From NCBI RefSeq assembly GCF_001898575.1, contig NZ_MKUD01000010.1:297110-361109 (forward strand): a DNA stretch of 64,000 bases. Direction: 5' to 3'. Made by a program: the position numbers and the translations under genes. This stretch comes from Spirosoma sp. 48-14. GTDB lineage: Bacteria > Bacteroidota > Bacteroidia > Cytophagales > Spirosomataceae. The notes under the pieces were generated by a model. The model was not told the origin of the DNA. It searched no databases and was given only the letters and a program-made list of their open reading frames with translations. The first letter of the stretch is position 1; each line of letters opens with the position of its first letter. Below, in pieces: positions 1 through 64,000 of this stretch.

Positions 1-383
1 CGAATACTGTCGGCATAATCCCGGAAGTAGCACTCCGACTGCCAGAACCCTTCCATGATAACACACCCGGCATGGGCCTGTAAAATGGCTGGGTCGAAAT
101 GAAACTGCTTCTCTTTCAAAAACAGAAAAAAGGGGCGTAACGTACGGTTGGGGAACAGCTTCGTCGACTTCGATACATATTCGACGGGCGATTCCTGGAG
201 GATCCGATAGGGAACAGAAAAGAAACCCAGCTTGAACGACCGCGACGTATCGTCCGGGTACTCATACAAATAGTAGCTCAGGTCGACGTAAAACGACGTT
301 TTGTTTCTCAGTGAAAGGCTACGAGCAGCCGCATACTGAAAAAGCTGATTACCAAGGCCACTAGTTACTCTACTGATAACCAT
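1..383 (-). CDS. alpha-1,2-fucosyltransferase, GT11 family (5' part; runs off the window edge)
   Basis: Manual translation from ATG at 383: MVISRVTSGLGNQLFQYAAARSL...GFWQSECYF. The GLGNQLFQYA and GxWQSExYF motifs are GT11 hallmarks. Confidence 0.88.
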   Translation of the reverse strand, partial: MVISRVTSGLGNQLFQYAAARSLSLRNKTSFYVDLSYYLYEYPDDTSRSFKLGFFSVPYRILQESPVEYVSKSTKLFPNRTLRPFFLFLKEKQFHFDPAILQAHAGCVIMEGFWQSECYFRDYADSI

Positions 384-438
384 TGTTTTGCGTGCATTTA
401 GTTAAACGAAGGAACGGTGGTTAAACTCACGCATGTCA

Positions 439-475
439 TCTCACTCCTCTCAAAAAAAGTAGGAGAGGGGTGAGA
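439..475. repeat. intergenic hairpin related to the AGGAG(T/C)G heptamer repeat family
   Basis: Arms tctcactcctctc (439-451) and gagaggggtgaga (463-475), 13 bp with one G-T wobble. Confidence 0.55.
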
Positions 476-503
476 AGTAATGTGTGGTATGATGCCTAAA
501 AAA

Positions 504-1460
504 TCAGTAATGCGTGCTCAAATGGGTCAATAGTTCCTCCCGGTCGCGGGCGTGCAAAATTGTTGCGCCCGATAACTTCGGAAATAGTGTTTTGTATTCC
601 TGAAAAGCATGCTCATGACCCCAGTTCGGGTTCGACAGAATGATGTTGGTTCCGCCAAAACAACTGGCTAATGCGGCTGTACCCCCATGCATCGAAATGA
701 AGTGGTTACAGTTGGCATAGATCATGAGTTGCAGATGATTGTAATTGTTCACGACCGACGGGTGGTGTCTGGCAAACAAATCATCCATCAGCAGTACACT
801 CGGGTGGTTTTCCCGCAGCCAGCTATGTTCGTTGAGCGACATCGTTTCACTATTGTCGCCAACGATCTGGGTTGGAAGCGGTCGGTTGTAAATGATCTGG
901 TATTTCGACCCGTAGGCCTTGATGATCCGGTCGAGGGTGGGAATGTCCAGGTAGTTGATGGGAGGCTGGTCCCACTCGATATTGTATTTATTGGCAATAA
1001 CCAGAATCGGTTTGTCGAACACAAAAACGTCGTTTCGGTAATGCGTTTTGTACGGTACCTGCACCCACTTCCGAAAGCTGTAGGTATAGCTGTGCGTCAT
1101 ATTCGGAACGTCGTAATGGGCGTACGATTCCGTCCAGATTCGTTTCGTAAATCGTTCTTCGTGATCCGGGCTGAAAAAGTAAAACTCCTTCGTATTGCTG
1201 GCAGAAATGGTTTTTTTCAGGGTTCCGTTCAGGTGATGCCAGTAAGCGAAAGGCAGCACATAGCGGATTTCCTGATCGAATTCACCCTGATAGCTGATGA
1301 CTTTGTATTTCTTTTTGAAGGCGTAATCCTGGATGGCATAACGGCCCTGAACCAGTTTGCAGTAGTAATTATCCCGTACAAAATACCGCAGGTCTTTTCG
1401 GAGCTTCGGGTATCGCAGCCAGGCAACTACATACAACGATTTTAAAATAAGCCGTTCCAT
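504..1460 (-). CDS. uncharacterised EPS-locus protein, probable GT-B fold (GT9-like) glycosyltransferase
   Basis: 318-aa ORF between the flippase and GT11. C-terminal FISMHGGTAALASCFGGTNIIL resembles the GT9 F(I/V)GxDSGxxHLAAAxG motif. Confidence 0.55.
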   Translation of the reverse strand: MERLILKSLYVVAWLRYPKLRKDLRYFVRDNYYCKLVQGRYAIQDYAFKKKYKVISYQGEFDQEIRYVLPFAYWHHLNGTLKKTISASNTKEFYFFSPDHEERFTKRIWTESYAHYDVPNMTHSYTYSFRKWVQVPYKTHYRNDVFVFDKPILVIANKYNIEWDQPPINYLDIPTLDRIIKAYGSKYQIIYNRPLPTQIVGDNSETMSLNEHSWLRENHPSVLLMDDLFARHHPSVVNNYNHLQLMIYANCNHFISMHGGTAALASCFGGTNIILSNPNWGHEHAFQEYKTLFPKLSGATILHARDREELLTHLSTHY

Positions 1461-1482
1461 AGGGTTAGTATCAGGTTTCGGT

Positions 1483-2919
1483 TTACGCAGCTTTTCCCAG
1501 CGTTTTTAAGTCGGCAAGTGGGAATCGATAGCGTAGGGTAAGGCCAATATAAATCAGAGCACCTATCCCAATCTGGACGATGGTATTAGGCACGCTTACT
1601 GAGTCAAAAAATGATTTGTAAAGCGCAATGGCGCCTACCATCAGCAGGCAGAAGCCAACAGGCTTTGCAATTCCCTGTGCAAATTCTTTTAAGAATGGAC
1701 CAATCAGCGAATGCACAATCCGGAAATTAAGCAGCATGTTGGCCAGTGTGGCCAGCATAAAGGCAACTGCAATCCCCACAACGCCCCAGTATTGTGCGAG
1801 CACATACACGAGCGGAATTTTGATAAACAATGTGGCCACGTTGAGCTGGAAGAGCAGTTTGGGTTTTCCTTTTGAAAAGGCGAGGGTAAATAGCGGATTG
1901 CTCAGGAACGTGAAAATGCTGACAAAGACAAAAATGCGAATCAGTAGAATTGTAGGTTCCCAGCCCGGTCCGTAAAACAATGGAACCACACTGTCGGCGG
2001 TAATAAACAGACCGGCAAGCAAAGGCAGGTTTACGTAGCTGAGCAGATCCAGAATGGTGAGGTACGATTTTTTCAACTCATCGGTGTCGCCTTTTAACCG
2101 GGCCAGAATTGGGTATGCCACCTGAAGTACAATTGGATTGAGTCGGGCAATCGGGAAAACCGCCAGTTGAGAGGCCAGGGTATAATACCCAAGTGGCTTC
2201 ACGCCCAGCAATCCACCTACCAGGATATTATCCGAATTGGCCTGAATAAATCCAACGATGCCATCGCCCACATTATAGAGTCCGAACCGTAGATGGTCTT
2301 TGATGAGGGCCAGATTAAAGGTAAGCGTGGGCTTGAAATACTTGCTTCCAAAAATCATCTGAAGCACCGATTTGGCCGTTTGTTGAGCTAGTTGACCGAA
2401 GATAAGCGCCAGTTCTGCAAACCCGTTGTAGGCCAGTAATATGGTTGTGCCGGTGCCTACGATCGTGCCCGTCATGTCGATGGTGGCAACGGCCTTAAAT
2501 CGTAACTCTTTCTGAAGCAGAAACAGGTAAATCTGCCCTACGTACACGATAATAAAGTACAGCGACGATAGCTTGATGACGGCTTCCAGACGAGGCTCTT
2601 TGTAGTAAGCGGCTACCAGCGGCCAGCTAAAAAAAACGACAATGCCAATGACCAGTCCCAGAATTAGGTTCAGCAGGTAAATGGTGGACAGAACCTGCTG
2701 ATCATCTTCCTGTTTGTAAATGATGGAATTGGAAAAGCCCAGATTGGCAAAAATGTTAAAAAACGCAATCAGGAGGGTGCTGACGCTGACAATACCAAAT
2801 ACCGATGGTTCCAATAGTCGCGCCAGCACGGCCACCTGTCCAAACTGAAACAGAGTCGACAGAGCCGTGGAGATGCTCATCCACTTACCACCACTGATAG
2901 CCTGCTGCTTATGACTCAT
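1483..2919 (-). CDS. wzx: Wzx (MOP superfamily, WzxC-like) polysaccharide flippase
   Basis: 478 aa, many hydrophobic helices, N-terminal 'LARLLEPSVFGIVS...GFSNSIIYKQ' and 'GVKPLGYYTLA' typical of WzxC-like flippases. Confidence 0.9.
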   Translation of the reverse strand: MSHKQQAISGGKWMSISTALSTLFQFGQVAVLARLLEPSVFGIVSVSTLLIAFFNIFANLGFSNSIIYKQEDDQQVLSTIYLLNLILGLVIGIVVFFSWPLVAAYYKEPRLEAVIKLSSLYFIIVYVGQIYLFLLQKELRFKAVATIDMTGTIVGTGTTILLAYNGFAELALIFGQLAQQTAKSVLQMIFGSKYFKPTLTFNLALIKDHLRFGLYNVGDGIVGFIQANSDNILVGGLLGVKPLGYYTLASQLAVFPIARLNPIVLQVAYPILARLKGDTDELKKSYLTILDLLSYVNLPLLAGLFITADSVVPLFYGPGWEPTILLIRIFVFVSIFTFLSNPLFTLAFSKGKPKLLFQLNVATLFIKIPLVYVLAQYWGVVGIAVAFMLATLANMLLNFRIVHSLIGPFLKEFAQGIAKPVGFCLLMVGAIALYKSFFDSVSVPNTIVQIGIGALIYIGLTLRYRFPLADLKTLGKAA

Positions 2920-2924
2920 GTTGA

Positions 2925-5141
2925 CTATTGGTTAAGGAGCTTTGGGTTTTTAGAAGACGGTCCTGGAATTCCAGGACCGTTTTGCGTACGCGGTAACCCT
3001 TGTTTGATGTCGTTGAGACTTGGGGCATCCAGATTACTTTCCTCTACTTTATTCAGGGCTACCAGTACGGGTTGCCGGGCTGCTTTGAGGTAGAGTGCAA
3101 ATAGTTGCTTATCCCGACGGCCCCAAAGCGTATGGAGCGTTAGGATCATCAGCGAAACGGCACTTTTTCCGACCAGATGCAGGGGGATCGAACTACTAAC
3201 CAGTGGAGGTAGTTCCAGAATGATCTTATCGAAGCGGGTAACAATCATGGCATCATCGCCCGTCAGCAGATCTTCGGGCTCGCGGATGTTCATGAAGTTG
3301 GGGTGAAGTTCGTAGGGAAAGAAATGGATGCCTTCCTGTTCGAACTTCTGGTCTGTATTGGCCAATTGCGGATAATAGTAAGCAACCTGCTCACCCGATT
3401 CCGCATAGATACGGGCTAGCCCGTGGGCAAACCAGGTTTTCCCCTGCTTGCTGCGTGTGCTGAACAGGGTGATTATGGGTGGATACGATGGGTTGCTTCG
3501 CTGCTCAATGGTGATGTTGATGGCATTGGCCAGTTGTTCAAACATACTGGTAGCCGCCCGGCTTGCCTTTGAGTTGACCGCGAATTTTTTGACAGTTGGA
3601 AACAGGGCGATAATGGGACTGCCAAGGCGTTGTTCGGCCTGCGATAGTGAGTTGATCCGTTTATCGGCCCAGGCACGGAAAGCTGCCAACAGTAAGGCAA
3701 TGACCAGGCCCGCCCCAGCAGCAATAGCCATAAAGAGGAGCTTCTTGGGAGCCTGCGGAGTCATCGGGAAAACAGGTGGATCGAGTACCGATAAAGCCCC
3801 TTTCAGCGAAATGTCCTGGTTATGGGTTTGCGCTTCGTTCAGCGATTGAACCAGAGCAAGGTATTCTTTTTCCGCTACATCCAGATCTCGGGTTAGTTGC
3901 CGTTGTTCCGATTCCAGGGGGGGGTATGCCGACGATTCGGCCTGGTATTCATCCAGTCGTTTTTTAACGATATCCATCCGCGCAGACGCTCCTTCGTATT
4001 CCAGCACCTTGTCCAGCCATTCGTTCACCAGCTTTAGTTTAGGAACGGATTCGGTTGTATTATCAGCGGCAAAATAGTTCTGGGCAATCTGTTTCAATTC
4101 ATTCGAAAGCTGGTTGATTTTAGCCTGATGCGCGTCCAGTACGGATTGGGGCTGCCCATTGGTACGGGCGTTGATCAACTGCGATTCGGCGGCTGTTAGT
4201 TCGGCCTGTTTATCGGTCAGTTGGGTGTTTATCTTTAACAGATTACCTCCGCCCGACATCCGTTGGTTGATGGCGTCCATAGCAGCTTTGGCTGCTTTGG
4301 TCCCCATGACCTCTTTATTGTATTCATCGACCAGCGCTTCTCTAGTTGTGGAGCGAGTCTTTATTTCGTCTTCAAAATTGAGGACGTTATGGGCAACATT
4401 GAACGCTCTTAGCTTGGATTCGGCCTGATCAAGCTTTTGCTTAGCGGCTTTAACATTCGATTCATAGTAGCTCAATACAGGTGCTGTTTCGCCCCGTTTC
4501 AAGCTGGTGTATCGTTCGTTTAGTTCCGTTACGGCCATATCGAGGGTTTGCTGAGCAATGGCCGGATCATCGGCTTCGTACTCCATATCCAGCATGTCAC
4601 TGGCGGCCCGCCGGGATGCTTTGAGCTTTTTGCCAATGGTTTCGGCCGAGTAATCATTTCCTGATTTGGCGAGCAACGCTCGAACAGGGTTATCAGTTGA
4701 ACTCTGTGCGAGTCGGTCAAGCTGATTACGGGTTGAGTCCAGGTTCCCCGTTTTGGTCAGCGATTGGCGTAAACTGGCTGGGATCGTCTGCTGTAACTTC
4801 TGAAAGCTGGCTGCCGAAAGCTGGCGTTCTGTGGGTTTGGTAAGGTATAGGTGGTGAGTTAGCAGCCGAAGGCCAACCTGATACAGGGTCTGATTCGAAT
4901 TAAGCGTCGTTAGTACGTTGTCGAACGCATTGCTAATGCCTGAGTAATCGACCTGAAAACCTTCCCGCGCTGAATTCAATCGGTAGCCCGACGTAAATCC
5001 TGTATATAGCGTTGCCTTGGTTTTGTACGTTTTGACCTCATTCCGCATGAAGTAGTAAACGGCACCGGCTCCCAGGCAGGGAAATACAATAAACCAAATG
5101 AGATGCTGCTTCAAAAGCCGCCCAAGTTCCTGGAAAGTCAT
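2925..5141 (-). CDS. Wzc/GumC-like polysaccharide co-polymerase with a degenerate C-terminal BY-kinase-like domain
   Basis: N-terminal TM, long coiled-coil periplasmic region, second TM (LLFMAIAAGAGLVIALLL), P-loop-like STRSKQGKT, ELPP in place of Walker B DTPP. Confidence 0.85.
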   Translation of the reverse strand: MTFQELGRLLKQHLIWFIVFPCLGAGAVYYFMRNEVKTYKTKATLYTGFTSGYRLNSAREGFQVDYSGISNAFDNVLTTLNSNQTLYQVGLRLLTHHLYLTKPTERQLSAASFQKLQQTIPASLRQSLTKTGNLDSTRNQLDRLAQSSTDNPVRALLAKSGNDYSAETIGKKLKASRRAASDMLDMEYEADDPAIAQQTLDMAVTELNERYTSLKRGETAPVLSYYESNVKAAKQKLDQAESKLRAFNVAHNVLNFEDEIKTRSTTREALVDEYNKEVMGTKAAKAAMDAINQRMSGGGNLLKINTQLTDKQAELTAAESQLINARTNGQPQSVLDAHQAKINQLSNELKQIAQNYFAADNTTESVPKLKLVNEWLDKVLEYEGASARMDIVKKRLDEYQAESSAYPPLESEQRQLTRDLDVAEKEYLALVQSLNEAQTHNQDISLKGALSVLDPPVFPMTPQAPKKLLFMAIAAGAGLVIALLLAAFRAWADKRINSLSQAEQRLGSPIIALFPTVKKFAVNSKASRAATSMFEQLANAINITIEQRSNPSYPPIITLFSTRSKQGKTWFAHGLARIYAESGEQVAYYYPQLANTDQKFEQEGIHFFPYELHPNFMNIREPEDLLTGDDAMIVTRFDKIILELPPLVSSSIPLHLVGKSAVSLMILTLHTLWGRRDKQLFALYLKAARQPVLVALNKVEESNLDAPSLNDIKQGLPRTQNGPGIPGPSSKNPKLLNQ

Positions 5142-5144
5142 ATC

Positions 5145-5972
5145 TTACACACGTTTCAGTTGACGAATGGGCACTCCAACGAACAGTTCAAGTGCATAAA
5201 TAGCTTTGATGAACGAGGTCTTGGCCTGTTCGACCGTCGCTCGGGTTTCGGCATATCGGTTGCTGTTGAACGCGTGCGCTTCAGGTGCAATTTTTCCTTT
5301 CTGAAGCTCCACTTCGGCAATCCGGTAAGCCGCCAGCGATGCCTGATCGTCTCGCAGGCGAATCTGTAAAATCTTTTGTGCGAGGAGCAGATCCTGGTAG
5401 AGGTTAAACAGGTCGCGTCGTAACTGAATTTCGGCGAGCCGCTTTCGTTCGATCGTAGCGTCGTAGTTGGCTTTAGCTAATCGAATCTGCTGAGGGCGGC
5501 CGAAAAGCTCATGAATACTGAAGGCCACATTGACCCCGTACCGATAGCCATTCGAAATCTGCGCCAGTTGATCGTTTGCATTGGTGCCAGTCGAAAGGAT
5601 AGCCTGATTCCCTGATGAATAGTTGGCATACCCCGTCAGATTTTGTAGAATCTGTACTTTTGATAAATTGTAGGATGCCTGCGTTCCAGCTGCAACCGCG
5701 GCTTCAAATTTGATGGTGGGAGAATAGGCCAGCGCTAGCTTGAACATATCCTCAAATGGGATAAGCTGAACTGAAATGTCCTGGTTGAAATCGAAAGTCA
5801 GACTGTCGGCTGTAACCGCAGCTGATGGAGTAGGGGCGGGTTGTGTTCCTGAGGGCGTGGCTGCTGGATTCCCCTGACCATACCCGGCAGTATGTACAAG
5901 CACCCCCAAAATCACCGTACTGGCAAGGGAGAAGAGAGGCTGCTTTAATTGATATAATGTGCTTAATCTCAT
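5145..5972 (-). CDS. short TolC/OEP-family outer-membrane protein (single repeat)
   Basis: Signal peptide, then helical pattern 'LFKLALAYSP...LFNLYQDLLLAQKIL...ELQKGKI...LELFVG' typical of OEP proteins. Only 275 aa. Confidence 0.75.
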   Translation of the reverse strand: MRLSTLYQLKQPLFSLASTVILGVLVHTAGYGQGNPAATPSGTQPAPTPSAAVTADSLTFDFNQDISVQLIPFEDMFKLALAYSPTIKFEAAVAAGTQASYNLSKVQILQNLTGYANYSSGNQAILSTGTNANDQLAQISNGYRYGVNVAFSIHELFGRPQQIRLAKANYDATIERKRLAEIQLRRDLFNLYQDLLLAQKILQIRLRDDQASLAAYRIAEVELQKGKIAPEAHAFNSNRYAETRATVEQAKTSFIKAIYALELFVGVPIRQLKRV

Positions 5973-6018
5973 GCTGTTGACGAATCCTTGAAAATCTGTG
6001 GATAAAGTTGTTGGGTTA

Positions 6019-7218
6019 TCATGCCGGTTGTTCCTGTCGCCAGGCTTTGGGCATCTGACGGATCACCCCTTCAAATTCTCGCGCCCGCTCTGGCCAGGCG
6101 TTACGCTGAGCCATGGCTACCCGTTGCTGTACGCGTAAAGGATTGGTATCGGCCAGGGCATGTCGAATGGCCTGAGCAAACTGTTCGGGCGTTTCGGCTA
6201 GTTCGATTACCCCATCGAAATCGTCCAGAATTGAGAAGGGTGTCGACACAACCGACAAACCAGCTGCCAGGTATTCGTTGATTTTCAGCGGGTAAATGGT
6301 ATACGTGTGTCGATTGCAAACGAACGGGATGATGCCAACACTAAGCCGGGCCAGTAAAGGTGGCAGATCGACAGGTTGATGAGGGGGAATAAACGTTACG
6401 TTTGGGTAGTGCCCCAGTCGTTGGATTAACAGAGGCTCGTGTACTTCACCGATAAACTGAAAATCAATATCCGGCATGGTACGGGCGCAATAGTCCATGA
6501 TGTCGATATTGACCCGGTTATCAGCTGAACCCAGGTAGCCTACAACTGGCTTTTCGGGTGGTTGCTGCTGAGCCAGTAGCCTGGCCTGGTTGAACAGGTC
6601 GAAATTGGCACCGTTCTTTACACAAAACGTTTGTGGCTGAAGCGTCGACTTATCCTGACGCAGGGTCTCGGATGTAGTCACTACGGCATCCACCCGCCGG
6701 ATATAGGCCTCCTCATAGCGGGTGCCGTGCTTGCTCATCCACTCACCAGCCACCGAAATTTCATCAAAACAGTAATATAACGTAGCGCATTCATTGAGCT
6801 TTCCCAGCATCGGCAATCCAATAACCGGGTTATAGGCATTGATCACCAGTGGTCGATGCATGCCCAGTTTTTTCAGTACTGTTCGAAGCTGCCCCACCAG
6901 TCGATTGATATTCCATTGCAGGACCCGATCGTGGGCGCTATTATCCATCCAGTTGATTGGAAGGATGATTGGGGGCGACCAAACGTACAAATCTTCGCCA
7001 CCCTGATTATCAATTTTGTTCAGTGGGTTGCCAAACAACAGCTCCTTCGTCGATACTTCCTTACGACCCGTGACCACATCTTTAATCGTATACAGGTAGT
7101 CGACAAACAGCACCCGATGCCGGGCCGACAACTCCGTCATGAGCTGGACTACGGCCTTCTGAAAATCGCCTTTCCAGGAGGTTTGCGAAATACAGACAAT
7201 GCTATCAAACTGTTTCAT
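6019..7218 (-). CDS. glycosyltransferase, GT4-like (GT-B)
   Basis: YYCFDE, KNGANFDLF, VVGYLGS and PLKINEYLAAGLSVVST motifs. Confidence 0.88.
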   Translation of the reverse strand: MKQFDSIVCISQTSWKGDFQKAVVQLMTELSARHRVLFVDYLYTIKDVVTGRKEVSTKELLFGNPLNKIDNQGGEDLYVWSPPIILPINWMDNSAHDRVLQWNINRLVGQLRTVLKKLGMHRPLVINAYNPVIGLPMLGKLNECATLYYCFDEISVAGEWMSKHGTRYEEAYIRRVDAVVTTSETLRQDKSTLQPQTFCVKNGANFDLFNQARLLAQQQPPEKPVVGYLGSADNRVNIDIMDYCARTMPDIDFQFIGEVHEPLLIQRLGHYPNVTFIPPHQPVDLPPLLARLSVGIIPFVCNRHTYTIYPLKINEYLAAGLSVVSTPFSILDDFDGVIELAETPEQFAQAIRHALADTNPLRVQQRVAMAQRNAWPERAREFEGVIRQMPKAWRQEQPA

Positions 7219-8710
7219 AGGTGTCGGGCGTGGGGTTTGAATACAGTGTTGAATCGGGGTTAGGACTTGACTCGGAAGCCGGTGTATCCCATCGATAGCA
7301 GGTTGTAAACAGGATCGTCGTCATAAAAATCATGGTGTCGGTCGGGAACTGCCCCATTACAGGATTGGAGTATCCCATTACCGCAATGCCGACAAACTCC
7401 GCCAGGAAAGCATACATTACTTTCACCAGCCAGGGGTCTTTTAGTTGCCAGACTTGATAGACACCGATAAGCACTAAGCCAACAACCATCATCAGGTAGA
7501 TAGTAAGTCCAACCCGGCCGGTTTCGATCCAGAGTTCGACATACCAGCTATCTGGTGGTGTTTGGGCCGCCCAGTGCCAGGGAGAAAACCGTGCCCCCAT
7601 GTCGGTCGATGTGCCAATTCCAGCACCAAATGGATACTCGGCCAGGTATCGTTTGAGCTTTTCCTGATTTTGCAGACGAAGAATAAACGAAGGGTCGTTC
7701 ATGGGTGTCAGCGCGGAACGCATCCGTTGCACCTGATAATTCGAACTGCCAACACTAGTATAGAGCAGAAGCAGCACCAGAGGCACCGCCAGCGTGGCTC
7801 CAATAATCAGCTTGGGAAAATCTCGTTTGAGTAGCAGATAAAATGGAAACCCGGCCAGCATGACGAACAGTGCACTGCGTGTACCCGATACAGCATAGCC
7901 CCAGAAGTAGGTGAGCGCCAACGCCAAACATATCAGTTTGGGTATCAGCTTCTTCTCTTCGAAACTGTAGATCACCGCTACCAGTGTTGCTCCGGCCATT
8001 TCGCCCCCAAACTGAGCAGCATCGGAATAGAACGAAAAGCTACGAAGCTGTCCGAACAATACGTGAGTTAAGGCATTGTTCCCCTGACTAAGCCAGTTTT
8101 GCTCGGCTGGTTCCAGACCAAGATACTGTTGTTTAAAGCCCCAAAAGGCTGCCAGAAACGACCATCCTAGCCACGAATACACCAGAATTTTGATGTCGCG
8201 GATGGTAATGGGCAAAACCAGTACGGCCAGACCTGCCATGAACCAGTGCATCGAAAAAGGCCGGACATGAAAAAACCAGGCCGGACGGTACGGGGCTTCA
8301 GGATTGAGTAATTCAATGAGGGTGTAGGTAAACCAGATGGCAATTAGCGCGAATGTAGGGCTGCGTAAGCGGTGCCAGTCCATTCGCTGGCCGTTTATGA
8401 ATAAACTTAAGAGTGTCAGGGCCAGTACCCCGTCAATTAATAATCCAATAGGAATAGAAACATTAATGAACCGTGACCAGCCAATGAGAAAACTAAGTTG
8501 TAAATACAGAAATAGGCCGAATTTGGGCTCTTTGAACACCATAACAACCGTTAACAAGGCGATTGGTGCAATCAAGGCCATCACTCCGCCAACTGGGCCC
8601 ATCTTACTGATCAGATACCCCACACCAACCGTATATAGCCCGCCCAGGAGGCTATAAAGCCATACTTGGCCAGATGTAGGACTGTTCAGTGAAAATACCG
8701 ACTGCGCCAT
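7205..8710 (-). CDS. Wzy polymerase / O-antigen-ligase-like membrane protein
   Basis: About 11-12 hydrophobic helices, RSFSFYSDA, SGTRSA, PFGAGIG and DSWYVELWIETG motifs; located in the EPS operon. Confidence 0.85.
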   Translation of the reverse strand: MAQSVFSLNSPTSGQVWLYSLLGGLYTVGVGYLISKMGPVGGVMALIAPIALLTVVMVFKEPKFGLFLYLQLSFLIGWSRFINVSIPIGLLIDGVLALTLLSLFINGQRMDWHRLRSPTFALIAIWFTYTLIELLNPEAPYRPAWFFHVRPFSMHWFMAGLAVLVLPITIRDIKILVYSWLGWSFLAAFWGFKQQYLGLEPAEQNWLSQGNNALTHVLFGQLRSFSFYSDAAQFGGEMAGATLVAVIYSFEEKKLIPKLICLALALTYFWGYAVSGTRSALFVMLAGFPFYLLLKRDFPKLIIGATLAVPLVLLLLYTSVGSSNYQVQRMRSALTPMNDPSFILRLQNQEKLKRYLAEYPFGAGIGTSTDMGARFSPWHWAAQTPPDSWYVELWIETGRVGLTIYLMMVVGLVLIGVYQVWQLKDPWLVKVMYAFLAEFVGIAVMGYSNPVMGQFPTDTMIFMTTILFTTCYRWDTPASESSPNPDSTLYSNPTPDTYETV

Positions 8711-8735
8711 AATGAGTGAGTAACTACCAGATCAA

Positions 8736-9929
8736 TTATGTAAGTGCGTCTACGGCATTGGCCCTACGCACTTTCTCCCAGGTTCCAGATTGATTACCCC
8801 GCAAATAGCGAACCAAACCTGCAAGTGCACAGATATTCATAAACGTAAAATAGAAAGGAACGAAAGCAGCTTTTAAGCGTATTTGACGTTTTTCCAACGT
8901 ATAGCCTAGCCAGGCGGCACCGTAAAATAAAATCTGGCCGATAAATAGCCATCCCCATAAGGAGCTCCATCCGTCCTGAATGACCAGTCCGGCGTTCAGT
9001 AGAAAGATGAGGGGCAAGCAGAGGGGCGTAACGGCCCAACGCATCACCCGGTGGGAAACATACTCGAATGTGAGCACACCGTAGCGAAACGGATTGAGGA
9101 GATGTTTCAGCCACACAATTGATTGAAAGCCACCAGCAGCAATACGTATTTTTCGTTTCTGTTCGTCGATGATTGAGAAAGATGGCCGTTCGAGGGCATA
9201 CGCATCGGGCTCATAGGCAACCCGATAACCCCGCCCGGCGATAAGGAGCGAAATCATAAAATCGTCCAGAATGGTATTCGGCGATACGGGTTCGTAGAGC
9301 TCCGTACGAACGGCAAATAGCTCGCCCGCGGCCCCTACGATGGTGTGGAGTTCGGCATCCCAGCGTTTCAACTGCGACTCATATTTCCAGTAAATACCTT
9401 CGCCCGAACCCGCAGCCGATTCGCTATCAGTAGTCTGAATCCGTTTTTCACCCGCCACGGCGCCTACTTTCGGGTCTCGAAAATGCCGAACAATATTCTG
9501 AACCGCATCCAGATTCAACTGCGTGTTGGCGTCGGTGAAGATTACAATGGGCGTTTTTACCTGCTGCATGGCCATATTCATAGCTGCTACTTTACCCCGA
9601 CGTTCGGTGCCGCCCAAAATGCCTATGGTATCGCCGTACGTTGATCGCAGGTAGTCGTCCGAACCATCAGTTGAACCCTCAGTGACGAACAGAAATTGGA
9701 TATGCTCCCGTGGGTACGACTGCCCCAGCGAGTTGGCTACCTTGGCAGGCAGGCAATCGAGTTCATTGTAGGCGGGTACAATCAGCGTTACATCCGGCAT
9801 ATACTCTTCCGAAAGGCTGGCAACGGGTGGGCGTTGTGGGCGAAGCCGAATCAGTAGCCAGACCAGTAACCCATAACCCAGGTATGTATAGACCACGAGC
9901 CCGATACAAATCAATATCAATAGTTCCAT
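8736..9929 (-). CDS. GT2 family glycosyltransferase (IcaA/PgaC-like)
   Basis: IVPAYNE, FTDAN, TILDDF, QKRKIR motifs with N- and C-terminal TM helices. Confidence 0.9.
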   Translation of the reverse strand: MELLILICIGLVVYTYLGYGLLVWLLIRLRPQRPPVASLSEEYMPDVTLIVPAYNELDCLPAKVANSLGQSYPREHIQFLFVTEGSTDGSDDYLRSTYGDTIGILGGTERRGKVAAMNMAMQQVKTPIVIFTDANTQLNLDAVQNIVRHFRDPKVGAVAGEKRIQTTDSESAAGSGEGIYWKYESQLKRWDAELHTIVGAAGELFAVRTELYEPVSPNTILDDFMISLLIAGRGYRVAYEPDAYALERPSFSIIDEQKRKIRIAAGGFQSIVWLKHLLNPFRYGVLTFEYVSHRVMRWAVTPLCLPLIFLLNAGLVIQDGWSSLWGWLFIGQILFYGAAWLGYTLEKRQIRLKAAFVPFYFTFMNICALAGLVRYLRGNQSGTWEKVRRANAVDALT

Positions 9930-9942
9930 TCAAATATTATAA

Positions 9943-10893
9943 TTAGCCCGCAACGACGGCTGGCAACCGTGCGGGTGCAGTTGGACTTGGCGTATGTGTA
10001 AAATTCCAGAGAACGGCATCCTTTATCGCTTTGAGGTACGAAGGCTGCCATCGTAACGTATATTGGGCTAGGGCTTTAGGAAGGGCAATACAGAAAAAAT
10101 ACATATAGAACACCAGCAACGGAAACCCGTCGACGTTCCGGCGCATGAACCAAAGCCGATTTCGGGTATGGTAATACACCTTCATTGGATTCATCTTGCC
10201 GACACTCATCGACTCGCGATGGTAAATCAGGGCTTTAGGCTGATAGTAAATGGTAAAACCAGCCCGTCGGATACGTGCCGACCAGTCCAGTTCTTCATAA
10301 TACAGGAAAAAGCTGTCGTCGAGTGAGCCCGCTTGTTCCAGCACCGACCGACTGACGAGCATAGCGGCTCCATGAGCAAACCAGGTGGCGCCGGGCTTGT
10401 CGTGCTGCCCCTGATCGGGTTCCATAAGCCCTATAGCCCACGTACGTCCGGTATATTCATTCAATGGATGATAACCGGCATACTGGATGATGTTGGGCTG
10501 GTCGTAATAACGAATCTTTGGGCAGACAACCCCAACGGCTGGGTTCTCCGCAAAGGGCGCCAGTAGCTGTTCCAGTAAATCAGGTGTAACGATGGTATCG
10601 TTGTTGAGCAGGAAGTAATACTCGCCCTGAGCATATCGAATCCCCAGATTATTGCCACCCGAAAATCCAAGATTATCGGGACTGTCGATGTATGTTACAT
10701 GGGGATAGTTGCCCTGCGCAATCCGTTCGGCAAGATCATCCTTCGATCCATTATTGACGACAATGATTTCATAGCGCGGATAGGTCAGCGCCCGAGTCGA
10801 TTCCAACAGATCGCAGGTTACTGCCGCCTGATTGTAATTGATTGTTATCAGCGAAATCAGCGGCTTTACTTCTACACATTCTCCTTCTGCCAT
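9943..10893 (-). CDS. GT2 family glycosyltransferase
   Basis: ITINYN, NLGFSGGNN, LLNND, FFLYYEELDW, HRESMS motifs. Confidence 0.9.
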   Translation of the reverse strand: MAEGECVEVKPLISLITINYNQAAVTCDLLESTRALTYPRYEIIVVNNGSKDDLAERIAQGNYPHVTYIDSPDNLGFSGGNNLGIRYAQGEYYFLLNNDTIVTPDLLEQLLAPFAENPAVGVVCPKIRYYDQPNIIQYAGYHPLNEYTGRTWAIGLMEPDQGQHDKPGATWFAHGAAMLVSRSVLEQAGSLDDSFFLYYEELDWSARIRRAGFTIYYQPKALIYHRESMSVGKMNPMKVYYHTRNRLWFMRRNVDGFPLLVFYMYFFCIALPKALAQYTLRWQPSYLKAIKDAVLWNFTHTPSPTAPARLPAVVAG

Positions 10894-12038
10894 ACCGCTT
10901 TTAAGGTTCTCAGCAAAATAATTAAGTCTGTACGAAAGGAGTGTCGTTTGGCATACAGTACATCCAACTGGATACGTTCCAGATCCGATACCTTCGACTT
11001 TCCCCGTTTGGTCACCTGCCAGAGTCCCGTCAGTCCGGCTGGTGCCGCAAAGCGACGGGCATAGCCAATATTGGTCAGTTTTTCGGCTTCGTATAGCGGA
11101 AGGGGACGATTGCCAACAAAGGACATATCGCCCTTCAGGATATTAAACAACTGCGGTAACTCATCAATACTCGTGTTTCGAAGGATTTTACCCAGTTTGG
11201 TCACACGGGGGTCTTCCTTAAACTTGCTAAACATGGCTTTCGCCTTCTGTTCGCGATGGTACTGAAGTTCGCAAATCTGCTTTTGGTCCAGATAGAGCGG
11301 GCGCTGACAGGGGCTATTGGCGAGTTTGCATTCATCGCATAGTTCATCGGCTGGTTTTTCCTCCACCTTATTGTACATGTTCTGCGACGCCATGCCCGCC
11401 AGTAACTTATCTGCTCCCGTACTCATGGTGCGAAACTTGTACATATCAAATATCCTGAAACCCATACCTACCCGTTTCGAACTGTAAAAAACGGGGCCTT
11501 TGGAGTCAAGCTTGACGAGCAACGCTACAATAAGTAACAGCGGAGAAATTAGGGTTAGGATGGTAAACGAAAGCAAAATATCAAAAATGCGTTTGCCAAT
11601 TGGCATTCGCACCGATACCGGCTTATGCACAACCCTACCATTTCGCTGATAGTCCCTTTTTTGAATGAGGTAATTCAACCGAATTTTCAGAGCAGCCTCT
11701 GAATAGTTCTGCGGAAATGCATCAATCACAAACCCATGATAGGGAGCGGCAGTCAGGTCGATCTTTTCCTGATCGGTAAGTAAAATAATGGGAATTTTAG
11801 TCCGGCTTTGTTTCGCCTGATAGGCGTTCATGAAGCCGCGCGTATTTAAATCGTCGTTATAGAGAATCAGGTCAACGGGCGCTTTATCATCCAGATAAGA
11901 AATGGCTGACCAGCCATCGGCCACACCAATGACCTCAATAGGTGAAGGGAATGCTCGCTGAAACGATTTAATGCGTCGGTCATCGTTATCAACATAGAGC
12001 ACCCGGAAGGGTTGCGTATTGTCACTTACAGCCTTCAT
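10872..12038 (-). CDS. priming phosphoglycosyl transferase (Bac_transf/WcaJ-like) with N-terminal receiver-like domain
   Basis: KRIFDI, YKFRTM, DPRVTKLGKILRNTSIDELPQLFNILKGDMSFVGNRP and GLTGLWQV motifs; N-terminal VLYVDND...DLILY...PIILLT receiver pattern. Confidence 0.92.
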   Translation of the reverse strand: MKAVSDNTQPFRVLYVDNDDRRIKSFQRAFPSPIEVIGVADGWSAISYLDDKAPVDLILYNDDLNTRGFMNAYQAKQSRTKIPIILLTDQEKIDLTAAPYHGFVIDAFPQNYSEAALKIRLNYLIQKRDYQRNGRVVHKPVSVRMPIGKRIFDILLSFTILTLISPLLLIVALLVKLDSKGPVFYSSKRVGMGFRIFDMYKFRTMSTGADKLLAGMASQNMYNKVEEKPADELCDECKLANSPCQRPLYLDQKQICELQYHREQKAKAMFSKFKEDPRVTKLGKILRNTSIDELPQLFNILKGDMSFVGNRPLPLYEAEKLTNIGYARRFAAPAGLTGLWQVTKRGKSKVSDLERIQLDVLYAKRHSFRTDLIILLRTLKAVWQKENV

Positions 12039-12062
12039 GATTTGTTGTCAGACAGGTTTATA

Positions 12063-12473
12063 TCAATCGGCATTTGGTTGTCCTACATTGCTGGCTTCTG
12101 TCCGACGTAAGACCGTCATAATCTTGGTTTTTACCTCCATTGGATTGAAGGGCTTGATGATATAATCGTCAGCTCCTAATTTGAGGCAGGCAATTCGGGT
12201 ATCGCTGTCGGCGTAAGTTGAGAGAATAATGATGGGAAGCTTTCTAAAAACCGGGCTTGCCCTGAGCATGCTTATCAGGTTTTTGCCATCCATATGAGGC
12301 ATTTGTATATCCGACAGGATGATATCGACGGGGTGCCCTTCCTCCAGCCATGCCATACCTTCCATCCCATTTTCGGTAGTAGTTACTTCAAAATCATCTT
12401 TTAATGTTTGTCGCAGTACTTTCCGAATAAACGAGTCATCTTCGATCACTAAAACGTGGTATATTTTTTTCAT
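12063..12473 (-). CDS. single-domain response regulator (receiver)
   Basis: VLVIEDD, DIILSDIQMP, IIILST, DDYIIKPF: all canonical phospho-receiver residues are present. Confidence 0.92.
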   Translation of the reverse strand: MKKIYHVLVIEDDSFIRKVLRQTLKDDFEVTTTENGMEGMAWLEEGHPVDIILSDIQMPHMDGKNLISMLRASPVFRKLPIIILSTYADSDTRIACLKLGADDYIIKPFNPMEVKTKIMTVLRRTEASNVGQPNAD

Positions 12474-12923
12474 ATGAGCACAAGGCTTGCCAGTGGAATT
12501 AAAAGATAAGGATAGATTGGTTTGTAAAGATAATTGTTATGGTTATGAAATCTCGATATAGTAAACAAAAAGGAGGCTTAAGCTTTCTGTTTTTTGACAC
12601 AAAAAACAATAAATTAATTTTACGGTAGTTAATATTAATTATGGTCTAATGTCAATTGGTTAAATAATTCATGTGTAAGTGCGTAATCTTTCACTTTTAT
12701 ATACATTATATACATATAAAGTGATTCTATATAGTTAATATGTATAGATTGAAGGTAAAGTTTTTTTAATTCTTTACCTGATCTGTGCTGATACCGGCAA
12801 GTGGAATTATCTTTAGTATATGGGTAAGTTGCCTGAAAGGTCTAAAATTTGGAAAGACTGGAATAGGTTTTTGGGGCTATGCAGGCACGTTGAATCAGGC
12901 TCCGGTTTCAGGTTATGTATTAA

Positions 12924-14078
12924 TTACACATAAACTGCCGCGTACTTTTTGCCGGGGAGCGATCGGACAAACCCCCGAAATTCAAGGTTCAGGAGCAGGG
13001 AGGCCAATCGGCCCATCGGGAGTTGACTTTTCCAGCTTAGTTCATCAATGTGAATAGCCTGTGCCTGGCGCAACAGGGCAAGAATTTGACTCTCTTCGTC
13101 GGTAATATCCAGAGGTAATGATGAAACGCCTGCTTTAGTAAAGGACTGCTCAGAAAGAGAATTTTGGGGTTGATCCCAGTTGAGGGCTTCAATAAGGTCT
13201 TTGGGGTTGGTATAAATCTGGGCTTTATTTTCCCGGATCAGTTTATTACAACCTGCTGAAAAAGTCTGGTTCAGTTGACCCGGTACCGCAAATACCTCAC
13301 GGTGATAATTGTTTGCATACTCAGCCGTAATCAAAGCGCCACCTTTGGCAGCCGCTTCTACCACAACGACGGCGTCGCTCAGTCCGGCAATGATCCGGTT
13401 ACGGGCCGGGAATAGATGAGCATCGGGCTTTGTACCGGGCGGACTTTCCGTAAGCAAACCACCTTGTACCAGCATTTCCTGGGCGGTTTTCTGATGCACA
13501 TTCGGGTAAATGATGTCGATACCGCTGGCCACTACACCAATTGTTGGTAAGCCATGTAACAGGCTGGCGCGGTGAGCAGCAATATCGATTCCATACGCCA
13601 GGCCACTAATCACATTGATGCCGTAAGGGATCAGGGCTTCGATCATGTCGTTGGTAATCCGTCGACCGTATTCGGTAGCCTGCCGGGTTCCCACCAAACC
13701 GATGGTTCGGGGAGGGTTCAGATTACCATTCCCTTGCATATAAAGAAGAGCAGGGGCGTCGTAAAGCGTTTTGAGCCGGGCGGGATACGCTTTATCGGTA
13801 TAAAATAGGGCAGAAGCACCGAGCTTCTCGAGTCGGTTCATTACTCGTTCGGCTTCAGTAAGGGCATCCGGTTTGCGGATAGATCGGGCGGTTACCTCGC
13901 CAATGCCCGGTATTTTCAGCAATCGGGCGAGAGGAGCATGAAAAACGTCGCTGGCGGAACCACAGTAGCTGATCAGTTGTCGAATAATAATACTGCCAAC
14001 GCCAGGAACAAGGGTAAGGGCAATTTGATATTGGGTGTCGTTGGGCACAGATTCAAGGGCTTGTTTGGCCACAAACAT
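12924..14078 (-). CDS. dprA: DNA-processing protein DprA
   Basis: IGLVGTR, VISGLAYGIDIAAH, FPARNRIIAGLS, GALITA, VFAVPG motifs and a C-terminal winged helix. Confidence 0.96.
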   Translation of the reverse strand: MFVAKQALESVPNDTQYQIALTLVPGVGSIIIRQLISYCGSASDVFHAPLARLLKIPGIGEVTARSIRKPDALTEAERVMNRLEKLGASALFYTDKAYPARLKTLYDAPALLYMQGNGNLNPPRTIGLVGTRQATEYGRRITNDMIEALIPYGINVISGLAYGIDIAAHRASLLHGLPTIGVVASGIDIIYPNVHQKTAQEMLVQGGLLTESPPGTKPDAHLFPARNRIIAGLSDAVVVVEAAAKGGALITAEYANNYHREVFAVPGQLNQTFSAGCNKLIRENKAQIYTNPKDLIEALNWDQPQNSLSEQSFTKAGVSSLPLDITDEESQILALLRQAQAIHIDELSWKSQLPMGRLASLLLNLEFRGFVRSLPGKKYAAVYV

Positions 14079-14170
14079 CTGCTTTTTTACAGATTATTCC
14101 GATACTTGGTGACTTATTGTGCGTCTAATTGGTTGAAATCGTTGACTAATGCCCTGCTTACTGAACATTA

Positions 14171-14452
14171 ATGGATATTCCCCAATTTCATTTCGACTAC
14201 TCATTTTTGAACCTGGACGACCTCAGAAGCCAATGTATTACGACTGATGAGATTCAGCAGTTGTTTTATGATATGAAAAGTCGGTATGACGATTTTATGT
14301 CGACAGATGGCTTTGGATATATAATTGGCTATACATCGAAAAACAAGTTTATTTCATTTACTTTTGAGTTGCTAGGCGATGATAGTATACGACTCACTCA
14401 GGTTTATTTATCGTATGAACAAGAAATCCTCAACCGATACTTCTTTCGTTAA
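14171..14452 (+). CDS. small acidic protein, distant BrnT/RelE-like toxin candidate
   Basis: 93 aa. Pattern F-x-F-D...I-T-x-D-E-I-x-x-L-F...IIGYTSKNKFISFTF...IRLT resembles the BrnT layout. Confidence 0.5.
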   Translation: MDIPQFHFDYSFLNLDDLRSQCITTDEIQQLFYDMKSRYDDFMSTDGFGYIIGYTSKNKFISFTFELLGDDSIRLTQVYLSYEQEILNRYFFR

Positions 14453-14594
14453 TTTTAAAAAGCGTTTCCCAACGTCGAAAGACTTTGTAGATTGGTTATT
14501 AGCTAATCCTGATAAAGGGAAATCGGTCAGCTACGAAGAACGTATGCATAACTGGTCGGAACAATTGCGAAAAGCAGGTAGGAACATGAGATAA
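14415..14594 (+). CDS. small basic protein, candidate antitoxin
   Basis: ATG at 14415 overlaps the upstream ORF end; 59 aa, MNKKSSTDTSFVNFKKRFPTSKDFVDWLL... Confidence 0.4.
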   Translation: MNKKSSTDTSFVNFKKRFPTSKDFVDWLLANPDKGKSVSYEERMHNWSEQLRKAGRNMR

Positions 14595-14930
14595 TCACTC
14601 CTCACTAGCCAGTCCATCCCGCAATTTCTCCAGAAATGATTTGAGCTTTTTAAGCTTGACTACATAGCGGGCATTTTCCTGCTTGCGGCTTTCCCGCTCT
14701 TTCAGAAACTCACGGGCACCCGGTAAGGTATACTTTTGGTTGTTGATCAGATCCAGAATTTCTGTCAGGTGGTCGATGTCGGCCTGCGTATAGATGCGGT
14801 CGCCCGAGCGATTTTTCTTGGGTTGTAGGGTAGGGAACTCCTTTTCGTAATACCGCAACTTTGAGGCATTAATGCCAAATAGCTCGGCTACCTCTTTAAT
14901 ACCATAATAAAGCTTACCTGAACCTTCCAT
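14595..14930 (-). CDS. MerR-family transcriptional regulator
   Basis: KLYYGIKEVAELFGINASKLRYYEKEFP...GDRIYT HTH. Start taken at ATG 14930. Confidence 0.92.
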   Translation of the reverse strand: MEGSGKLYYGIKEVAELFGINASKLRYYEKEFPTLQPKKNRSGDRIYTQADIDHLTEILDLINNQKYTLPGAREFLKERESRKQENARYVVKLKKLKSFLEKLRDGLASEE

Positions 14931-14974
14931 TCGACAAACTTGCTGACGTTCCGTCAAACCTGCAACGTTTTCCG

Positions 14975-14982
14975 TAATTTTG
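14975..14982 (+). promoter_or_regulatory. Bacteroidota housekeeping -7 promoter box upstream of alaS
   Basis: TAATTTTG matches the TAnnTTTG consensus, about 115 nt before the alaS ATG. Confidence 0.6.
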
Positions 14983-15000
14983 CAAAAAAGTAGTTAGTAG

Positions 15001-15072
15001 TTAGGAGCGAGAAGTGAGGAGCCATTCGGTCATGCCTTATCCGCCGGATGGCTTCTCACTTCTCGCTCCTAA
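15001..15072. repeat. 29-bp inverted repeat built of AG(G/A)AG(C/T)G heptamers, in the alaS leader
   Basis: ttaggagcgagaagtgaggagccattcgg / ccggatggcttctcacttctcgctcctaa, two wobble positions. Confidence 0.85.
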
Positions 15073-15096
15073 TTGCTGAGCACATTAACTAATAAG

Positions 15097-17772
15097 ATGA
15101 CTTCCCACGAAATACGTCGGCATTTTCTCGACTTCTTCCATTCCAAAGGTCACCTGATTGTGTCTTCAGCTCCGCTCGTTGCCAAAAACGACCCGACGCT
15201 GATGTTCAACAACTCGGGGATGGCGCAGTTTAAAGATTTTTTCCTCGGCAATGGTACGCCCCCGTCGAAGCGAGTGGCCGATACGCAGAAGTGCCTCCGC
15301 GTGTCGGGTAAGCACAACGACCTCGAAGATGTTGGGTTCGATACCTATCACCACACCATGTTCGAGATGCTTGGTAACTGGTCATTTGGGGATTATTTCA
15401 AAAAAGAAGCGATTGAATGGGCGTGGGAACTGCTGACCGAAATCTACAAGCTTCCGAAAGATCGGCTGTACGTATCGGTATTTCAGGGCGATCAGAAAGA
15501 TAACGTTCCCTTCGACCAGGAAGCGTTCGACCTCTGGAAACCCATCGTGGGCGAAGACCGGATTATTTACGGAAACAAGAAGGACAACTTCTGGGAAATG
15601 GGCGATACGGGACCCTGTGGCCCCTGTTCAGAAATTCACGTTGACCTGCGTTCGGCGGAAGAAGTCGCCGAAAAGCCCGGTAAAGAACTGGTCAATGCCG
15701 ATCACCCACAGGTTGTTGAAATCTGGAACCTGGTATTCATGCAGTTCAACCGTAAGGCCGACGGTTCGCTGGAGCCGCTACCTGCCCGCCATGTTGATAC
15801 AGGGATGGGCTTCGAGCGGTTGTGTATGGCCATCCAGGGCAAAAAATCGAACTACGATACCGATGTGTTCTCAGGAACGATCCATGTGATCGAAGAACTG
15901 TCGGGCAAAAAATATGAGGCTGGTACGAGCATGGCCGACGTAGCGATGCGCGTCATAGCCGACCATATTCGGGCGGTGTCCTTTGCTATTGCCGATGGGC
16001 TGGTGCCGTCGAATGCCAAAGCGGGATACGTAATCCGTCGGATTCTGCGCCGGGCTATCCGATACGGGTATTCGTACCTGAGCCTGACCGAGCCTTTCAT
16101 GACCAAATTGGTGCCAACCCTGGCCATGCAGTTTGCTGATGTATTCCCCGAACTGAACGCTCAGCGTGATTTTGTCGCAACGGTAATTCGGGAAGAGGAG
16201 ATTGCATTCCTCCGGACGTTGGGATCTGGACTCGGCCGATTGGATCAGATCATTGGGCAACTGGCCACCGATGGTAAAACTGAAATTCCGGGTGAAACGG
16301 TTTTCGAACTGAACGACACCTTTGGCTTCCCAGCCGATTTAACGGCCCTGATTGCCCGTGAAAAAGGGTTGCAAATTGATCAGGCTGGTTTTGAGAAAGC
16401 ACTTCAGGAGCAGAAAGCCCGGTCGCGGAAAGACGCGGCTTCGTCGGCTGGGGACTGGATCGAACTGACCGAACTGGACAGCAAAGTCGAGTTTGTCGGT
16501 TACGACCAGCCCGATACCTATGCTCAGGTTGTGAAGTACCGCAAAATTCAGAACAAACAGGGAACCCAGGTGCAGGTTGTCCTGGACAAGACTCCCTTCT
16601 ATGCTGAATCGGGAGGGCAGATTGGCGATACGGGCGTGCTGGAACTGTTCAAGGATTCGGATCAGATTGGCACCCTGACAGTACTGGATACGAAGAAAGA
16701 GAACGATCTGGTTATTCACATCGTCCAGAATGTCGATGGCATTGACGACCTGCTGACCGAAGCTGATACGGTCTATGCCGTTATCAATACAGCGCGTCGT
16801 GGACTTATTGCCAGCAACCACTCGGCTACGCACCTGCTTCATTCGGCCTTACGGGAAGTGTTGGGGACGCACGTAGCCCAGAAAGGGTCGTACGTTGGCC
16901 CCGATGCGCTGCGGTTCGATTTCTCGCACTTTAGCAAAGTGACCGACGAGCAACTGGCCGAAGTGGAGCGAATTGTAAACGAGAAAATCCGGGAAGATAT
17001 TAAACTGGACGAGAAGCGGAACGTACCCATCGAGCAGGCAAAAGCACTGGGTGCAACCGCCCTGTTTGGGGAGAAGTACGGTGATTTCGTTCGGGTCATT
17101 ACCTTTGATCCGAGCTATTCAGTTGAACTTTGCGGTGGTACGCACGTTCCGGCTACGGGCCATATTGGTCTGTTCAAGTTTACGGGCGAGGGGTCTGTAT
17201 CGACGGGCGTTCGTCGGGTAGAAGCCAAAACGTCGGCTGGAGCCGAAGCGTTGATCAACGAGCAGATGGCTGTGGTGTCGGAGTTGAAAGAACTGCTTAA
17301 AGCCCCGAAAGATGTTGTAAAAGCCGTCCAGGCATTACTCGAAGAACGTAGCGCCTTACAAAAACAGGTCGAAGCCTTACAGAATGAGAAAGTGCAGCAG
17401 TTGAAGAATCAGTTGCTGGAAAAAGTGGAGGCTGTAAACGGGAACGCCGGACCGGGTCATTCGCGTCTTGTCGAGAAGGTAGACGTCCCATCGGCTGATG
17501 CGCTGAAACAACTGGCCTACGACCTGAAAGCCAAAGTTGATAATCTGGCAGTGGTGCTTGGTGCTGACATCAATGGAAAGCCCCAATTGGCAGTAATGCT
17601 GCCCGATTCGCTGATTCAGGGCAGAAACCTGAATGCAGGTCAGGTAGTGAAAGAACTGGCAAAGAACATCAAAGGCGGTGGGGGAGGTCAACCCTTCTTC
17701 GCAACAGCTGGTGGTTCTGATCTGTCGGGCCTTGATGCCGCATTGGCGCAGGGTAAGGCGTTGCTTGGGTAA
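15097..17772 (+). CDS. alaS: alanine--tRNA ligase
   Basis: [62 protein letters not shown] motifs. Start at ATG 15097. Confidence 0.99.
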
Positions 17773-17790
17773 ACTGATTTGTTATTACAT

Positions 17791-17880
17791 AGAGATGCAC
17801 AGAGAAAGTAGAGAGAGTCACAACGATTTTTCTCTTTTACTACTCTGTGCATCTCTGTTTTACGCCGTGGATCTCTGTGT
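17791..17880. repeat. CACAGAG-type inverted repeat / probable terminator after alaS
   Basis: Perfect 14-bp arms agagatgcacagag (17791-17804) / ctctgtgcatctct (17843-17856), plus an extra atctctgtg copy at 17871. Confidence 0.7.
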
Positions 17881-17915
17881 AATGATCGTTTGTGCTACAT
17901 TAATCTCTGCCCATT

Positions 17916-19343
17916 ATGCGATGCTTTTTTAGTAACCTTTTTGTTCTGATTATTGCCGCCCATACCGTCCAAGCCCAAAAACAGAACGTCGATGTGTTGA
18001 TCAAGTCGGGTTCTCTGATCGATGTGCGAACGGGGACTATCCTGACAAAGAAACTGATTGCCACCCGTGGTAAGACGATTGTTGGCGTGTTCGATGAATC
18101 GCAGCTCCGAAATTTCCAGGCGAAAACGGTGATTGATGCCAAGGGCAAATACATTATTCCAGGACTTTGGGATATGCATGTGCATTTTGGCGGGGGCGAT
18201 ACGCTGATTGACGAAAATAAGGCCCTGCTTCCGCTGTACATTGCTCACGGAATCACCGCCATACGCGATGCGGCTGCCGACCTGAGCCCGTCGGTACTGG
18301 CCTGGCGCGACCAAATCGCTAAAGGGACACTGGAAGGCCCGACCCTGTTCACATCGGGTCCCAAACTGGAAGGTTACAAATCGAGTTGGGTGGGCGATAT
18401 TGAAGTGAGCACACCTGCCGAGGTCGATAAAATGCTGGATTCGCTGCAAGGTCTGAAGGTCGATTTTGTGAAGATCACTGACAACGCCATCAAGCCCGAT
18501 ATTTACCTATACATTTTGCAGGAGGCTAGAAAGCGAGGGATGAAAACATCGGGTCACGTGCCATTTGCTCTGACGATGGATGAGGTGACGTTGGCTGGGC
18601 TAGGGTCTGTCGAGCACTTGAGTTACTTGCTCAAGGCTGGTTCGTCACGTGATAAAGAAGTGGCCGAAAAAGTACGGGCCGGTATGCTTACGGCCCGAGT
18701 GGCTTCGCCCATGGTTACGCAGAGTTTCGATGAAGCAACGGCGATGGCGGTTTATGGGAGGATGGCTAAAAACGGAACTTTTGTCGTTCCTACGCTGACC
18801 ATCAGCCGTACCATTGCCTTTCTGGATCAGGATAATCACCAACAGGACAAGTACCTGTCATACATTGGTCAGGGGCTGAAAAATACGTATGCCTGGCGGG
18901 TGAGTCGAGTAGCAAAGGATGGGCCTGATGCCATTGCTGAACGACACGCTCTTTATGAAAAAACGAGTTCGTTGTTGCCTTTGCTGCATAAAGCCGGAGT
19001 GACTATTATGGCCGGAACCGATGCTGGTTTTCTAAACTCGTACGTGTACCCTGGTTTGGGACTGCATCAGGAACTCGGCTATTTCGTAAAAGCAGGCCTA
19101 ACCCCGTTACAGGCTCTGCAATCGGCCATACTACCGGGGCCTGCATTTCTGGGGAAAACAGCGCTGTATGGTGATATTGCCGCTGGCAAAAGCGCGGATA
19201 TCGTACTGCTTGACCGTAATCCGCTAGAAACGATTGAGGCTACCCAAGCCATTAACACGGTTATTCTGCGCGGAACCGTGTATAGCCGAAAGGCGTTGGA
19301 TGGGTTACTGGCCGAAGCACAAAATAAAGCTAGTACAAAGTAA
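17916..19343 (+). CDS. secreted amidohydrolase-family metallohydrolase
   Basis: Signal peptide; PGLWDMHVH, GHV, EH and MAGTDAG metal-binding motifs. Confidence 0.92.
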   Translation: MRCFFSNLFVLIIAAHTVQAQKQNVDVLIKSGSLIDVRTGTILTKKLIATRGKTIVGVFDESQLRNFQAKTVIDAKGKYIIPGLWDMHVHFGGGDTLIDENKALLPLYIAHGITAIRDAAADLSPSVLAWRDQIAKGTLEGPTLFTSGPKLEGYKSSWVGDIEVSTPAEVDKMLDSLQGLKVDFVKITDNAIKPDIYLYILQEARKRGMKTSGHVPFALTMDEVTLAGLGSVEHLSYLLKAGSSRDKEVAEKVRAGMLTARVASPMVTQSFDEATAMAVYGRMAKNGTFVVPTLTISRTIAFLDQDNHQQDKYLSYIGQGLKNTYAWRVSRVAKDGPDAIAERHALYEKTSSLLPLLHKAGVTIMAGTDAGFLNSYVYPGLGLHQELGYFVKAGLTPLQALQSAILPGPAFLGKTALYGDIAAGKSADIVLLDRNPLETIEATQAINTVILRGTVYSRKALDGLLAEAQNKASTK

Positions 19344-20185
19344 TGACTCCATCGTCGCAACCGATTGGCGTGTTCGACTCCGGCTACGGTGGCCTGACCA
19401 TCTTACGCGAAATCGTTAAAACGCTTCCTCAGTACGATTACGTATACCTGGGCGATAATGCCCGAACCCCCTACGGTACCCGCTCGTTCGAAACCGTTTA
19501 TCACTACACGCTGGAGTGTGTTCAGCATCTGTTCGACAGGGGGTGCCGACTGGTCATTCTGGCCTGTAATACGGCGTCGGCCAAAGCGTTACGAAATATC
19601 CAGCAATTGGATTTGCCAACATTGGCACCCGGACCAGATGGCCCTTCACGACGAGTGCTGGGTGTGATTCGACCAACAACCGAAGTTATCGGGAACTACT
19701 CGAAAACGGGCAATGTCGGTATTCTGGCTACGCGCGGCACGGTTACCTCGGAATCGTACGTGGTCGAAATTGAAAAGGCGTTTCCAGCTGTAAAGGTGTT
19801 TCAGGAAGCCTGTCCCATGTGGGTGCCCCTGGTCGAAAATGGCGAGTACGACCATCCCGGAGCCGACTATTTTGTGAAACAACACCTTGATCGGTTGCTG
19901 CTACAATCAACAGACATCGATACAATCCTGCTGGCCTGTACCCATTATCCGCTGTTGCTGGAAAAAATCCGGCAGTATGCCCCGGCTCATGCTACTATTT
20001 TGAGCCAGGGTGGTATTGTAGCCGAAAGCCTGGCAAACTATCTGACACGCCACCCTGAAATTGAAGCACAATGTAGCAAACACGGTCAGCGTGCCTTCCT
20101 GACCACCGACTCAACTGAAGATTTTGACCGACAGGCCACCATTTTTTATGGAGAGCCCGTACAGTCAGCTCATCTGGTGCTTTAA
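19343..20185 (+). CDS. murI: glutamate racemase
   Basis: IGVFDSGYGGLT, PYG, LACNTAS, LACTHYP motifs; TAATG overlap with the upstream gene. Confidence 0.97.
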   Translation: MTPSSQPIGVFDSGYGGLTILREIVKTLPQYDYVYLGDNARTPYGTRSFETVYHYTLECVQHLFDRGCRLVILACNTASAKALRNIQQLDLPTLAPGPDGPSRRVLGVIRPTTEVIGNYSKTGNVGILATRGTVTSESYVVEIEKAFPAVKVFQEACPMWVPLVENGEYDHPGADYFVKQHLDRLLLQSTDIDTILLACTHYPLLLEKIRQYAPAHATILSQGGIVAESLANYLTRHPEIEAQCSKHGQRAFLTTDSTEDFDRQATIFYGEPVQSAHLVL

Positions 20186-20288
20186 ATCCGTATGCATTTT
20201 TGTGTAAGTGAGTTTTCTGGGTAATAATCAGTACATTAATGGCGTATTTGTTGCTTTTACCTAAACGAACCTCTTAACAAAAACCACC

Positions 20289-20489
20289 ATGAACAAACGT
20301 TTTACGTCCGTTTTTACAATACTTTTAGTAGCTGCAAATGGGTTTGCGCAAGTGAAAAATGGTGGAGGAGTCGGGAAGGATACCGGTAAAGAACATTGGT
20401 CGGGTGTCGATTTATACTCAATCCTGATCGGCATAGCGATTGGCTTGATTATTGGCTATTTTCTGGGTAAACGGTCGTCAAAGTCGTAG
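20289..20489 (+). CDS. small membrane protein (signal-like N-terminus, C-terminal TM helix, basic tail)
   Basis: 66 aa: MNKRFTSVFTILLVAANGFAQ...LYSILIGIAIGLIIGYFLGKRSSKS. Confidence 0.6.
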   Translation: MNKRFTSVFTILLVAANGFAQVKNGGGVGKDTGKEHWSGVDLYSILIGIAIGLIIGYFLGKRSSKS

Positions 20490-22835
20490 GTTGTTTACGT
20501 GGTTTATACGTATCAACACAGGAACGGTGTAGGCTTGTCCTTTCATGGAAGGGTCTGAATAGCAAAAGAAGCCCGTTTTCTTCGCTTTATAGACCAACCT
20601 ATTGCGTTGAATCAGTTGACTTGCCTTGTTAAAGACAGTGCCTACCCGTTCGGGAAACGTGCCTGGCTGCGTCTGGAGCTGATGGCGAATTGCGTCGAGG
20701 TTAGTTAGCCTTTCGTTGGAGAAAATAAACAACATGTACTCCGTTCCAGGATCACCGGAAAGGGTAAGCAATGAATCTTTCGTAACATCAATGAGCGTAT
20801 TGGCCGACACAAGTGGAGCGAATGTGCCTGATGGGAAGAGCGTTGTGATGACACTATCGGTTGAATTCGCTGCCAGTGCGTAGAGGTACGATTGAGTGGT
20901 TGTCTTGATCGCGAGTCTTAGCGATGTGCCGGTTGGAAGCGATTTTGCGAGCGTATAGCCTTTGACCGAACGACCGTATTGGGTGGTTGTTGCCGACAAG
21001 GGCGTAGAAGGCGATAAGGCGTGGTAAAGCGATACATCGGCCGACAAAACGACTGCACTAGTGTTGGCGGGTAAGTAGGCCTGATAACCATACTTGGCAA
21101 AGCGGGCAAAATTCTCATAGGTTATCCAGAAGAATCCACCATCTCCCCAGTTCTTGCCCCAACTATTAATTAATTTGAAAGCGCCCTGACCCAGCATGTT
21201 ATCATCATAGCCTACAACACACATGGCATGGCCAAAATCGAGCGTATTCGATAAATCAGGTTTCCATTGGATGGCTGGTGGGGCCGTATCCGACGAAACG
21301 AGCTGCATAACCGAGTTTTGGAGCTTGGTAAAAAAGAGCCGACTAAACGAAAGGTGTCCAATCGAAGGGGTTAATTCCATGCCAATCACCACCGGGGATC
21401 GTTCTGCCAAAGCCTGTTTCGTGGCCAGTACTTTGTCTGCTTTATCATCGGTAATGCTGAACAGCTTCACATAGTCCAGTATTTTTGAATTCGGTTCGGG
21501 TTTATTGGTAGGTACATCAGTGCATGCGTTAACATTTGGGTAACTCGAAAAGCTGGCCAGGCCATATTTTTGGCAAAAGTCGAGGGCGCTCTCGGCAAAA
21601 ATCCCAAATGAGCAATTAACGTCGCCGGCATCCTTTATGAAATTGTAGAGATACGACGGTGAAAAACTGTGTTTCTGTATCGCTGCTTTATCGGTGAGGT
21701 TTAGTTTTATCGCTTCCAGTGTTGAACGCATATAATAGCCAATAGCAACCGCCACACACATCCCTTCCTGACCCTGATTGACAACGGGTGGGGTGTACTT
21801 CGATAAGTCCACGGCCCTTGGAGTTTTTAGCTTGAGAATGGGCTTTTGCTGCAACTGATTGTACCTGTCGTCGTCTACTCGAAACCCCTGCCATTGGGCT
21901 CCTCGTGAACTTGCCCCCGACGGTTGTATAGCCACTGGGTTAGACGATATTTTTTGCTGAGCGCTACACGGATTTATGTCGAGAATCGTGCTCTGGTTGC
22001 TATCTGGTACGTAGATCTCGGTAATGGCCTGTACCCACTGAAACGAAACTGTCGAAAGGTCGGTGGGCCGTGTATTGTCCAGTATGGAAAGGAACGCTTT
22101 GTTGAAAGCATTCGTAAAGAGGGTACCCGCAGCCCCGTTGCCCATATACCTGGATTTTGGAGTCAACGAACTACCGAACTGAACAACCCCGCAATTTTGT
22201 ATAAAAAGCCGTTTGAGGATTTCCCGCTCCAGATTGATAGTATAGATAACCGTACCGGACACTGCTCCTTCTCGCTGAGTAGTTTCAGTCTTGTAATCGG
22301 CCAGAATCAGGCTAAGGTGTGCTTTTTGAGCATTCAGCCATGTTTCCAGTTCACTGACTGCCAGGCCGCGTTCGGTAACGTCGTCCAGTCGCCAGTTGGC
22401 CAGTTTAGCAGGGGCCGACGGACTAATGCCATAGCCTGAAAAATAGACGATGATGATATCCTTCGGGTTCGTTTGGAGAGACAAGACAGTTTCTTTGAGG
22501 GTCTGGCTGGTAAAATGGTCTTTGGGAATCCGCCAGTTCTGGATTTGATAGGATAATCCATTCGCAATTTTGTTGATCACCTGTGCTATCAGGCTGTCGT
22601 TTTCCATATTGACACGGGCAAACTCCAGCTCGTTCTGTTCTTCCACGTAAATGACATGTACGAGGGGCTGACTGACTAACGTTCGGGACGCTGTCGGCTG
22701 TTGCCTGGGCTGCAGATTGGACAGTAGGTCAGTTGAGTTGTTAAGGGCGGGTTTGCTGGGGGGCAGAAAATGGATCTGAGCAAAAACTGCGACCGTACAG
22801 CAGCAAAAGTAGAATACTAACGCAATACGTTTCAT
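20478..22835 (-). CDS. secreted multidomain protein: inactive caspase-like domain + papain-like C1 peptidase + DUF4384-like domain
   Basis: DIIIVYFSGYG / LILADYK (caspase fold, dyad altered); NQGQEGMC, GHAMCVVGYDD, INSWGKNWGDGG (C1 triad); C-terminal LRLAIKTTTQSYLYAL...LFP. Confidence 0.8.
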   Translation of the reverse strand: MKRIALVFYFCCCTVAVFAQIHFLPPSKPALNNSTDLLSNLQPRQQPTASRTLVSQPLVHVIYVEEQNELEFARVNMENDSLIAQVINKIANGLSYQIQNWRIPKDHFTSQTLKETVLSLQTNPKDIIIVYFSGYGISPSAPAKLANWRLDDVTERGLAVSELETWLNAQKAHLSLILADYKTETTQREGAVSGTVIYTINLEREILKRLFIQNCGVVQFGSSLTPKSRYMGNGAAGTLFTNAFNKAFLSILDNTRPTDLSTVSFQWVQAITEIYVPDSNQSTILDINPCSAQQKISSNPVAIQPSGASSRGAQWQGFRVDDDRYNQLQQKPILKLKTPRAVDLSKYTPPVVNQGQEGMCVAVAIGYYMRSTLEAIKLNLTDKAAIQKHSFSPSYLYNFIKDAGDVNCSFGIFAESALDFCQKYGLASFSSYPNVNACTDVPTNKPEPNSKILDYVKLFSITDDKADKVLATKQALAERSPVVIGMELTPSIGHLSFSRLFFTKLQNSVMQLVSSDTAPPAIQWKPDLSNTLDFGHAMCVVGYDDNMLGQGAFKLINSWGKNWGDGGFFWITYENFARFAKYGYQAYLPANTSAVVLSADVSLYHALSPSTPLSATTTQYGRSVKGYTLAKSLPTGTSLRLAIKTTTQSYLYALAANSTDSVITTLFPSGTFAPLVSANTLIDVTKDSLLTLSGDPGTEYMLFIFSNERLTNLDAIRHQLQTQPGTFPERVGTVFNKASQLIQRNRLVYKAKKTGFFCYSDPSMKGQAYTVPVLIRINHVNNLRL

Positions 22836-22931
22836 CGAGTAAGTTAAGGTAGGAGGATTGTCTGATTAGTCGTTCTGTCTGGTAATCAATGTGCAACGAA
22901 TATATATATTTGTTAGCCAACTCATATTTCT

Positions 22932-24920
22932 ATGAAGCCTCTTTTCCTGCTCATTGGCTTGTCAATTAGTTCGTGTCCAGCGCTTGCCCAGATAAACCTG
23001 GCCGATAGTCTACAAAACCTGTTGGCCAGGCCCATACCCGATACCAGTAAAGTGTTGGCTCTTGATCGGTTAAGTCGGGCCTGGATGTATGCAAAGCCGT
23101 TTGAAGCCATGCAATGTGCCAGAAAGGGCTTACAGATAGCACAACGTATAGGATATGCCCGAGGGGAGGCCCGTATTCAGAACCGGATTGGTACTATTTT
23201 TCGGCTTACCGGTAATTTCGATCAGGCACTAACTGCTCATCTGACGTCTATAAACATTGCAGAAGCCAATCAGGATAAGGATGCACTGGCTCGAACGTAT
23301 AACAATCTCGGTAACCTTTACATCGAGCAGAACAACTGGACGCAGGCAATTCGCTATTTGCAAAAAGCACTTGCACTGGCTGAAGAGTTGAAAGACAGTG
23401 ATTTAAAGCAAATTGTGCTGACTAACCTGGGGTATGATTACATTTCGCAGAGCCGTTTGGACTCTGCGCTGAAGTATACAACCATAGCGTATCAGGAAGC
23501 CGTAAACCTCAAAACGAGCGATCGACAGGCCGAACTGATGAATCTGGGAAATGTGTATGGCCAGTTAGGTAAATACAAAGAGGCCCTGCAATATTTCCGA
23601 TTCAGTGTCGAAAACGGAAAAACGTCAAAAAATGCCCGTGTATTAAGCCAGACCTATTATGAAATGGCCGATGTCTTTAACAAAATGGGCCAGAAGGACT
23701 CGACTATTTTCTATGCTAACCAATCGTTGACAGTCGCACAGCGGAGCGCATTGCAGCTTAATATCGTCAAAGCCAGTTCATTACTGACCGATATATACGA
23801 GTCAACGGATCCGCGACAGGCAATCGCTTATTTAAAAATTGCTACCGCTGCCAAAGACAGTCTGGTTAACACGGAAAAAATTAAAAACTTTCAGAACATC
23901 GAGTTTAATGAAAAAATGAGGCACGAGGATGAGCAGCGGCTGGAAGAAAAATATCGGACCCGGATTACCATTTACCTGCTCGTAGGGGCCATTGGAACTT
24001 TCATCGCTATTGCGTTTATACTCTACCGTAACAACCGAATCAAGCAAAAAGCCAATGTGATCCTTAAAAAGCAACGGGACGAAATCAGTGTGCAACGGCA
24101 AAAAGCAGAGTTGGCGCTGACCGAGTTGAAAGCTACACAGAATCAACTCATTCAGCGCGAGAAACTGGCCAGCTTAGGCGAACTGACAGCAGGTATAGCC
24201 CATGAAATTCAGAATCCGCTGAATTTTGTTACTAATTTCTCTGAGGTGAGTACAGAGCTTATTGATGAGTTGGGCCAAGGGCCGTTTCAGCAACTCAATG
24301 AAGTCGATAAGCAATACGTAGACGAAATTATAGGTGATTTACGGGTGAACCTCGAAAAAATCAATTACCATGGAAAGCGAGCCGATGCCATTGTTCGGGG
24401 GATGCTGGAACATTCCCGAACGTCGACGGGCGAGAAAGCACCTATTCAGCTGAATAAACTAACCGAAGAACACCTGAATCTGGCTTTTCAGGGGTATAGG
24501 AGCAAAGTCAAAGAGTTTACCTGTCAGCTCGAAAGGGATTTTGGCGATACTGTAGGGGGCATTACGATCGTTGCTCAGGATGTAGGTCGTGTACTATTGA
24601 ACTTGTTTAGCAATGCATTCTATGCCATGAATCAAAAGCGTACCCTTTCTACTGCCGAATACCAACCCGTATTATGGGTGAGTACTCGACGGCAAAATGG
24701 GTACGTTGAAATCCGGGTGAAGGACAATGGCGCGGGTATTCCAGAGGGGATAAAAGCGAAAATCTTTCATCCTTTTTTTACGTCCAAGCCTACAGGAGAA
24801 GGAACCGGACTGGGTTTGAGCCTAAGTTTCGATATAATTACCAAAGGGCATAGCGGTGAACTAACCGTTGATAGCCGGGAGGGAGAAGGGACGGAGTTTA
24901 TCATCAGGCTTCCCGGTTAG
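22932..24920 (+). CDS. TPR-repeat sensor histidine kinase
   Basis: Signal peptide, TPR repeats, one TM, GIAHEIQNPLNF H-box, N-box, DNGAGI, FFTSK, GTGLGLS. Confidence 0.93.
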   Translation: MKPLFLLIGLSISSCPALAQINLADSLQNLLARPIPDTSKVLALDRLSRAWMYAKPFEAMQCARKGLQIAQRIGYARGEARIQNRIGTIFRLTGNFDQALTAHLTSINIAEANQDKDALARTYNNLGNLYIEQNNWTQAIRYLQKALALAEELKDSDLKQIVLTNLGYDYISQSRLDSALKYTTIAYQEAVNLKTSDRQAELMNLGNVYGQLGKYKEALQYFRFSVENGKTSKNARVLSQTYYEMADVFNKMGQKDSTIFYANQSLTVAQRSALQLNIVKASSLLTDIYESTDPRQAIAYLKIATAAKDSLVNTEKIKNFQNIEFNEKMRHEDEQRLEEKYRTRITIYLLVGAIGTFIAIAFILYRNNRIKQKANVILKKQRDEISVQRQKAELALTELKATQNQLIQREKLASLGELTAGIAHEIQNPLNFVTNFSEVSTELIDELGQGPFQQLNEVDKQYVDEIIGDLRVNLEKINYHGKRADAIVRGMLEHSRTSTGEKAPIQLNKLTEEHLNLAFQGYRSKVKEFTCQLERDFGDTVGGITIVAQDVGRVLLNLFSNAFYAMNQKRTLSTAEYQPVLWVSTRRQNGYVEIRVKDNGAGIPEGIKAKIFHPFFTSKPTGEGTGLGLSLSFDIITKGHSGELTVDSREGEGTEFIIRLPG

Positions 24921-24933
24921 ATGGCCACATCAC

Positions 24934-27321
24934 TTAAAACACGACCCGATAGCTAAGAATAGGGATCAGACCACTGCCATAGCTGATTTTAAGTGTACCA
25001 CTGGCTGGGTCATAATAGCGTCCGTAAATGTTCTGTCGGTTTACAGCATTCTGTATGTCGAGTGAAAGGGTGCGTGTCGAATGGGGGCGGTTCTTCTTCC
25101 AGCTTAGCCGAAGGTCGGGCCGAAAATAAGCGGGTAGTTGTTCGGTAAAGGCCTGATTGTCGAAGTAAACCGTTTCGCCAAGCCGTTTCGATTCTGTCAG
25201 ATCGATAGGGGTGTCGCGGTAGCCGCCGTAGTAGCTTAGTTTTAGATTCAGCCCAAAGACATGGGAGCCTGATACCCATTCCTTTCCTGCCAGCAGGCTT
25301 TGGGCAAAACGACCATTCCAGCGTGTGCTGCGCCATACACCATCCGAACCCTGGTATTCCGAGTTATACAGCGATGACGATAGCAGGAAATAATAGCTGT
25401 TGCCGGAGGCTGCTTTAAGTAGAAATTGCTCCAGTGTCAGCTCCAGGCCATAGTTTCGTCCGAGGCCGGTGTTGGTCAGTAGTTGGTCCGTAAAGCCATC
25501 GAATCGGTTGATAATAGCGAATGCATTTTTTTCGGCAGCACTGACCGGAATGTTGACTAGATGCTGGTAGTACGTTTCCAGTTTCAGTCGTAGTGGTGAG
25601 CCGGTATTCCAACTGTTCAGCCGTCGGTCATATGCCAGCACGTACTGATGTGAGCGGGTAAAGCCCAATGCCCGGTTGGAAGCTCCGTTCCCATTTTCCG
25701 ATGGGTCGACTGGACGCATAAAATAAGTGGCTGGGTTCTGAATCTGGCTGTGCAGGCCGTAGCCCAGGCTAACAGATTGATCAGGCGAAAAGGCCCAGCG
25801 GATCGAACCCCGTGGTTCCAGCGCCGAAGAGCCGTTCAGGGCCAACCGGAGATAATGCATGCCAACATTGACAGTGAGTTGTTCCGAAATCCGGTAGTTC
25901 CACTGACCAAACGCCTGTAACGTCTGTGTCTGATCATTGACCTGCACCCGTGTCAGTAATTGGCGTTGTTCGGCTTCCCAGGATTTTTGGTACAGGTTAT
26001 ACAGCAGCTGGGTACCGATCAGCCCAGTCCGAAACGTGTGTTGAGCGTTGAGTTTATAGGTCAGCGTTGACGAGAGAATCCGCTTTTGAATGGTGTAGGC
26101 GGCATCGTTTCGTTCCGAAGCGGCATAGTCGTTGGCTGGTTCCAGAAGTGAGTTTTGGAAACTGTTTTTGTAGCCAGACACCAGGAAAACGGTTTTTAGC
26201 AAGGCCTTTCGCCCGATGGGTAGGGTATGCGTAACCCCGGCTGCCCCTGTATTGGAGCGGAAATCTTCGTTATATCGGTCGTAATCGTTCGCCCACTTTG
26301 ATGAATCGGCAGGGGCGTTGATTTTGCTGCTACTCAATCCACCAAAACCGAACAGGGTAAACGTTCCAGCCGTTCGGGTTGGCAGGTAGACATTGAACGA
26401 CAAATCCTGAAACACCCTGTCGCCAGTACCGATGTTAACGCCCAGTTTGGATAGCAAACCGAGAGTGGAATAGCGATAATTGACCAGAAATGAACCGTTG
26501 TACCCTTTCGCTATGGGGCCTTCGGCAGCCAGATCAATGCCCAGCAGTCCGGCTTGCAGCGTGTATTCGCGTTTGGTGCTATTTCCCCGGCGTAGGCGCA
26601 GATCAAATACGCCCGAAAGCGCATTGCCGTATTCGGCCGGAAAAGCGCCGGTCAGAAAATCCGAATTGGCCAGTAACTGGGCGCTGAGGATGGAAATGCC
26701 TCCACCAGCCGTACCCAGGTTGGAAAAATGATTCGGGTTTGGTATCTCGACACCTTCCATGCGCCATAGTAGCCCGTTTGGTGTATTGCCCCGGATAATG
26801 ATGTAATTACCGCCATCGTCGGCACCGACCACACCCGCGTAGGCTGTTGCCATACGGGCCGGGTCATTGACAGCAGCTGCAAATTTCTGCGTTTCTTCCA
26901 CCGAAAACGTTCGGGCCGATACGGTAGCCATTTCGTTGATCGGTTTGTCTTTTTCAGTGGTTGGTTTGACCGTTATTTCACCCAGTTGACTAACCGCTTC
27001 TTCGAGGGAAATACTCAGAACCAGTTCTTTCCCGGCGTCGACGACAATGTTTTGGAGGGTCGCCACCTTGTAGCCAACAACACTGATTTGCAGGCTCTGA
27101 CGACCGACCGGAACCTGTGTAAGCTGAAACTGACCTGTGGCATCGGTACTGGTTCCTTTAATGGGCGACGAATTGAGGATAATCACCGAAGCGCCGGGTA
27201 GAGGTGTTTGTAAACTTTGATCCACGACCGTACCCCGGATGGTCTGTGTTAATGATTGAGCCTGTAGAGAAAGCGAAAGCAGAAAAACGGCTAAAAACGT
27301 GAATGGTGAGCGGAGTTGCAT
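24934..27321 (-). CDS. TonB-dependent receptor with N-terminal CarboxypepD_reg-like domain (no STN domain)
   Basis: Signal peptide, IRGTVVD...LPGASV, plug motif IIRGN...EGVEIPNPNHF, AEYGNALSGVFDL, C-terminal SYRVVF. Confidence 0.92.
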   Translation of the reverse strand: MQLRSPFTFLAVFLLSLSLQAQSLTQTIRGTVVDQSLQTPLPGASVIILNSSPIKGTSTDATGQFQLTQVPVGRQSLQISVVGYKVATLQNIVVDAGKELVLSISLEEAVSQLGEITVKPTTEKDKPINEMATVSARTFSVEETQKFAAAVNDPARMATAYAGVVGADDGGNYIIIRGNTPNGLLWRMEGVEIPNPNHFSNLGTAGGGISILSAQLLANSDFLTGAFPAEYGNALSGVFDLRLRRGNSTKREYTLQAGLLGIDLAAEGPIAKGYNGSFLVNYRYSTLGLLSKLGVNIGTGDRVFQDLSFNVYLPTRTAGTFTLFGFGGLSSSKINAPADSSKWANDYDRYNEDFRSNTGAAGVTHTLPIGRKALLKTVFLVSGYKNSFQNSLLEPANDYAASERNDAAYTIQKRILSSTLTYKLNAQHTFRTGLIGTQLLYNLYQKSWEAEQRQLLTRVQVNDQTQTLQAFGQWNYRISEQLTVNVGMHYLRLALNGSSALEPRGSIRWAFSPDQSVSLGYGLHSQIQNPATYFMRPVDPSENGNGASNRALGFTRSHQYVLAYDRRLNSWNTGSPLRLKLETYYQHLVNIPVSAAEKNAFAIINRFDGFTDQLLTNTGLGRNYGLELTLEQFLLKAASGNSYYFLLSSSLYNSEYQGSDGVWRSTRWNGRFAQSLLAGKEWVSGSHVFGLNLKLSYYGGYRDTPIDLTESKRLGETVYFDNQAFTEQLPAYFRPDLRLSWKKNRPHSTRTLSLDIQNAVNRQNIYGRYYDPASGTLKISYGSGLIPILSYRVVF

Positions 27322-27351
27322 GATGGAACAGAAAACGATGATTCGCTTTCC

Positions 27352-27378
27352 TGACAGCCGACGTCAACAAGACCCCTA
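27352..27378 (-). promoter_or_regulatory. putative ECF-sigma promoter, copy 1 (TonB receptor)
   Basis: Minus strand TAGGGGT-cttgttgacgtcgg-CTGTCA, 30 nt before ATG 27321. Confidence 0.8.
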
Positions 27379-27597
27379 TGACCACTCGTCAAAAAGTTTC
27401 AGATTGCAGGCTATCGCCAACCGGGTCAGTTATGTAAAAACGAACTTCAGTGGAGATAACAGCTAGTAAGCAATCGGTAGACGTTGTATTAATCCTAGCA
27501 GAATAGATTAGTTTTTCGTGTAAATTAAATGGGATGGAAAACTGACACTAAACTTGGCATGAAAATAGTGATTAGGGACTTCTAAAATGCCGCGTTT

Positions 27598-28599
27598 ATG
27601 AAACGGTTACCCACCGCCTACTTGCTCTTTTTTGCTCTTGTGATGCCGATCTGGCTGGTTTACATGGTTACTCAAAACGGTTTTTCGTTTTATAACGACC
27701 ACTGGGCCGCGCCCATAACCATGTTTTTTGGATCATTTGTCGCTGGAGCGACATCGGAAGGGGGAGGAGCAGTAGCCTTCCCGGTGTTTACGCTGCTGCT
27801 CAAACTACCCCCGCCCGTAGCCCGCAACTTTTCATTTGCCATACAGAGTATTGGGATGACATCTGCCAGTCTGTTGATTATCAGCCTGAAAATTCCGGTC
27901 GACTGGCGGGCTATTCGTACGGTAGCCATTGGCGGTATTCCAGGGCTGTTGTTTGGCGCTTTCTTCATTGTACCGCTGATTAGCGGCCAAATGACAAAGA
28001 TTTTCTTTGTGTCGCTATGGCTAAGCTTTGCGTTTGCCCTGTATCTGGCGAACCGCAAAACAGATCGGGTTACGACCAGGGGATTAGGCCCGTTGAAGGC
28101 AGTCGATCTAGCCCGCATTCTGGTATTTGCGTTCATTGGCGGTATCATCACGGCCATTTTTGGTGATGGGATCAATATTTTCACCTTTTGCCTGTTTACC
28201 CTCTACTATTCAACCAGTGAGAAAATCGCTACCCCTACATCCATCATAATCATGACCATCCATACCATCATTGGCTTTTTGCTGCATGTGTTCGTATTGC
28301 AGGATTTTCAGCCGATGACTTTTCAGTATTGGATGTGTGCGATTCCGGTAGCGATTCTGATGGCACCGCTGGGTGCCTACATTATTAATTTTCTGACGCG
28401 GGAAGCCATCGCTAAATTCCTGTACATCACCACTGTGGTTCAATATATCGGTGCATTGATCGCCCTGCGTCCTCCAACGGTTGTGGTGTTGATCAGCTTC
28501 GGTACGGTTGTAGGTGGGTTTTTGTTTTTCTGGTGGCTATCAACGCTTCGGTCTGAGCAGTCGGCTAAACCCTCGTCTTATGCCTCGTTGAATTCCTAA
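27598..28599 (+). CDS. TauE/SafE (TSUP) family membrane transporter
   Basis: GSFVAGATSEGGGAVAFPVFT...NFSFAIQSIGMTSA; second repeat GGIITAIFGDG; about 9 TM helices. Confidence 0.85.
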   Translation: MKRLPTAYLLFFALVMPIWLVYMVTQNGFSFYNDHWAAPITMFFGSFVAGATSEGGGAVAFPVFTLLLKLPPPVARNFSFAIQSIGMTSASLLIISLKIPVDWRAIRTVAIGGIPGLLFGAFFIVPLISGQMTKIFFVSLWLSFAFALYLANRKTDRVTTRGLGPLKAVDLARILVFAFIGGIITAIFGDGINIFTFCLFTLYYSTSEKIATPTSIIIMTIHTIIGFLLHVFVLQDFQPMTFQYWMCAIPVAILMAPLGAYIINFLTREAIAKFLYITTVVQYIGALIALRPPTVVVLISFGTVVGGFLFFWWLSTLRSEQSAKPSSYASLNS

Positions 28600-28610
28600 A
28601 CGCCCTCATT

Positions 28611-29123
28611 ATGCAAACCGCTATTCGTTGGGCGTTATACATTCTGGGGATTGAAATTCTGTTTCTAGTCGCTTTAGCGGTGCACCATTTCTCATTGGTT
28701 CCCCCGCTGGCGGCTAGTTGTATGCTGTTGGCAGCCAATCCCAAGGGCGTTTTTGCACAGCCTCGTACGGTTTTGGTTGCTTATATACTGGTGGGACATC
28801 TGGGTTTATTCCACTACGTATTTCTGGGAAATAATCTATTCGGATTGATGGCCATGACAATACTGGCAGTTAGCCTGATGGCTGCCGTTTCATCGATTCA
28901 TCCACCTGCCATAGCGCTGTTATTTCTACTGGCGAAAGCCGCCCATCCGTTTCAGGAGTATTTGTTCATGGTTTTGTTTGTAGTGGCGATGGTCGGGTTT
29001 CACTATGCCGCTCAGTGGTGGCTAAGTCAACTATATCCATCTGTTCAAGCCAATCCAAGGGTCATAACGGAATCGAAGCCGACTGCTTATTCAACCTACC
29101 TGGCCACCGCCGAAAATCAATGA
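28611..29123 (+). CDS. HPP-family membrane protein
   Basis: VPPLAAS...AQPR...SIHPPAIA motifs, 4-5 TM helices. Confidence 0.8.
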   Translation: MQTAIRWALYILGIEILFLVALAVHHFSLVPPLAASCMLLAANPKGVFAQPRTVLVAYILVGHLGLFHYVFLGNNLFGLMAMTILAVSLMAAVSSIHPPAIALLFLLAKAAHPFQEYLFMVLFVVAMVGFHYAAQWWLSQLYPSVQANPRVITESKPTAYSTYLATAENQ

Positions 29124-29267
29124 TCAGCGGCAACCGTACTGGACTACGCTTATCCTGCCCCAGGCTACATATCCTGCTGGTGTTACCCTTTTTGTCAGTG
29201 TGATGGAGGGGTTATGACGGAAACTATGTCTATCGTGCTTTTGCAGAAAAATTATTTTTACATGGCG

Positions 29268-29294
29268 TAGGGGTCGACCGGCTACTAACTGTCA
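29268..29294 (+). promoter_or_regulatory. putative ECF-sigma promoter, copy 2 (autoregulatory)
   Basis: TAGGGGT-cgaccggctactaa-CTGTCA, 30 nt before ATG 29325. Confidence 0.82.
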
Positions 29295-29324
29295 TAGGGA
29301 GGAACAACCGGATGTTTGCCGAAA

Positions 29325-30038
29325 ATGATAGCTTTGCAGTCTCCTGTCATTTATTATACTACACCAGTGCCACCAACCGAACAGGATGTCATTACGGCTA
29401 TCCGGGCGGGTAGCGAACGCGACTTTGAAGCTGTTTTCAGGCAGTATTATGCGTCGCTATGCCGGTATGCCCGTCAGTTACTCCCCGATCCTGACGAAGC
29501 AGAAGAGGAAGTACAGGCTATGTTCCTGGCTATTTGGGAAAAACGCCAAGGACTGCTTATTAGTGTATCGCTCAAGTCGTACCTGTATCGATCGGTTCAT
29601 AATCGTTGCCTGAACCGACTCAAGCACGCATCCGTTCGCGATGAGCACCGGGACTATATCCAGCATATTGGGGAAGAGACGGCTGAATCGCCTGCTCAGC
29701 GGGTAATTGGTGAGGAATTGGCTCACCAGATTCAACGGGCAATTCAGAAATTACCCGAACAGTGCCGACTCGTGTTTACGCTAAGTCGGTACGAAGAGCT
29801 TCGGTACGGGGAAATTGCAGAGCAATTAGGGATATCAATTAAAACCGTTGAGAATCAGATTGGCAAAGCCCTACGTATCTTACGGGCAGAATTGAGTGAG
29901 TATTTACCCGTTGTTCTGGCGCTTGGAATGAATAATGGACAGTGGATGCTGAATCCTGGTAGCGAATTGAGCGAAGCGGATATAGTATCTATACTAACCA
30001 TGTTTCATTCTTCATTGTCAATTCTTCATTTTATCTAA
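29325..30038 (+). CDS. ECF RNA polymerase sigma-70 factor (Bacteroidota FecI-like) with extended C-tail
   Basis: FEAVFRQYY...AEEEVQAMFLAIWEKR...YLYRSVHNRCLN; region 4 LPEQCRLVFTLSRYEELRYGEIAEQLGISIKTVENQI. Start at ATG 29325 preferred over TTG 29316. Confidence 0.95.
   Translation: MIALQSPVIYYTTPVPPTEQDVITAIRAGSERDFEAVFRQYYASLCRYARQLLPDPDEAEEEVQAMFLAIWEKRQGLLISVSLKSYLYRSVHNRCLNRLKHASVRDEHRDYIQHIGEETAESPAQRVIGEELAHQIQRAIQKLPEQCRLVFTLSRYEELRYGEIAEQLGISIKTVENQIGKALRILRAELSEYLPVVLALGMNNGQWMLNPGSELSEADIVSILTMFHSSLSILHFI
29926..30035. repeat. AATGAA(T/G)-type heptamer inverted repeat read in frame within the sigma gene 3' end
   Basis: Left arm gaatgaataatggacagtgga, right arm tcattcttcattgtcaattcttcatt; pairs with G-U wobbles. 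Confidence 0.65.
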
Positions 30039-30041
30039 GCC

Positions 30042-31136
30042 ATGGCCGATCAACATCCTATTGACGATGCCCTATTGGGCAAGTTTCTGGCCGGTGAAAC
30101 GGATCCGGCTGAATCGGCGCGGGTACGGCAATGGCTTTTGAGTCGCAATGCAGGTATATCCGAACCTACGCACGACGATTTTGCCAAGTTTGAACGCATC
30201 TGGAATGCGGCTAAGCAAGGGCAGCGTGCATCGAAGAAAGGCAAAACATCGACAGACCTCGAGCAACCCGATGTGGATACCGACGCGGCCTGGAAATCGG
30301 TTCAACAGCGTATGAGGAGCATTGATGGGCGAGCCGAAAATGGGGCGGCTATCAAGCCGCTGCCCAGTCAGGTAACAGAGCCGGATAGCCTTTGGCGGCA
30401 GACTGGCTACCGGGTGGCGGCAGTGTTGGCATTGGTGGTGAGCCTGGGCTGGCTGGTTTATCAGTTTCGGTACATGGGTCACGACAATCCGGCTATTCAT
30501 ACGGTTACGCTGGTCACGGGCGACCGACAACTTCGAAAAACCCTGCCCGATGGTTCACGCATTGTGCTGAATCGACACTCCACACTGACTTATCCGGCCG
30601 CTTTTGCTGACGAACGACGCGATGTGACCCTGAATGGTGAAGCGTTTTTTGATGTAACCCCCGACCCAAATCGACCGTTCCGTATCCAGGCCCGGCCAAC
30701 CGTTGTGCAGGTGCTGGGTACATCGTTTACTGTTCGGGCTTATGATAACAATGTCAGTGTAGCCGTTCAAACGGGTAAAGTGCGGTTTTCGAGCGGCCGC
30801 AAAGCCGTCTTGCTGACAAAAGATCAACAGGCCACGTTTGACGAGCAGACCGATACCATTCGTCGGGCAGCGCAGCTAGCGCCTAACGCCTTTGCTTACA
30901 AGACTGGCTTGCTGGTGTTTGACAATGAGCCATTGGCCAGTGTAATACAGACCATTAACCAGTTCTATAATTCGGATGTGCAACTAGCTAATGCCCGGCT
31001 GGATAATTGTCGGTTGAAAACCCGTTTCGATAAAATGTCGCTGGATGAAGTGGTGGCTGTAACGGCCGAAACCCTTGGTTTACAGGTTCGCCACGAAGGG
31101 AAATCAATAATTTTAGACGGTGCCGGATGCCGATGA
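30042..31136 (+). CDS. FecR-family anti-sigma factor
   Basis: LLGKFLAGE...VRQWL, AAW, single TM, LPDGSRIVLN, LNGEAFFDV, VQVLGTSF, LVFDNEPL motifs. Confidence 0.94.
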   Translation: MADQHPIDDALLGKFLAGETDPAESARVRQWLLSRNAGISEPTHDDFAKFERIWNAAKQGQRASKKGKTSTDLEQPDVDTDAAWKSVQQRMRSIDGRAENGAAIKPLPSQVTEPDSLWRQTGYRVAAVLALVVSLGWLVYQFRYMGHDNPAIHTVTLVTGDRQLRKTLPDGSRIVLNRHSTLTYPAAFADERRDVTLNGEAFFDVTPDPNRPFRIQARPTVVQVLGTSFTVRAYDNNVSVAVQTGKVRFSSGRKAVLLTKDQQATFDEQTDTIRRAAQLAPNAFAYKTGLLVFDNEPLASVIQTINQFYNSDVQLANARLDNCRLKTRFDKMSLDEVVAVTAETLGLQVRHEGKSIILDGAGCR

Positions 31137-31137
31137 A

Positions 31138-31163
31138 TAGGGGTAAGCGACCAGATGGCTGTC
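31138..31163 (+). promoter_or_regulatory. putative ECF-sigma promoter, copy 3 (STN protein)
   Basis: TAGGGGT-aagcgaccagatgg-CTGTC(T), directly after the fecR stop and about 28 nt before ATG 31193. Confidence 0.75.
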
Positions 31164-31192
31164 TTGTCGTAAAACCACTGTTAGTAAATCCA

Positions 31193-33034
31193 ATGCGTTA
31201 TTTTCTCCTTTGCTTCTTTATTAGCCTCCGCCTGTCGGCTCAGTCGATACCTCCACTGGATCGGGTCATTTCGGTGGATATTCGCAATGCAACGCTCGAC
31301 AATGCTCTTCGTCAGATCAGCCGGGCTGGCCGGTTTGAGTTCTCGTACGACCCCACCCGTATCGATGGAACTACAACGATCACGCTGCGATTAACGAACA
31401 CACCCGTTCGGGAAGTGCTGAGCCGGGTATTTGTGAACCGGGTTGCGTTTAAATCCCGCGGGAACCACGTCATTCTGGTCCGTGCCGATCCGCCTGAGTC
31501 GACCCCGAAGAGTTTTCTGCTGGATGGCTATATTCTGGATGAGCAAACCGGCGAACGGATTGCCAAAGCCAGTATTTTCGAAAAAACCACGCTGGCATCT
31601 ACGGTCAGCAATCCCTTTGGGTATTATAAACTACAGCTACCGACGAGTCTGGCCAATGCGCGGCTGGACGTTCGTAAACAGGATTACCTGGGCGAAACGG
31701 TGCTGATCCGATCCCGGACTTCGCACGCGGTTAACATCCGCATGACCCCTTTGCCTCCTACTACCTCATCGTCGATCCAAACCTTACCAATTCGTGTGAT
31801 TGAGGATACGGTGCGCTCCGTTGAGCCACCCTTAGCTTCCGTAGCGGTCGAAGCACCTGCGCCAATGGTCGATTCAACGGCCCGCCAACCGCAGTCCGTT
31901 GTTGATAAAGGGTGGTCTGGAATTTCGAAGTTTTTTGTTTCGGCGCAACAGGCCATTCACGACATAAACCTGAGCCGTGATACGCTTTACCGGGACTGGC
32001 AGGTGTCGTTTGTTCCGTTTTTTGGCACCAACGGGCGTTTGAGCGGACGTATCAGCAACCGTTTTTCGGTCAACATGCTCATGGGCTATTCGTTTGGGGT
32101 TCGGGCGTTTGAGGTTGGAGGCTTGATGAACCTGGTTCGAACCGATGTCGATGGATTTCAGACCGCTGGTTTAGCCAATATCGTTGGTGGTCATGTCGCT
32201 GGGGTTCAGGCAGGTGGGCTTATCAACTATACGAATCACTATGTAAAAGGTGCCCAACTCGGTGGTCTGGTCAATACAGCCGGACGTTCGGTAACGGGAG
32301 CGCAGGTGGCCGGGTTGATCAACTATGCCAATCAGGAAGTTCAGGGTGCTCAGATTGCCGGATTGATTAATGTGGCTGGACGTTCGGTTAATGGTGTGCA
32401 ACTGGCTGGCATACTCAACGTAGCCCGTGGCGATGTGCGTGGTGCACAGATCAGTGGTATTGTGAACGTAGCTCGCCGGGTGACAAACGGCCCTCAGATT
32501 GGGTTGATCAATCTGGCCGATACAGCAGGCAGCGTACCTGTTGGTCTCCTGAGTTTTGTCCGAAAAGGAGGCTACAAACGTGTCGAACTAGCGGCTAATG
32601 AGGTCAATCTGTTGAATGTAACCTTACGAACGGGTGTGCAGCGATTATACAATATCCTGACCGCCGGGCACAGTTTCGATCGGATAGGTAGCCCCCGACT
32701 TAGTGCCGGTTATGGTTTAGGAACGGCCTTCCGACTGTCGAAAGCCACCTTATTCAACCTCGAACTCATCGATCAGCATTTGTTCTATTTCGACGGAACG
32801 TATCCACGCGGCTGGAACAACCAGATTCGCCTGAATACCCTGATTGAAGCCCGGTTGAGTAACCATATCGCACTAGCATTCGGGCCGTCGGCCAACTGGT
32901 ATTTCAGTACCGACGATCGGCCAATCCCGCTGTTGCAACCCGAAATCCTATTGGTTTCTAACCGGGCCGATGCATACAGTAATGCGCGTCACTGGGGGTG
33001 GCTTGGCCTTCAGGCTGGTTTACGGTTCTTTTAA
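31193..33034 (+). CDS. outer-membrane protein: STN + CarboxypepD_reg-like domain + about 8 x 16-aa GxQxxGxxN repeats + C-terminal beta-barrel-like domain
   Basis: ISVDIRNATLDNALRQIS...FEFSY (STN); LDGYILDEQTGERIAKASI; repeats such as GAQIAGLINVAGRSV; amphipathic strands ending GLQAGLRFF. Confidence 0.82.
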   Translation: MRYFLLCFFISLRLSAQSIPPLDRVISVDIRNATLDNALRQISRAGRFEFSYDPTRIDGTTTITLRLTNTPVREVLSRVFVNRVAFKSRGNHVILVRADPPESTPKSFLLDGYILDEQTGERIAKASIFEKTTLASTVSNPFGYYKLQLPTSLANARLDVRKQDYLGETVLIRSRTSHAVNIRMTPLPPTTSSSIQTLPIRVIEDTVRSVEPPLASVAVEAPAPMVDSTARQPQSVVDKGWSGISKFFVSAQQAIHDINLSRDTLYRDWQVSFVPFFGTNGRLSGRISNRFSVNMLMGYSFGVRAFEVGGLMNLVRTDVDGFQTAGLANIVGGHVAGVQAGGLINYTNHYVKGAQLGGLVNTAGRSVTGAQVAGLINYANQEVQGAQIAGLINVAGRSVNGVQLAGILNVARGDVRGAQISGIVNVARRVTNGPQIGLINLADTAGSVPVGLLSFVRKGGYKRVELAANEVNLLNVTLRTGVQRLYNILTAGHSFDRIGSPRLSAGYGLGTAFRLSKATLFNLELIDQHLFYFDGTYPRGWNNQIRLNTLIEARLSNHIALAFGPSANWYFSTDDRPIPLLQPEILLVSNRADAYSNARHWGWLGLQAGLRFF

Positions 33035-33119
33035 CTGCACTATAGGGGAAGAAACAATCCCGCCAGTAGCCATAATAGGAGAGGAGCTTGGTGTGAGGCA
33101 AATTTTTTTTGTCGGCGCG

Positions 33120-33146
33120 TAGGGGTAGAGGTATGTACGGCTGTCA
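33120..33146 (+). promoter_or_regulatory. putative ECF-sigma promoter, copy 4 (GIN lipoprotein)
   Basis: TAGGGGT-agaggtatgtacgg-CTGTCA, 65 nt before ATG 33212. Confidence 0.8.
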
Positions 33147-33211
33147 TGATGTCAAATGAGCTATGAATACAACCTGAATAGCTCCGAAATCTGTAAAACG
33201 ACAAGTAGATT

Positions 33212-33928
33212 ATGACAAGCACAAAATTCCTGGGCATTTCGCTCGTTGCCATCGCGCTTACTTTATCCGGCTGCTCCTTAATTCGGGAGGATGTAGGGCC
33301 TTACCAGATGGCTCAGCAAAGCTATGCACTCACCAATTTCGACCGACTGGATATGGGAAGTGCTTTTGTTATTACGGTTCAGCAGGGAACCTCTTATAGC
33401 ATTTCGGTGGAAGGCGACCGACGAAATCTGGATGACCTGGAGGTGTATACGCGAAATGGTACACTCAAAGCGCAGTACCGCGTAGCCCGGAACCGCCAGT
33501 ACGCTACCACGTTCCGAATTACGATGCCCAGTCTGCGCGGAGTAGATTTTTCGGGTGCGGTTCGATCAACGGTAACGGGTTTTACGAATCTGGATGGTTT
33601 CGACGTTACGTTGTCGGGCGCTTCTGAAGGCCAGTTTGATATACAGGCGGCCCGACCAACGATCAATCTATCCGGCGCTTCGGTATTGCGGATGACTGGC
33701 AAAGGGGCGTTCCTGACAGCCGATTTGTCCGGTGCTTCGAGCTTACAGGCGTTCGACTATCTCGTCGATAATGCGGGTCTGGAACTGTCGGGAGCCAGTA
33801 AAGCGAACGTTAGTGTAAACAGCAGTCTGGTAGTCGAGGCCAGTGGGGCCAGCGCCGTTCGTTATCGCGGCAAACCTGCTGTTGCTCAACGAGTAAGTGG
33901 AGCCAGTACGGTACAGAACGAATTGTAG
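33212..33928 (+). CDS. head GIN domain (DUF2807) lipoprotein
   Basis: Lipobox LSGC; repeated SGAS/SGAV units; ends VRYRGKP...VSGASTV. Confidence 0.88.
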   Translation: MTSTKFLGISLVAIALTLSGCSLIREDVGPYQMAQQSYALTNFDRLDMGSAFVITVQQGTSYSISVEGDRRNLDDLEVYTRNGTLKAQYRVARNRQYATTFRITMPSLRGVDFSGAVRSTVTGFTNLDGFDVTLSGASEGQFDIQAARPTINLSGASVLRMTGKGAFLTADLSGASSLQAFDYLVDNAGLELSGASKANVSVNSSLVVEASGASAVRYRGKPAVAQRVSGASTVQNEL

Positions 33929-33939
33929 TTTTATACGTC

Positions 33940-34010
33940 ACTCTTATCTCTAAAAATCCCGAAGGGGACTCAGATCCTGAGTCCCCTTCGGGATTTTTAG
34001 AGATAAGAGT
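33940..34010. repeat. perfect 34-bp inverted repeat with 3-nt loop between convergent genes (bidirectional terminator / REPIN-like)
   Basis: actcttatctctaaaaatcccgaaggggactcag-atc-ctgagtccccttcgggatttttagagataagagt. Confidence 0.9.
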
Positions 34011-34016
34011 ATGTTA

Positions 34017-35048
34017 TTATGGCTTCGGACTAGCAGCCGCTGTACTATCCGCTTTTTGTTTCGCTTCGGCTTTGGCTTTCTTCTTGAAGAAGCCACGCAA
34101 CAGGAAGTTACTCTGTGCAGCTTTCAGGTCTTCATTCAGTAGCTCCGTTCCTTTACTTAAGTTACGAAGCGTGACCTGTAGATTGGTTGCTGTTTCCTTG
34201 TCGGTCAGCAGGATACCAAGCGGGCTGTTGGTATTGTTCAGCTTATCCGATGCCCGGTTCAGGTTGATCGATGTTTGCCGTAAAGTAGCCACGCTTTGAT
34301 CGGCAGCAGTTACAGTCGATTCGAATCGGGTGGCGGCCCGGCTCAGGCGTCGAAATACCGTTGTATCGGTTACTAATTCGTTCGCCAGCGTTCCTTTCGT
34401 ATTCAGTTTGGCGGCAAACTGCGCCACTGAACCCGTCACCCGAACGGTATTGTCGGACGCTTTTTCCAGATTGACCATAGCCCGTTTGAAATTGTCGGCA
34501 ACGATCGAGTCGGTCAGAACTGCCCCTACGGTGCCTTTCCCACGTCTTAAATTGCCAACCAGTTCTTTAAAGTCATTGGTCACTTTCAGGAGGTTATTGT
34601 TGTTTTCCTGTAAAGTTGCCATGATTTGATCCGAACTTAATGCCTCGGTGGTTTTCAGTCGGTCACCATCTTCAACTTCGGGCTGGCTTGTGGTCCCGCC
34701 GGCAATCACAACGATTTTATTCCCGATCAGGCCATCGGAACTAATGGAGGCTGAAGCATCTTTCCGAATGAATTGCTTGGAGCTTTCCTCAATATTCATG
34801 TCAACTTCTACCTGTGAGTTGCTCACGAAGCTAATGCGCTTAACCGTACCGATTTTAACACCGGAAAACCAGACGTTGTTGCCGTTCTTCAAGCCACCAA
34901 CGTCTTTAAAGAGCGCAATAAGGCGAACAGTACTGGTGAAGCGCTTTTGCTGGCCACCCAGTACGAATATTCCCGCGATCAGGATAATAATGCCCAGTAG
35001 GACGAATATGCCTACGACCACGGAGCGTTTTGTCGATTCAGTACTCAT
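34017..35048 (-). CDS. mlaD: MlaD/MCE-family protein
   Basis: VVVGIFVLLG TM, FKDVGGLKNGNNVWFSGVKIGTV, ISSDGLIGNKIV, helical tail. Start at ATG 35048. Confidence 0.92.
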   Translation of the reverse strand: MSTESTKRSVVVGIFVLLGIIILIAGIFVLGGQQKRFTSTVRLIALFKDVGGLKNGNNVWFSGVKIGTVKRISFVSNSQVEVDMNIEESSKQFIRKDASASISSDGLIGNKIVVIAGGTTSQPEVEDGDRLKTTEALSSDQIMATLQENNNNLLKVTNDFKELVGNLRRGKGTVGAVLTDSIVADNFKRAMVNLEKASDNTVRVTGSVAQFAAKLNTKGTLANELVTDTTVFRRLSRAATRFESTVTAADQSVATLRQTSINLNRASDKLNNTNSPLGILLTDKETATNLQVTLRNLSKGTELLNEDLKAAQSNFLLRGFFKKKAKAEAKQKADSTAAASPKP

Positions 35049-35144
35049 TTCTAGTATAAGTGGAGTCAGTGAAAGTGGTGTAGTATATGCAGTTAGTGTA
35101 ATCAGTGAAGTCTGTAAAATGTTTAAATTCTTCACTCTTTACCC

Positions 35145-35903
35145 CTAATCCACAAATTTGTAATCATAAAATTGCTGTATACGTTCGTCTTTGTCGGCAA
35201 ATACCTCATCGAAGGTGCCCACCCGCGCAAATTTGCCATCCAGCAGCATGGCAATTCGGTCGCCGGTAGTTTTAGCGCAGGTCAGATCGTGGGTGATGAT
35301 AATCGAAGTGGCGCCGAGCCGCTCCTGCACGTCGTTGATCAGATTGTTGATTTCCACACTGGTAATGGGGTCCAGCCCAGCCGTTGGCTCATCATACAGC
35401 ATAATCTCCGGCTTCAGAATCAGCGTACGGGCAATACCAATCCGTTTCCGCTGCCCACCCGACAGTTCGGCAGGCATCTGGTCGATGGTTTGTGCCAGAC
35501 CAACATCGTCCAGCGCTTTTTTGACGGCCTTATCGATTTCGCCACGACTCAGGTTGCGAACGTTTCGCACCAGCGGGAATTCCAGATTTTCGCGGATGCT
35601 CATGCTGTCATAAAGGGCACTGCTCTGGAACGAAAACCCTACCTTCTGGCGAAACTCATCCAATTCTTTACCACCTAGTGTTTCCACATCCTCACCCAGA
35701 ATAATTACTTTCCCGGCATCCGGTTTGAGCAGACCGACCATGATTTTGATCAGAACCGATTTTCCTGTTCCCGACCGGCCCAGCACCACCACGTTTTCCC
35801 CTTTATTCACCTCTAAATCAACCCCACGCAGCACGTGCAAACTGCCAAAGGACTTTTTCAATCCTTTGATTATAATAACGGGTTCATTTTTCTTTTCGCT
35901 CAT
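35145..35903 (-). CDS. mlaF: MlaF-like ABC ATPase
   Basis: GRSGTGKS, FQSSALYDSMS, LSGGQRKR, LYDEPTAGLDP, ITHD. Confidence 0.93.
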   Translation of the reverse strand: MSEKKNEPVIIIKGLKKSFGSLHVLRGVDLEVNKGENVVVLGRSGTGKSVLIKIMVGLLKPDAGKVIILGEDVETLGGKELDEFRQKVGFSFQSSALYDSMSIRENLEFPLVRNVRNLSRGEIDKAVKKALDDVGLAQTIDQMPAELSGGQRKRIGIARTLILKPEIMLYDEPTAGLDPITSVEINNLINDVQERLGATSIIITHDLTCAKTTGDRIAMLLDGKFARVGTFDEVFADKDERIQQFYDYKFVD

Positions 35904-35908
35904 AGTTT

Positions 35909-35990
35909 AATGATTGAATGATTGAATGATAGAATGATTGAATAGCTGTCGCCCATTATTAATTCAATCATTCAATCATTCAATCATTCT
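35909..35990. repeat. tandem octamer (AATGATTG)x4 / (TTCAATCA)x3 inverted repeat within the mla operon
   Basis: aatgattg aatgattg aatgatag aatgattg ... ttcaatca ttcaatca ttcaatca. Confidence 0.88.
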
Positions 35991-35997
35991 AAATTGT

Positions 35998-36810
35998 TTA
36001 ACTGCCCCGAATGGCGGATACGATTTGTAGCGAGAGTAATTCTTCAATAAAAACCAGGAACATGGCGGTTACTACCGACGAGTTGGCCGCTTTACCGACT
36101 CCTTCGGTTCCTTTTGAGGAGTGATATCCTTTATAGCAACCAACCATGCCGATGGTGAAGCCAAACACAATGGATTTGATGACCGACGAAAAAATATCGA
36201 GGTAGGTGATGGCCCCAAAAACCTCCTGAATATAGGACGTAAAACTCGTTTGCTCGTTGGCATTTACATTTAGGAATGCCCCGATCAACGCCACAAAAAT
36301 GGTGTACATCGTTAGTAACGGAATGGTGAACGAGGTAGCCAGTACGCGGCTCACGACCAGAAACTTAAATGGATTCGTTCCCGACACTTCCATCGCGTCG
36401 ATCTGTTCGGTAACGTTCATGGAACCGATTTCGGCACCGATGCTGGACCCAACTTTACCAGCGGCAATCAAAGCGGTTACCAGTGGGCCCAGGGCCCGGA
36501 CAACGGCAATGGCTATGAGCGAAGGGAGCCAGGAGGTAGCGCCAAACTCCGACAGCGATGGTCGCGACTGATTGGTGAACACCATGCCGGTTATAAACCC
36601 GGTGGTTGAAATCAGCAGGAGCGATCGATAACCAACTTCGTAGCATTGGCGGATGATCTCCTTAAATTCGTAGGGGGGGACAAACACTTCCCGAAAGAAG
36701 CGCCCAATGAAAGCGGCCACATCGCCCAAATTCAAAAAAAACTGGTCTAACTTTCGTGTAGTGACAGGCCGGCCAGTAGCCTGTTGGGATTTATTGGCGT
36801 CCGATTGCAT
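35998..36810 (-). CDS. mlaE: MlaE-family ABC permease
   Basis: GKVGSSIGAEIGSMNVTEQIDAMEVSG, GVGKAANSSVV. Confidence 0.94.
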   Translation of the reverse strand: MQSDANKSQQATGRPVTTRKLDQFFLNLGDVAAFIGRFFREVFVPPYEFKEIIRQCYEVGYRSLLLISTTGFITGMVFTNQSRPSLSEFGATSWLPSLIAIAVVRALGPLVTALIAAGKVGSSIGAEIGSMNVTEQIDAMEVSGTNPFKFLVVSRVLATSFTIPLLTMYTIFVALIGAFLNVNANEQTSFTSYIQEVFGAITYLDIFSSVIKSIVFGFTIGMVGCYKGYHSSKGTEGVGKAANSSVVTAMFLVFIEELLSLQIVSAIRGS

Positions 36811-36919
36811 TCAACAGGTGGAAAAGTAGATTAATGCCAAAAACGGGCTTATCAGAAACATAGGATTACGTATACCCATATAACTGATTTGTTGAGCCGT
36901 GGTTTTATTTTGGCAAAAG

Positions 36920-36954
36920 TAGTCGAAGCGCAACAACCTGTTGCGCTTCGACTA
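36920..36954 (-). terminator. hairpin downstream of the transglycosylase gene
   Basis: Perfect 16-bp arms tagtcgaagcgcaaca / tgttgcgcttcgacta, with an A-tract just upstream on + (U-tract on -). Confidence 0.7.
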
Positions 36955-36983
36955 ATCAATTCCAGAAAGTTTATAGGAGCGAA

Positions 36984-37967
36984 TTAGGCTGCCTGTTGAA
37001 AGCCAATGGGTTGCCAGGCCCGGTAGGCTGTCTGGGGAGCAGGAGACAGAAACGAGGAGTAGTCATTGGGGCGCGACATGACTTCTTTATAAAGCAATAC
37101 TCGGTAGAGGTAGTAGCGAGTTTCGCGAGGCAGGTTCATTCGGTAATAATCCCGATGTGCATACCGTTTGAGCTGATTTTTGATTAGGCCCGGTCCCGCA
37201 TTATACGCAGCCGCTACCAGCGACCAGGAACCTAACTGCGAGTACAAGGCTCGTAAGTACCGACAGGCGGCATCGGTTGCTTTCTGGACATTGAATCGTT
37301 CATCGACCCGTTTGCCAACTTTCAGACCCAGGTCACGGGCAGTGCCCGGCATGAGTTGCCAGTAACCAGCCGCACCAACCCGTGATACTGCCCTGGGGCG
37401 GAGCGCACTTTCGGCCAGGGGGATATAACGAAAATCGTCAGGGATATCGTACTTAGCCAGAATTGGGTCGATGATCGGGAAGAACGAGTCGGCACGTTGT
37501 TGCAGGTTACCCAGATCGCTGGCGTGGGAACGGAACAGCGTAAAAACATGCTTCCACCGATCCACCACATCCGACTGGTCGAGTGGTAAGCATTCTCCGC
37601 AAAAATTTACATCAAGTAAGGGCAGGTCAGGGGCGGTAGCTAGTGCCGGTTTTAAGAACGTTTCTGCTGTCGGTCGAAAATGGTGCGATGCCGTTGCATC
37701 GGATTTAGCCACAACAGTAGCTTTGGACAGTAGCGAAACGGGGTTCGCATTCAGAGGAATGAATTTCGCGGCAATTGCGACAGCCGGACGGAACGCGGCC
37801 ATTAAAACTGAAAATCCAAGACGCTTTAACAAGACTAAATTCAGGATGGTAATGAGTGATAACGATTTTGGCCTTGATTTAGTGCTCTGATAATCAATCA
37901 TATATAAGAAATGACGTATTGGTAAAATAGGATTTTTCAAGGTGTTGCCAACGAAAGCTACTGGCAA
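36984..37967 (-). CDS. lytic transglycosylase (SLT domain, MltD-like)
   Basis: LAESAL...GAAGYWQLMPGTA...DERF...AAYNAG...ETRYY. True start is probably downstream of the listed one. Confidence 0.9.
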   Translation of the reverse strand: MPVAFVGNTLKNPILPIRHFLYMIDYQSTKSRPKSLSLITILNLVLLKRLGFSVLMAAFRPAVAIAAKFIPLNANPVSLLSKATVVAKSDATASHHFRPTAETFLKPALATAPDLPLLDVNFCGECLPLDQSDVVDRWKHVFTLFRSHASDLGNLQQRADSFFPIIDPILAKYDIPDDFRYIPLAESALRPRAVSRVGAAGYWQLMPGTARDLGLKVGKRVDERFNVQKATDAACRYLRALYSQLGSWSLVAAAYNAGPGLIKNQLKRYAHRDYYRMNLPRETRYYLYRVLLYKEVMSRPNDYSSFLSPAPQTAYRAWQPIGFQQAA

Positions 37968-38108
37968 TCAGTGGCTTTCCAATTAAATCGTGCTAACGTA
38001 TAAAGTTGAACCGTTTGACAGAAAAAAGGGTGATGGCCCTGTTAAAAATTCCTAACTTTCGGCTGCCTTATCCCGTTGCTCAATGAATGAGGAAGTAGGT
38101 AGCGACTT

Positions 38109-38960
38109 ATGATTGAAATCGGACGAATAAATACGTTGACGGCGCTTCGGCAAACCAGTGTCGGGTTTTTCCTTGGGGATCTGTCGGATCGAAAAACGCA
38201 GGATTTTAACAATGATATTCTCCTGCCCAATAAATATGTGCCCGAAACACTGGAAGTTGACGATGATATCGATGTATTTGTGTACACCGACTCCGAAGAT
38301 CGTCCCATTGCCACAACCTTAACCCCCGCCATCCAGCGTAATGAGTTTGCCACATTGCAGGTAGTTTCGATAACCAGTGCCGGGGCCTTTCTGGACTGGG
38401 GACTGGAAAAAGACCTGCTCGTGCCCCATCGCGAACAGGCCCGACCCATGCAGGTGGGGGAGTGGTATGTGGTGTTCATGTACCTGGACCGGCGCACCAA
38501 CCGGCTGGTAGCATCGAGCAAGGTAAGCCGGTTTCTGGACCCGGATGTCAGTGAATTACAGGAAGGTGACGAAGTGCAGCTACTAGCCTACGAAACCACG
38601 GATCTGGGTGTGAACGTTATCATTAACAACCGCTACAAGGGGCTGATTTACGCCAATGAAATTTTCCGAACCGTACAATCGGGAGATCCGCTTATTGGCT
38701 ACATCAAAAACATTCGCGACGATGGCCTGGTCGATGTAAGCTTACAAAAGGCTGGTTTCGAGAACGTAGAGCCCAATGCCCAGCGCATCCTGACGCTCCT
38801 GAAAGTCGAGAACGGGTTTCTGCCGCTGACCGATAATAGCCCACCCGAGGAGATTTATAAAGCGCTTGAAATGAGCAAAAAAACCTTCAAAAAAGCCATC
38901 GGAACCCTCTATCGCGAACGGAAAATTGTGCTCGAAGAGAAAGGAATACGTCTGGTTTAG
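38109..38960 (+). CDS. cvfB: CvfB-family S1 RNA-binding protein
   Basis: ILLPNKYVP, FVYTDSEDRPIAT, GAFLDWGLEKDLLVP, SKKTFKKAIGTLY. Confidence 0.92.
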   Translation: MIEIGRINTLTALRQTSVGFFLGDLSDRKTQDFNNDILLPNKYVPETLEVDDDIDVFVYTDSEDRPIATTLTPAIQRNEFATLQVVSITSAGAFLDWGLEKDLLVPHREQARPMQVGEWYVVFMYLDRRTNRLVASSKVSRFLDPDVSELQEGDEVQLLAYETTDLGVNVIINNRYKGLIYANEIFRTVQSGDPLIGYIKNIRDDGLVDVSLQKAGFENVEPNAQRILTLLKVENGFLPLTDNSPPEEIYKALEMSKKTFKKAIGTLYRERKIVLEEKGIRLV

Positions 38961-39044
38961 TAGGCTTATTGACGGTTTTTTTTGCTGGTTGGGAGTCATC
39001 GCCGTTTGCGTAACTACTTGTTGCTCAGGCGGTGGGTTATCGCT

Positions 39045-40598
39045 TTATTTTTCATTTAGAAGCTCATCAAGGACTTGTTTGAGTCGGTTGTTATCAGCAT
39101 TCAAACTCAGCGACTTTTGATACATAAGGATAGCTTCTGCTTTCTTGCCACTTTGTTGTAAAATTTCGGCGTAACTGTTATAAGGTTGCCATGCCTGAGG
39201 TTCGGCAAACGTTAGAAGTTTAAGCGTCTCCAAAGCCTGATTTGTATAGCCATGTAGCATAAATTGACGGCCAGCATAATCTAGCTCTGCCGGTGAAAAT
39301 GAATAGTTAGCTGTATCCGCTTTTACGACAAGAAAGCGTGCTGCTCCGTAGTCGGGGCCCCGTTCGAACAGAGCTTTGGCATAGTGTTTCGCCACCGATT
39401 TTTTTCCGGAAGCCAATGGCTGATTCATCAGGAGCCTGAGTGCATTTTCGCCTGATTCCTGTACGCCTTCGCATTCGGCATTGTTCAGAATCACCACGGT
39501 TTGCTGCCGGGTAAGATTTCGTAGGAAAAGTGTACTGCCACCTGGAATAAACCCTGAATGCCAGACCAGTTTGTTGGTGGTGGTATCCTGTCCCACAAAC
39601 CAGCCCAATCCGTAACTTACCTTGCCAGGTTCTACGTCTGCCAGATTTCCATTCGTTAATCGAGTTGCTGTATACGCCTTGCTAAGTGTTTGAGCTTTTA
39701 AAAGTCGTCCCTCATTCAGGGCCTTGTCAAATGCCAGCAAATCATTAGCCGTACTGGCTATAAAACCTAATCCCCGTAATCCCCCAAAATTGACCAGAAG
39801 TGGCTGATAACGTTTCATGGTATCCACCCATTGGAGTTGGGACGAGAAGAATACAGGCTGATAGTTTTCGGCTCGTTTAGTATCAGGTTTGGTTTTGGGA
39901 ATAGAAAAAGGGTACGTATTGGGCATTGAGGCCACCTTCCATATATGTTGAGCGACATACTCATCGAAAGGCATGGCGGTGAGTTTTTCGATGAGGATCG
40001 CTAACACACAATATCCCGGATTGGAATAACTCCAACGCTCACCCGGTTCGAATTGAAGTTTTCCAAATCGTTTAAGAGCGGGTATAACATCCACATTTGT
40101 CAGGATTCGCTTTGGGTCTTCGTGAATATAGGGGTCAAAAATTTGCAGGTCGGCTAACCCGGATGTGTGAGAGAGCAGTTGCCGAATGGTAATGGTGGCA
40201 AATGGAAAATCAGGAAGATAGTTGATCAGCGGATCATCAAGCTTGATCTTGCCTTGCTCGTAGAGTTGTAAAACAGCAACGGCTGTAAACGTTTTTCCGA
40301 TAGAAGCCAGTTGAAAACGGGTATCGTTCCGATTGAGTAATTTATCGTTCACTCGGGCAAGCCCAAACGATTTCTGGTAAACAATTTTGCCTTGTTCAGC
40401 AATCAAGACATTGCCATTCAGACGCTGTTCGTTCTGTAAGCTGGTAAAGAGGCTATCCAAACGCTGACTCGTCGGTTGAGCCACTGTAGGCAATTGATAG
40501 ATGAACAGTAAACTGATCAGAAGTGTAAAACATGCACTCCAGGACCTGTTTCGTTTAGTAAACGACCAGTAACTTGATTGTAATTGATGAGGTTGCAT
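39045..40598 (-). CDS. serine hydrolase (beta-lactamase class C-like) with C-terminal TPR
   Basis: ASIGK (SxxK), LLSHTSG, YSNPGY, WHSG, then a TPR helix pair. Confidence 0.9.
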   Translation of the reverse strand: MQPHQLQSSYWSFTKRNRSWSACFTLLISLLFIYQLPTVAQPTSQRLDSLFTSLQNEQRLNGNVLIAEQGKIVYQKSFGLARVNDKLLNRNDTRFQLASIGKTFTAVAVLQLYEQGKIKLDDPLINYLPDFPFATITIRQLLSHTSGLADLQIFDPYIHEDPKRILTNVDVIPALKRFGKLQFEPGERWSYSNPGYCVLAILIEKLTAMPFDEYVAQHIWKVASMPNTYPFSIPKTKPDTKRAENYQPVFFSSQLQWVDTMKRYQPLLVNFGGLRGLGFIASTANDLLAFDKALNEGRLLKAQTLSKAYTATRLTNGNLADVEPGKVSYGLGWFVGQDTTTNKLVWHSGFIPGGSTLFLRNLTRQQTVVILNNAECEGVQESGENALRLLMNQPLASGKKSVAKHYAKALFERGPDYGAARFLVVKADTANYSFSPAELDYAGRQFMLHGYTNQALETLKLLTFAEPQAWQPYNSYAEILQQSGKKAEAILMYQKSLSLNADNNRLKQVLDELLNEK

Positions 40599-40805
40599 AA
40601 GTTCAGTAAGGGTAAATTATTAATTCAACTTTTGTAGAACAAATGGCTTGCCAATAGCCTGTATGTAATGTTATGGGGTTTATTGTCAGGGTTTTAGGTC
40701 TTTTTGGCTTTTAGCCAAGCTGTCCAGTTCTGGACAGTATACGTTCGCTTACGGACATACCTGCCTCATGCTTAGCCTAATTTTAATGATCAGTAAGTAC
40801 CATTT

Positions 40806-40834
40806 TTAACCAAACATTAACCCTCGCTTTAAGC
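40806..40834 (+). promoter_or_regulatory. candidate OmpR/PmrA-type tandem binding site
   Basis: TTAACC-N5-TTAACC-N6-TTAAGC upstream of the DUF3300-like gene. Confidence 0.35.
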
Positions 40835-40975
40835 CTGCTTCAGGCTGCCTGACGTTTTTTGTATGGTCAGCAAGAGGTTCCATTGGCGGTTGGATTCCAA
40901 CAGAATTTTCGCCGGAATTGGAACGGATTGCTGGTCAAGAATACAACAAATCGTACTTGAAACAGAAGACAGTTA

Positions 40976-42370
40976 ATGCCTTCATTAGCAGTCATGAAAG
41001 CGTTCATTCAACTCCCCGCCAAAGCGCTGTTGCTTGCCATTGGATTAGCTGGGGCTGGTTTACATCCCTCCTTTGCGCAAGTAACCGAACCCGAACAGCA
41101 ATCGGCTCCCGTAACCGATCAAGCGATTATATCGGCCATTGCCCCGTACCGCGACGATGTTCGTCGATCTATTCTACTGGCCAGCCAGCAACCTCAGGTA
41201 TTGACGGCGCTGGCTCAGCAACGTGCCAACAGTGAGCAGGCCTTTGTGAATCTAATTCAAACCTATGGACAGAAGAAACAGGCCTGGTTTTATGACATCG
41301 CCCGGTTTCCGGATGTGATGCACGCGCTGGCAACCCTGCCTGCCGGAACCAGCGAATCGTCGGTGAAAGACCTGACGAAAAACCTGCCTGCCGATTTGCA
41401 GGAAACCGCCTGGAAACTGTATCGCCATCATCACGATGATCTGGTGCAGGTCGATAACCTGAATCAACAGGCCGACCTGGCGTTCGATAACCTGATCGAC
41501 CCACTGGATATTCCAACGCAGAATGCCTTTCGACAATTGATTAACATGCCGGACGTGCTGACTCAACTGACCGATCAGATCGATAAAACGACCCGGCTGG
41601 GCGAAGCCTACCGTGCGAACCCAGATCAGGTTACCAAAGATTTGACAGCTTTGCATGATAGCCTGGCCGTACAGAACCAGCAGGAACTGGCCACCTATCA
41701 GAATGAACTGAATAACGATCCGCAGGCCAAACAGGAATTGCAACAGGCTGGGCAGGCCTATGCACAGGCCAATGGGTACAATACGGGCATCAACCCGAAC
41801 CCGGCCTGGGTGAATAGTTCGTATTATTATCAGAACCCGTATCCATTCTGGTTTGGGTATCCGTACTGGTACGCATCGCCACTCTGGTATCCATCGGCCT
41901 GGTGGTATGGAACGGGCTTCTATTTTGGACTTGGTGGCAACATGGTCATGTTCGGTTTGCCGTCGCTGGGCTTCTCGAACTGGTTCTTCACCACAGGCCG
42001 CTACGCTTACCCGCATCTGTATAACCGTTTCAACAATTACTATGTCCGCACCATTGGTGAACGACATGTTTGGGCACCAGCCAATGCCGGGTTTATGTCA
42101 GCTGCTCATCGCGCCTTTGGTTCAGGTATACCCAACGCCCGTGCCAACTGGCTGACTAATCCAGGTCAATACAGCCGATCGGGTAATTGGAACAATGCAG
42201 GTTCTGCGCGGGTAGCATCGCCTGGCCGTTATCAGGGCGCTAACGCCAATACATACCACTCACAGGCCTGGGGAGGTGCATCCCGGTCATTTGGGGGGGG
42301 CGGATTTAGTGGTGGAGGCTTCCATGGTGGTTTTGGTGGTGGCGGTGGTTTCCACGGTGGCCGTCGTTAA
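40976..42370 (+). CDS. DUF3300-like secreted protein with aromatic/Gly-rich low-complexity C-terminus
   Basis: Signal peptide; IISAIAPYRDDVRRSILLASQQP resembles the DUF3300 APIALYPD...ILxAS motif; tail GGGGFSGGGFHGGFGGGGGFHGGRR. Confidence 0.65.
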   Translation: MPSLAVMKAFIQLPAKALLLAIGLAGAGLHPSFAQVTEPEQQSAPVTDQAIISAIAPYRDDVRRSILLASQQPQVLTALAQQRANSEQAFVNLIQTYGQKKQAWFYDIARFPDVMHALATLPAGTSESSVKDLTKNLPADLQETAWKLYRHHHDDLVQVDNLNQQADLAFDNLIDPLDIPTQNAFRQLINMPDVLTQLTDQIDKTTRLGEAYRANPDQVTKDLTALHDSLAVQNQQELATYQNELNNDPQAKQELQQAGQAYAQANGYNTGINPNPAWVNSSYYYQNPYPFWFGYPYWYASPLWYPSAWWYGTGFYFGLGGNMVMFGLPSLGFSNWFFTTGRYAYPHLYNRFNNYYVRTIGERHVWAPANAGFMSAAHRAFGSGIPNARANWLTNPGQYSRSGNWNNAGSARVASPGRYQGANANTYHSQAWGGASRSFGGGGFSGGGFHGGFGGGGGFHGGRR

Positions 42371-42371
42371 T

Positions 42372-42420
42372 AAAGCGGTGGATTGATGCAAACTTACTGT
42401 TTGCATCAATCCACCGCTTT
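42372..42420 (+). terminator. perfect 22-bp hairpin after the DUF3300-like gene
   Basis: aaagcggtggattgatgcaaac-ttact-gtttgcatcaatccaccgcttt. Confidence 0.8.
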
Positions 42421-42493
42421 CTGTAATTGAATACTACCCTTTCTGGTAAGTTGGTGGAGAAGTTTTTCTAATTTCGCGCCAATAATTACCACT

Positions 42494-43171
42494 ATGCATA
42501 TACTCATCGTTGAAGATGAAGCGTCGATAGCCGGTTTTCTTCGGAAGGGACTGGAAGCGAATGGCTTTCATGTTCAGATTGCCTCCGACGGACTTATGGG
42601 GCAAAAAATGGCCCTCGATTATCCCTACGATCTGATTATTGCTGATGTCAATCTACCCCGGCAAAATGGCCGGGACATGGTAGAAATTCTTCGTAGACAG
42701 AAGGTCGATACCCCGATTCTGATGCTCAGCGCACTGGGGACTTCCAACGATATTATTACCGGACTGGATGTAGGGGCCGACGATTATCTGGTAAAGCCTG
42801 TCCAGTTCGATATCCTGATGGCTCGCGTGCGGGCGTTGACACGGCGTCATACCGGACGCCTGAATTCGGAACCAACGCTGGTGGTTGGGGATCTGGTACT
42901 CAATCAGGACGAGCGTACCGCCAAACGGGGCAGCCGGCCCATCAATCTGACCGCCAAAGAGTTTCAATTGCTCGAGTACCTGATGCAGAACCAGGGCCGC
43001 GTCGTGTCCCGCGCTTCCATTGCCGAACAGGTTTGGGATATGCAATACACCATGAGCAGTAATTCGATTGAAGTATATGTGGGGATTCTGCGCAAAAAAA
43101 TTGACCAGCCCGGCTCCCCCCAACTGATCCATACCGTTATTGGCGAAGGCTATGTACTGCGGGCACCGTAA
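42494..43171 (+). CDS. OmpR-family response regulator (no adjacent kinase)
   Basis: ILIVEDE, DLIIADVNLP, GADDYLVKP, LTAKEFQLLEYL, IHTVIGEGY. Confidence 0.95.
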   Translation: MHILIVEDEASIAGFLRKGLEANGFHVQIASDGLMGQKMALDYPYDLIIADVNLPRQNGRDMVEILRRQKVDTPILMLSALGTSNDIITGLDVGADDYLVKPVQFDILMARVRALTRRHTGRLNSEPTLVVGDLVLNQDERTAKRGSRPINLTAKEFQLLEYLMQNQGRVVSRASIAEQVWDMQYTMSSNSIEVYVGILRKKIDQPGSPQLIHTVIGEGYVLRAP

Positions 43172-43207
43172 ACAGTGTCTCTAATGTTAGTAAGTAGTCA
43201 TTTGATT

Positions 43208-43291
43208 GTCATTAAGTGGTCATTGATCATTATTCGTCGTACGGCAAATTTTTCATTTACAATAAACGCCAATCAATGACCACTTAATGAC
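43208..43291. repeat. 20-bp perfect inverted repeat (GTCATT-type units) between convergent genes
   Basis: gtcattaagtggtcattgat / atcaatgaccacttaatgac with a 44-nt spacer. Confidence 0.85.
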
Positions 43292-43297
43292 TCTTAC

Positions 43298-44803
43298 TTA
43301 TCGTTCCAGTTTGAATCCCTTATCTACCCTTACGCGCTGCGGTCGGTTGGCCACATCCCAGCCCGTGAGATAAATCCACCGGGCAATACGCGTCACCTTT
43401 GCCGTATTGATGCGGTCGGGCTCGTCTTTTGGGGTATGGTAGTCGGTATGCAGAAGCGTTGTGAAGGCAATGGCTGGCACATTCGCACGGGCGTAGGGGA
43501 GGTGGTCGGAACGGAAATACCAGCCTTCGGGATGATCGGGTTTATCCCACAGCGTGTCGAGTTTAAAATGCGCTTCCGACTGATTGACTGCCAGCGCTGC
43601 ATTGACCAGATCCGTTGAATTGCGATGCGGAGGCTGCTGACCCAGGATGCAGGCACTGTCAGGCGCGTTTCGGCCAATCATTTCCGCATTCAAAACGGCC
43701 ACGATGGATTCTTTGGGTACGGTCGGTTTGTCGACATAATACCGGGAGCCCAGCAAACCGCGCTCTTCGGCACCGTGAAAAACAAACAAGGCCGAACGTT
43801 TGCCGGGCTTCTGGGCGAATGCCCGCCCAATAGCCATGGTCGCTACACATCCACTGGCATTATCGTCGGCCCCGTTCCAGATCGAATCCCCGGCAACGGC
43901 CCGCCGAACACCATCATGGTCCTGGTGTGTGCTGAACAACACATACTCATTCTTAAGCGTGGGGTCCGTGCCCGGAACCTTGGCAACAATATTGACCGAT
44001 GGATAACTGAAACTTTCTACGTTAACGACATTGGTAAATTGTTGCCCCGGCTGTTTGATCCAGGAAAGCGCACTACTTGGGAGCCAAACGGTGGGCGCCT
44101 GCGAAAATACGCGGGTATTGGCTCCACCGGGTAAATCGTATCGGCCCCGTTCCAGACCCGTAGTCCAGCGGTCGAAATAGAATTGGGCATCGGCATTGGA
44201 AATCCAGACAACGGCGAGTGCCCCGGCTTTGACGAGTTCGGCAGCCCGTCGGTTCATCGTGCCCGTCAGGAACCGACGGTAACTCAGTTCGGCCGGGGGC
44301 GTTCCCGAAAATTCCAGGGCTACCGCTTTCCCTTTAATATCTACGTTGGCGAGTTCTTGGGGTGTACCTTTCCCAACAAAGACCAGTGGGGCATCGACCG
44401 ATGCAATGGCAGGAGCCAGAATAAACGCATCCTGCCCATGCGTAAGAGTATGATTACCAATGTTGAGTCGGCTGGTTTCGGTGATGCGGGTACGTTGAAT
44501 ATGAAAAAACTGGAAAAAAGTGCCGTCGTCACCGGCAGGTTGGAGGCCCATTGCCCGAAGCTGGTCAGCAATCCAGACCGAGGCTTTGAGCTCATCGAGA
44601 GACCCCGCTTCCCGGCCCCGAAAGTGATCACCCGCCAGGGCAAACAGATCCCGTTTAATGTCGCTTTCTTTAATAGCCGATACCGCGTTGCCCGTCTGCG
44701 TGGCTTTTGATTGGGCCTGGCTTGCGATCGAAGGGCCTACTGCCAGGAGGGCCAACGCGAGGGAAAGCCGCTTCAGCCCTGTTTGTTTGTTGAGAAGAAT
44801 CAT
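43298..44803 (-). CDS. M28 family aminopeptidase with PA domain
   Basis: STHQDH, GADDNASG, GAEERGLLGS, RSDHLPY, DYHTPKD. Confidence 0.93.
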   Translation of the reverse strand: MILLNKQTGLKRLSLALALLAVGPSIASQAQSKATQTGNAVSAIKESDIKRDLFALAGDHFRGREAGSLDELKASVWIADQLRAMGLQPAGDDGTFFQFFHIQRTRITETSRLNIGNHTLTHGQDAFILAPAIASVDAPLVFVGKGTPQELANVDIKGKAVALEFSGTPPAELSYRRFLTGTMNRRAAELVKAGALAVVWISNADAQFYFDRWTTGLERGRYDLPGGANTRVFSQAPTVWLPSSALSWIKQPGQQFTNVVNVESFSYPSVNIVAKVPGTDPTLKNEYVLFSTHQDHDGVRRAVAGDSIWNGADDNASGCVATMAIGRAFAQKPGKRSALFVFHGAEERGLLGSRYYVDKPTVPKESIVAVLNAEMIGRNAPDSACILGQQPPHRNSTDLVNAALAVNQSEAHFKLDTLWDKPDHPEGWYFRSDHLPYARANVPAIAFTTLLHTDYHTPKDEPDRINTAKVTRIARWIYLTGWDVANRPQRVRVDKGFKLER

Positions 44804-44913
44804 GGTTGTATTGTCTGACTACGTTTTGGAGGAGAGCAAATCTACATAGCACAGCGATTCCCTGGGTCAGTTCGCAGCGATAAAACCTTATATTAGGGGA
44901 CAAACAACCGACT

Positions 44914-46479
44914 ATGAAACGAACTCTCCTCTTAGTACAAGCACTCGCTGTTTTGTGCCTACTCTCCCTTAGTGAGCAAACAGCCCCGGCCCAATCCAGA
45001 AAAGCACCTATTGACCCAGTGAGCCGTTATGATGCCTACATCCAACAGGCCGTTAAAGACTGGAATGTGCCGGGCCTGACGGTTACGGTCGTAAAAAATG
45101 GAAAAACCCTGCTCAAGAAAGGCTACGGCGTCCGGGAGCTAGGCAAACCGGGCGCTGTGGATACGCAGACGCTCTTTGCCATGGCCTCGACTACCAAAGC
45201 CATGACAGCCGCCTGCCTGGGTATGCTTGTCGATGAAGGTAAACTGCACTGGGATGACCTAGTTGTAAACTACCTGCCCGATTTTCAGTTCTATGACCCG
45301 GCCGTTACCCGTGAAGTTCGGGTGCGTGACCTGCTCATTCATAACACGGGTGTAGGGAACGCCGATGTGCTTTGGGCAGCCATGGAGATCCCATCGGATG
45401 AAATTCTGCGGAGAGTTCGGCTGATTAAGCCGTCGTATTCGCTGCGGTCCAGTTTTATTTATCAGAATATCATGTATCTGGCGGCTGGGAAAGTCATCGA
45501 AAAAGTGAGTGGAGTGCCCTGGGCAACGTTCATTCGCACCCGACTTTTCGAACCGCTGGGCATGAGCCGAACAAAGGCCCATTTCAAAGAGGTATCGGAT
45601 GCTAACCGGGCCAAACCGCATATGGAGATTAACGATACCATTCGGTTAGTCAATAGCCTGAAAGAAGAGGGGTTGGTGGATGCGGTTGGCCCGGCGGGTT
45701 CCGTCTGGACTTGCCCCGATGATGTGACGGCCTGGATGCAGTGTATGCTCGATAGTGGCCGATATGCAGGTAAAACGTTGCTCAAACCAGCTACCTGGGC
45801 CGAGTTGTTCAAACCACAGACGCTGGTAACCGATAGTCAGTTCTACCCCACGCAGCTATTAACCAAACCGGTCTGGAAAACGTACGGCCTGGGTTGGTTT
45901 CAGCAAGACTATCGCGGCCATCGGGTTAATTTTCATACCGGGAGCCTGACAGGTATGGTAGCCATTCACGGTCAGTTGCCCGATCAGAAACTGGCTGTTT
46001 ATATTCAGGGGAATCTCGATCATGCCGAATTGCGTCATGCACTCATGTACCGGGCTTTCGACGAGTTTGGGCTGGGCGTTGACCAGGACTGGAGCCAAGC
46101 GTTTCGGCAGTTGTATGGCGGATTCAAACAGCAAGCCAAACAGGCTGACCGTAAGGCCGATAGCTCCCGTGTTCTGAATACAAAACCGTCGTTGCCCCTG
46201 ACGGCTTATACAGGTTCGTATACCGATCCCTTGTATGGGACAATTGATGTTACTTTAAAAAATGGCCGATTATATGCGTCCATGAATAACATACTGACTG
46301 GCTACCTCGATCATTGGCATTTCGACACGTTTCGACTTACATACGATCAATTCTGGAACGGCAAAGACGCCATCAGCTTCATCCTCGATCAACAGGGGAA
46401 AGTTGCTAAATTAACAGGAGGAGGGATGGAGCTAACGAAAGCCCCTGAACCATCCGATAAACCTGTTTCGACACGATAA
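44914..46479 (+). CDS. serine hydrolase (beta-lactamase-like) with DUF3471-like C-terminus
   Basis: ASTTK, YQNIMY, HTGS; C-terminal AYTGSYTDPLYGTIDV...LDHWHFDTF. Confidence 0.9.
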   Translation: MKRTLLLVQALAVLCLLSLSEQTAPAQSRKAPIDPVSRYDAYIQQAVKDWNVPGLTVTVVKNGKTLLKKGYGVRELGKPGAVDTQTLFAMASTTKAMTAACLGMLVDEGKLHWDDLVVNYLPDFQFYDPAVTREVRVRDLLIHNTGVGNADVLWAAMEIPSDEILRRVRLIKPSYSLRSSFIYQNIMYLAAGKVIEKVSGVPWATFIRTRLFEPLGMSRTKAHFKEVSDANRAKPHMEINDTIRLVNSLKEEGLVDAVGPAGSVWTCPDDVTAWMQCMLDSGRYAGKTLLKPATWAELFKPQTLVTDSQFYPTQLLTKPVWKTYGLGWFQQDYRGHRVNFHTGSLTGMVAIHGQLPDQKLAVYIQGNLDHAELRHALMYRAFDEFGLGVDQDWSQAFRQLYGGFKQQAKQADRKADSSRVLNTKPSLPLTAYTGSYTDPLYGTIDVTLKNGRLYASMNNILTGYLDHWHFDTFRLTYDQFWNGKDAISFILDQQGKVAKLTGGGMELTKAPEPSDKPVSTR

Positions 46480-46492
46480 GCGGTCAATTATG

Positions 46493-46556
46493 GTCAGGTC
46501 TTGTCAAGAATTATTAGAATGGTGAGCATCTCGAGCGACTCTTGACAAGACCTGAC
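46493..46556. repeat. 17-bp perfect inverted repeat downstream of the serine hydrolase
   Basis: gtcaggtcttgtcaaga / tcttgacaagacctgac. Confidence 0.8.
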
Positions 46557-46681
46557 TACCCCTTTTACCTCATTAAAAAATAGGCTACTAAAAGAATTTT
46601 TAAAATCCGTGAACATTTTTGAAAAATTAAATGTATATACATCAAATACCTTAACACATAATTTTCAAAATACTTACAACT

Positions 46682-47230
46682 ATGGCAACGGAAACCGCCA
46701 CTACGACAACCTGGGCAATCGATCCTTCACACTCTGAAGTACAATTTAAAGTAAAACACCTCGTAATTTCGACCGTTACGGGTTCATTTGGAACCTTTGA
46801 AGGAACGGTAGAAAGCGAAGGAGATGATTTCAACAACGCAAAAGTTTCATTTTCGGCCGATATCGATAGCATCAGCACGGGGCATGAGCAACGGGATGGG
46901 CACCTGAAATCAGCTGATTTCTTTGATGCCGAAAACCACCCAAAACTGACGTTCGTATCGACCAGCATGACGAAAGTTGACGACGATACCTACAAAGTAG
47001 CTGGTGATCTGACCATTCGGGGCACTACGAAACCTGTAACACTGAAAGCCGAATACGGCGGTCAGATGGGCGATTTCTACGGTCAGACCAAAGCCGGTTT
47101 TGAACTGTCGGGTATCATCAAACGGAAAGAATTTGGCCTGTCGTGGGATGCCGTTACTGAAGCGGGTGGTGTCGTTGTGAGCGACGATGTGAAACTCGTC
47201 CTGAACATCCAATTGACGAAACAGAGCTAA
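46682..47230 (+). CDS. yceI: YceI-family protein
   Basis: WAIDPSHSEVQFKVKHLVIS, RDGHLKSADFFD, GDLTIRGTTKPV, RKEFGL. Confidence 0.95.
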   Translation: MATETATTTTWAIDPSHSEVQFKVKHLVISTVTGSFGTFEGTVESEGDDFNNAKVSFSADIDSISTGHEQRDGHLKSADFFDAENHPKLTFVSTSMTKVDDDTYKVAGDLTIRGTTKPVTLKAEYGGQMGDFYGQTKAGFELSGIIKRKEFGLSWDAVTEAGGVVVSDDVKLVLNIQLTKQS

Positions 47231-47394
47231 TCGGCTCAGAAATACATACAACCTGATTAATATAAATTCCGGTAAAGATGGGCAACTGTCTTTCCGGAAT
47301 TTTTTATTTCATTCATAACGTACAACAAAACGATTTCAATGATTTGACCGAGTTTTCGGGGGAATTCGTATTTTGGGCTACCAATCAACCTACT

Positions 47395-49095
47395 ATGCGT
47401 GTTACACTTCTCCTGCTGATTTTCATCGCCAGTGTCTGTACGCTGGCCGCTCAACCAACCAAGTCTACCAGTCGCCATTTTGATATCCTTATTCGCAACG
47501 GCCTGATTTATGATGGATCGGGGCAGCCCCCTAAACCGGGAGACATCGGAATACGGGGTGATCGGGTGGTGGCTATCGGGAAATTAACTGGAGCAACGGC
47601 AACAACTGTCATCGATGCAAAAGGCAAAGCTGTGGCACCGGGCTTTATCAATGTGCTGTCGCATACAGGTATCGAGCTGTTGCGTGATGGCCGTTCGATG
47701 AGCGACACCAAACAGGGGATAACGACCGAAGTGTTTGGCGAAGACTCCTGGGGGCCTATTGCTACGCAGGATATGCGGGATCAGGTCAACCTATTCCTGA
47801 AGCCCTATAACCAAACCTGCGACTGGAATACCCTCGCCGACTTTCTGACAAAGCTTCAGAAAAAAGGGATTACTCCCAATATTGCTTCGTATCTGGGAGC
47901 GGGTCAGGTGCGTCAGGCAATTCTGGGGGAGGCCGATGTAAAACCTACTCCCGACCAATTGAACCAGATGCGGGCTATTGTTCGGAAAGGGATGGAAGAG
48001 GGGGCTTTGGGCATGACCACTGCGCTGATTTATCCACCGAATTCGTTTGCCAATACGGATGAGCTGATTGCGCTTTGTAAAGAAGCTGGCCGTTACGGTG
48101 GGCGTTATATTGCGCACATTCGGAGTGAGGGTGACCGGCTGGAAGAGGCTGTTGGTGAGTTGATTAAGATTGGGAAGGAGGCCAATCTGCCCGTCGAACT
48201 GTATCACTTTAAAGCGTCGGGGCAACGGAACTGGCCCCGGATGCAATCGACGATCGACCTAATTAACCGGGTTCGTCAGCAGGGGCAGAACGTAACGGCG
48301 AATATGTACACCTACACAGCCGGAGCTACCGGACTTACGTCATGTCTGCCGCCTTATCTGTTCAATGGTGGATTTATGGCAGGCTGGAAACGTTTGCAGG
48401 ACCCCGCTACCCGCCAGAAGTTAAAGGCCGAGGTACAGCAGAAGGGCAAGGATTGGGAAAATATGTTCGACCTGGCGGGTTCGCCAGAAAATATCCTTCT
48501 GACGGCATTTGAAGTAGATTCGCTGAAAAAATACAATGGTATGACGCTGGGCCAAATCGCTAAAATCTGGCATAAAGACCCGATTGAAACGGTCATGGAT
48601 TTGATTGTGGCTGATAAAACGCGGGTCGAAACCACTTACTTTCTAATGTCGGAAGAGAATGTAAAAAAAGGTATCCAACAACCCTGGGTATCGTTTGGGT
48701 CGGATGCTGGGTCACTGGCCGAGGACCGGAAGGAAGTGGGTGTGGTACATCCCCGCACTTTCGGAAACTTCGCTCGTTTACTAGGTAAATACGTCCGTGA
48801 TGAACACGTTATTTCGCTGGAAGAAGCTATTCGACGGTTAACCAGTCTGCCAGCAACCAATCATAAATTACCCAATCGGGGGTTGCTTCGCCCCGGCTAC
48901 TATGCCGATGTTGTTATTTTCGATCCCAAAACTATTGTCGACAAGGCCACTTTTGCCGAACCATTTCACTATTCGGTCGGTGTTCAGCACGTACTGGTCA
49001 ACGGAAAAGTTGTCCTGAAAGATGGTGAACACACAGGCGCTTTCCCCGGTCGTGCTATCTGGGGTCCTGGTCGAAAGAGTAAGAAGCAAGTTTAA
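47395..49095 (+). CDS. N-acyl-D-amino-acid deacylase (amidohydrolase family)
   Basis: FDILIRNGLIYDGSG, APGFINVLSH, HIRSEG, HPRTFGNFAR, PGYYADVVIFDP. Start at ATG 47395. Confidence 0.92.
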   Translation: MRVTLLLLIFIASVCTLAAQPTKSTSRHFDILIRNGLIYDGSGQPPKPGDIGIRGDRVVAIGKLTGATATTVIDAKGKAVAPGFINVLSHTGIELLRDGRSMSDTKQGITTEVFGEDSWGPIATQDMRDQVNLFLKPYNQTCDWNTLADFLTKLQKKGITPNIASYLGAGQVRQAILGEADVKPTPDQLNQMRAIVRKGMEEGALGMTTALIYPPNSFANTDELIALCKEAGRYGGRYIAHIRSEGDRLEEAVGELIKIGKEANLPVELYHFKASGQRNWPRMQSTIDLINRVRQQGQNVTANMYTYTAGATGLTSCLPPYLFNGGFMAGWKRLQDPATRQKLKAEVQQKGKDWENMFDLAGSPENILLTAFEVDSLKKYNGMTLGQIAKIWHKDPIETVMDLIVADKTRVETTYFLMSEENVKKGIQQPWVSFGSDAGSLAEDRKEVGVVHPRTFGNFARLLGKYVRDEHVISLEEAIRRLTSLPATNHKLPNRGLLRPGYYADVVIFDPKTIVDKATFAEPFHYSVGVQHVLVNGKVVLKDGEHTGAFPGRAIWGPGRKSKKQV

Positions 49096-49181
49096 AAAGA
49101 ACTAAACCCGGAGCCGTAGCGAGTACAAAGTTCAACTACTTTTTCTGTCCGCTGCGGTTCTGTGTTGATGTTGATAATAGC

Positions 49182-51554
49182 CTACCGCACCAGCATTAAA
49201 CTACCTCGAATGATAGGCTTTTCCGGAACTGTTCGGACAGTATAGGCGTACAGACCGGCTGGAAGTGAATAGCCGTTCAGAGTGCCGTCGAACGGTTTGG
49301 TGTAGCCCTTGCCCGACGAATAGATGATTTCGCCCCAGCGGTTGAAAATGGTGACGATAGCATCGGGGAAAGCCTCAATGCCAAACAGCTCCCAGGTATC
49401 ATTCTTGCCATCGCCATCAGGCGAAAACGCATCTGGTATCCAGACACGGGCATATACCGTAATGTGGATGGTATCTTTCGCTTCGCAACCCGTTTTATTT
49501 TTTACATCGATCGTATAGGTAATATCCTCTTCAATCGACATAACGGTTGGATTAGCCGTGTTGGGGTTGTCCAGATAGGTTGACGTAGCCCACTGAAACT
49601 GATTAGGGTTGCCCGTATACACCGGGTTCATCGTGAAGGTATTACCTTTGTAGGTGACTATCGAATCGGCAAGCTGAATAGTCGGAATGGGGGCTACAAC
49701 CGCCAGTCGCGTTGCTACCGTTCCCTTGCATTCGGGGGCCGCTTTAACCGTGTAAGTCATCTGGTGTTCACCGATTCCGGCCGCTTTAGGGTCAAATTTA
49801 TTTCCACTTACACCCGGTCCTGCATACTCACCATCGGCTGGGCTACCAACGAGTGTGTAAACGGGTGAATTGTCGCCACAAACCTCTGGAATCGTATCGA
49901 GCCGAACATCGATTGGGTCGAGTTGAATGATCGTTACGGGTTTGGAGGTGCCTGTACAGCCGTAGGTATCCGTTGCAATCAAAACAAAGGTGCCGGGCTG
50001 GCTCGTAGTGTATTGTGCTTCGCTGCTCCCCACCGTCGTCCCATCTTTCTGCCAGCTGTAACTGATTCCACCACTACCAGTTAATTGCAAGGACGCTTGC
50101 GGACAGATTCGATTCTGTCCCGATGCTGATTGGATCACGGCCTGTACGGCTGCCGACCGCTGGAGAAGGGCCACATCACTTTGCGCTTTACACCCATATA
50201 TCAGATCGGTCGTAACGGCCCAGTAATTTCCCGGCTGATCAACCACAATGGAATCGGTCGTTTGCCCTGCCAGTGCCTGCCCATTGCGGTACCACTGGTA
50301 CGTGACATTGCTATCGCCTACGGCCGTCAGGTGAATGGTTCCGGTTGTAGCGCATAAATGCCCCCTTTCAAAAACCTTCGCCTGTGTCCCGACAACCTTT
50401 ACGACCATATCGTCGGAGTTCCCGGTTTTACTACAGGTTGTTTTCTGCGAAACGACGACCATATAGGTACCCGCTTCCCGAACGGCTAATGATGAATTGG
50501 TAGCCCCTGTAATATTAATACCGTCTTTGCGCCACTGATAATTCCAGTTGGCATTGAAAGCGGCCTGTATCACGGCCGAATCGCCAAGGCAAATGGTTCG
50601 TGAGCGCATGGTCGGAAAGTTGCGAAATTGAACCGCTGGATCCGGTGTCGTTTGGGGAGGGCAGTCGATGACCAGAAACTGAAAATCACGACGTACCTCT
50701 CCTATTTTTACCCCATTTCTGTATTCTTCCACTTTTACGGCAAAAACATATAACCCTAATTCAGTACCTGTTACCGATAACTGCCCCGATTGGGGGTTGA
50801 CCTGTAATGTGGGACTTCCTGGAATTGCATTAGTGGCACTAAAACCAGGCCGCCAGCTAATGTCGGGGTAGGGGCCTGCTGAAATGGCATTCTGGGCCGT
50901 TCCTTTCTGATTCAATGGGGTTACCATCGAATACCGGAGTTCATCACCATCAGGGTCGTTTCCGCCAAAGGCAAAGGTAAATGCGTCGCCCAGGCAGACG
51001 TATTCACCGTTTATTTTATTGAATTGAGGAGATGAGTTCTGGACGTATTGACCATTTTGCTGTAGGGCAGGAAATTCCAGATAGAAGGTAAACCCAGTTT
51101 GATCAGGATTGACGATATTGTTGATGCCGGCATTCCGATTCCGGGTCTGATACGACATGTAGTAGCCTTGTGGATCACTATACGTGCCGGGGTTGAGCTG
51201 AATGGTGGCTTCGTAAACCCAGATAACAAAGTTTAGATTCCGCTGTGATGCGCAAAAGGCATTGGCATAGACAACAGGCGATTTAGCACCCGTTTGGGTG
51301 ACAGTAAAGGCAGTCATTTGGGCGTTGTCGCGCAGCCGAAAGATACCAACGTTACCTATTGCCGCCTGTCGGGTTATTCCCTGTGTACCATCTTCCAGAT
51401 AATTGGTCACGATGATTTTAAAGTGGCCGGGAATATCGCCAATTGCCTGCATTTCTATCTGACCACCTACCTGGTGGGTCGCCAATGACAATAGCGGCAT
51501 ACCCAGCATCAAGAGCCAGCACAGAAATCCATAAGTAAATGTTCGCATAAACAA
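49182..51554 (-). CDS. T9SS type-B CTD (gliding motility-associated C-terminal domain) protein with Ig-like domains
   Basis: C-terminal WIPDAFSPDGDGKNDTW...IFNRWGEIIY...GLYAY; NSSPQF, DPDGDELRYS and YQWRKDG Ig repeats. Confidence 0.92.
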   Translation of the reverse strand: MFMRTFTYGFLCWLLMLGMPLLSLATHQVGGQIEMQAIGDIPGHFKIIVTNYLEDGTQGITRQAAIGNVGIFRLRDNAQMTAFTVTQTGAKSPVVYANAFCASQRNLNFVIWVYEATIQLNPGTYSDPQGYYMSYQTRNRNAGINNIVNPDQTGFTFYLEFPALQQNGQYVQNSSPQFNKINGEYVCLGDAFTFAFGGNDPDGDELRYSMVTPLNQKGTAQNAISAGPYPDISWRPGFSATNAIPGSPTLQVNPQSGQLSVTGTELGLYVFAVKVEEYRNGVKIGEVRRDFQFLVIDCPPQTTPDPAVQFRNFPTMRSRTICLGDSAVIQAAFNANWNYQWRKDGINITGATNSSLAVREAGTYMVVVSQKTTCSKTGNSDDMVVKVVGTQAKVFERGHLCATTGTIHLTAVGDSNVTYQWYRNGQALAGQTTDSIVVDQPGNYWAVTTDLIYGCKAQSDVALLQRSAAVQAVIQSASGQNRICPQASLQLTGSGGISYSWQKDGTTVGSSEAQYTTSQPGTFVLIATDTYGCTGTSKPVTIIQLDPIDVRLDTIPEVCGDNSPVYTLVGSPADGEYAGPGVSGNKFDPKAAGIGEHQMTYTVKAAPECKGTVATRLAVVAPIPTIQLADSIVTYKGNTFTMNPVYTGNPNQFQWATSTYLDNPNTANPTVMSIEEDITYTIDVKNKTGCEAKDTIHITVYARVWIPDAFSPDGDGKNDTWELFGIEAFPDAIVTIFNRWGEIIYSSGKGYTKPFDGTLNGYSLPAGLYAYTVRTVPEKPIIRGSLMLVR

Positions 51555-51756
51555 GCCGTTCTAAAACTTCGGTCACTCACACACTTTACGACTTCACAGG
51601 TTGTATTCGCTATGCTCACTAACTTGCTTTTGGCGGGATAGACTACCAAGTTACATCTTAAATGCATAGCCATAAATGGCTAAACATTGCTTTTTTATGA
51701 AAAGGAAAAGATTTTCCTTGTTGTACTCTCTTTATATATTGTATGAACTAAATGTG

Positions 51757-51827
51757 CCGCAAAGGCACGCTGGTGCAGCTAATTATTCCGCGTATGTTTA
51801 TTCACTGCAACAGTGTGCCTTTTGCGG
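51757..51827. terminator. long imperfect hairpin after the DUF3570 gene
   Basis: ccgcaaaggcacgctggtgcag / ctgcaacagtgtgccttttgcgg. Confidence 0.55.
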
Positions 51828-51841
51828 TTTACCAGAACCAT

Positions 51842-53047
51842 TTACTTTATCTTGGCCAGTAAGGTTACACTATTGGCTACCATACCTGTTGTTCGGGTAT
51901 AGTGTCCAAATCGCAATTCCACACTCTGCCAGTGGCCGATACCAAACAAACCGCCGGGCGGGGCCGTACGGAAGCCTATCCCTACGAATTGACTGTTGAA
52001 CCCTGAGATGTCGTAATCGCTCGTGTAGTATTTTTCAGTCTGTTTATGTTGCTCATAAGGGGCAAAATACCGGACAGCCGTTTGATGACTAAAGCGGTAA
52101 AAAGGACTAACTGAAATAAACGAGGTGAGTTTGACAGGTACTTCCAGATTAGCCGTATGGGCCTGCATGCCCCAGTCGTCGATATAATAGCGATAGAATG
52201 TTCGAACCACAACCCGGTCGCCCATGAAGTAATGCAGCCGGAAAGAAACGGGAAGTTTAAGGCGCGTGCCGGGTAATTTTTCAACAGTCTCACCGCCGTC
52301 CTGAAAGTAAATTCGGTGAAATGGCGTACTTAACAATCCCTGCTGAAACGATGGCTCTACCGTAAACAGAAGCTGCATCCGTTTATTGATCACCTGCGAT
52401 AATGAAACACTCAGGTTGTACGAATTACGGGGCTTGTAATCAATAGGGTCTCTATCGCCATGGGCACCCGAGCCATAACCATCGGGCCGAAGTTCGGGTG
52501 GGAGAATGGCTTTCCAGGTATCGAAGAAGGCCCCCGCTTTCAGACTAACTTCACGGTTGTTATCCGCAGAAGCTTTAGCGAAATTCAGATTGAAACCGTA
52601 CGACTTGTAGTCGTACTCCGTTGAGTACGAGAAGGCAAGCCCTTTGGTTGTGCGATTGTTGTCGTTATGTACGCTCCAGGAAAGCGACGGATAAATATGG
52701 GTGTCGCTGCGGGAGGCCGATGACACTGTCAGTGGGTCGATGTTATCAGATGATGCCGAGGTATAATGGTCGATGTTGAAGTCGAACGCAATGGTGTGCT
52801 GACGGTTTCGCTGGTCTGTCGTTTTCAGCACAAGGTCGAATGACTGGGCAAAATCAGTCAGTTTTTCCGTGCCAATTCCCCCCGTTACGGCCGAGTTATT
52901 ACCATCCTGCTGATAATAGGAGGATACCAGGTTGATTTCCTCGACTTTGAGTTTACGTTTTTCATAGGCAGGCTGTGTGGTCGATTGACCGTACCCCGCC
53001 CGGAATAGACTAAGCAAAACGCCAACAGAAATACAGATTTTTTTCAT
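51842..53047 (-). CDS. DUF3570 outer-membrane beta-barrel protein
   Basis: Signal peptide; SYYQQDGNNSAVTGGIGTEKL, YTSASS, STEYDY, YYIDDWG, YTSDYDISGF; next to DUF4266 and apbE. Confidence 0.85.
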   Translation of the reverse strand: MKKICISVGVLLSLFRAGYGQSTTQPAYEKRKLKVEEINLVSSYYQQDGNNSAVTGGIGTEKLTDFAQSFDLVLKTTDQRNRQHTIAFDFNIDHYTSASSDNIDPLTVSSASRSDTHIYPSLSWSVHNDNNRTTKGLAFSYSTEYDYKSYGFNLNFAKASADNNREVSLKAGAFFDTWKAILPPELRPDGYGSGAHGDRDPIDYKPRNSYNLSVSLSQVINKRMQLLFTVEPSFQQGLLSTPFHRIYFQDGGETVEKLPGTRLKLPVSFRLHYFMGDRVVVRTFYRYYIDDWGMQAHTANLEVPVKLTSFISVSPFYRFSHQTAVRYFAPYEQHKQTEKYYTSDYDISGFNSQFVGIGFRTAPPGGLFGIGHWQSVELRFGHYTRTTGMVANSVTLLAKIK

Positions 53048-53059
53048 GGTTTGCGTTTG

Positions 53060-53290
53060 TTAGTTACAGCCACAGCCACCACCACTTTTGCCGCCATTCG
53101 CGCCGGCGGCTCCTTCACGATAGAGGTAAAAATTTTGTTCGAACTTCTCCGACTTACGAGCCGATAATTCCATTTCGGCATCGTTGATCCGGCTTTTCTG
53201 ATATTCTTTGACTGTCGTGCACCCTGTTAGACTGAGAAGGCTTATACACACCGTCAGTCCTAGAGTTTTGAGAAACGGGTTCTTATTCAT
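53060..53290 (-). CDS. DUF4266 small lipoprotein
   Basis: Lipobox LTGC, VKEYQK, YREGAAG, C-terminal GGGCGCN. Confidence 0.88.
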   Translation of the reverse strand: MNKNPFLKTLGLTVCISLLSLTGCTTVKEYQKSRINDAEMELSARKSEKFEQNFYLYREGAAGANGGKSGGGCGCN

Positions 53291-53308
53291 TTCGTAGGTT
53301 TATGCAAG

Positions 53309-54265
53309 TTAAGATGTTACGGTAGGTGCCATAAGCCGGATATTGGCCGATGTATAGAGCCTATCGGAATCGTCGATAATAATACAGGCAATGTGCTTCA
53401 TCTGATTGATCAGGTCCAGACCGACCCGAACGCCCATAACCATAACCGGGGTGGCTAAGGCATCGGCTAGCTCGGCATTCGGCGCAATGATGGTAACGCT
53501 TTTAATACCAGCTACTGGGTAGCCCGTTTTGGGGTCTATGGTATGGGCGTATCGTTTTCCGTTGATCAGGGCATACTTTTCATAGTTGCCCGATGTAGCC
53601 ACGGCCATGTTGCTAATAGCCAGGTATGAAAATGCTTCGTGGGACGATAGATTGGGGTCGGCTATGCCAATAGTCCAGGGCTTACCCGTAGGCTGCATGC
53701 CCCAGGTAGTCAGGTCTCCAGCTGCATTGACAATGCCACTCTCTACCCCCCGTTCCCGCAAAATCCGTTTGGCCTGTTCGGCGGCATAGCCTTTGCCGAT
53801 ACCGCCGAATCCAATGCGCATTCCTTTTTCCTTGAGAAATACGGTTTGCTGGGTAGGGTCGAGCTGAACATTTCGATAGTCGATTAATCGAACCATGCGC
53901 CGGGCCGTTTTAGGGTCGGGCAGGGCTGTCATGGTGGTATCGAAATTCCAGAATCGCTTATCCAGTGACCCGTACGTAATGTCAAACGCCCCCTGTGTCA
54001 GCGCTGATAACCGCAGCGATCGTTCGATTAAGGCAAACACCTCGGCATCTACCTGAACGGGTCGTACTCCCGCATTGGCATTGATCTGGTTCGTCTGGCT
54101 ATCGTCACGAAAGGTGGTTAGCAGCCGTTCGATTCGACTGATTTCGTCAATGGCGGCATCCAGACAATCGTTGGCCCAGGTTGCATCTGCGCTGACAACG
54201 CTCAACTCAAAGCGATTACCCATGAGTCGTTGTACGCGTTTATGAATGCCGGGGATATCACTCAT
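53309..54265 (-). CDS. apbE: FAD:protein FMN transferase ApbE
   Basis: LMGNRFEL, GAFDITYG, GFGGIGKGY, NAAGD, ATSGNYE, HTIDPKTG, ADALAT. Confidence 0.95.
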   Translation of the reverse strand: MSDIPGIHKRVQRLMGNRFELSVVSADATWANDCLDAAIDEISRIERLLTTFRDDSQTNQINANAGVRPVQVDAEVFALIERSLRLSALTQGAFDITYGSLDKRFWNFDTTMTALPDPKTARRMVRLIDYRNVQLDPTQQTVFLKEKGMRIGFGGIGKGYAAEQAKRILRERGVESGIVNAAGDLTTWGMQPTGKPWTIGIADPNLSSHEAFSYLAISNMAVATSGNYEKYALINGKRYAHTIDPKTGYPVAGIKSVTIIAPNAELADALATPVMVMGVRVGLDLINQMKHIACIIIDDSDRLYTSANIRLMAPTVTS

Positions 54266-54705
54266 TTCGTGGCTAAACGCACTGCCTGAATGGATTCAAT
54301 AAACGACGAGATCGTCATGGATTGCGGGTAGCCATCCCATTCTTTCAGAACCTTGCCCTCGGAATTGAGCAATACCGTAAACGGAAACTTACCCTGCCGG
54401 TTGTATTTTTCAGCTAAAGACTCATTGTGAGCGGTTTGTTTGGCATCGAGCTGATTTTTCGATAACCGAGGGAAGTCGGCACGAACCAGAATTAAATTAT
54501 CGGTTGCAAACTGGCTAAACTCCTCCGATTCGAAGATTGTCTTTTTAAGTTTTATACAGGGACCACACCAGTCGGAACCCGAAAAATTTAGCAGGATAAG
54601 TTTGTGGGCCTGCGTGGCTTCCGTTTTAGCCTGATCAAAATTTAATTGCCAGGTTAAGGTACTGGATAGCAAGCTGAAGAAAATAGCGGTTACTAGGAAT
54701 TTCAT
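54262..54705 (-). CDS. exported thioredoxin-family protein
   Basis: Signal peptide; FSGSDWCGPCIKL; ATGA overlap with apbE. Confidence 0.92.
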   Translation of the reverse strand: MKFLVTAIFFSLLSSTLTWQLNFDQAKTEATQAHKLILLNFSGSDWCGPCIKLKKTIFESEEFSQFATDNLILVRADFPRLSKNQLDAKQTAHNESLAEKYNRQGKFPFTVLLNSEGKVLKEWDGYPQSMTISSFIESIQAVRLATK

Positions 54706-54739
54706 CGTGGTTGGCTTGTTTATTTATTGGATAAATGCA

Positions 54740-55273
54740 TTAGCTGTAAACGACCAGCGTTTTTCCGTCAGTGGCTGTTTTATAAACCGTTAACCCTCGA
54801 CTACCGAAGCTATTTTTTCCTTGGCCGGTCAGGTCGAAACGGGCACCGTGCTGTGTACAGTAGTATTCTGTCTTGTTGAACATGATGGCCTTTTTGGGCT
54901 CATGGCTACAGGTCTGGGTAGCTGCCACGTAAACACCTGCCGTTGACTGAGCCACTACAATACCACTCTGGGTAATATAGCCACCAACCGTTTTTAAGGC
55001 TGAAGCAGCCGACGAAGTCAGGTCAATTGTAAGTAGTCGATTTTTTATGCTACTCAGGTCGGTGCCGTTTGTTGTAGTTCCACTGGTAGTCGTGCTGCTG
55101 GTAGCGGTACTACTCGATGTAGCTGTTGTAGTCGTTGATGGGGTTGTTGTGGTTGTACCAGATAAGGAAAGCGCATTGACTACCGTATCCTCTTCATGCA
55201 CACAGGAAGTCAGTAACGCCATCAGGGCCGAACCTGTAAAGCCCATTGATTTTAAAAATTCCAAGCGAGTCAT
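54740..55273 (-). CDS. Rieske [2Fe-2S] lipoprotein
   Basis: MTRLEFLK...LLTSC lipoprotein signal, Thr/Ser-rich linker, CSH...CTQHGARFD. Confidence 0.85.
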   Translation of the reverse strand: MTRLEFLKSMGFTGSALMALLTSCVHEEDTVVNALSLSGTTTTTPSTTTTATSSSTATSSTTTSGTTTNGTDLSSIKNRLLTIDLTSSAASALKTVGGYITQSGIVVAQSTAGVYVAATQTCSHEPKKAIMFNKTEYYCTQHGARFDLTGQGKNSFGSRGLTVYKTATDGKTLVVYS

Positions 55274-55684
55274 ACAAGCGAGTGGGTTTGTGTACGTTAA
55301 ACGTTGTTTTCGTAATTAGTATTAGTTGTTTTTACGGGTATTCTGAAAATGATCTACCGATGACTCAGTGATTGGTAATCAGGTAGGTAAAATCATTTCC
55401 AGCGGTTGAGCCTATAATCTGGTGTCAGTGTTAAATTTCTGATTTTTAGGATTTTGCACTTTTATTCAATAGGTCATATACCAATTTATGTTTGCCATAA
55501 ATCCAACAGCATTGACTTCTTGTATAGTAATACGTGTATTGATAATAAAACGTGGCAGTGAGTCAAATACTTTATGTATTGGTTAGATTTACTTAATTTT
55601 AAATTGTAAGTATTTGGCAATTAGTGTGTTATGCTAATTGTCAAATACTCATGTATTCATTGTTTTCAAAGACCATTGGGATAA

Positions 55685-57094
55685 TTATTTTAGAAACATA
55701 TTAACAGCCTGAATACGAGTGGTCACGTGGTTTTTCAACGCCATGACCCCGGTAATGAAATCGGTTGTGCTGGTTAGGTAGGAGTAAGGTTTTTGCTCCG
55801 GTTCTGTGCCTGTCACGTAAGGGGCAATTAAATAATAGTTCTGGTCGATGATGGCGTTTATGTTGCTTGCCGTAAACACATTGTCCCTAAAGTCTTTGAC
55901 ATACTGTTTATATCGGGCATAGTAAACTGCGTCATGGGCTATGGCATAGATAAGCGGCCAACTGTTGCTTACTTCAGTCATTTCGAGCGAAACGGCTTTG
56001 CCGCCACCGGCTCCGTTGCCCGATGTGGTAGTCATGGCCATGTTATGATCCCAGGGAATCCAGGTGAGGTGATTTGTGGGGGCGTTGTAGAGGTAGTAGT
56101 TGTGGGCCATAGCCCCGTAGCTGTCCCAATTCACAATGGTATTATTAACGGCCAGATACTTAAGAAAGAGGTCCATATTGAACGTCTTCTCCAGATTTGT
56201 GCGCCAGGTTGCAGGGTCTGTAGTTCGGTTGGTTGCATTGAGGGCCGCTACAAACGCCTGAACATCAGAATAGTCAGCTTTATCTTCATTGTTTTTCTTT
56301 TCAAACTGGCTTTGTACAAACGTTTGTAATGTTGATTCTGGCTTATAGATGTTTCCTTTTTTCTCGCCATACTGGGTTTTGACCATCGTATCGTCGATCA
56401 CTTCGACCATCGTATACACACCACAGTATTTTTTACCTGATCCAAAATCAATATACACCCGATAAAAAGCAGTTTGAGCGGCTGGTACGCCAGACAGTCG
56501 AAAAATATCAGCTACTATTTTTTCTCTTAACAACGAATTATCGCTAAAACCTGGCGACATACTTAACTCTTTGAAGCCATAATACCGTTGGTCTTTGATG
56601 TCGGGATAAGTGTCCTCGAATTCATCCATTTTGAGCCGGAAAGGCAGTTTGTAGATGCCCGATCGCCAGGCTGAAGAGAGGCTTGAATTTCCTTTGAGAC
56701 GGAAGCCCACATGGTCCCAGAGTTTACCATTAATGTAAACGGGCAGGGCTACATAGGCTGGATCATCGCCAAAGGTACCTCCTCCTGGATTGCCCCCTGG
56801 CATTCCACCTCCGCCCGCATTTCCGGTGCCAAACGTTCCCCAGGATTTAGCCGACATATCGGTCTGGATCGACTTCCACTGATCGGCAGTCATTGTTATC
56901 TCCATCGTTTTCACGTCAGTTTGCGAGAACGCGACGGAATAACTGGGGGGAGCATCGCCACTATGTGATTCGGTGGTCCAGTCGGGATTGGTCGTACTGC
57001 CTGTATTGGGGGCTACCTCCGAGTATTTAGGCTGGCAGGCCAGCCCGATCCAGATTAATGATCCAATAAAAAAGAGTAATGTATTGGCTTTCAT
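55685..57094 (-). CDS. CotH-kinase family lipoprotein
   Basis: Lipobox GLAC; GFRLKGNSS, KLPFRLKMD, GVYTMVEVID, NWDSY, WIPWDHN. Start at ATG 57094 preferred. Confidence 0.88.
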   Translation of the reverse strand: MKANTLLFFIGSLIWIGLACQPKYSEVAPNTGSTTNPDWTTESHSGDAPPSYSVAFSQTDVKTMEITMTADQWKSIQTDMSAKSWGTFGTGNAGGGGMPGGNPGGGTFGDDPAYVALPVYINGKLWDHVGFRLKGNSSLSSAWRSGIYKLPFRLKMDEFEDTYPDIKDQRYYGFKELSMSPGFSDNSLLREKIVADIFRLSGVPAAQTAFYRVYIDFGSGKKYCGVYTMVEVIDDTMVKTQYGEKKGNIYKPESTLQTFVQSQFEKKNNEDKADYSDVQAFVAALNATNRTTDPATWRTNLEKTFNMDLFLKYLAVNNTIVNWDSYGAMAHNYYLYNAPTNHLTWIPWDHNMAMTTTSGNGAGGGKAVSLEMTEVSNSWPLIYAIAHDAVYYARYKQYVKDFRDNVFTASNINAIIDQNYYLIAPYVTGTEPEQKPYSYLTSTTDFITGVMALKNHVTTRIQAVNMFLK

Positions 57095-57200
57095 GTAGTG
57101 TACACCGTTCGGCTTTATACCGCTTGTACGCATACAAAATAGCCTCCGTTGCAATAGGGCTTTATTGGGGGGAAAAATAGGTTAAAAAGCAGACGGAAAA

Positions 57201-57614
57201 TTAACTGTCAAGAAGCCACTGGTGGTAATCTTCGGTGTCAACAAAATAGCGACTGGATAGTGATTCATTAAGTCGGCCAGAAGCCCTTAGAATTAAGTCG
57301 GCCCCCAACTTACCAAACTGATTGGGGTCATGTAATACAACCGCAATTCGCGCCTGTTGGGTTAAACCCGCACCTGAATCCGCCTGTGGAAGCCAGTGCT
57401 CAATAAACCAGTGCAGGTCGACCGGGTTAAACAGCCGGAGTTGCCGTAGGTCTATCAGCCACCGTTTCACTCGATGTCGTTTCGCCAGCGCCAGGATGGC
57501 CAGTGATCCGTCGCGGAAATGGTGGCTGGCAGGCACGCCAAACCAGGTTTGCTGTAGCATATGAATACTGCAGTCGACTTCCACCCAGACGTGTTCGTTC
57601 CGGTAGGTTTTCAT
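57201..57614 (-). CDS. STAS/SEC14 (SpoIIAA-like) small protein
   Basis: QTWFG...FRDGS...WLIDLRQLR...WFIEHWLP...RIAVVL, a pattern typical of Cytophagales SpoIIAA-like proteins. Start at ATG 57614. Confidence 0.6.
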   Translation of the reverse strand: MKTYRNEHVWVEVDCSIHMLQQTWFGVPASHHFRDGSLAILALAKRHRVKRWLIDLRQLRLFNPVDLHWFIEHWLPQADSGAGLTQQARIAVVLHDPNQFGKLGADLILRASGRLNESLSSRYFVDTEDYHQWLLDS

Positions 57615-57710
57615 ACACAATTTATTCCAGGTTGTAAGTAATCGCGTTCGAAACGGGTCTATCCAACGAGAGGATGTGCCGGTTTCGAACGCTAAACGCA
57701 AGATTTCCGA

Positions 57711-57959
57711 CTACAATAAAGGGGACTGATGAGACAGGGGAGGGGTTGAATACGCACGTTGTAGTTCGGCTTCTGCAAATCGATACGCATACACAAACTT
57801 ATCGTTTTCCTGACGAATCAGGCCCATATCCTCCAGTTGCAGTACGTGATTCCATATTCGCTGAAGGCTGCCGTAAAACCCATCTTCAGATTGGGATAAG
57901 AACGCCTGTAGGCTAGGAGTGTTGTTTTCGGCAGAAGTGTTGACGGGTGTACGTTGCAT
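57711..57959 (-). CDS. hypothetical protein
   Basis: 82-aa ORF with ATG start, co-oriented with its neighbours, helical-looking core. Confidence 0.5.
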   Translation of the reverse strand: MQRTPVNTSAENNTPSLQAFLSQSEDGFYGSLQRIWNHVLQLEDMGLIRQENDKFVYAYRFAEAELQRAYSTPPLSHQSPLL

Positions 57960-58432
57960 GAGTTGAGCTATTCAGATTATCCGCTGTCTCTCGGTTTAAA
58001 CAGGTAACGTACAGGTTTGTCAATCGCTTATGCTATTAGGAGGATATGAGCGTCAATTCTATTGTTTTTAGGCATTTTTAACATCATGCCGAATGTCTTT
58101 ATGAAGTTGGCAGGCACATCGGCCATTGCTCATGCGGTGAGTATGGTGGTGCTGTTGCTTACTACTCTCAATACGGGAAGGGAAGGGTTTTCGTGGCGAC
58201 CATCTTCGGTTGATTCAAGGATTTAAGCTTTTTTAAACCATTTGTTGTGGAGTTCTCTGGCTATTCGTGATAAAAATGCCGGTTGCTATAGTTAACCGAG
58301 TTATCTTAGAGAAGCATAAAATCAGATACAGGAGCTGGCATACCCAAAAGCCGATCGATGTTGTACGGTCTCTATCTATTACTTTTAAATAAGCTAAGGT
58401 ATATGAGGCTGGGTCCGTAAATTTTTCTATGC

Positions 58433-58476
58433 AATTAAAAACCCCTGTTAAGCCAGCTTAACAGGGGTTTTTAATT
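58433..58476. terminator. intrinsic terminator after DUF4270
   Basis: aattaaaaacccctgttaagc-ca-gcttaacaggggtttttaatt, with A/T tracts on both sides. Confidence 0.8.
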
Positions 58477-58492
58477 GAGAGTATTATCGGGG

Positions 58493-59800
58493 CTAAGACC
58501 CAGATGTCATGAATAACTGCAACTGAAGCTTATCGTTGACATTTTGCTGGTTACCCAGGGTTACGCGTTGAACCCATTCTTTGAGTGTATAAGAGCTTGT
58601 AGGTGCTCCCAGCAAAAGTGGCTGAATCCGGGCTTTTCGTTTGATAACTTCGCCAATGTAGTAAGTCAGATCAAACTTATAGGCATCTTCCAGAGTTATT
58701 GCCGTCGGGTCGTAGGTGTAGGTCGTCAGGGGCGATGTGGTGCCTCCAATACCCGTTGGAACAGCCGTCGACAGAATGTCATTCTGATTGTTTGTGAAAT
58801 ACAGAGCCAGTTGTGTTGGCGGGGTTGCATTATCGTTCAGGTTTTTCCGAACAGGTTTAAGAACCAATATCGCTTTATTCAGGTCGGCATATTGCTCTGG
58901 GCGAATAAAGTCGTTGAGGTACGGAAACTCAATGCGCGTGAACAGTTGAGCACCTGGTACCACAAAGCTCGTATTATTGGTCGATCGGCTACTAAGTATA
59001 TCCGCTTTGCTTTTCAAGGCACTCAACGGCGTTCCCGTCCGGTCATTTATCAATTGAGAGAAATAAATAGACGAGAATGGAAACAGCAGGTTCGATGACG
59101 TACGATCCAGATCAGTGGTGTGGTAATAGAGACGTAACCCACTTGTGGCGGCTGTAAATCCGACAAATGTATTGGCGGTCGAATTGCAGTTTAACGCAAA
59201 ACCCGGCAGGAATCCGGAGAGGGTCGTTGCATCGGTAATCTGGCCCGAACTTAACTTGTCGAAGAAAGACTGAGCCAGATCGTCGGGCACACGAAACTGG
59301 ATTTGTTTCGTCCGGCTTTTCGGCTGAGGCTGCACACTTCTCCGCAAATACGGCTTTGAGTCATAACCAACAGTACTGGTATTATAGTAGGCCTGGATCA
59401 GCAGTTCCTTACTCAATTTATGAACGCTTAAATCAAACAACGAAGTACTGTCGCCATGAACAAAGGCATAGTTGAGTTCTACCACCATTGAGTCGAGCCG
59501 CAGATTCGTTTGCGTTGAAAAGTTGTTGGACGCATAGTTAACGGCTGCGAAGCATCGGGCAGTCATTGTGCCGGTCTGAGAATCGGACCAGCGCCCCACC
59601 AGCAGATTGACATCGCCGGAGGTAACGAAGGAGTCGGGTCGCATAACCGTAGATGTCTGAACCGTCACCGTATCGACCGACTGGATCACCAATTCCTGTG
59701 GATTGATGATCGACTGTCCGACAAGGAGATCGCCCGACTGACAAGCAAATAGCACCATACCGGTCAGCAAGAGCAAACCGGCGTACCAGAAAGTACGCAT
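58493..59800 (-). CDS. DUF4270-family lipoprotein
   Basis: Lipobox LFAC; DTVTVQTSTV, LLVGRWSD...G, LRLDSMVVEL, GDST, LRLYYH. Confidence 0.8.
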   Translation of the reverse strand: MRTFWYAGLLLLTGMVLFACQSGDLLVGQSIINPQELVIQSVDTVTVQTSTVMRPDSFVTSGDVNLLVGRWSDSQTGTMTARCFAAVNYASNNFSTQTNLRLDSMVVELNYAFVHGDSTSLFDLSVHKLSKELLIQAYYNTSTVGYDSKPYLRRSVQPQPKSRTKQIQFRVPDDLAQSFFDKLSSGQITDATTLSGFLPGFALNCNSTANTFVGFTAATSGLRLYYHTTDLDRTSSNLLFPFSSIYFSQLINDRTGTPLSALKSKADILSSRSTNNTSFVVPGAQLFTRIEFPYLNDFIRPEQYADLNKAILVLKPVRKNLNDNATPPTQLALYFTNNQNDILSTAVPTGIGGTTSPLTTYTYDPTAITLEDAYKFDLTYYIGEVIKRKARIQPLLLGAPTSSYTLKEWVQRVTLGNQQNVNDKLQLQLFMTSGS

Positions 59801-59811
59801 ATGTAAATAAT

Positions 59812-60171
59812 TCAGGGAATTTTTACGCCTAACTGGCGTAATTCTTCGTTAGTCAGCGTCGGCAAAGCCTTCGTCTGCTTAATTTTTTCAACCACCCGTT
59901 CACCAACCCGCTGGGCCTGTTCCTGGCTGGTAAAGCCTACCATACCAGGTTGCCCCGGAATGGTAGGCTGATGAATAACCAATGTATTATTCTTCAAAAT
60001 ATCGTAGCCCCAGCCTCCCGGTGTTTTGATCACCTCAACCCGAAGGCCCGATTCACGCTGTGTATACCATTGGTAGACGGTCAAACAGGCCAGACCAACC
60101 AGTATCAACAACAATCCCTGCTGGATTTGACGTGCTCGTGACCGTTTGGGTTGCGTAGGGGCAACTGGCAT
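59812..60171 (-). CDS. DUF4907-family protein
   Basis: One TM, then GGWGYDI...IHQPTIPG...GFTSQEQAQRVG...PTLT. Confidence 0.85.
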   Translation of the reverse strand: MPVAPTQPKRSRARQIQQGLLLILVGLACLTVYQWYTQRESGLRVEVIKTPGGWGYDILKNNTLVIHQPTIPGQPGMVGFTSQEQAQRVGERVVEKIKQTKALPTLTNEELRQLGVKIP

Positions 60172-61238
60172 TACTGTACCTGAGCGACAGTTGGATCAAA
60201 ATCCCACAGATCATCAAGGGGAGAGGTGCCATTACGACCTGTTGTGACATACCCCTTGTTGCCGATTGCAAAACCTACACCATACTGGCGCGAAGCCCCT
60301 TCAAACACTCCTCTGGTTGCCCAGGTATCGGTAGAAGGATTGTATTCCCAGATATCTTTCGTTGTGCCATCGCCGGTAGCAATATAGCCCAACCCATTGA
60401 TCGAGAATCCTACAGCATAACTACGGGCAATAGTCGACTGATCGGTGATGAAATCGGCTTTTTGCGTCCACAGATCCTGTGCCGGATCATATTCATACCA
60501 GTCTTTCTGTACGATAGCATTGTTGTTGCCCGTACCCACATACGCCTTATTATTGATAACAAAGGCAACAGCACCAATGCGCTTGGAGCCACCATAGCTG
60601 GCTACTTTCGTCCAGGCATTGGCCGTTGGATCGTACGACCAGATGTCTTTCAGGTAGTTGCCGTCGAAGCCAGTGCCAACATACCCTTTCGTACCGATGG
60701 CAAACGCAATAGCACCCTGACGGGCGGTGCCGCCGAAATCGGTTACCTGCTTCCAGGTGTTGGTCGCTGTATTGTATTCCCAGAAATCTTTCAGACGATC
60801 GCCATTCGCGTTGATACCAGTGCCGATATAGCCTTTTGTACCAACGGCAAAGCCGACACCAATGTTACGGGCTGCCCCGCCGAAATCTGCTTTCTGAGTC
60901 CAGGCATTTCGCGAAGGATCATACGCCCAGAAGTCTTTCAGGCGGTTGTTACTGGCATCAGCACCTGTGCCCATGTAGGCAATGTTGCCGGATACGAAAC
61001 TGGCGGCACCAAAGCGAGCCACACCTTCTAATTCGGATTTAACCGTCCAGTCGCCCAGCGTTGATACGGTATCCGATGTGGAACAGCTAATGAGCGTTCC
61101 TGCCCAGCCTGCACAGAGCAAGCCTAATATCCAGTTGACACGTGAGGTCTTCTTGTTGGTAGAGAAAGGAGTCTCAGATGATACAGATTCCGACTGGGAG
61201 CTTTGAGCCGAAAGAAATCGAAATGGTAAATGAATCAT
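60171..61238 (-). CDS. Kelch-repeat (six-blade) lipoprotein
   Basis: Lipobox TLISC; six repeats of R..a.gF.ig.kgY.GtG...lkD.W.YdP..n.W. Confidence 0.9.
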   Translation of the reverse strand: MIHLPFRFLSAQSSQSESVSSETPFSTNKKTSRVNWILGLLCAGWAGTLISCSTSDTVSTLGDWTVKSELEGVARFGAASFVSGNIAYMGTGADASNNRLKDFWAYDPSRNAWTQKADFGGAARNIGVGFAVGTKGYIGTGINANGDRLKDFWEYNTATNTWKQVTDFGGTARQGAIAFAIGTKGYVGTGFDGNYLKDIWSYDPTANAWTKVASYGGSKRIGAVAFVINNKAYVGTGNNNAIVQKDWYEYDPAQDLWTQKADFITDQSTIARSYAVGFSINGLGYIATGDGTTKDIWEYNPSTDTWATRGVFEGASRQYGVGFAIGNKGYVTTGRNGTSPLDDLWDFDPTVAQVQ

Positions 61239-61472
61239 GAAAAACGAGCGTGATCAAACGAACGAAAACGTAAAGGTACACCTATTTGCGTTAAAAACGA
61301 CGGTATCGACAGCCTCATTGTCCTGAACAAACGAATTGGCTGGCCGATTCAGGAAGCAAAGCGTATCAACTAATTCCTGCAAAATTACAGTAAACTGGGT
61401 TTACTAACCAATGAGTCTCTTTCATAAAAATTCTTAATTATACGGAGCTAGGTTAACAACAGATTAAAAAAG

Positions 61473-61519
61473 CCCAACGGCTCTGACATAAAGACCCGCT
61501 TCATGTCAGGGCCGTTGGG
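61473..61519 (-). terminator. terminator for the S41 peptidase gene
   Basis: cccaacggctctgacat / atgtcagggccgttggg, with an A-tract on + (U-tract on -). Confidence 0.7.
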
Positions 61520-61582
61520 AATAGCGCCTGTTAAAAAATGTTAAGCTGCTATGCGTGATCTCATGAAATCGGTGCTATCTTT

Positions 61583-63052
61583 TTATAGATTCAGATTTTT
61601 GATGGGGCGAATCATTGACTTACCGCCAGCTTTCCGCTGAATGGATGAGCCCATCTGTAACAACGGATTACGCTCGCTGGCTGCCTGACGGCCATTGGCT
61701 GTACTGCCTGAAATCTGGCTCAAAGCGGCTTTAAGCATAACTTCGTTGGTGTCGCCTAAGGGCAGCAGATTGATCGGCTCTTCTACTTCTACATTCGGTG
61801 TAAAACCCGTTGAGTAGTCCGATGTACCGGCACTGTTGTACGATTTGAACACAATCGGCTGCATGCCCCACTTGATTTTGCCACTGTCGTCGGTGATTGT
61901 TATGGAGCCAACATTTTTGCCATACGTCGTCGTGCCAATCGTTGTTACGGTCATGTAAGGGCGCAAACCGTTGATGATTAGTTCGCTGGCCGAAGCTGTG
62001 TGGTCGGTAGTCAGTACGATCACCCGCGATAAGTTGGAACCGATATTCTGGGGTTTATCGAGAAAGTTCTGGATGAAAAAACTGGAGCCGTATTGTTTTT
62101 GAAGTTCGGGTGTAATCGAACTATTCCATTCTTCGCGAAAGTACAACTTGCTGGAGCTAACGCCCTTGCCAATCAGACTGGCCAGATTGGCCGATGAAGA
62201 TGTGTAGCCACCTGGGTTGTAGCGTAAATCAAGAACAAGTTCGTTGACCCCCTGGGTCTTGAACTTGCTAAAGATGGCATCGACCTGACTATCATATTCG
62301 CCTGCGTCACTGCCATTAGCCCCCGGTACAAATTGGTTGTAGACCAGATAGCCCACTTTTTTGCTGCCAACCGTATAAACCGAATCCAGAAAGACAGGGT
62401 TTTCCTGGAATGTCGTAGCCGTTACGCTGACTGTTTTGTCTGTATCAACCAGTGATGAACCGCTGACCGATGCAAAACCAAACGTAAAGTTGGTTCCCGA
62501 AAACAGCAGATCAGAATAATTGGAGGTTGTGATCGACTGGCCATTTACTTTCGAGATAATATCGCCCCGTTTAATGCCGGCCAGCGCGGCTGGCGAACCG
62601 GGTAGCACATACAATACCTGAGCAATGACGCTGGTAGAACCCGACGATCGTAAGTATAGATTATACTCCATACCTGTTGTGGTGGTTTGCCCACTAAGTT
62701 CAGCCGTCAGGGTGTTGGCATCCTGCTCAATCCACGAAAAGCGGTCGCCGGTCGGGTTGGTTGTGGCATCGTATTTATTCAGAAGCGAGTCGAAAAATAG
62801 ATCGGGCGAAAGTGTCTTGTCTGGATTCGCTGGAATCTTGTCGTTCCAGTAATACACTTCCTGCATATTCTGCAAAATCCAGTCGTTAATGGTCGTATTT
62901 TCACTGGTCGAAGCGGACGCTTGCGGGGTAACATCCTCTGATTTTTGCTGGCAGCCAGAGAGCGATACAATAAATCCGGCTACAAATAACCACCGAAACA
63001 AAGATGTACGGGTGTCGAGTAGATGTTTTTTTACGCTATGTACGTAATTCAT
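61583..63052 (-). CDS. S41 family (tail-specific) peptidase lipoprotein with PDZ domain
   Basis: Lipobox LSGC; GSPAALAGIKRGD (PDZ), LDLRYNPGG, TASASELIINGL. Confidence 0.93.
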   Translation of the reverse strand: MNYVHSVKKHLLDTRTSLFRWLFVAGFIVSLSGCQQKSEDVTPQASASTSENTTINDWILQNMQEVYYWNDKIPANPDKTLSPDLFFDSLLNKYDATTNPTGDRFSWIEQDANTLTAELSGQTTTTGMEYNLYLRSSGSTSVIAQVLYVLPGSPAALAGIKRGDIISKVNGQSITTSNYSDLLFSGTNFTFGFASVSGSSLVDTDKTVSVTATTFQENPVFLDSVYTVGSKKVGYLVYNQFVPGANGSDAGEYDSQVDAIFSKFKTQGVNELVLDLRYNPGGYTSSSANLASLIGKGVSSSKLYFREEWNSSITPELQKQYGSSFFIQNFLDKPQNIGSNLSRVIVLTTDHTASASELIINGLRPYMTVTTIGTTTYGKNVGSITITDDSGKIKWGMQPIVFKSYNSAGTSDYSTGFTPNVEVEEPINLLPLGDTNEVMLKAALSQISGSTANGRQAASERNPLLQMGSSIQRKAGGKSMIRPIKNLNL

Positions 63053-63189
63053 AACTTGTTGTTCTACAGATTAAGTCGGATAAGTTAAACTGCTTATCTA
63101 ACTATGCTTACGTTATAACAACAAATAATGTTGCAGTACATGTTCGTTTGTATGGGATTTAATCAATGTTTAATAGAGTCATTTAACAT

Positions 63190-63233
63190 GGGTGGAAACC
63201 CGAAATTCGGGTTAATGGTGCGGGTTTCCACCC
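63190..63233. repeat. 13-bp inverted repeat with a nested alternative hairpin in a divergent intergenic region
   Basis: gggtggaaacccg ... cgggtttccaccc; internal aacccgaa-a-ttcgggtt. Confidence 0.6.
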
Positions 63234-63328
63234 GCATTACAATGGCAACCGCATAGAGTAATTGTATTTACGTTGTATCTTTACAAGAATAGATAGTACC
63301 AACTTAACCAGTAGCGTAATCAAAATCT

Positions 63329-63853
63329 GTGGAAAGACGCAATGCATTAAAAACAATGGCGGGAGCCGTTGGTGGACTGATCAGTCTGCCTGCCTGGGCT
63401 AATGGCTGGACGGCCGAATCGATTCCTTCATCACAACCGTTTATCTCCACCGGACAAACGGAATTGCTGGCCGAAATGGTCGAAACGATTATTCCGGCAA
63501 CCGACACGCCAGGGGCTAAAGCTTTGAATGTTCACCAGTTTGTGCAAAAAATGGTAGCTGACTGTTACGACAAAACGGCCCAGGATCGATTCAAAAACGG
63601 CCTTGAATCACTCGATGGATGGGCGCAGAAATCATTCGGAAAGCCATTCAACCAGGGTGATGTAGCACAACGGACTGGCCTGATGACCCAACTGTCGAAA
63701 TCAGATGATTCGGCCCAGAAAGATTTTTATGGCCTTGTGAAAGGACTGACCATCCGGGGTTATATGACATCGGAGTATGTCATGACGAATCTGACCCATT
63801 ACCAGTTTATCCCCGGCCACTACTACGGCTGTGTTCCTGTATCTAAAAAGTAA
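63329..63853 (+). CDS. gluconate 2-dehydrogenase subunit 3 family protein (Tat signal)
   Basis: MERRNALK twin-Arg signal; ETIIPATDTPGA, LTIRGYMTSE, IPGHYYGC. Confidence 0.9.
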   Translation: MERRNALKTMAGAVGGLISLPAWANGWTAESIPSSQPFISTGQTELLAEMVETIIPATDTPGAKALNVHQFVQKMVADCYDKTAQDRFKNGLESLDGWAQKSFGKPFNQGDVAQRTGLMTQLSKSDDSAQKDFYGLVKGLTIRGYMTSEYVMTNLTHYQFIPGHYYGCVPVSKK

Positions 63854-63942
63854 TTAGGAGCGAGGAGTTAGGAGTGAGAATGGCTGATAAATTTTCGTGC
63901 GCCAGCCGTTCTCACTTCTAACTCCTCGCTCCTCACTCCTAA
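63854..63942. repeat. AGGAG(T/C)(G/T) heptamer inverted repeat inside the operon
   Basis: ttaggagcgaggagttaggagtgagaatggctg / cagccgttctcacttctaactcctcgctcctcactcctaa. Confidence 0.85.
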
Positions 63943-63947
63943 AAACT

Positions 63948-64000
63948 ATGTCTTATTTCAATATTGACGCCCAGGCTCAGAATACCTACGATGCTATTGT
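63948..64000 (+). CDS. probable GMC-family oxidoreductase (N-terminus only)
   Basis: MSYFNIDAQAQNTYDAIV leads into a Rossmann YDAIV(V)G start; context after subunit 3. Confidence 0.6.
   Translation, partial: MSYFNIDAQAQNTYDAI

Follow-up and report, generated by a model that had tools for sequence, protein, structure and literature searches.

The operon described here is probably the Spirosomataceae form of the published thioredoxin-like/ApbE/DUF4266/DUF3570 system, with a lineage-specific Rieske gene added and with the electron path proposed below. The Rieske partner is the new element of this system, whose other four genes have been published (PMC8238504). Sequence data directly show the domain assignments of the five genes, the matching positions of the motifs and the conserved gene order, and the folds of the barrel and of the Rieske protein are predictions. 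Absent from the literature that we searched are the adjacency of the Rieske gene, the barrel model of DUF3570, the signal-less ApbE, and the features of the Rieske signal and its CVHEED start. In this manuscript, all positions refer to the window, a 64,000-nt stretch of Spirosoma sp. 48-14 (contig NZ_MKUD01000010.1, 297,110 to 361,109, forward strand), and its features are as follows:

55274..55684, minus strand: AT-rich non-coding region of 411 nt (GC 0.38-0.41) upstream of the Rieske gene, the presumed promoter region
54740-55273, minus strand: Rieske gene, 177 aa (PF00355, 24.5 bits; cut-off 20.3)
54848..54910, minus strand: codons of the cluster ligands, C122-S-H124 ... C139-T-Q-H142 (from sequence and alignment)
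54262-54705, minus strand: thioredoxin-like gene, 147 aa (PF13899, 48.4 bits)
53309-54265, minus strand: apbE, 318 aa (PF02424, 286 bits)
53060-53290, minus strand: DUF4266 gene, 76 aa (PF14086, 71.8 bits)
51842-53047, minus strand: DUF3570 gene, 401 aa (PF12094, 114 bits)
52712..52762, minus strand: loop after strand 3 (T96-S112) with both predicted flavinylation motifs, D93-H-Y-T-S-A-S99 and S109-S-A-S112
51754..51768, minus strand: weak terminator-like hairpin 74 nt past the DUF3570 stop (consensus scan), a possible end of the operon

All five open reading frames lie on the minus strand, and the spacings read from the sequence, in the order Rieske, thioredoxin-like, apbE, DUF4266 and DUF3570, are 34, -4 (an ATGA overlap of the thioredoxin-like stop with the apbE ATG), 18 and 12 nt, so that the limit of 43 nt given for these co-oriented genes in the initial annotation holds. 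The apbE gene is thus two genes upstream of the DUF3570 gene. The complete order is found in 20/20 fetched Spirosomataceae loci (∼17 genera), and its last four genes form a core that recurs across Bacteroidota, with apbE kept inside the operon and often translationally coupled, both in the family and in the wider loci. The consensus scan that gave the hairpin found 4 sites, versus 4.4 expected from shuffles, and is not evidence of function. Within 55274..55684 there is no TAnnTTTG motif, no promoter was identified, and the region is not conserved in a comparison of five congeneric species. Neither a conserved upstream motif nor a neighbouring gene that would hint at the acceptor was found at this locus or at the family loci. 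The sequencing runs labelled “RNA?” resemble DNA.

Meheust, Huang, Rivera-Lugo, Banfield and Light (2021; eLife 10:e66878, PMC8238504) used co-expression and Ser-to-Ala mutants to show that the ApbE of Chlorobium luteolum flavinylates its DUF3570 partner at two [S/T]GA[S/T] motifs, and the initial annotation was correct in linking DUF3570 with ApbE flavinylation. Their experiments were performed with signal-less proteins in E. coli, with DUF3570 in the insoluble pellet. The same paper describes clusters of ApbE, DUF3570, a thioredoxin-like protein (PF13899) and DUF4266, with or without DsbD (“DsbD systems”), of which 227 contain DsbD and 316 do not; a VIT1 ferrous-iron transporter is present in 25 clusters.

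The two motif-like segments that had been pointed out at 52712-52762 (DHYTSASS ... TVSSAS) are present, and their TSAS (S99) and SSAS (S112) occupy the same alignment columns as TGAS and SGAS in the DsbD-linked proteins of the Chlorobia type, with Ser for Gly. S99 and S112 are invariant in an alignment of 28 sequences with identities down to 28%, and conservation reaches 90% or more at S97, A98 and S109 in alignments that extend to the same identity. In motif 2 of a few relatives, Pro replaces Ala (ISGPS, LSSPS). Both motifs carry Ser at the canonical Gly position, which counts against our preferred reading; in another ApbE substrate, a Gly-to-Ala substitution lowers flavinylation (PMC12052999).

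DUF3570 begins with a Sec signal peptide (MKKICISVGVLLSLFRAGYG, cleaved at about G20/Q21), and the mature protein is predicted to form an outer-membrane beta-barrel of about 16-18 strands, a count that is ambiguous beyond strand 8 (pLDDT 93.1 and pTM 0.85 for the AlphaFold2 model). It has no sequence relatives in the PDB. The top Foldseek matches of the model in the PDB are all outer-membrane barrels (OmpG, OprD/Occ, AlgE, FadL and BcsC), with TM-scores of only 0.36-0.47, and therefore the likeness to channels is that of a generic barrel. Turns after even-numbered strands comprise 2-5 residues, and the loops after strands 1, 3 and 7 comprise 14, 16 and 24 residues, respectively. The second of these long loops (residues 98-113, between strands 83-97 and 114-128) is the one with the motifs. 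It probably faces the outer side or the lumen, a placement that follows the usual topology rule for barrels.

The ApbE protein matches PF02424 over its full length (positions 1-266 of 266), and 13 FMN transferases in the PDB match it at E <1e-30 (7esa, E 1.9e-49). It begins MSDIPGIHKRVQRLMGN, approximately 14 residues ahead of the conserved LMGN core, with neither a signal peptide nor a lipobox, and there is no longer in-frame ORF at the locus. The same is true of signal peptides in the ApbE of 20/20 family loci and about half of 40 wider loci, and in the sampled loci of the DsbD-linked Chlorobia type, ApbE lacks a signal as well. According to a review (PMC12052999), the targets of ApbE are short unstructured motifs, and some ApbEs are cytosolic. 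Since the Spirosoma ApbE has no export signal, flavinylation would probably be cytoplasmic and precede export. We know of no precedent for a cytoplasmic ApbE that acts on a Sec substrate. The lack of a classical FMN-binding-domain substrate, noted initially for the operon, holds genome-wide, since FMN_bind (PF04205) is absent from the whole genome (100% complete).

The thioredoxin-like protein is exported (Sec signal) and has the active site W46-C-G-P-C50 at 54556-54570 on the minus strand. Among named models, the disulfide reductases DsbH and DsbD-gamma come closest (DsbH-like in NCBIfam, 84 bits, which is below the cut-off), and the best PDB match is 2ju5 (E 6.9e-16). The DUF4266 lipoprotein consists of a lipobox (LTG-C24), a helical segment and a Gly-rich tail that closes with C73-G-C75-N (53066-53074, minus strand), so that the protein ends in GGGCGCN. 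All aligned homologues retain both the Cys of the lipobox and the GGCGC at the C-terminus. There is no acidic surface-export signal at the start of the mature DUF4266 protein, CTTVKE. The single DsbD_TM gene of the genome is on a different contig from the operon (C9:197379-199538); dsbD is likewise unlinked to the cluster in the Bacteroidia loci sampled, and lies inside the operon in Chlorobia-type clusters. Its separation from the operon in Spirosoma weighs against the preferred reading.

The Rieske [2Fe-2S] lipoprotein has a Tat-like signal with a single Arg (MTRLEFLKS), a lipobox (LLTS-C24), a disordered Thr/Ser linker (29-69) and a domain of the Rieske ferredoxin type (72-177), for which the AlphaFold2 pLDDT is 86-95, versus <50 for the linker. 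Foldseek matches the domain with Rieske ferredoxins and PetC3 (target-normalised TM 0.6-0.74). The lipidated Cys and the four ligands (C24, C122, H124, C139 and H142) are invariant in 24 Rieske homologues, and the disulfide cysteines of high-potential Rieske proteins are missing from the Spirosoma sequence. Within the signal, T-R-L-E-F-L-K agrees with the family consensus xR[YLFH][DE]FLK, and out-group loci have RK. TatC is present, and the two Tat signals inspected elsewhere in the genome have RR; the single Arg of the Rieske signal is a point against the preferred reading. The Bacteroidota lipoprotein surface-export signal is C-X-K-(D/E)2, just past the lipidated Cys (Lauber et al. 2016). 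The mature start of the Rieske protein, CVHEED, resembles it (family form C-x-[RKH]-x-E-D), and patterns of this kind are rare, with 7 cases among the 428 crude lipoproteins that the genome encodes; in the SusD-like proteins of the genome, the acidic residues are mostly at +3 and +4. A further difficulty is that the folded Fe-S protein, if surface-exposed, must cross the outer membrane.

How often the Rieske gene accompanies the cluster was a check proposed at the outset. Of 51 Spirosomataceae genomes that contain DUF3570, 46 have this gene within 5 kb of the cluster, versus only 3 of 40 wider Bacteroidota loci. At two of the wider loci, a multihaem lipoprotein takes its place (11-haem at L090 and 2-haem at L085), and a one-electron metalloprotein partner, either Rieske or multihaem lipoprotein, is a recurring feature of the clusters. 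On the other side, the core works without Rieske, and most clusters beyond Spirosomataceae lack the Rieske gene.

In the path that we propose, ApbE would attach FMN to S99 and S112 of DUF3570, probably on the unfolded cytoplasmic precursor before Sec export, and DUF3570 would then fold in the outer membrane as a barrel whose long loop, the one that follows strand 3, holds both flavins. DsbD would relay reducing equivalents of the cytoplasmic thioredoxin to the thioredoxin-like protein (WCGPC) in the periplasm, and from there they would move through the CGC tail of the DUF4266 lipoprotein, at the inner face of the outer membrane, to the DUF3570 flavins. The flavins would convert two-electron thiol chemistry to one-electron steps to the tethered Rieske centre, which may pass electrons to an acceptor such as ferric iron, located at the outer membrane or outside it. 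The initial annotation had suggested that electrons travel across this membrane, and the suggestion gains support from the barrel model, the motifs in a long loop, and the Rieske and multihaem partners elsewhere. A bolder version, which strikes us as unlikely, is a haem-free outer-membrane electron wire: a dithiol relay fed by DsbD, the CGC tail of DUF4266 reaching into the barrel from the periplasm, two covalent FMNs on an outward loop, and a surface glycan-tethered Rieske protein that takes up single electrons and reduces an extracellular acceptor, with flavins that are attached in the cytoplasm and pass Sec and BAM while the chain is still unfolded.

The generic nature of the barrel matches is also a weakness of an explanation that we regard as unlikely, in which DUF3570 is primarily a channel that transports a redox-active solute such as iron or a sulfur compound; flavins, thiols and Rieske protein would then reduce or gate the substrate, and the outcome would be uptake. 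Its nearest folds include substrate-specific channels (OprD/Occ, FadL, AlgE and OmpG), but no transporter, TonB or iron-regulation signature adjoins the Spirosoma locus. The clusters with VIT1 mentioned above (PMC8238504) would agree with a role in iron uptake. Also in favour of a channel is the number of DUF3570 copies, which reaches nine per genome in a family inferred as Chlorobiaceae. Chlorobiaceae handle extracellular sulfur. The channel explanation overlaps with the preferred one and is compatible with it. The electrons might instead run in reverse, as in the sulfhydryl-oxidase relays of QSOX or Erv: oxidation of envelope thiols would send them by way of the thioredoxin-like protein and the CGC tail to the flavins, then singly through the Rieske protein, and finally to oxygen or a quinone, so that the system makes disulfides and does not export reducing power. 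In known flavin sulfhydryl oxidases, the order is from a thioredoxin fold to a CxC/CxxC motif, a flavin and a terminal acceptor; the operon parts match this order, and the unlinked dsbD of the Spirosoma genome and the sampled Bacteroidia loci is consistent with it. We nevertheless consider reverse flow quite unlikely. WCGPC is a reductase-type active site whose closest models are reductases, and dsbD, an importer of reducing power, is within the Chlorobia-type operons (the 227 clusters of PMC8238504). The latter presumably belong to green sulfur bacteria; as these live strictly anaerobically, oxygen could not be the acceptor there.

The deviations of both motifs from [S/T]GA[S/T], the Pro for Ala in motif 2 of a few relatives and the missing export signal of ApbE would all be accommodated if the DUF3570 loop of Bacteroidia were unflavinylated, with the Ser-for-Gly motifs as relics, ApbE acting on another cytoplasmic target or in flavin handling, and the thioredoxin-like protein, DUF4266 and the barrel serving as a purely thiol-based envelope module. 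This appears very doubtful, however, given the invariance of S99 and S112 and the conservation of S97, A98 and S109, the retention of apbE in the operon, and a genome without an FMN_bind domain as an alternative target. Moreover, the Chlorobia-type ApbE, which is the type of the flavinylating C. luteolum member (PMC8238504), is also signal-less in the loci sampled.

The resemblance to QSOX and Erv is confined to the relay from a thioredoxin fold to a short Cys motif and a flavin; there is no homology, their FAD is non-covalent, and their physiological direction is opposite to that of the proposed path. The system may work like the MtrCAB porin-cytochrome conduits of Shewanella and Geobacter, in which an outer-membrane barrel and lipoprotein redox carriers together bring electrons across the outer membrane, and related DUF3570 clusters carry multihaem lipoproteins. 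There is again no homology, and no Mtr structures occur among the top 50 Foldseek matches of the DUF3570 barrel, which is far smaller than MtrB (26 strands). MtrCAB pairs the MtrB barrel with decahaem MtrA and MtrC; the Spirosoma operon is haem-free, with no CXXCH motif in its five proteins, and would instead use covalent FMN, a dithiol and one [2Fe-2S] cluster.

For the Rieske protein, the best fold matches are the Rieske-type ferredoxins of aromatic-ring dioxygenases (CarAc, BphA3/BphF and TodB; the TM range given above), which have the same four ligands and no disulfide (the low-potential type). These are soluble cytoplasmic oxygenase carriers, whereas the Spirosoma protein is exported and lipidated, with no oxygenase gene nearby. 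Its sole sequence match in the PDB is PetC3 of Synechocystis (5cxm; E 0.011, target-normalised TM 0.70), a plasma-membrane Rieske lipoprotein (Veit et al. 2016, as cited in PMC12341915). Both are small, lipid-anchored, non-cytoplasmic Rieske proteins outside a bc1/b6f complex, but they share ∼23% identity; PetC3 is on the periplasmic face of the inner membrane, and its Spirosoma counterpart carries a long Thr/Ser tether, with a signal that contains one Arg and a mature start that resembles a surface-export signal.

The closest relative is the system of Meheust et al. (2021), whose paper makes no mention of an outer-membrane barrel for DUF3570. The Spirosoma operon differs from it in being headed by a Rieske lipoprotein gene (Rieske is absent from the text of the paper), in having Ser for Gly in both motifs, in its dsbD on another contig, and in gene order, which is trx-apbE-DUF4266-DUF3570 in Spirosoma versus trx-DUF4266-DUF3570-apbE-dsbD in the Chlorobia type. 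Both combine the four Pfam families within a single operon, both have a pair of motifs in equivalent places of DUF3570, which in Spirosoma are predicted flavinylation sites, and in both DUF4266 carries a CXC at its C-terminus; the Spirosoma locus corresponds to the DsbD-unlinked subtype.

The gene cluster is confirmed in all its parts. Five open reading frames lie on the minus strand at the positions of the initial annotation, in this 5' to 3' order (window coordinates):

54740-55273, minus strand: Rieske protein, 177 aa (PF00355, 24.5 bits, just over the 20.3 cut-off)
54262-54705, minus strand: thioredoxin-like protein, 147 aa (PF13899, 48.4 bits)
53309-54265, minus strand: ApbE, 318 aa (PF02424, 286 bits)
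53060-53290, minus strand: DUF4266 protein, 76 aa (PF14086, 71.8 bits)
51842-53047, minus strand: DUF3570 protein, 401 aa (PF12094, 114 bits)

In the sequence, 34 nt separate the Rieske and thioredoxin-like genes, apbE overlaps the latter by 4 nt (ATGA), and the next two gaps measure 18 nt and 12 nt. Also present are WCGPC, a C-terminal GCGCN, two lipoboxes, and the DUF3570 segments YTSASS and TVSSAS (52712-52762, T96-S112). The assembly (8.7 Mb, 89 contigs) is 100% complete, and its DUF3570 shares 98% identity with the S. aerolatum protein. The operon is separated by a 411-nt AT-rich gap from the CotH gene upstream, and a weak hairpin lies 3' of DUF3570. The upstream regions of five Spirosoma species do not align and contain no conserved motif; TAnnTTTG is absent from the region upstream of the operon, and a sigma-70-type scan gave fewer sites than in shuffled sequences. 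A frameshift fusion of the thioredoxin-like gene and apbE was considered and dropped, as the junction differs between relatives, which show an overlap of 4 nt or 11 nt or a gap of about 18 nt.

The flanking genes were also dropped as a functional clue, and no conserved functional neighbour of the cluster was found among 20 loci fetched from Spirosomataceae. The CotH-family lipoprotein gene (55685-57154, minus strand) is beside the cluster in none of these 20 loci, and so is unrelated to the operon. A 790-aa T9SS (CHU_C) cargo lies immediately 3' of DUF3570 (49182-51554, minus strand); it is syntenic in three of four Spirosoma species and not outside the genus, and for this reason is probably not part of the DUF3570 system. 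Four runs from 2023 (X4, X9, X11 and X13; marked “RNA?”, with a named organism) cover window positions 51300-56000 at a flat depth of about 7. This depth extends over the 411-nt intergenic region, and the reads look like DNA, probably bacterial DNA carried along in the libraries.

The initial annotation had asked how often the Rieske gene is part of the cluster. DUF3570 occurs in 51 of 121 sampled Spirosomataceae genomes, and in 46 of these 51 a Rieske match lies within 5 kb of it; of the other five, four loci are broken by contig ends and one has no strong Rieske match among those listed. In all 20 fetched family loci (about 17 genera) the Rieske gene is immediately 5' of the thioredoxin-like gene, twice as two tandem copies. 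Of 401 Bacteroidota genomes from other families, 96 have DUF3570, and an intact Rieske gene adjoins the cluster in only three of the 40 loci fetched (L057, L071 and L078); in a fourth (L058), the adjoining Rieske gene has lost one Cys ligand. The Rieske gene cannot serve as a strict marker of the system, since some homologue is present in 118 of the 121 family genomes. In the Spirosoma sp. 48-14 genome (G000), the Rieske paralogues are found in an ECF-sigma context: two small Rieske lipoproteins (G000:C9:121003-121536, minus strand, 177 aa; G000:C1:241749-242213, plus strand, 154 aa) are each followed by two exported proteins (about 225 and 185 aa), with ECF sigma and anti-sigma genes flanking. 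These loci are a separate conserved module that employs a Rieske lipoprotein of this kind.

In two Bacteroidota genomes of one other family, the Rieske position is held by a different lipoprotein, one with 11 CXXCH motifs (L090:5955-7133, plus strand, 16 nt before the thioredoxin-like gene) and one with two (L085:9890-10279, minus strand). Because Rieske or multihaem lipoproteins occur at the same position, a one-electron, lipid-anchored metalloprotein is a recurring but exchangeable partner of the DUF3570 protein, a predicted barrel (see below). Such switching by lineage at the head of the operon is expected if the barrel feeds a one-electron carrier, and it gives easy spectroscopic handles, e.g., EPR. 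In the family locus L049 (G002:C2:732000-747000), the arrangement is Rieske, thioredoxin-like and DUF3570, without apbE and DUF4266, and a second DUF3570 locus lies on a different contig of that genome. The wider locus L083 has a DUF4266-DUF3570 pair, with neither the thioredoxin-like gene nor apbE in the fetched stretch; one neighbour encodes an 814-aa T9SS-secreted cargo that weakly matches DUF2271, the second new ApbE substrate (L083:5576-8020, minus strand), and the other a 747-aa protein matching HZS_alpha and, weakly, cytochrome c (L083:9414-11657, minus strand).

The two putative flavinylation motifs of DUF3570 are well conserved. Across the 20 family loci, motif 1 reads D-x-Y-(T/S)-S-A-S and motif 2 reads (V/I/L/F)-S-(S/G)-(A/P)-S, and in a wider alignment they share columns with the VTGAS and SSGAS of DsbD-linked proteins from small genomes. 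From copy number, DsbD linkage and genome size, we infer that these “Chlorobia-type” genomes are Chlorobiaceae. In 28 sequences (down to 28% identity), the predicted flavin-accepting residues S99 and S112 never vary, and the same alignment shows at least 90% conservation at S97, A98 and S109. Motif 1 of the window protein (D93-H-Y-T-S-A-S99) corresponds to the seven-residue D-x-x-[S/T]-G-A-[S/T] pattern, except for Ser in place of Gly. One rival explanation is that DUF3570 is not flavinylated in Bacteroidia, in which case most of the interest would be lost. Replacement of the motif Gly by Ala lowers flavinylation in another substrate, and loss of the motif Asp has only a minor effect (2025 ApbE review, PMC12052999). 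The invariance of both serines points the other way, and we consider flavinylation of the window protein at its Ser-for-Gly motifs to be a strong inference. Separately, the 2-3 Mb genomes of family f24, which is probably Chlorobiaceae, have up to nine DUF3570 matches each (e.g., G434:C45:32553-40488), some of them arranged in tandem, and two DUF3570 units are contained in some open frames longer than 800 aa.

The AlphaFold2 model of DUF3570 (93-sequence alignment; pLDDT 93.1, pTM 0.85) is all-beta, with approximately 16-18 long strands. The top Foldseek matches in the PDB are exclusively outer-membrane barrels (OmpG, OprD/Occ, AlgE, FadL/TodX and BcsC), with TM-scores of 0.36-0.47, so that the fold class is clear and there is no specific relative; a profile search of PDB sequences gave no match. 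A single loop, residues 98-113, holds both motifs; it joins strand 3 (83-97) to strand 4 (114-128). Strands 2, 4, 6 and 8 are followed by turns of 2-5 residues, and strands 1, 3 and 7 by longer loops (14, 16 and 24 residues, respectively). Given a periplasmic N-terminus and the usual topology rule, the flavin loop would face outward or lie in the lumen, and the conserved QDGNNSAVTGGIGTE loop would be on the same side. The barrel prediction changes the picture from a “periplasmic relay” to a candidate cytochrome-free route across the outer membrane.

ApbE of the operon has no export signal and its substrate is exported, which raises the puzzle of where and when the flavin is attached. The reading frame cannot exceed 318 aa, and starts approximately 14 residues ahead of the conserved LMGN core. 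None of the 20 family loci encodes an ApbE with a signal peptide, and neither do about half of the 40 wider ones, the DsbD-linked type (MHRFGFRAMGS start) among them; the remaining wider loci have a clear signal. Tat “hitch-hiking” of ApbE with the Rieske protein was considered and dropped: L057 and L078 have both an ApbE signal and a Rieske gene, L071 has a Rieske gene and no signal, and many loci have neither, so that co-export with a Tat substrate is unsupported. Most simply, the flavin would be added to the unfolded DUF3570 precursor ahead of Sec export, for which we know of no precedent. ApbE is known to modify short unstructured tags, and cytosolic ApbEs have been described (PMC12052999).

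The genome has three ApbE genes, and of the two outside the operon, one has a clear signal peptide and one a weaker signal-like N-terminus. Both (G000:C58:108308-109384 and G000:C10:199064-200569) adjoin genes for Tat-signal proteins, of 455 aa (DRREFLK) and 552 aa (SRRNFLQ), which may be further unrecognised flavinylation substrates. The lack of a classical FMN-binding-domain substrate, noted initially for the operon, holds genome-wide, as no FMN_bind domain is found in this complete assembly.

The four ligands and the lipobox Cys of the Rieske protein are invariant among homologues. Its modelled domain (pLDDT 86-95) resembles those of Rieske-type ferredoxins and of PetC3, a cyanobacterial lipoprotein; the model leaves the Thr/Ser linker disordered. 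The protein lacks the additional disulfide cysteines found in high-potential Rieske proteins, a lack that points to a low potential. The genome encodes TatC, and the Rieske signal is TRLEFLK (family consensus, a single Arg followed by Y/L/F/H; RK in out-group loci), compared with DRREFLK and SRRNFLQ in two Tat signals elsewhere in the genome. The mature protein starts C-V-H-E-E-D, a sequence compatible with C-X-K-(D/E)2, the signal for surface export described from Capnocytophaga (PMC5080379). A basic +3 residue with acidic +4 and +5 is found in only seven of 428 crudely predicted lipoproteins of the genome, and the SusD-like proteins have acidic residues chiefly at +3 and +4. Surface exposure is therefore possible, although a folded Fe-S protein would then have to cross the outer membrane. 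DUF4266 (mature start CTTVKE) has no surface-export signal and probably faces the periplasm.

These features can be arranged as a path. The thioredoxin-like protein (WCGPC; nearest named models DsbH and DsbD-gamma) is, by its sequence, of the reductase type. A single full-length DsbD (719 aa) is encoded in the genome, away from the operon. Its gene, the only dsbD (G000:C9:197379-199538), is 3 kb from tatC (C9:202592-203449), which may be chance. Electrons would pass from cytoplasmic thioredoxin to DsbD, then to the thioredoxin-like protein, the CGC tail of DUF4266, the pair of FMN groups carried by the DUF3570 loop, the Rieske centre, and finally a further acceptor; the flavin would act as a natural converter between two-electron and one-electron steps. 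Potentials follow the order of the path (about -250 mV for thioredoxin folds, -170 mV for the CGC peptide, -200 mV for FMN, and -150 mV or higher for Rieske ferredoxins). Less probable rival readings of the same components are a reverse, oxidase-like flow and a redox-assisted channel. We retain the outward path, of which only the flavinylation step has experimental backing, obtained in another organism, and the interpretation in the initial annotation is supported.

The DUF3570 system is present in hundreds of genomes, and the predicted barrel, the partner switching and the signal-less ApbE make its function more testable. Being aerobic and culturable, Spirosoma and its relatives may be more tractable than green sulfur bacteria. 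The locus is a good experimental entry point into the system.

In the literature searched, the sole work on what DUF3570 does is that of Meheust et al. 2021 (eLife, PMC8238504), and the link to ApbE given in the initial annotation agrees with it. DUF3570 was found there in a search for substrates of “orphan” ApbE genes. The Chlorobium luteolum protein was flavinylated on co-expression with its own ApbE, and the signal was abolished only when both [S/T]GA[S/T] serines were mutated; the proteins were signal-less, expressed in E. coli, and DUF3570 ended insoluble. The same paper reports 227 clusters of DsbD, ApbE, DUF3570, a PF13899 thioredoxin-like protein and DUF4266 (C-terminal CXC), and 316 further such clusters without DsbD. 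Its authors do not describe DUF3570 as a barrel or assign it to the outer membrane, and a 2024 preprint from the same group lists “outer membrane” among the sites of flavinylated domains without naming DUF3570. Four of the five operon genes belong to the published system, and in its core the locus is a rediscovery. What is new is the Rieske partner, and every new point is computational.
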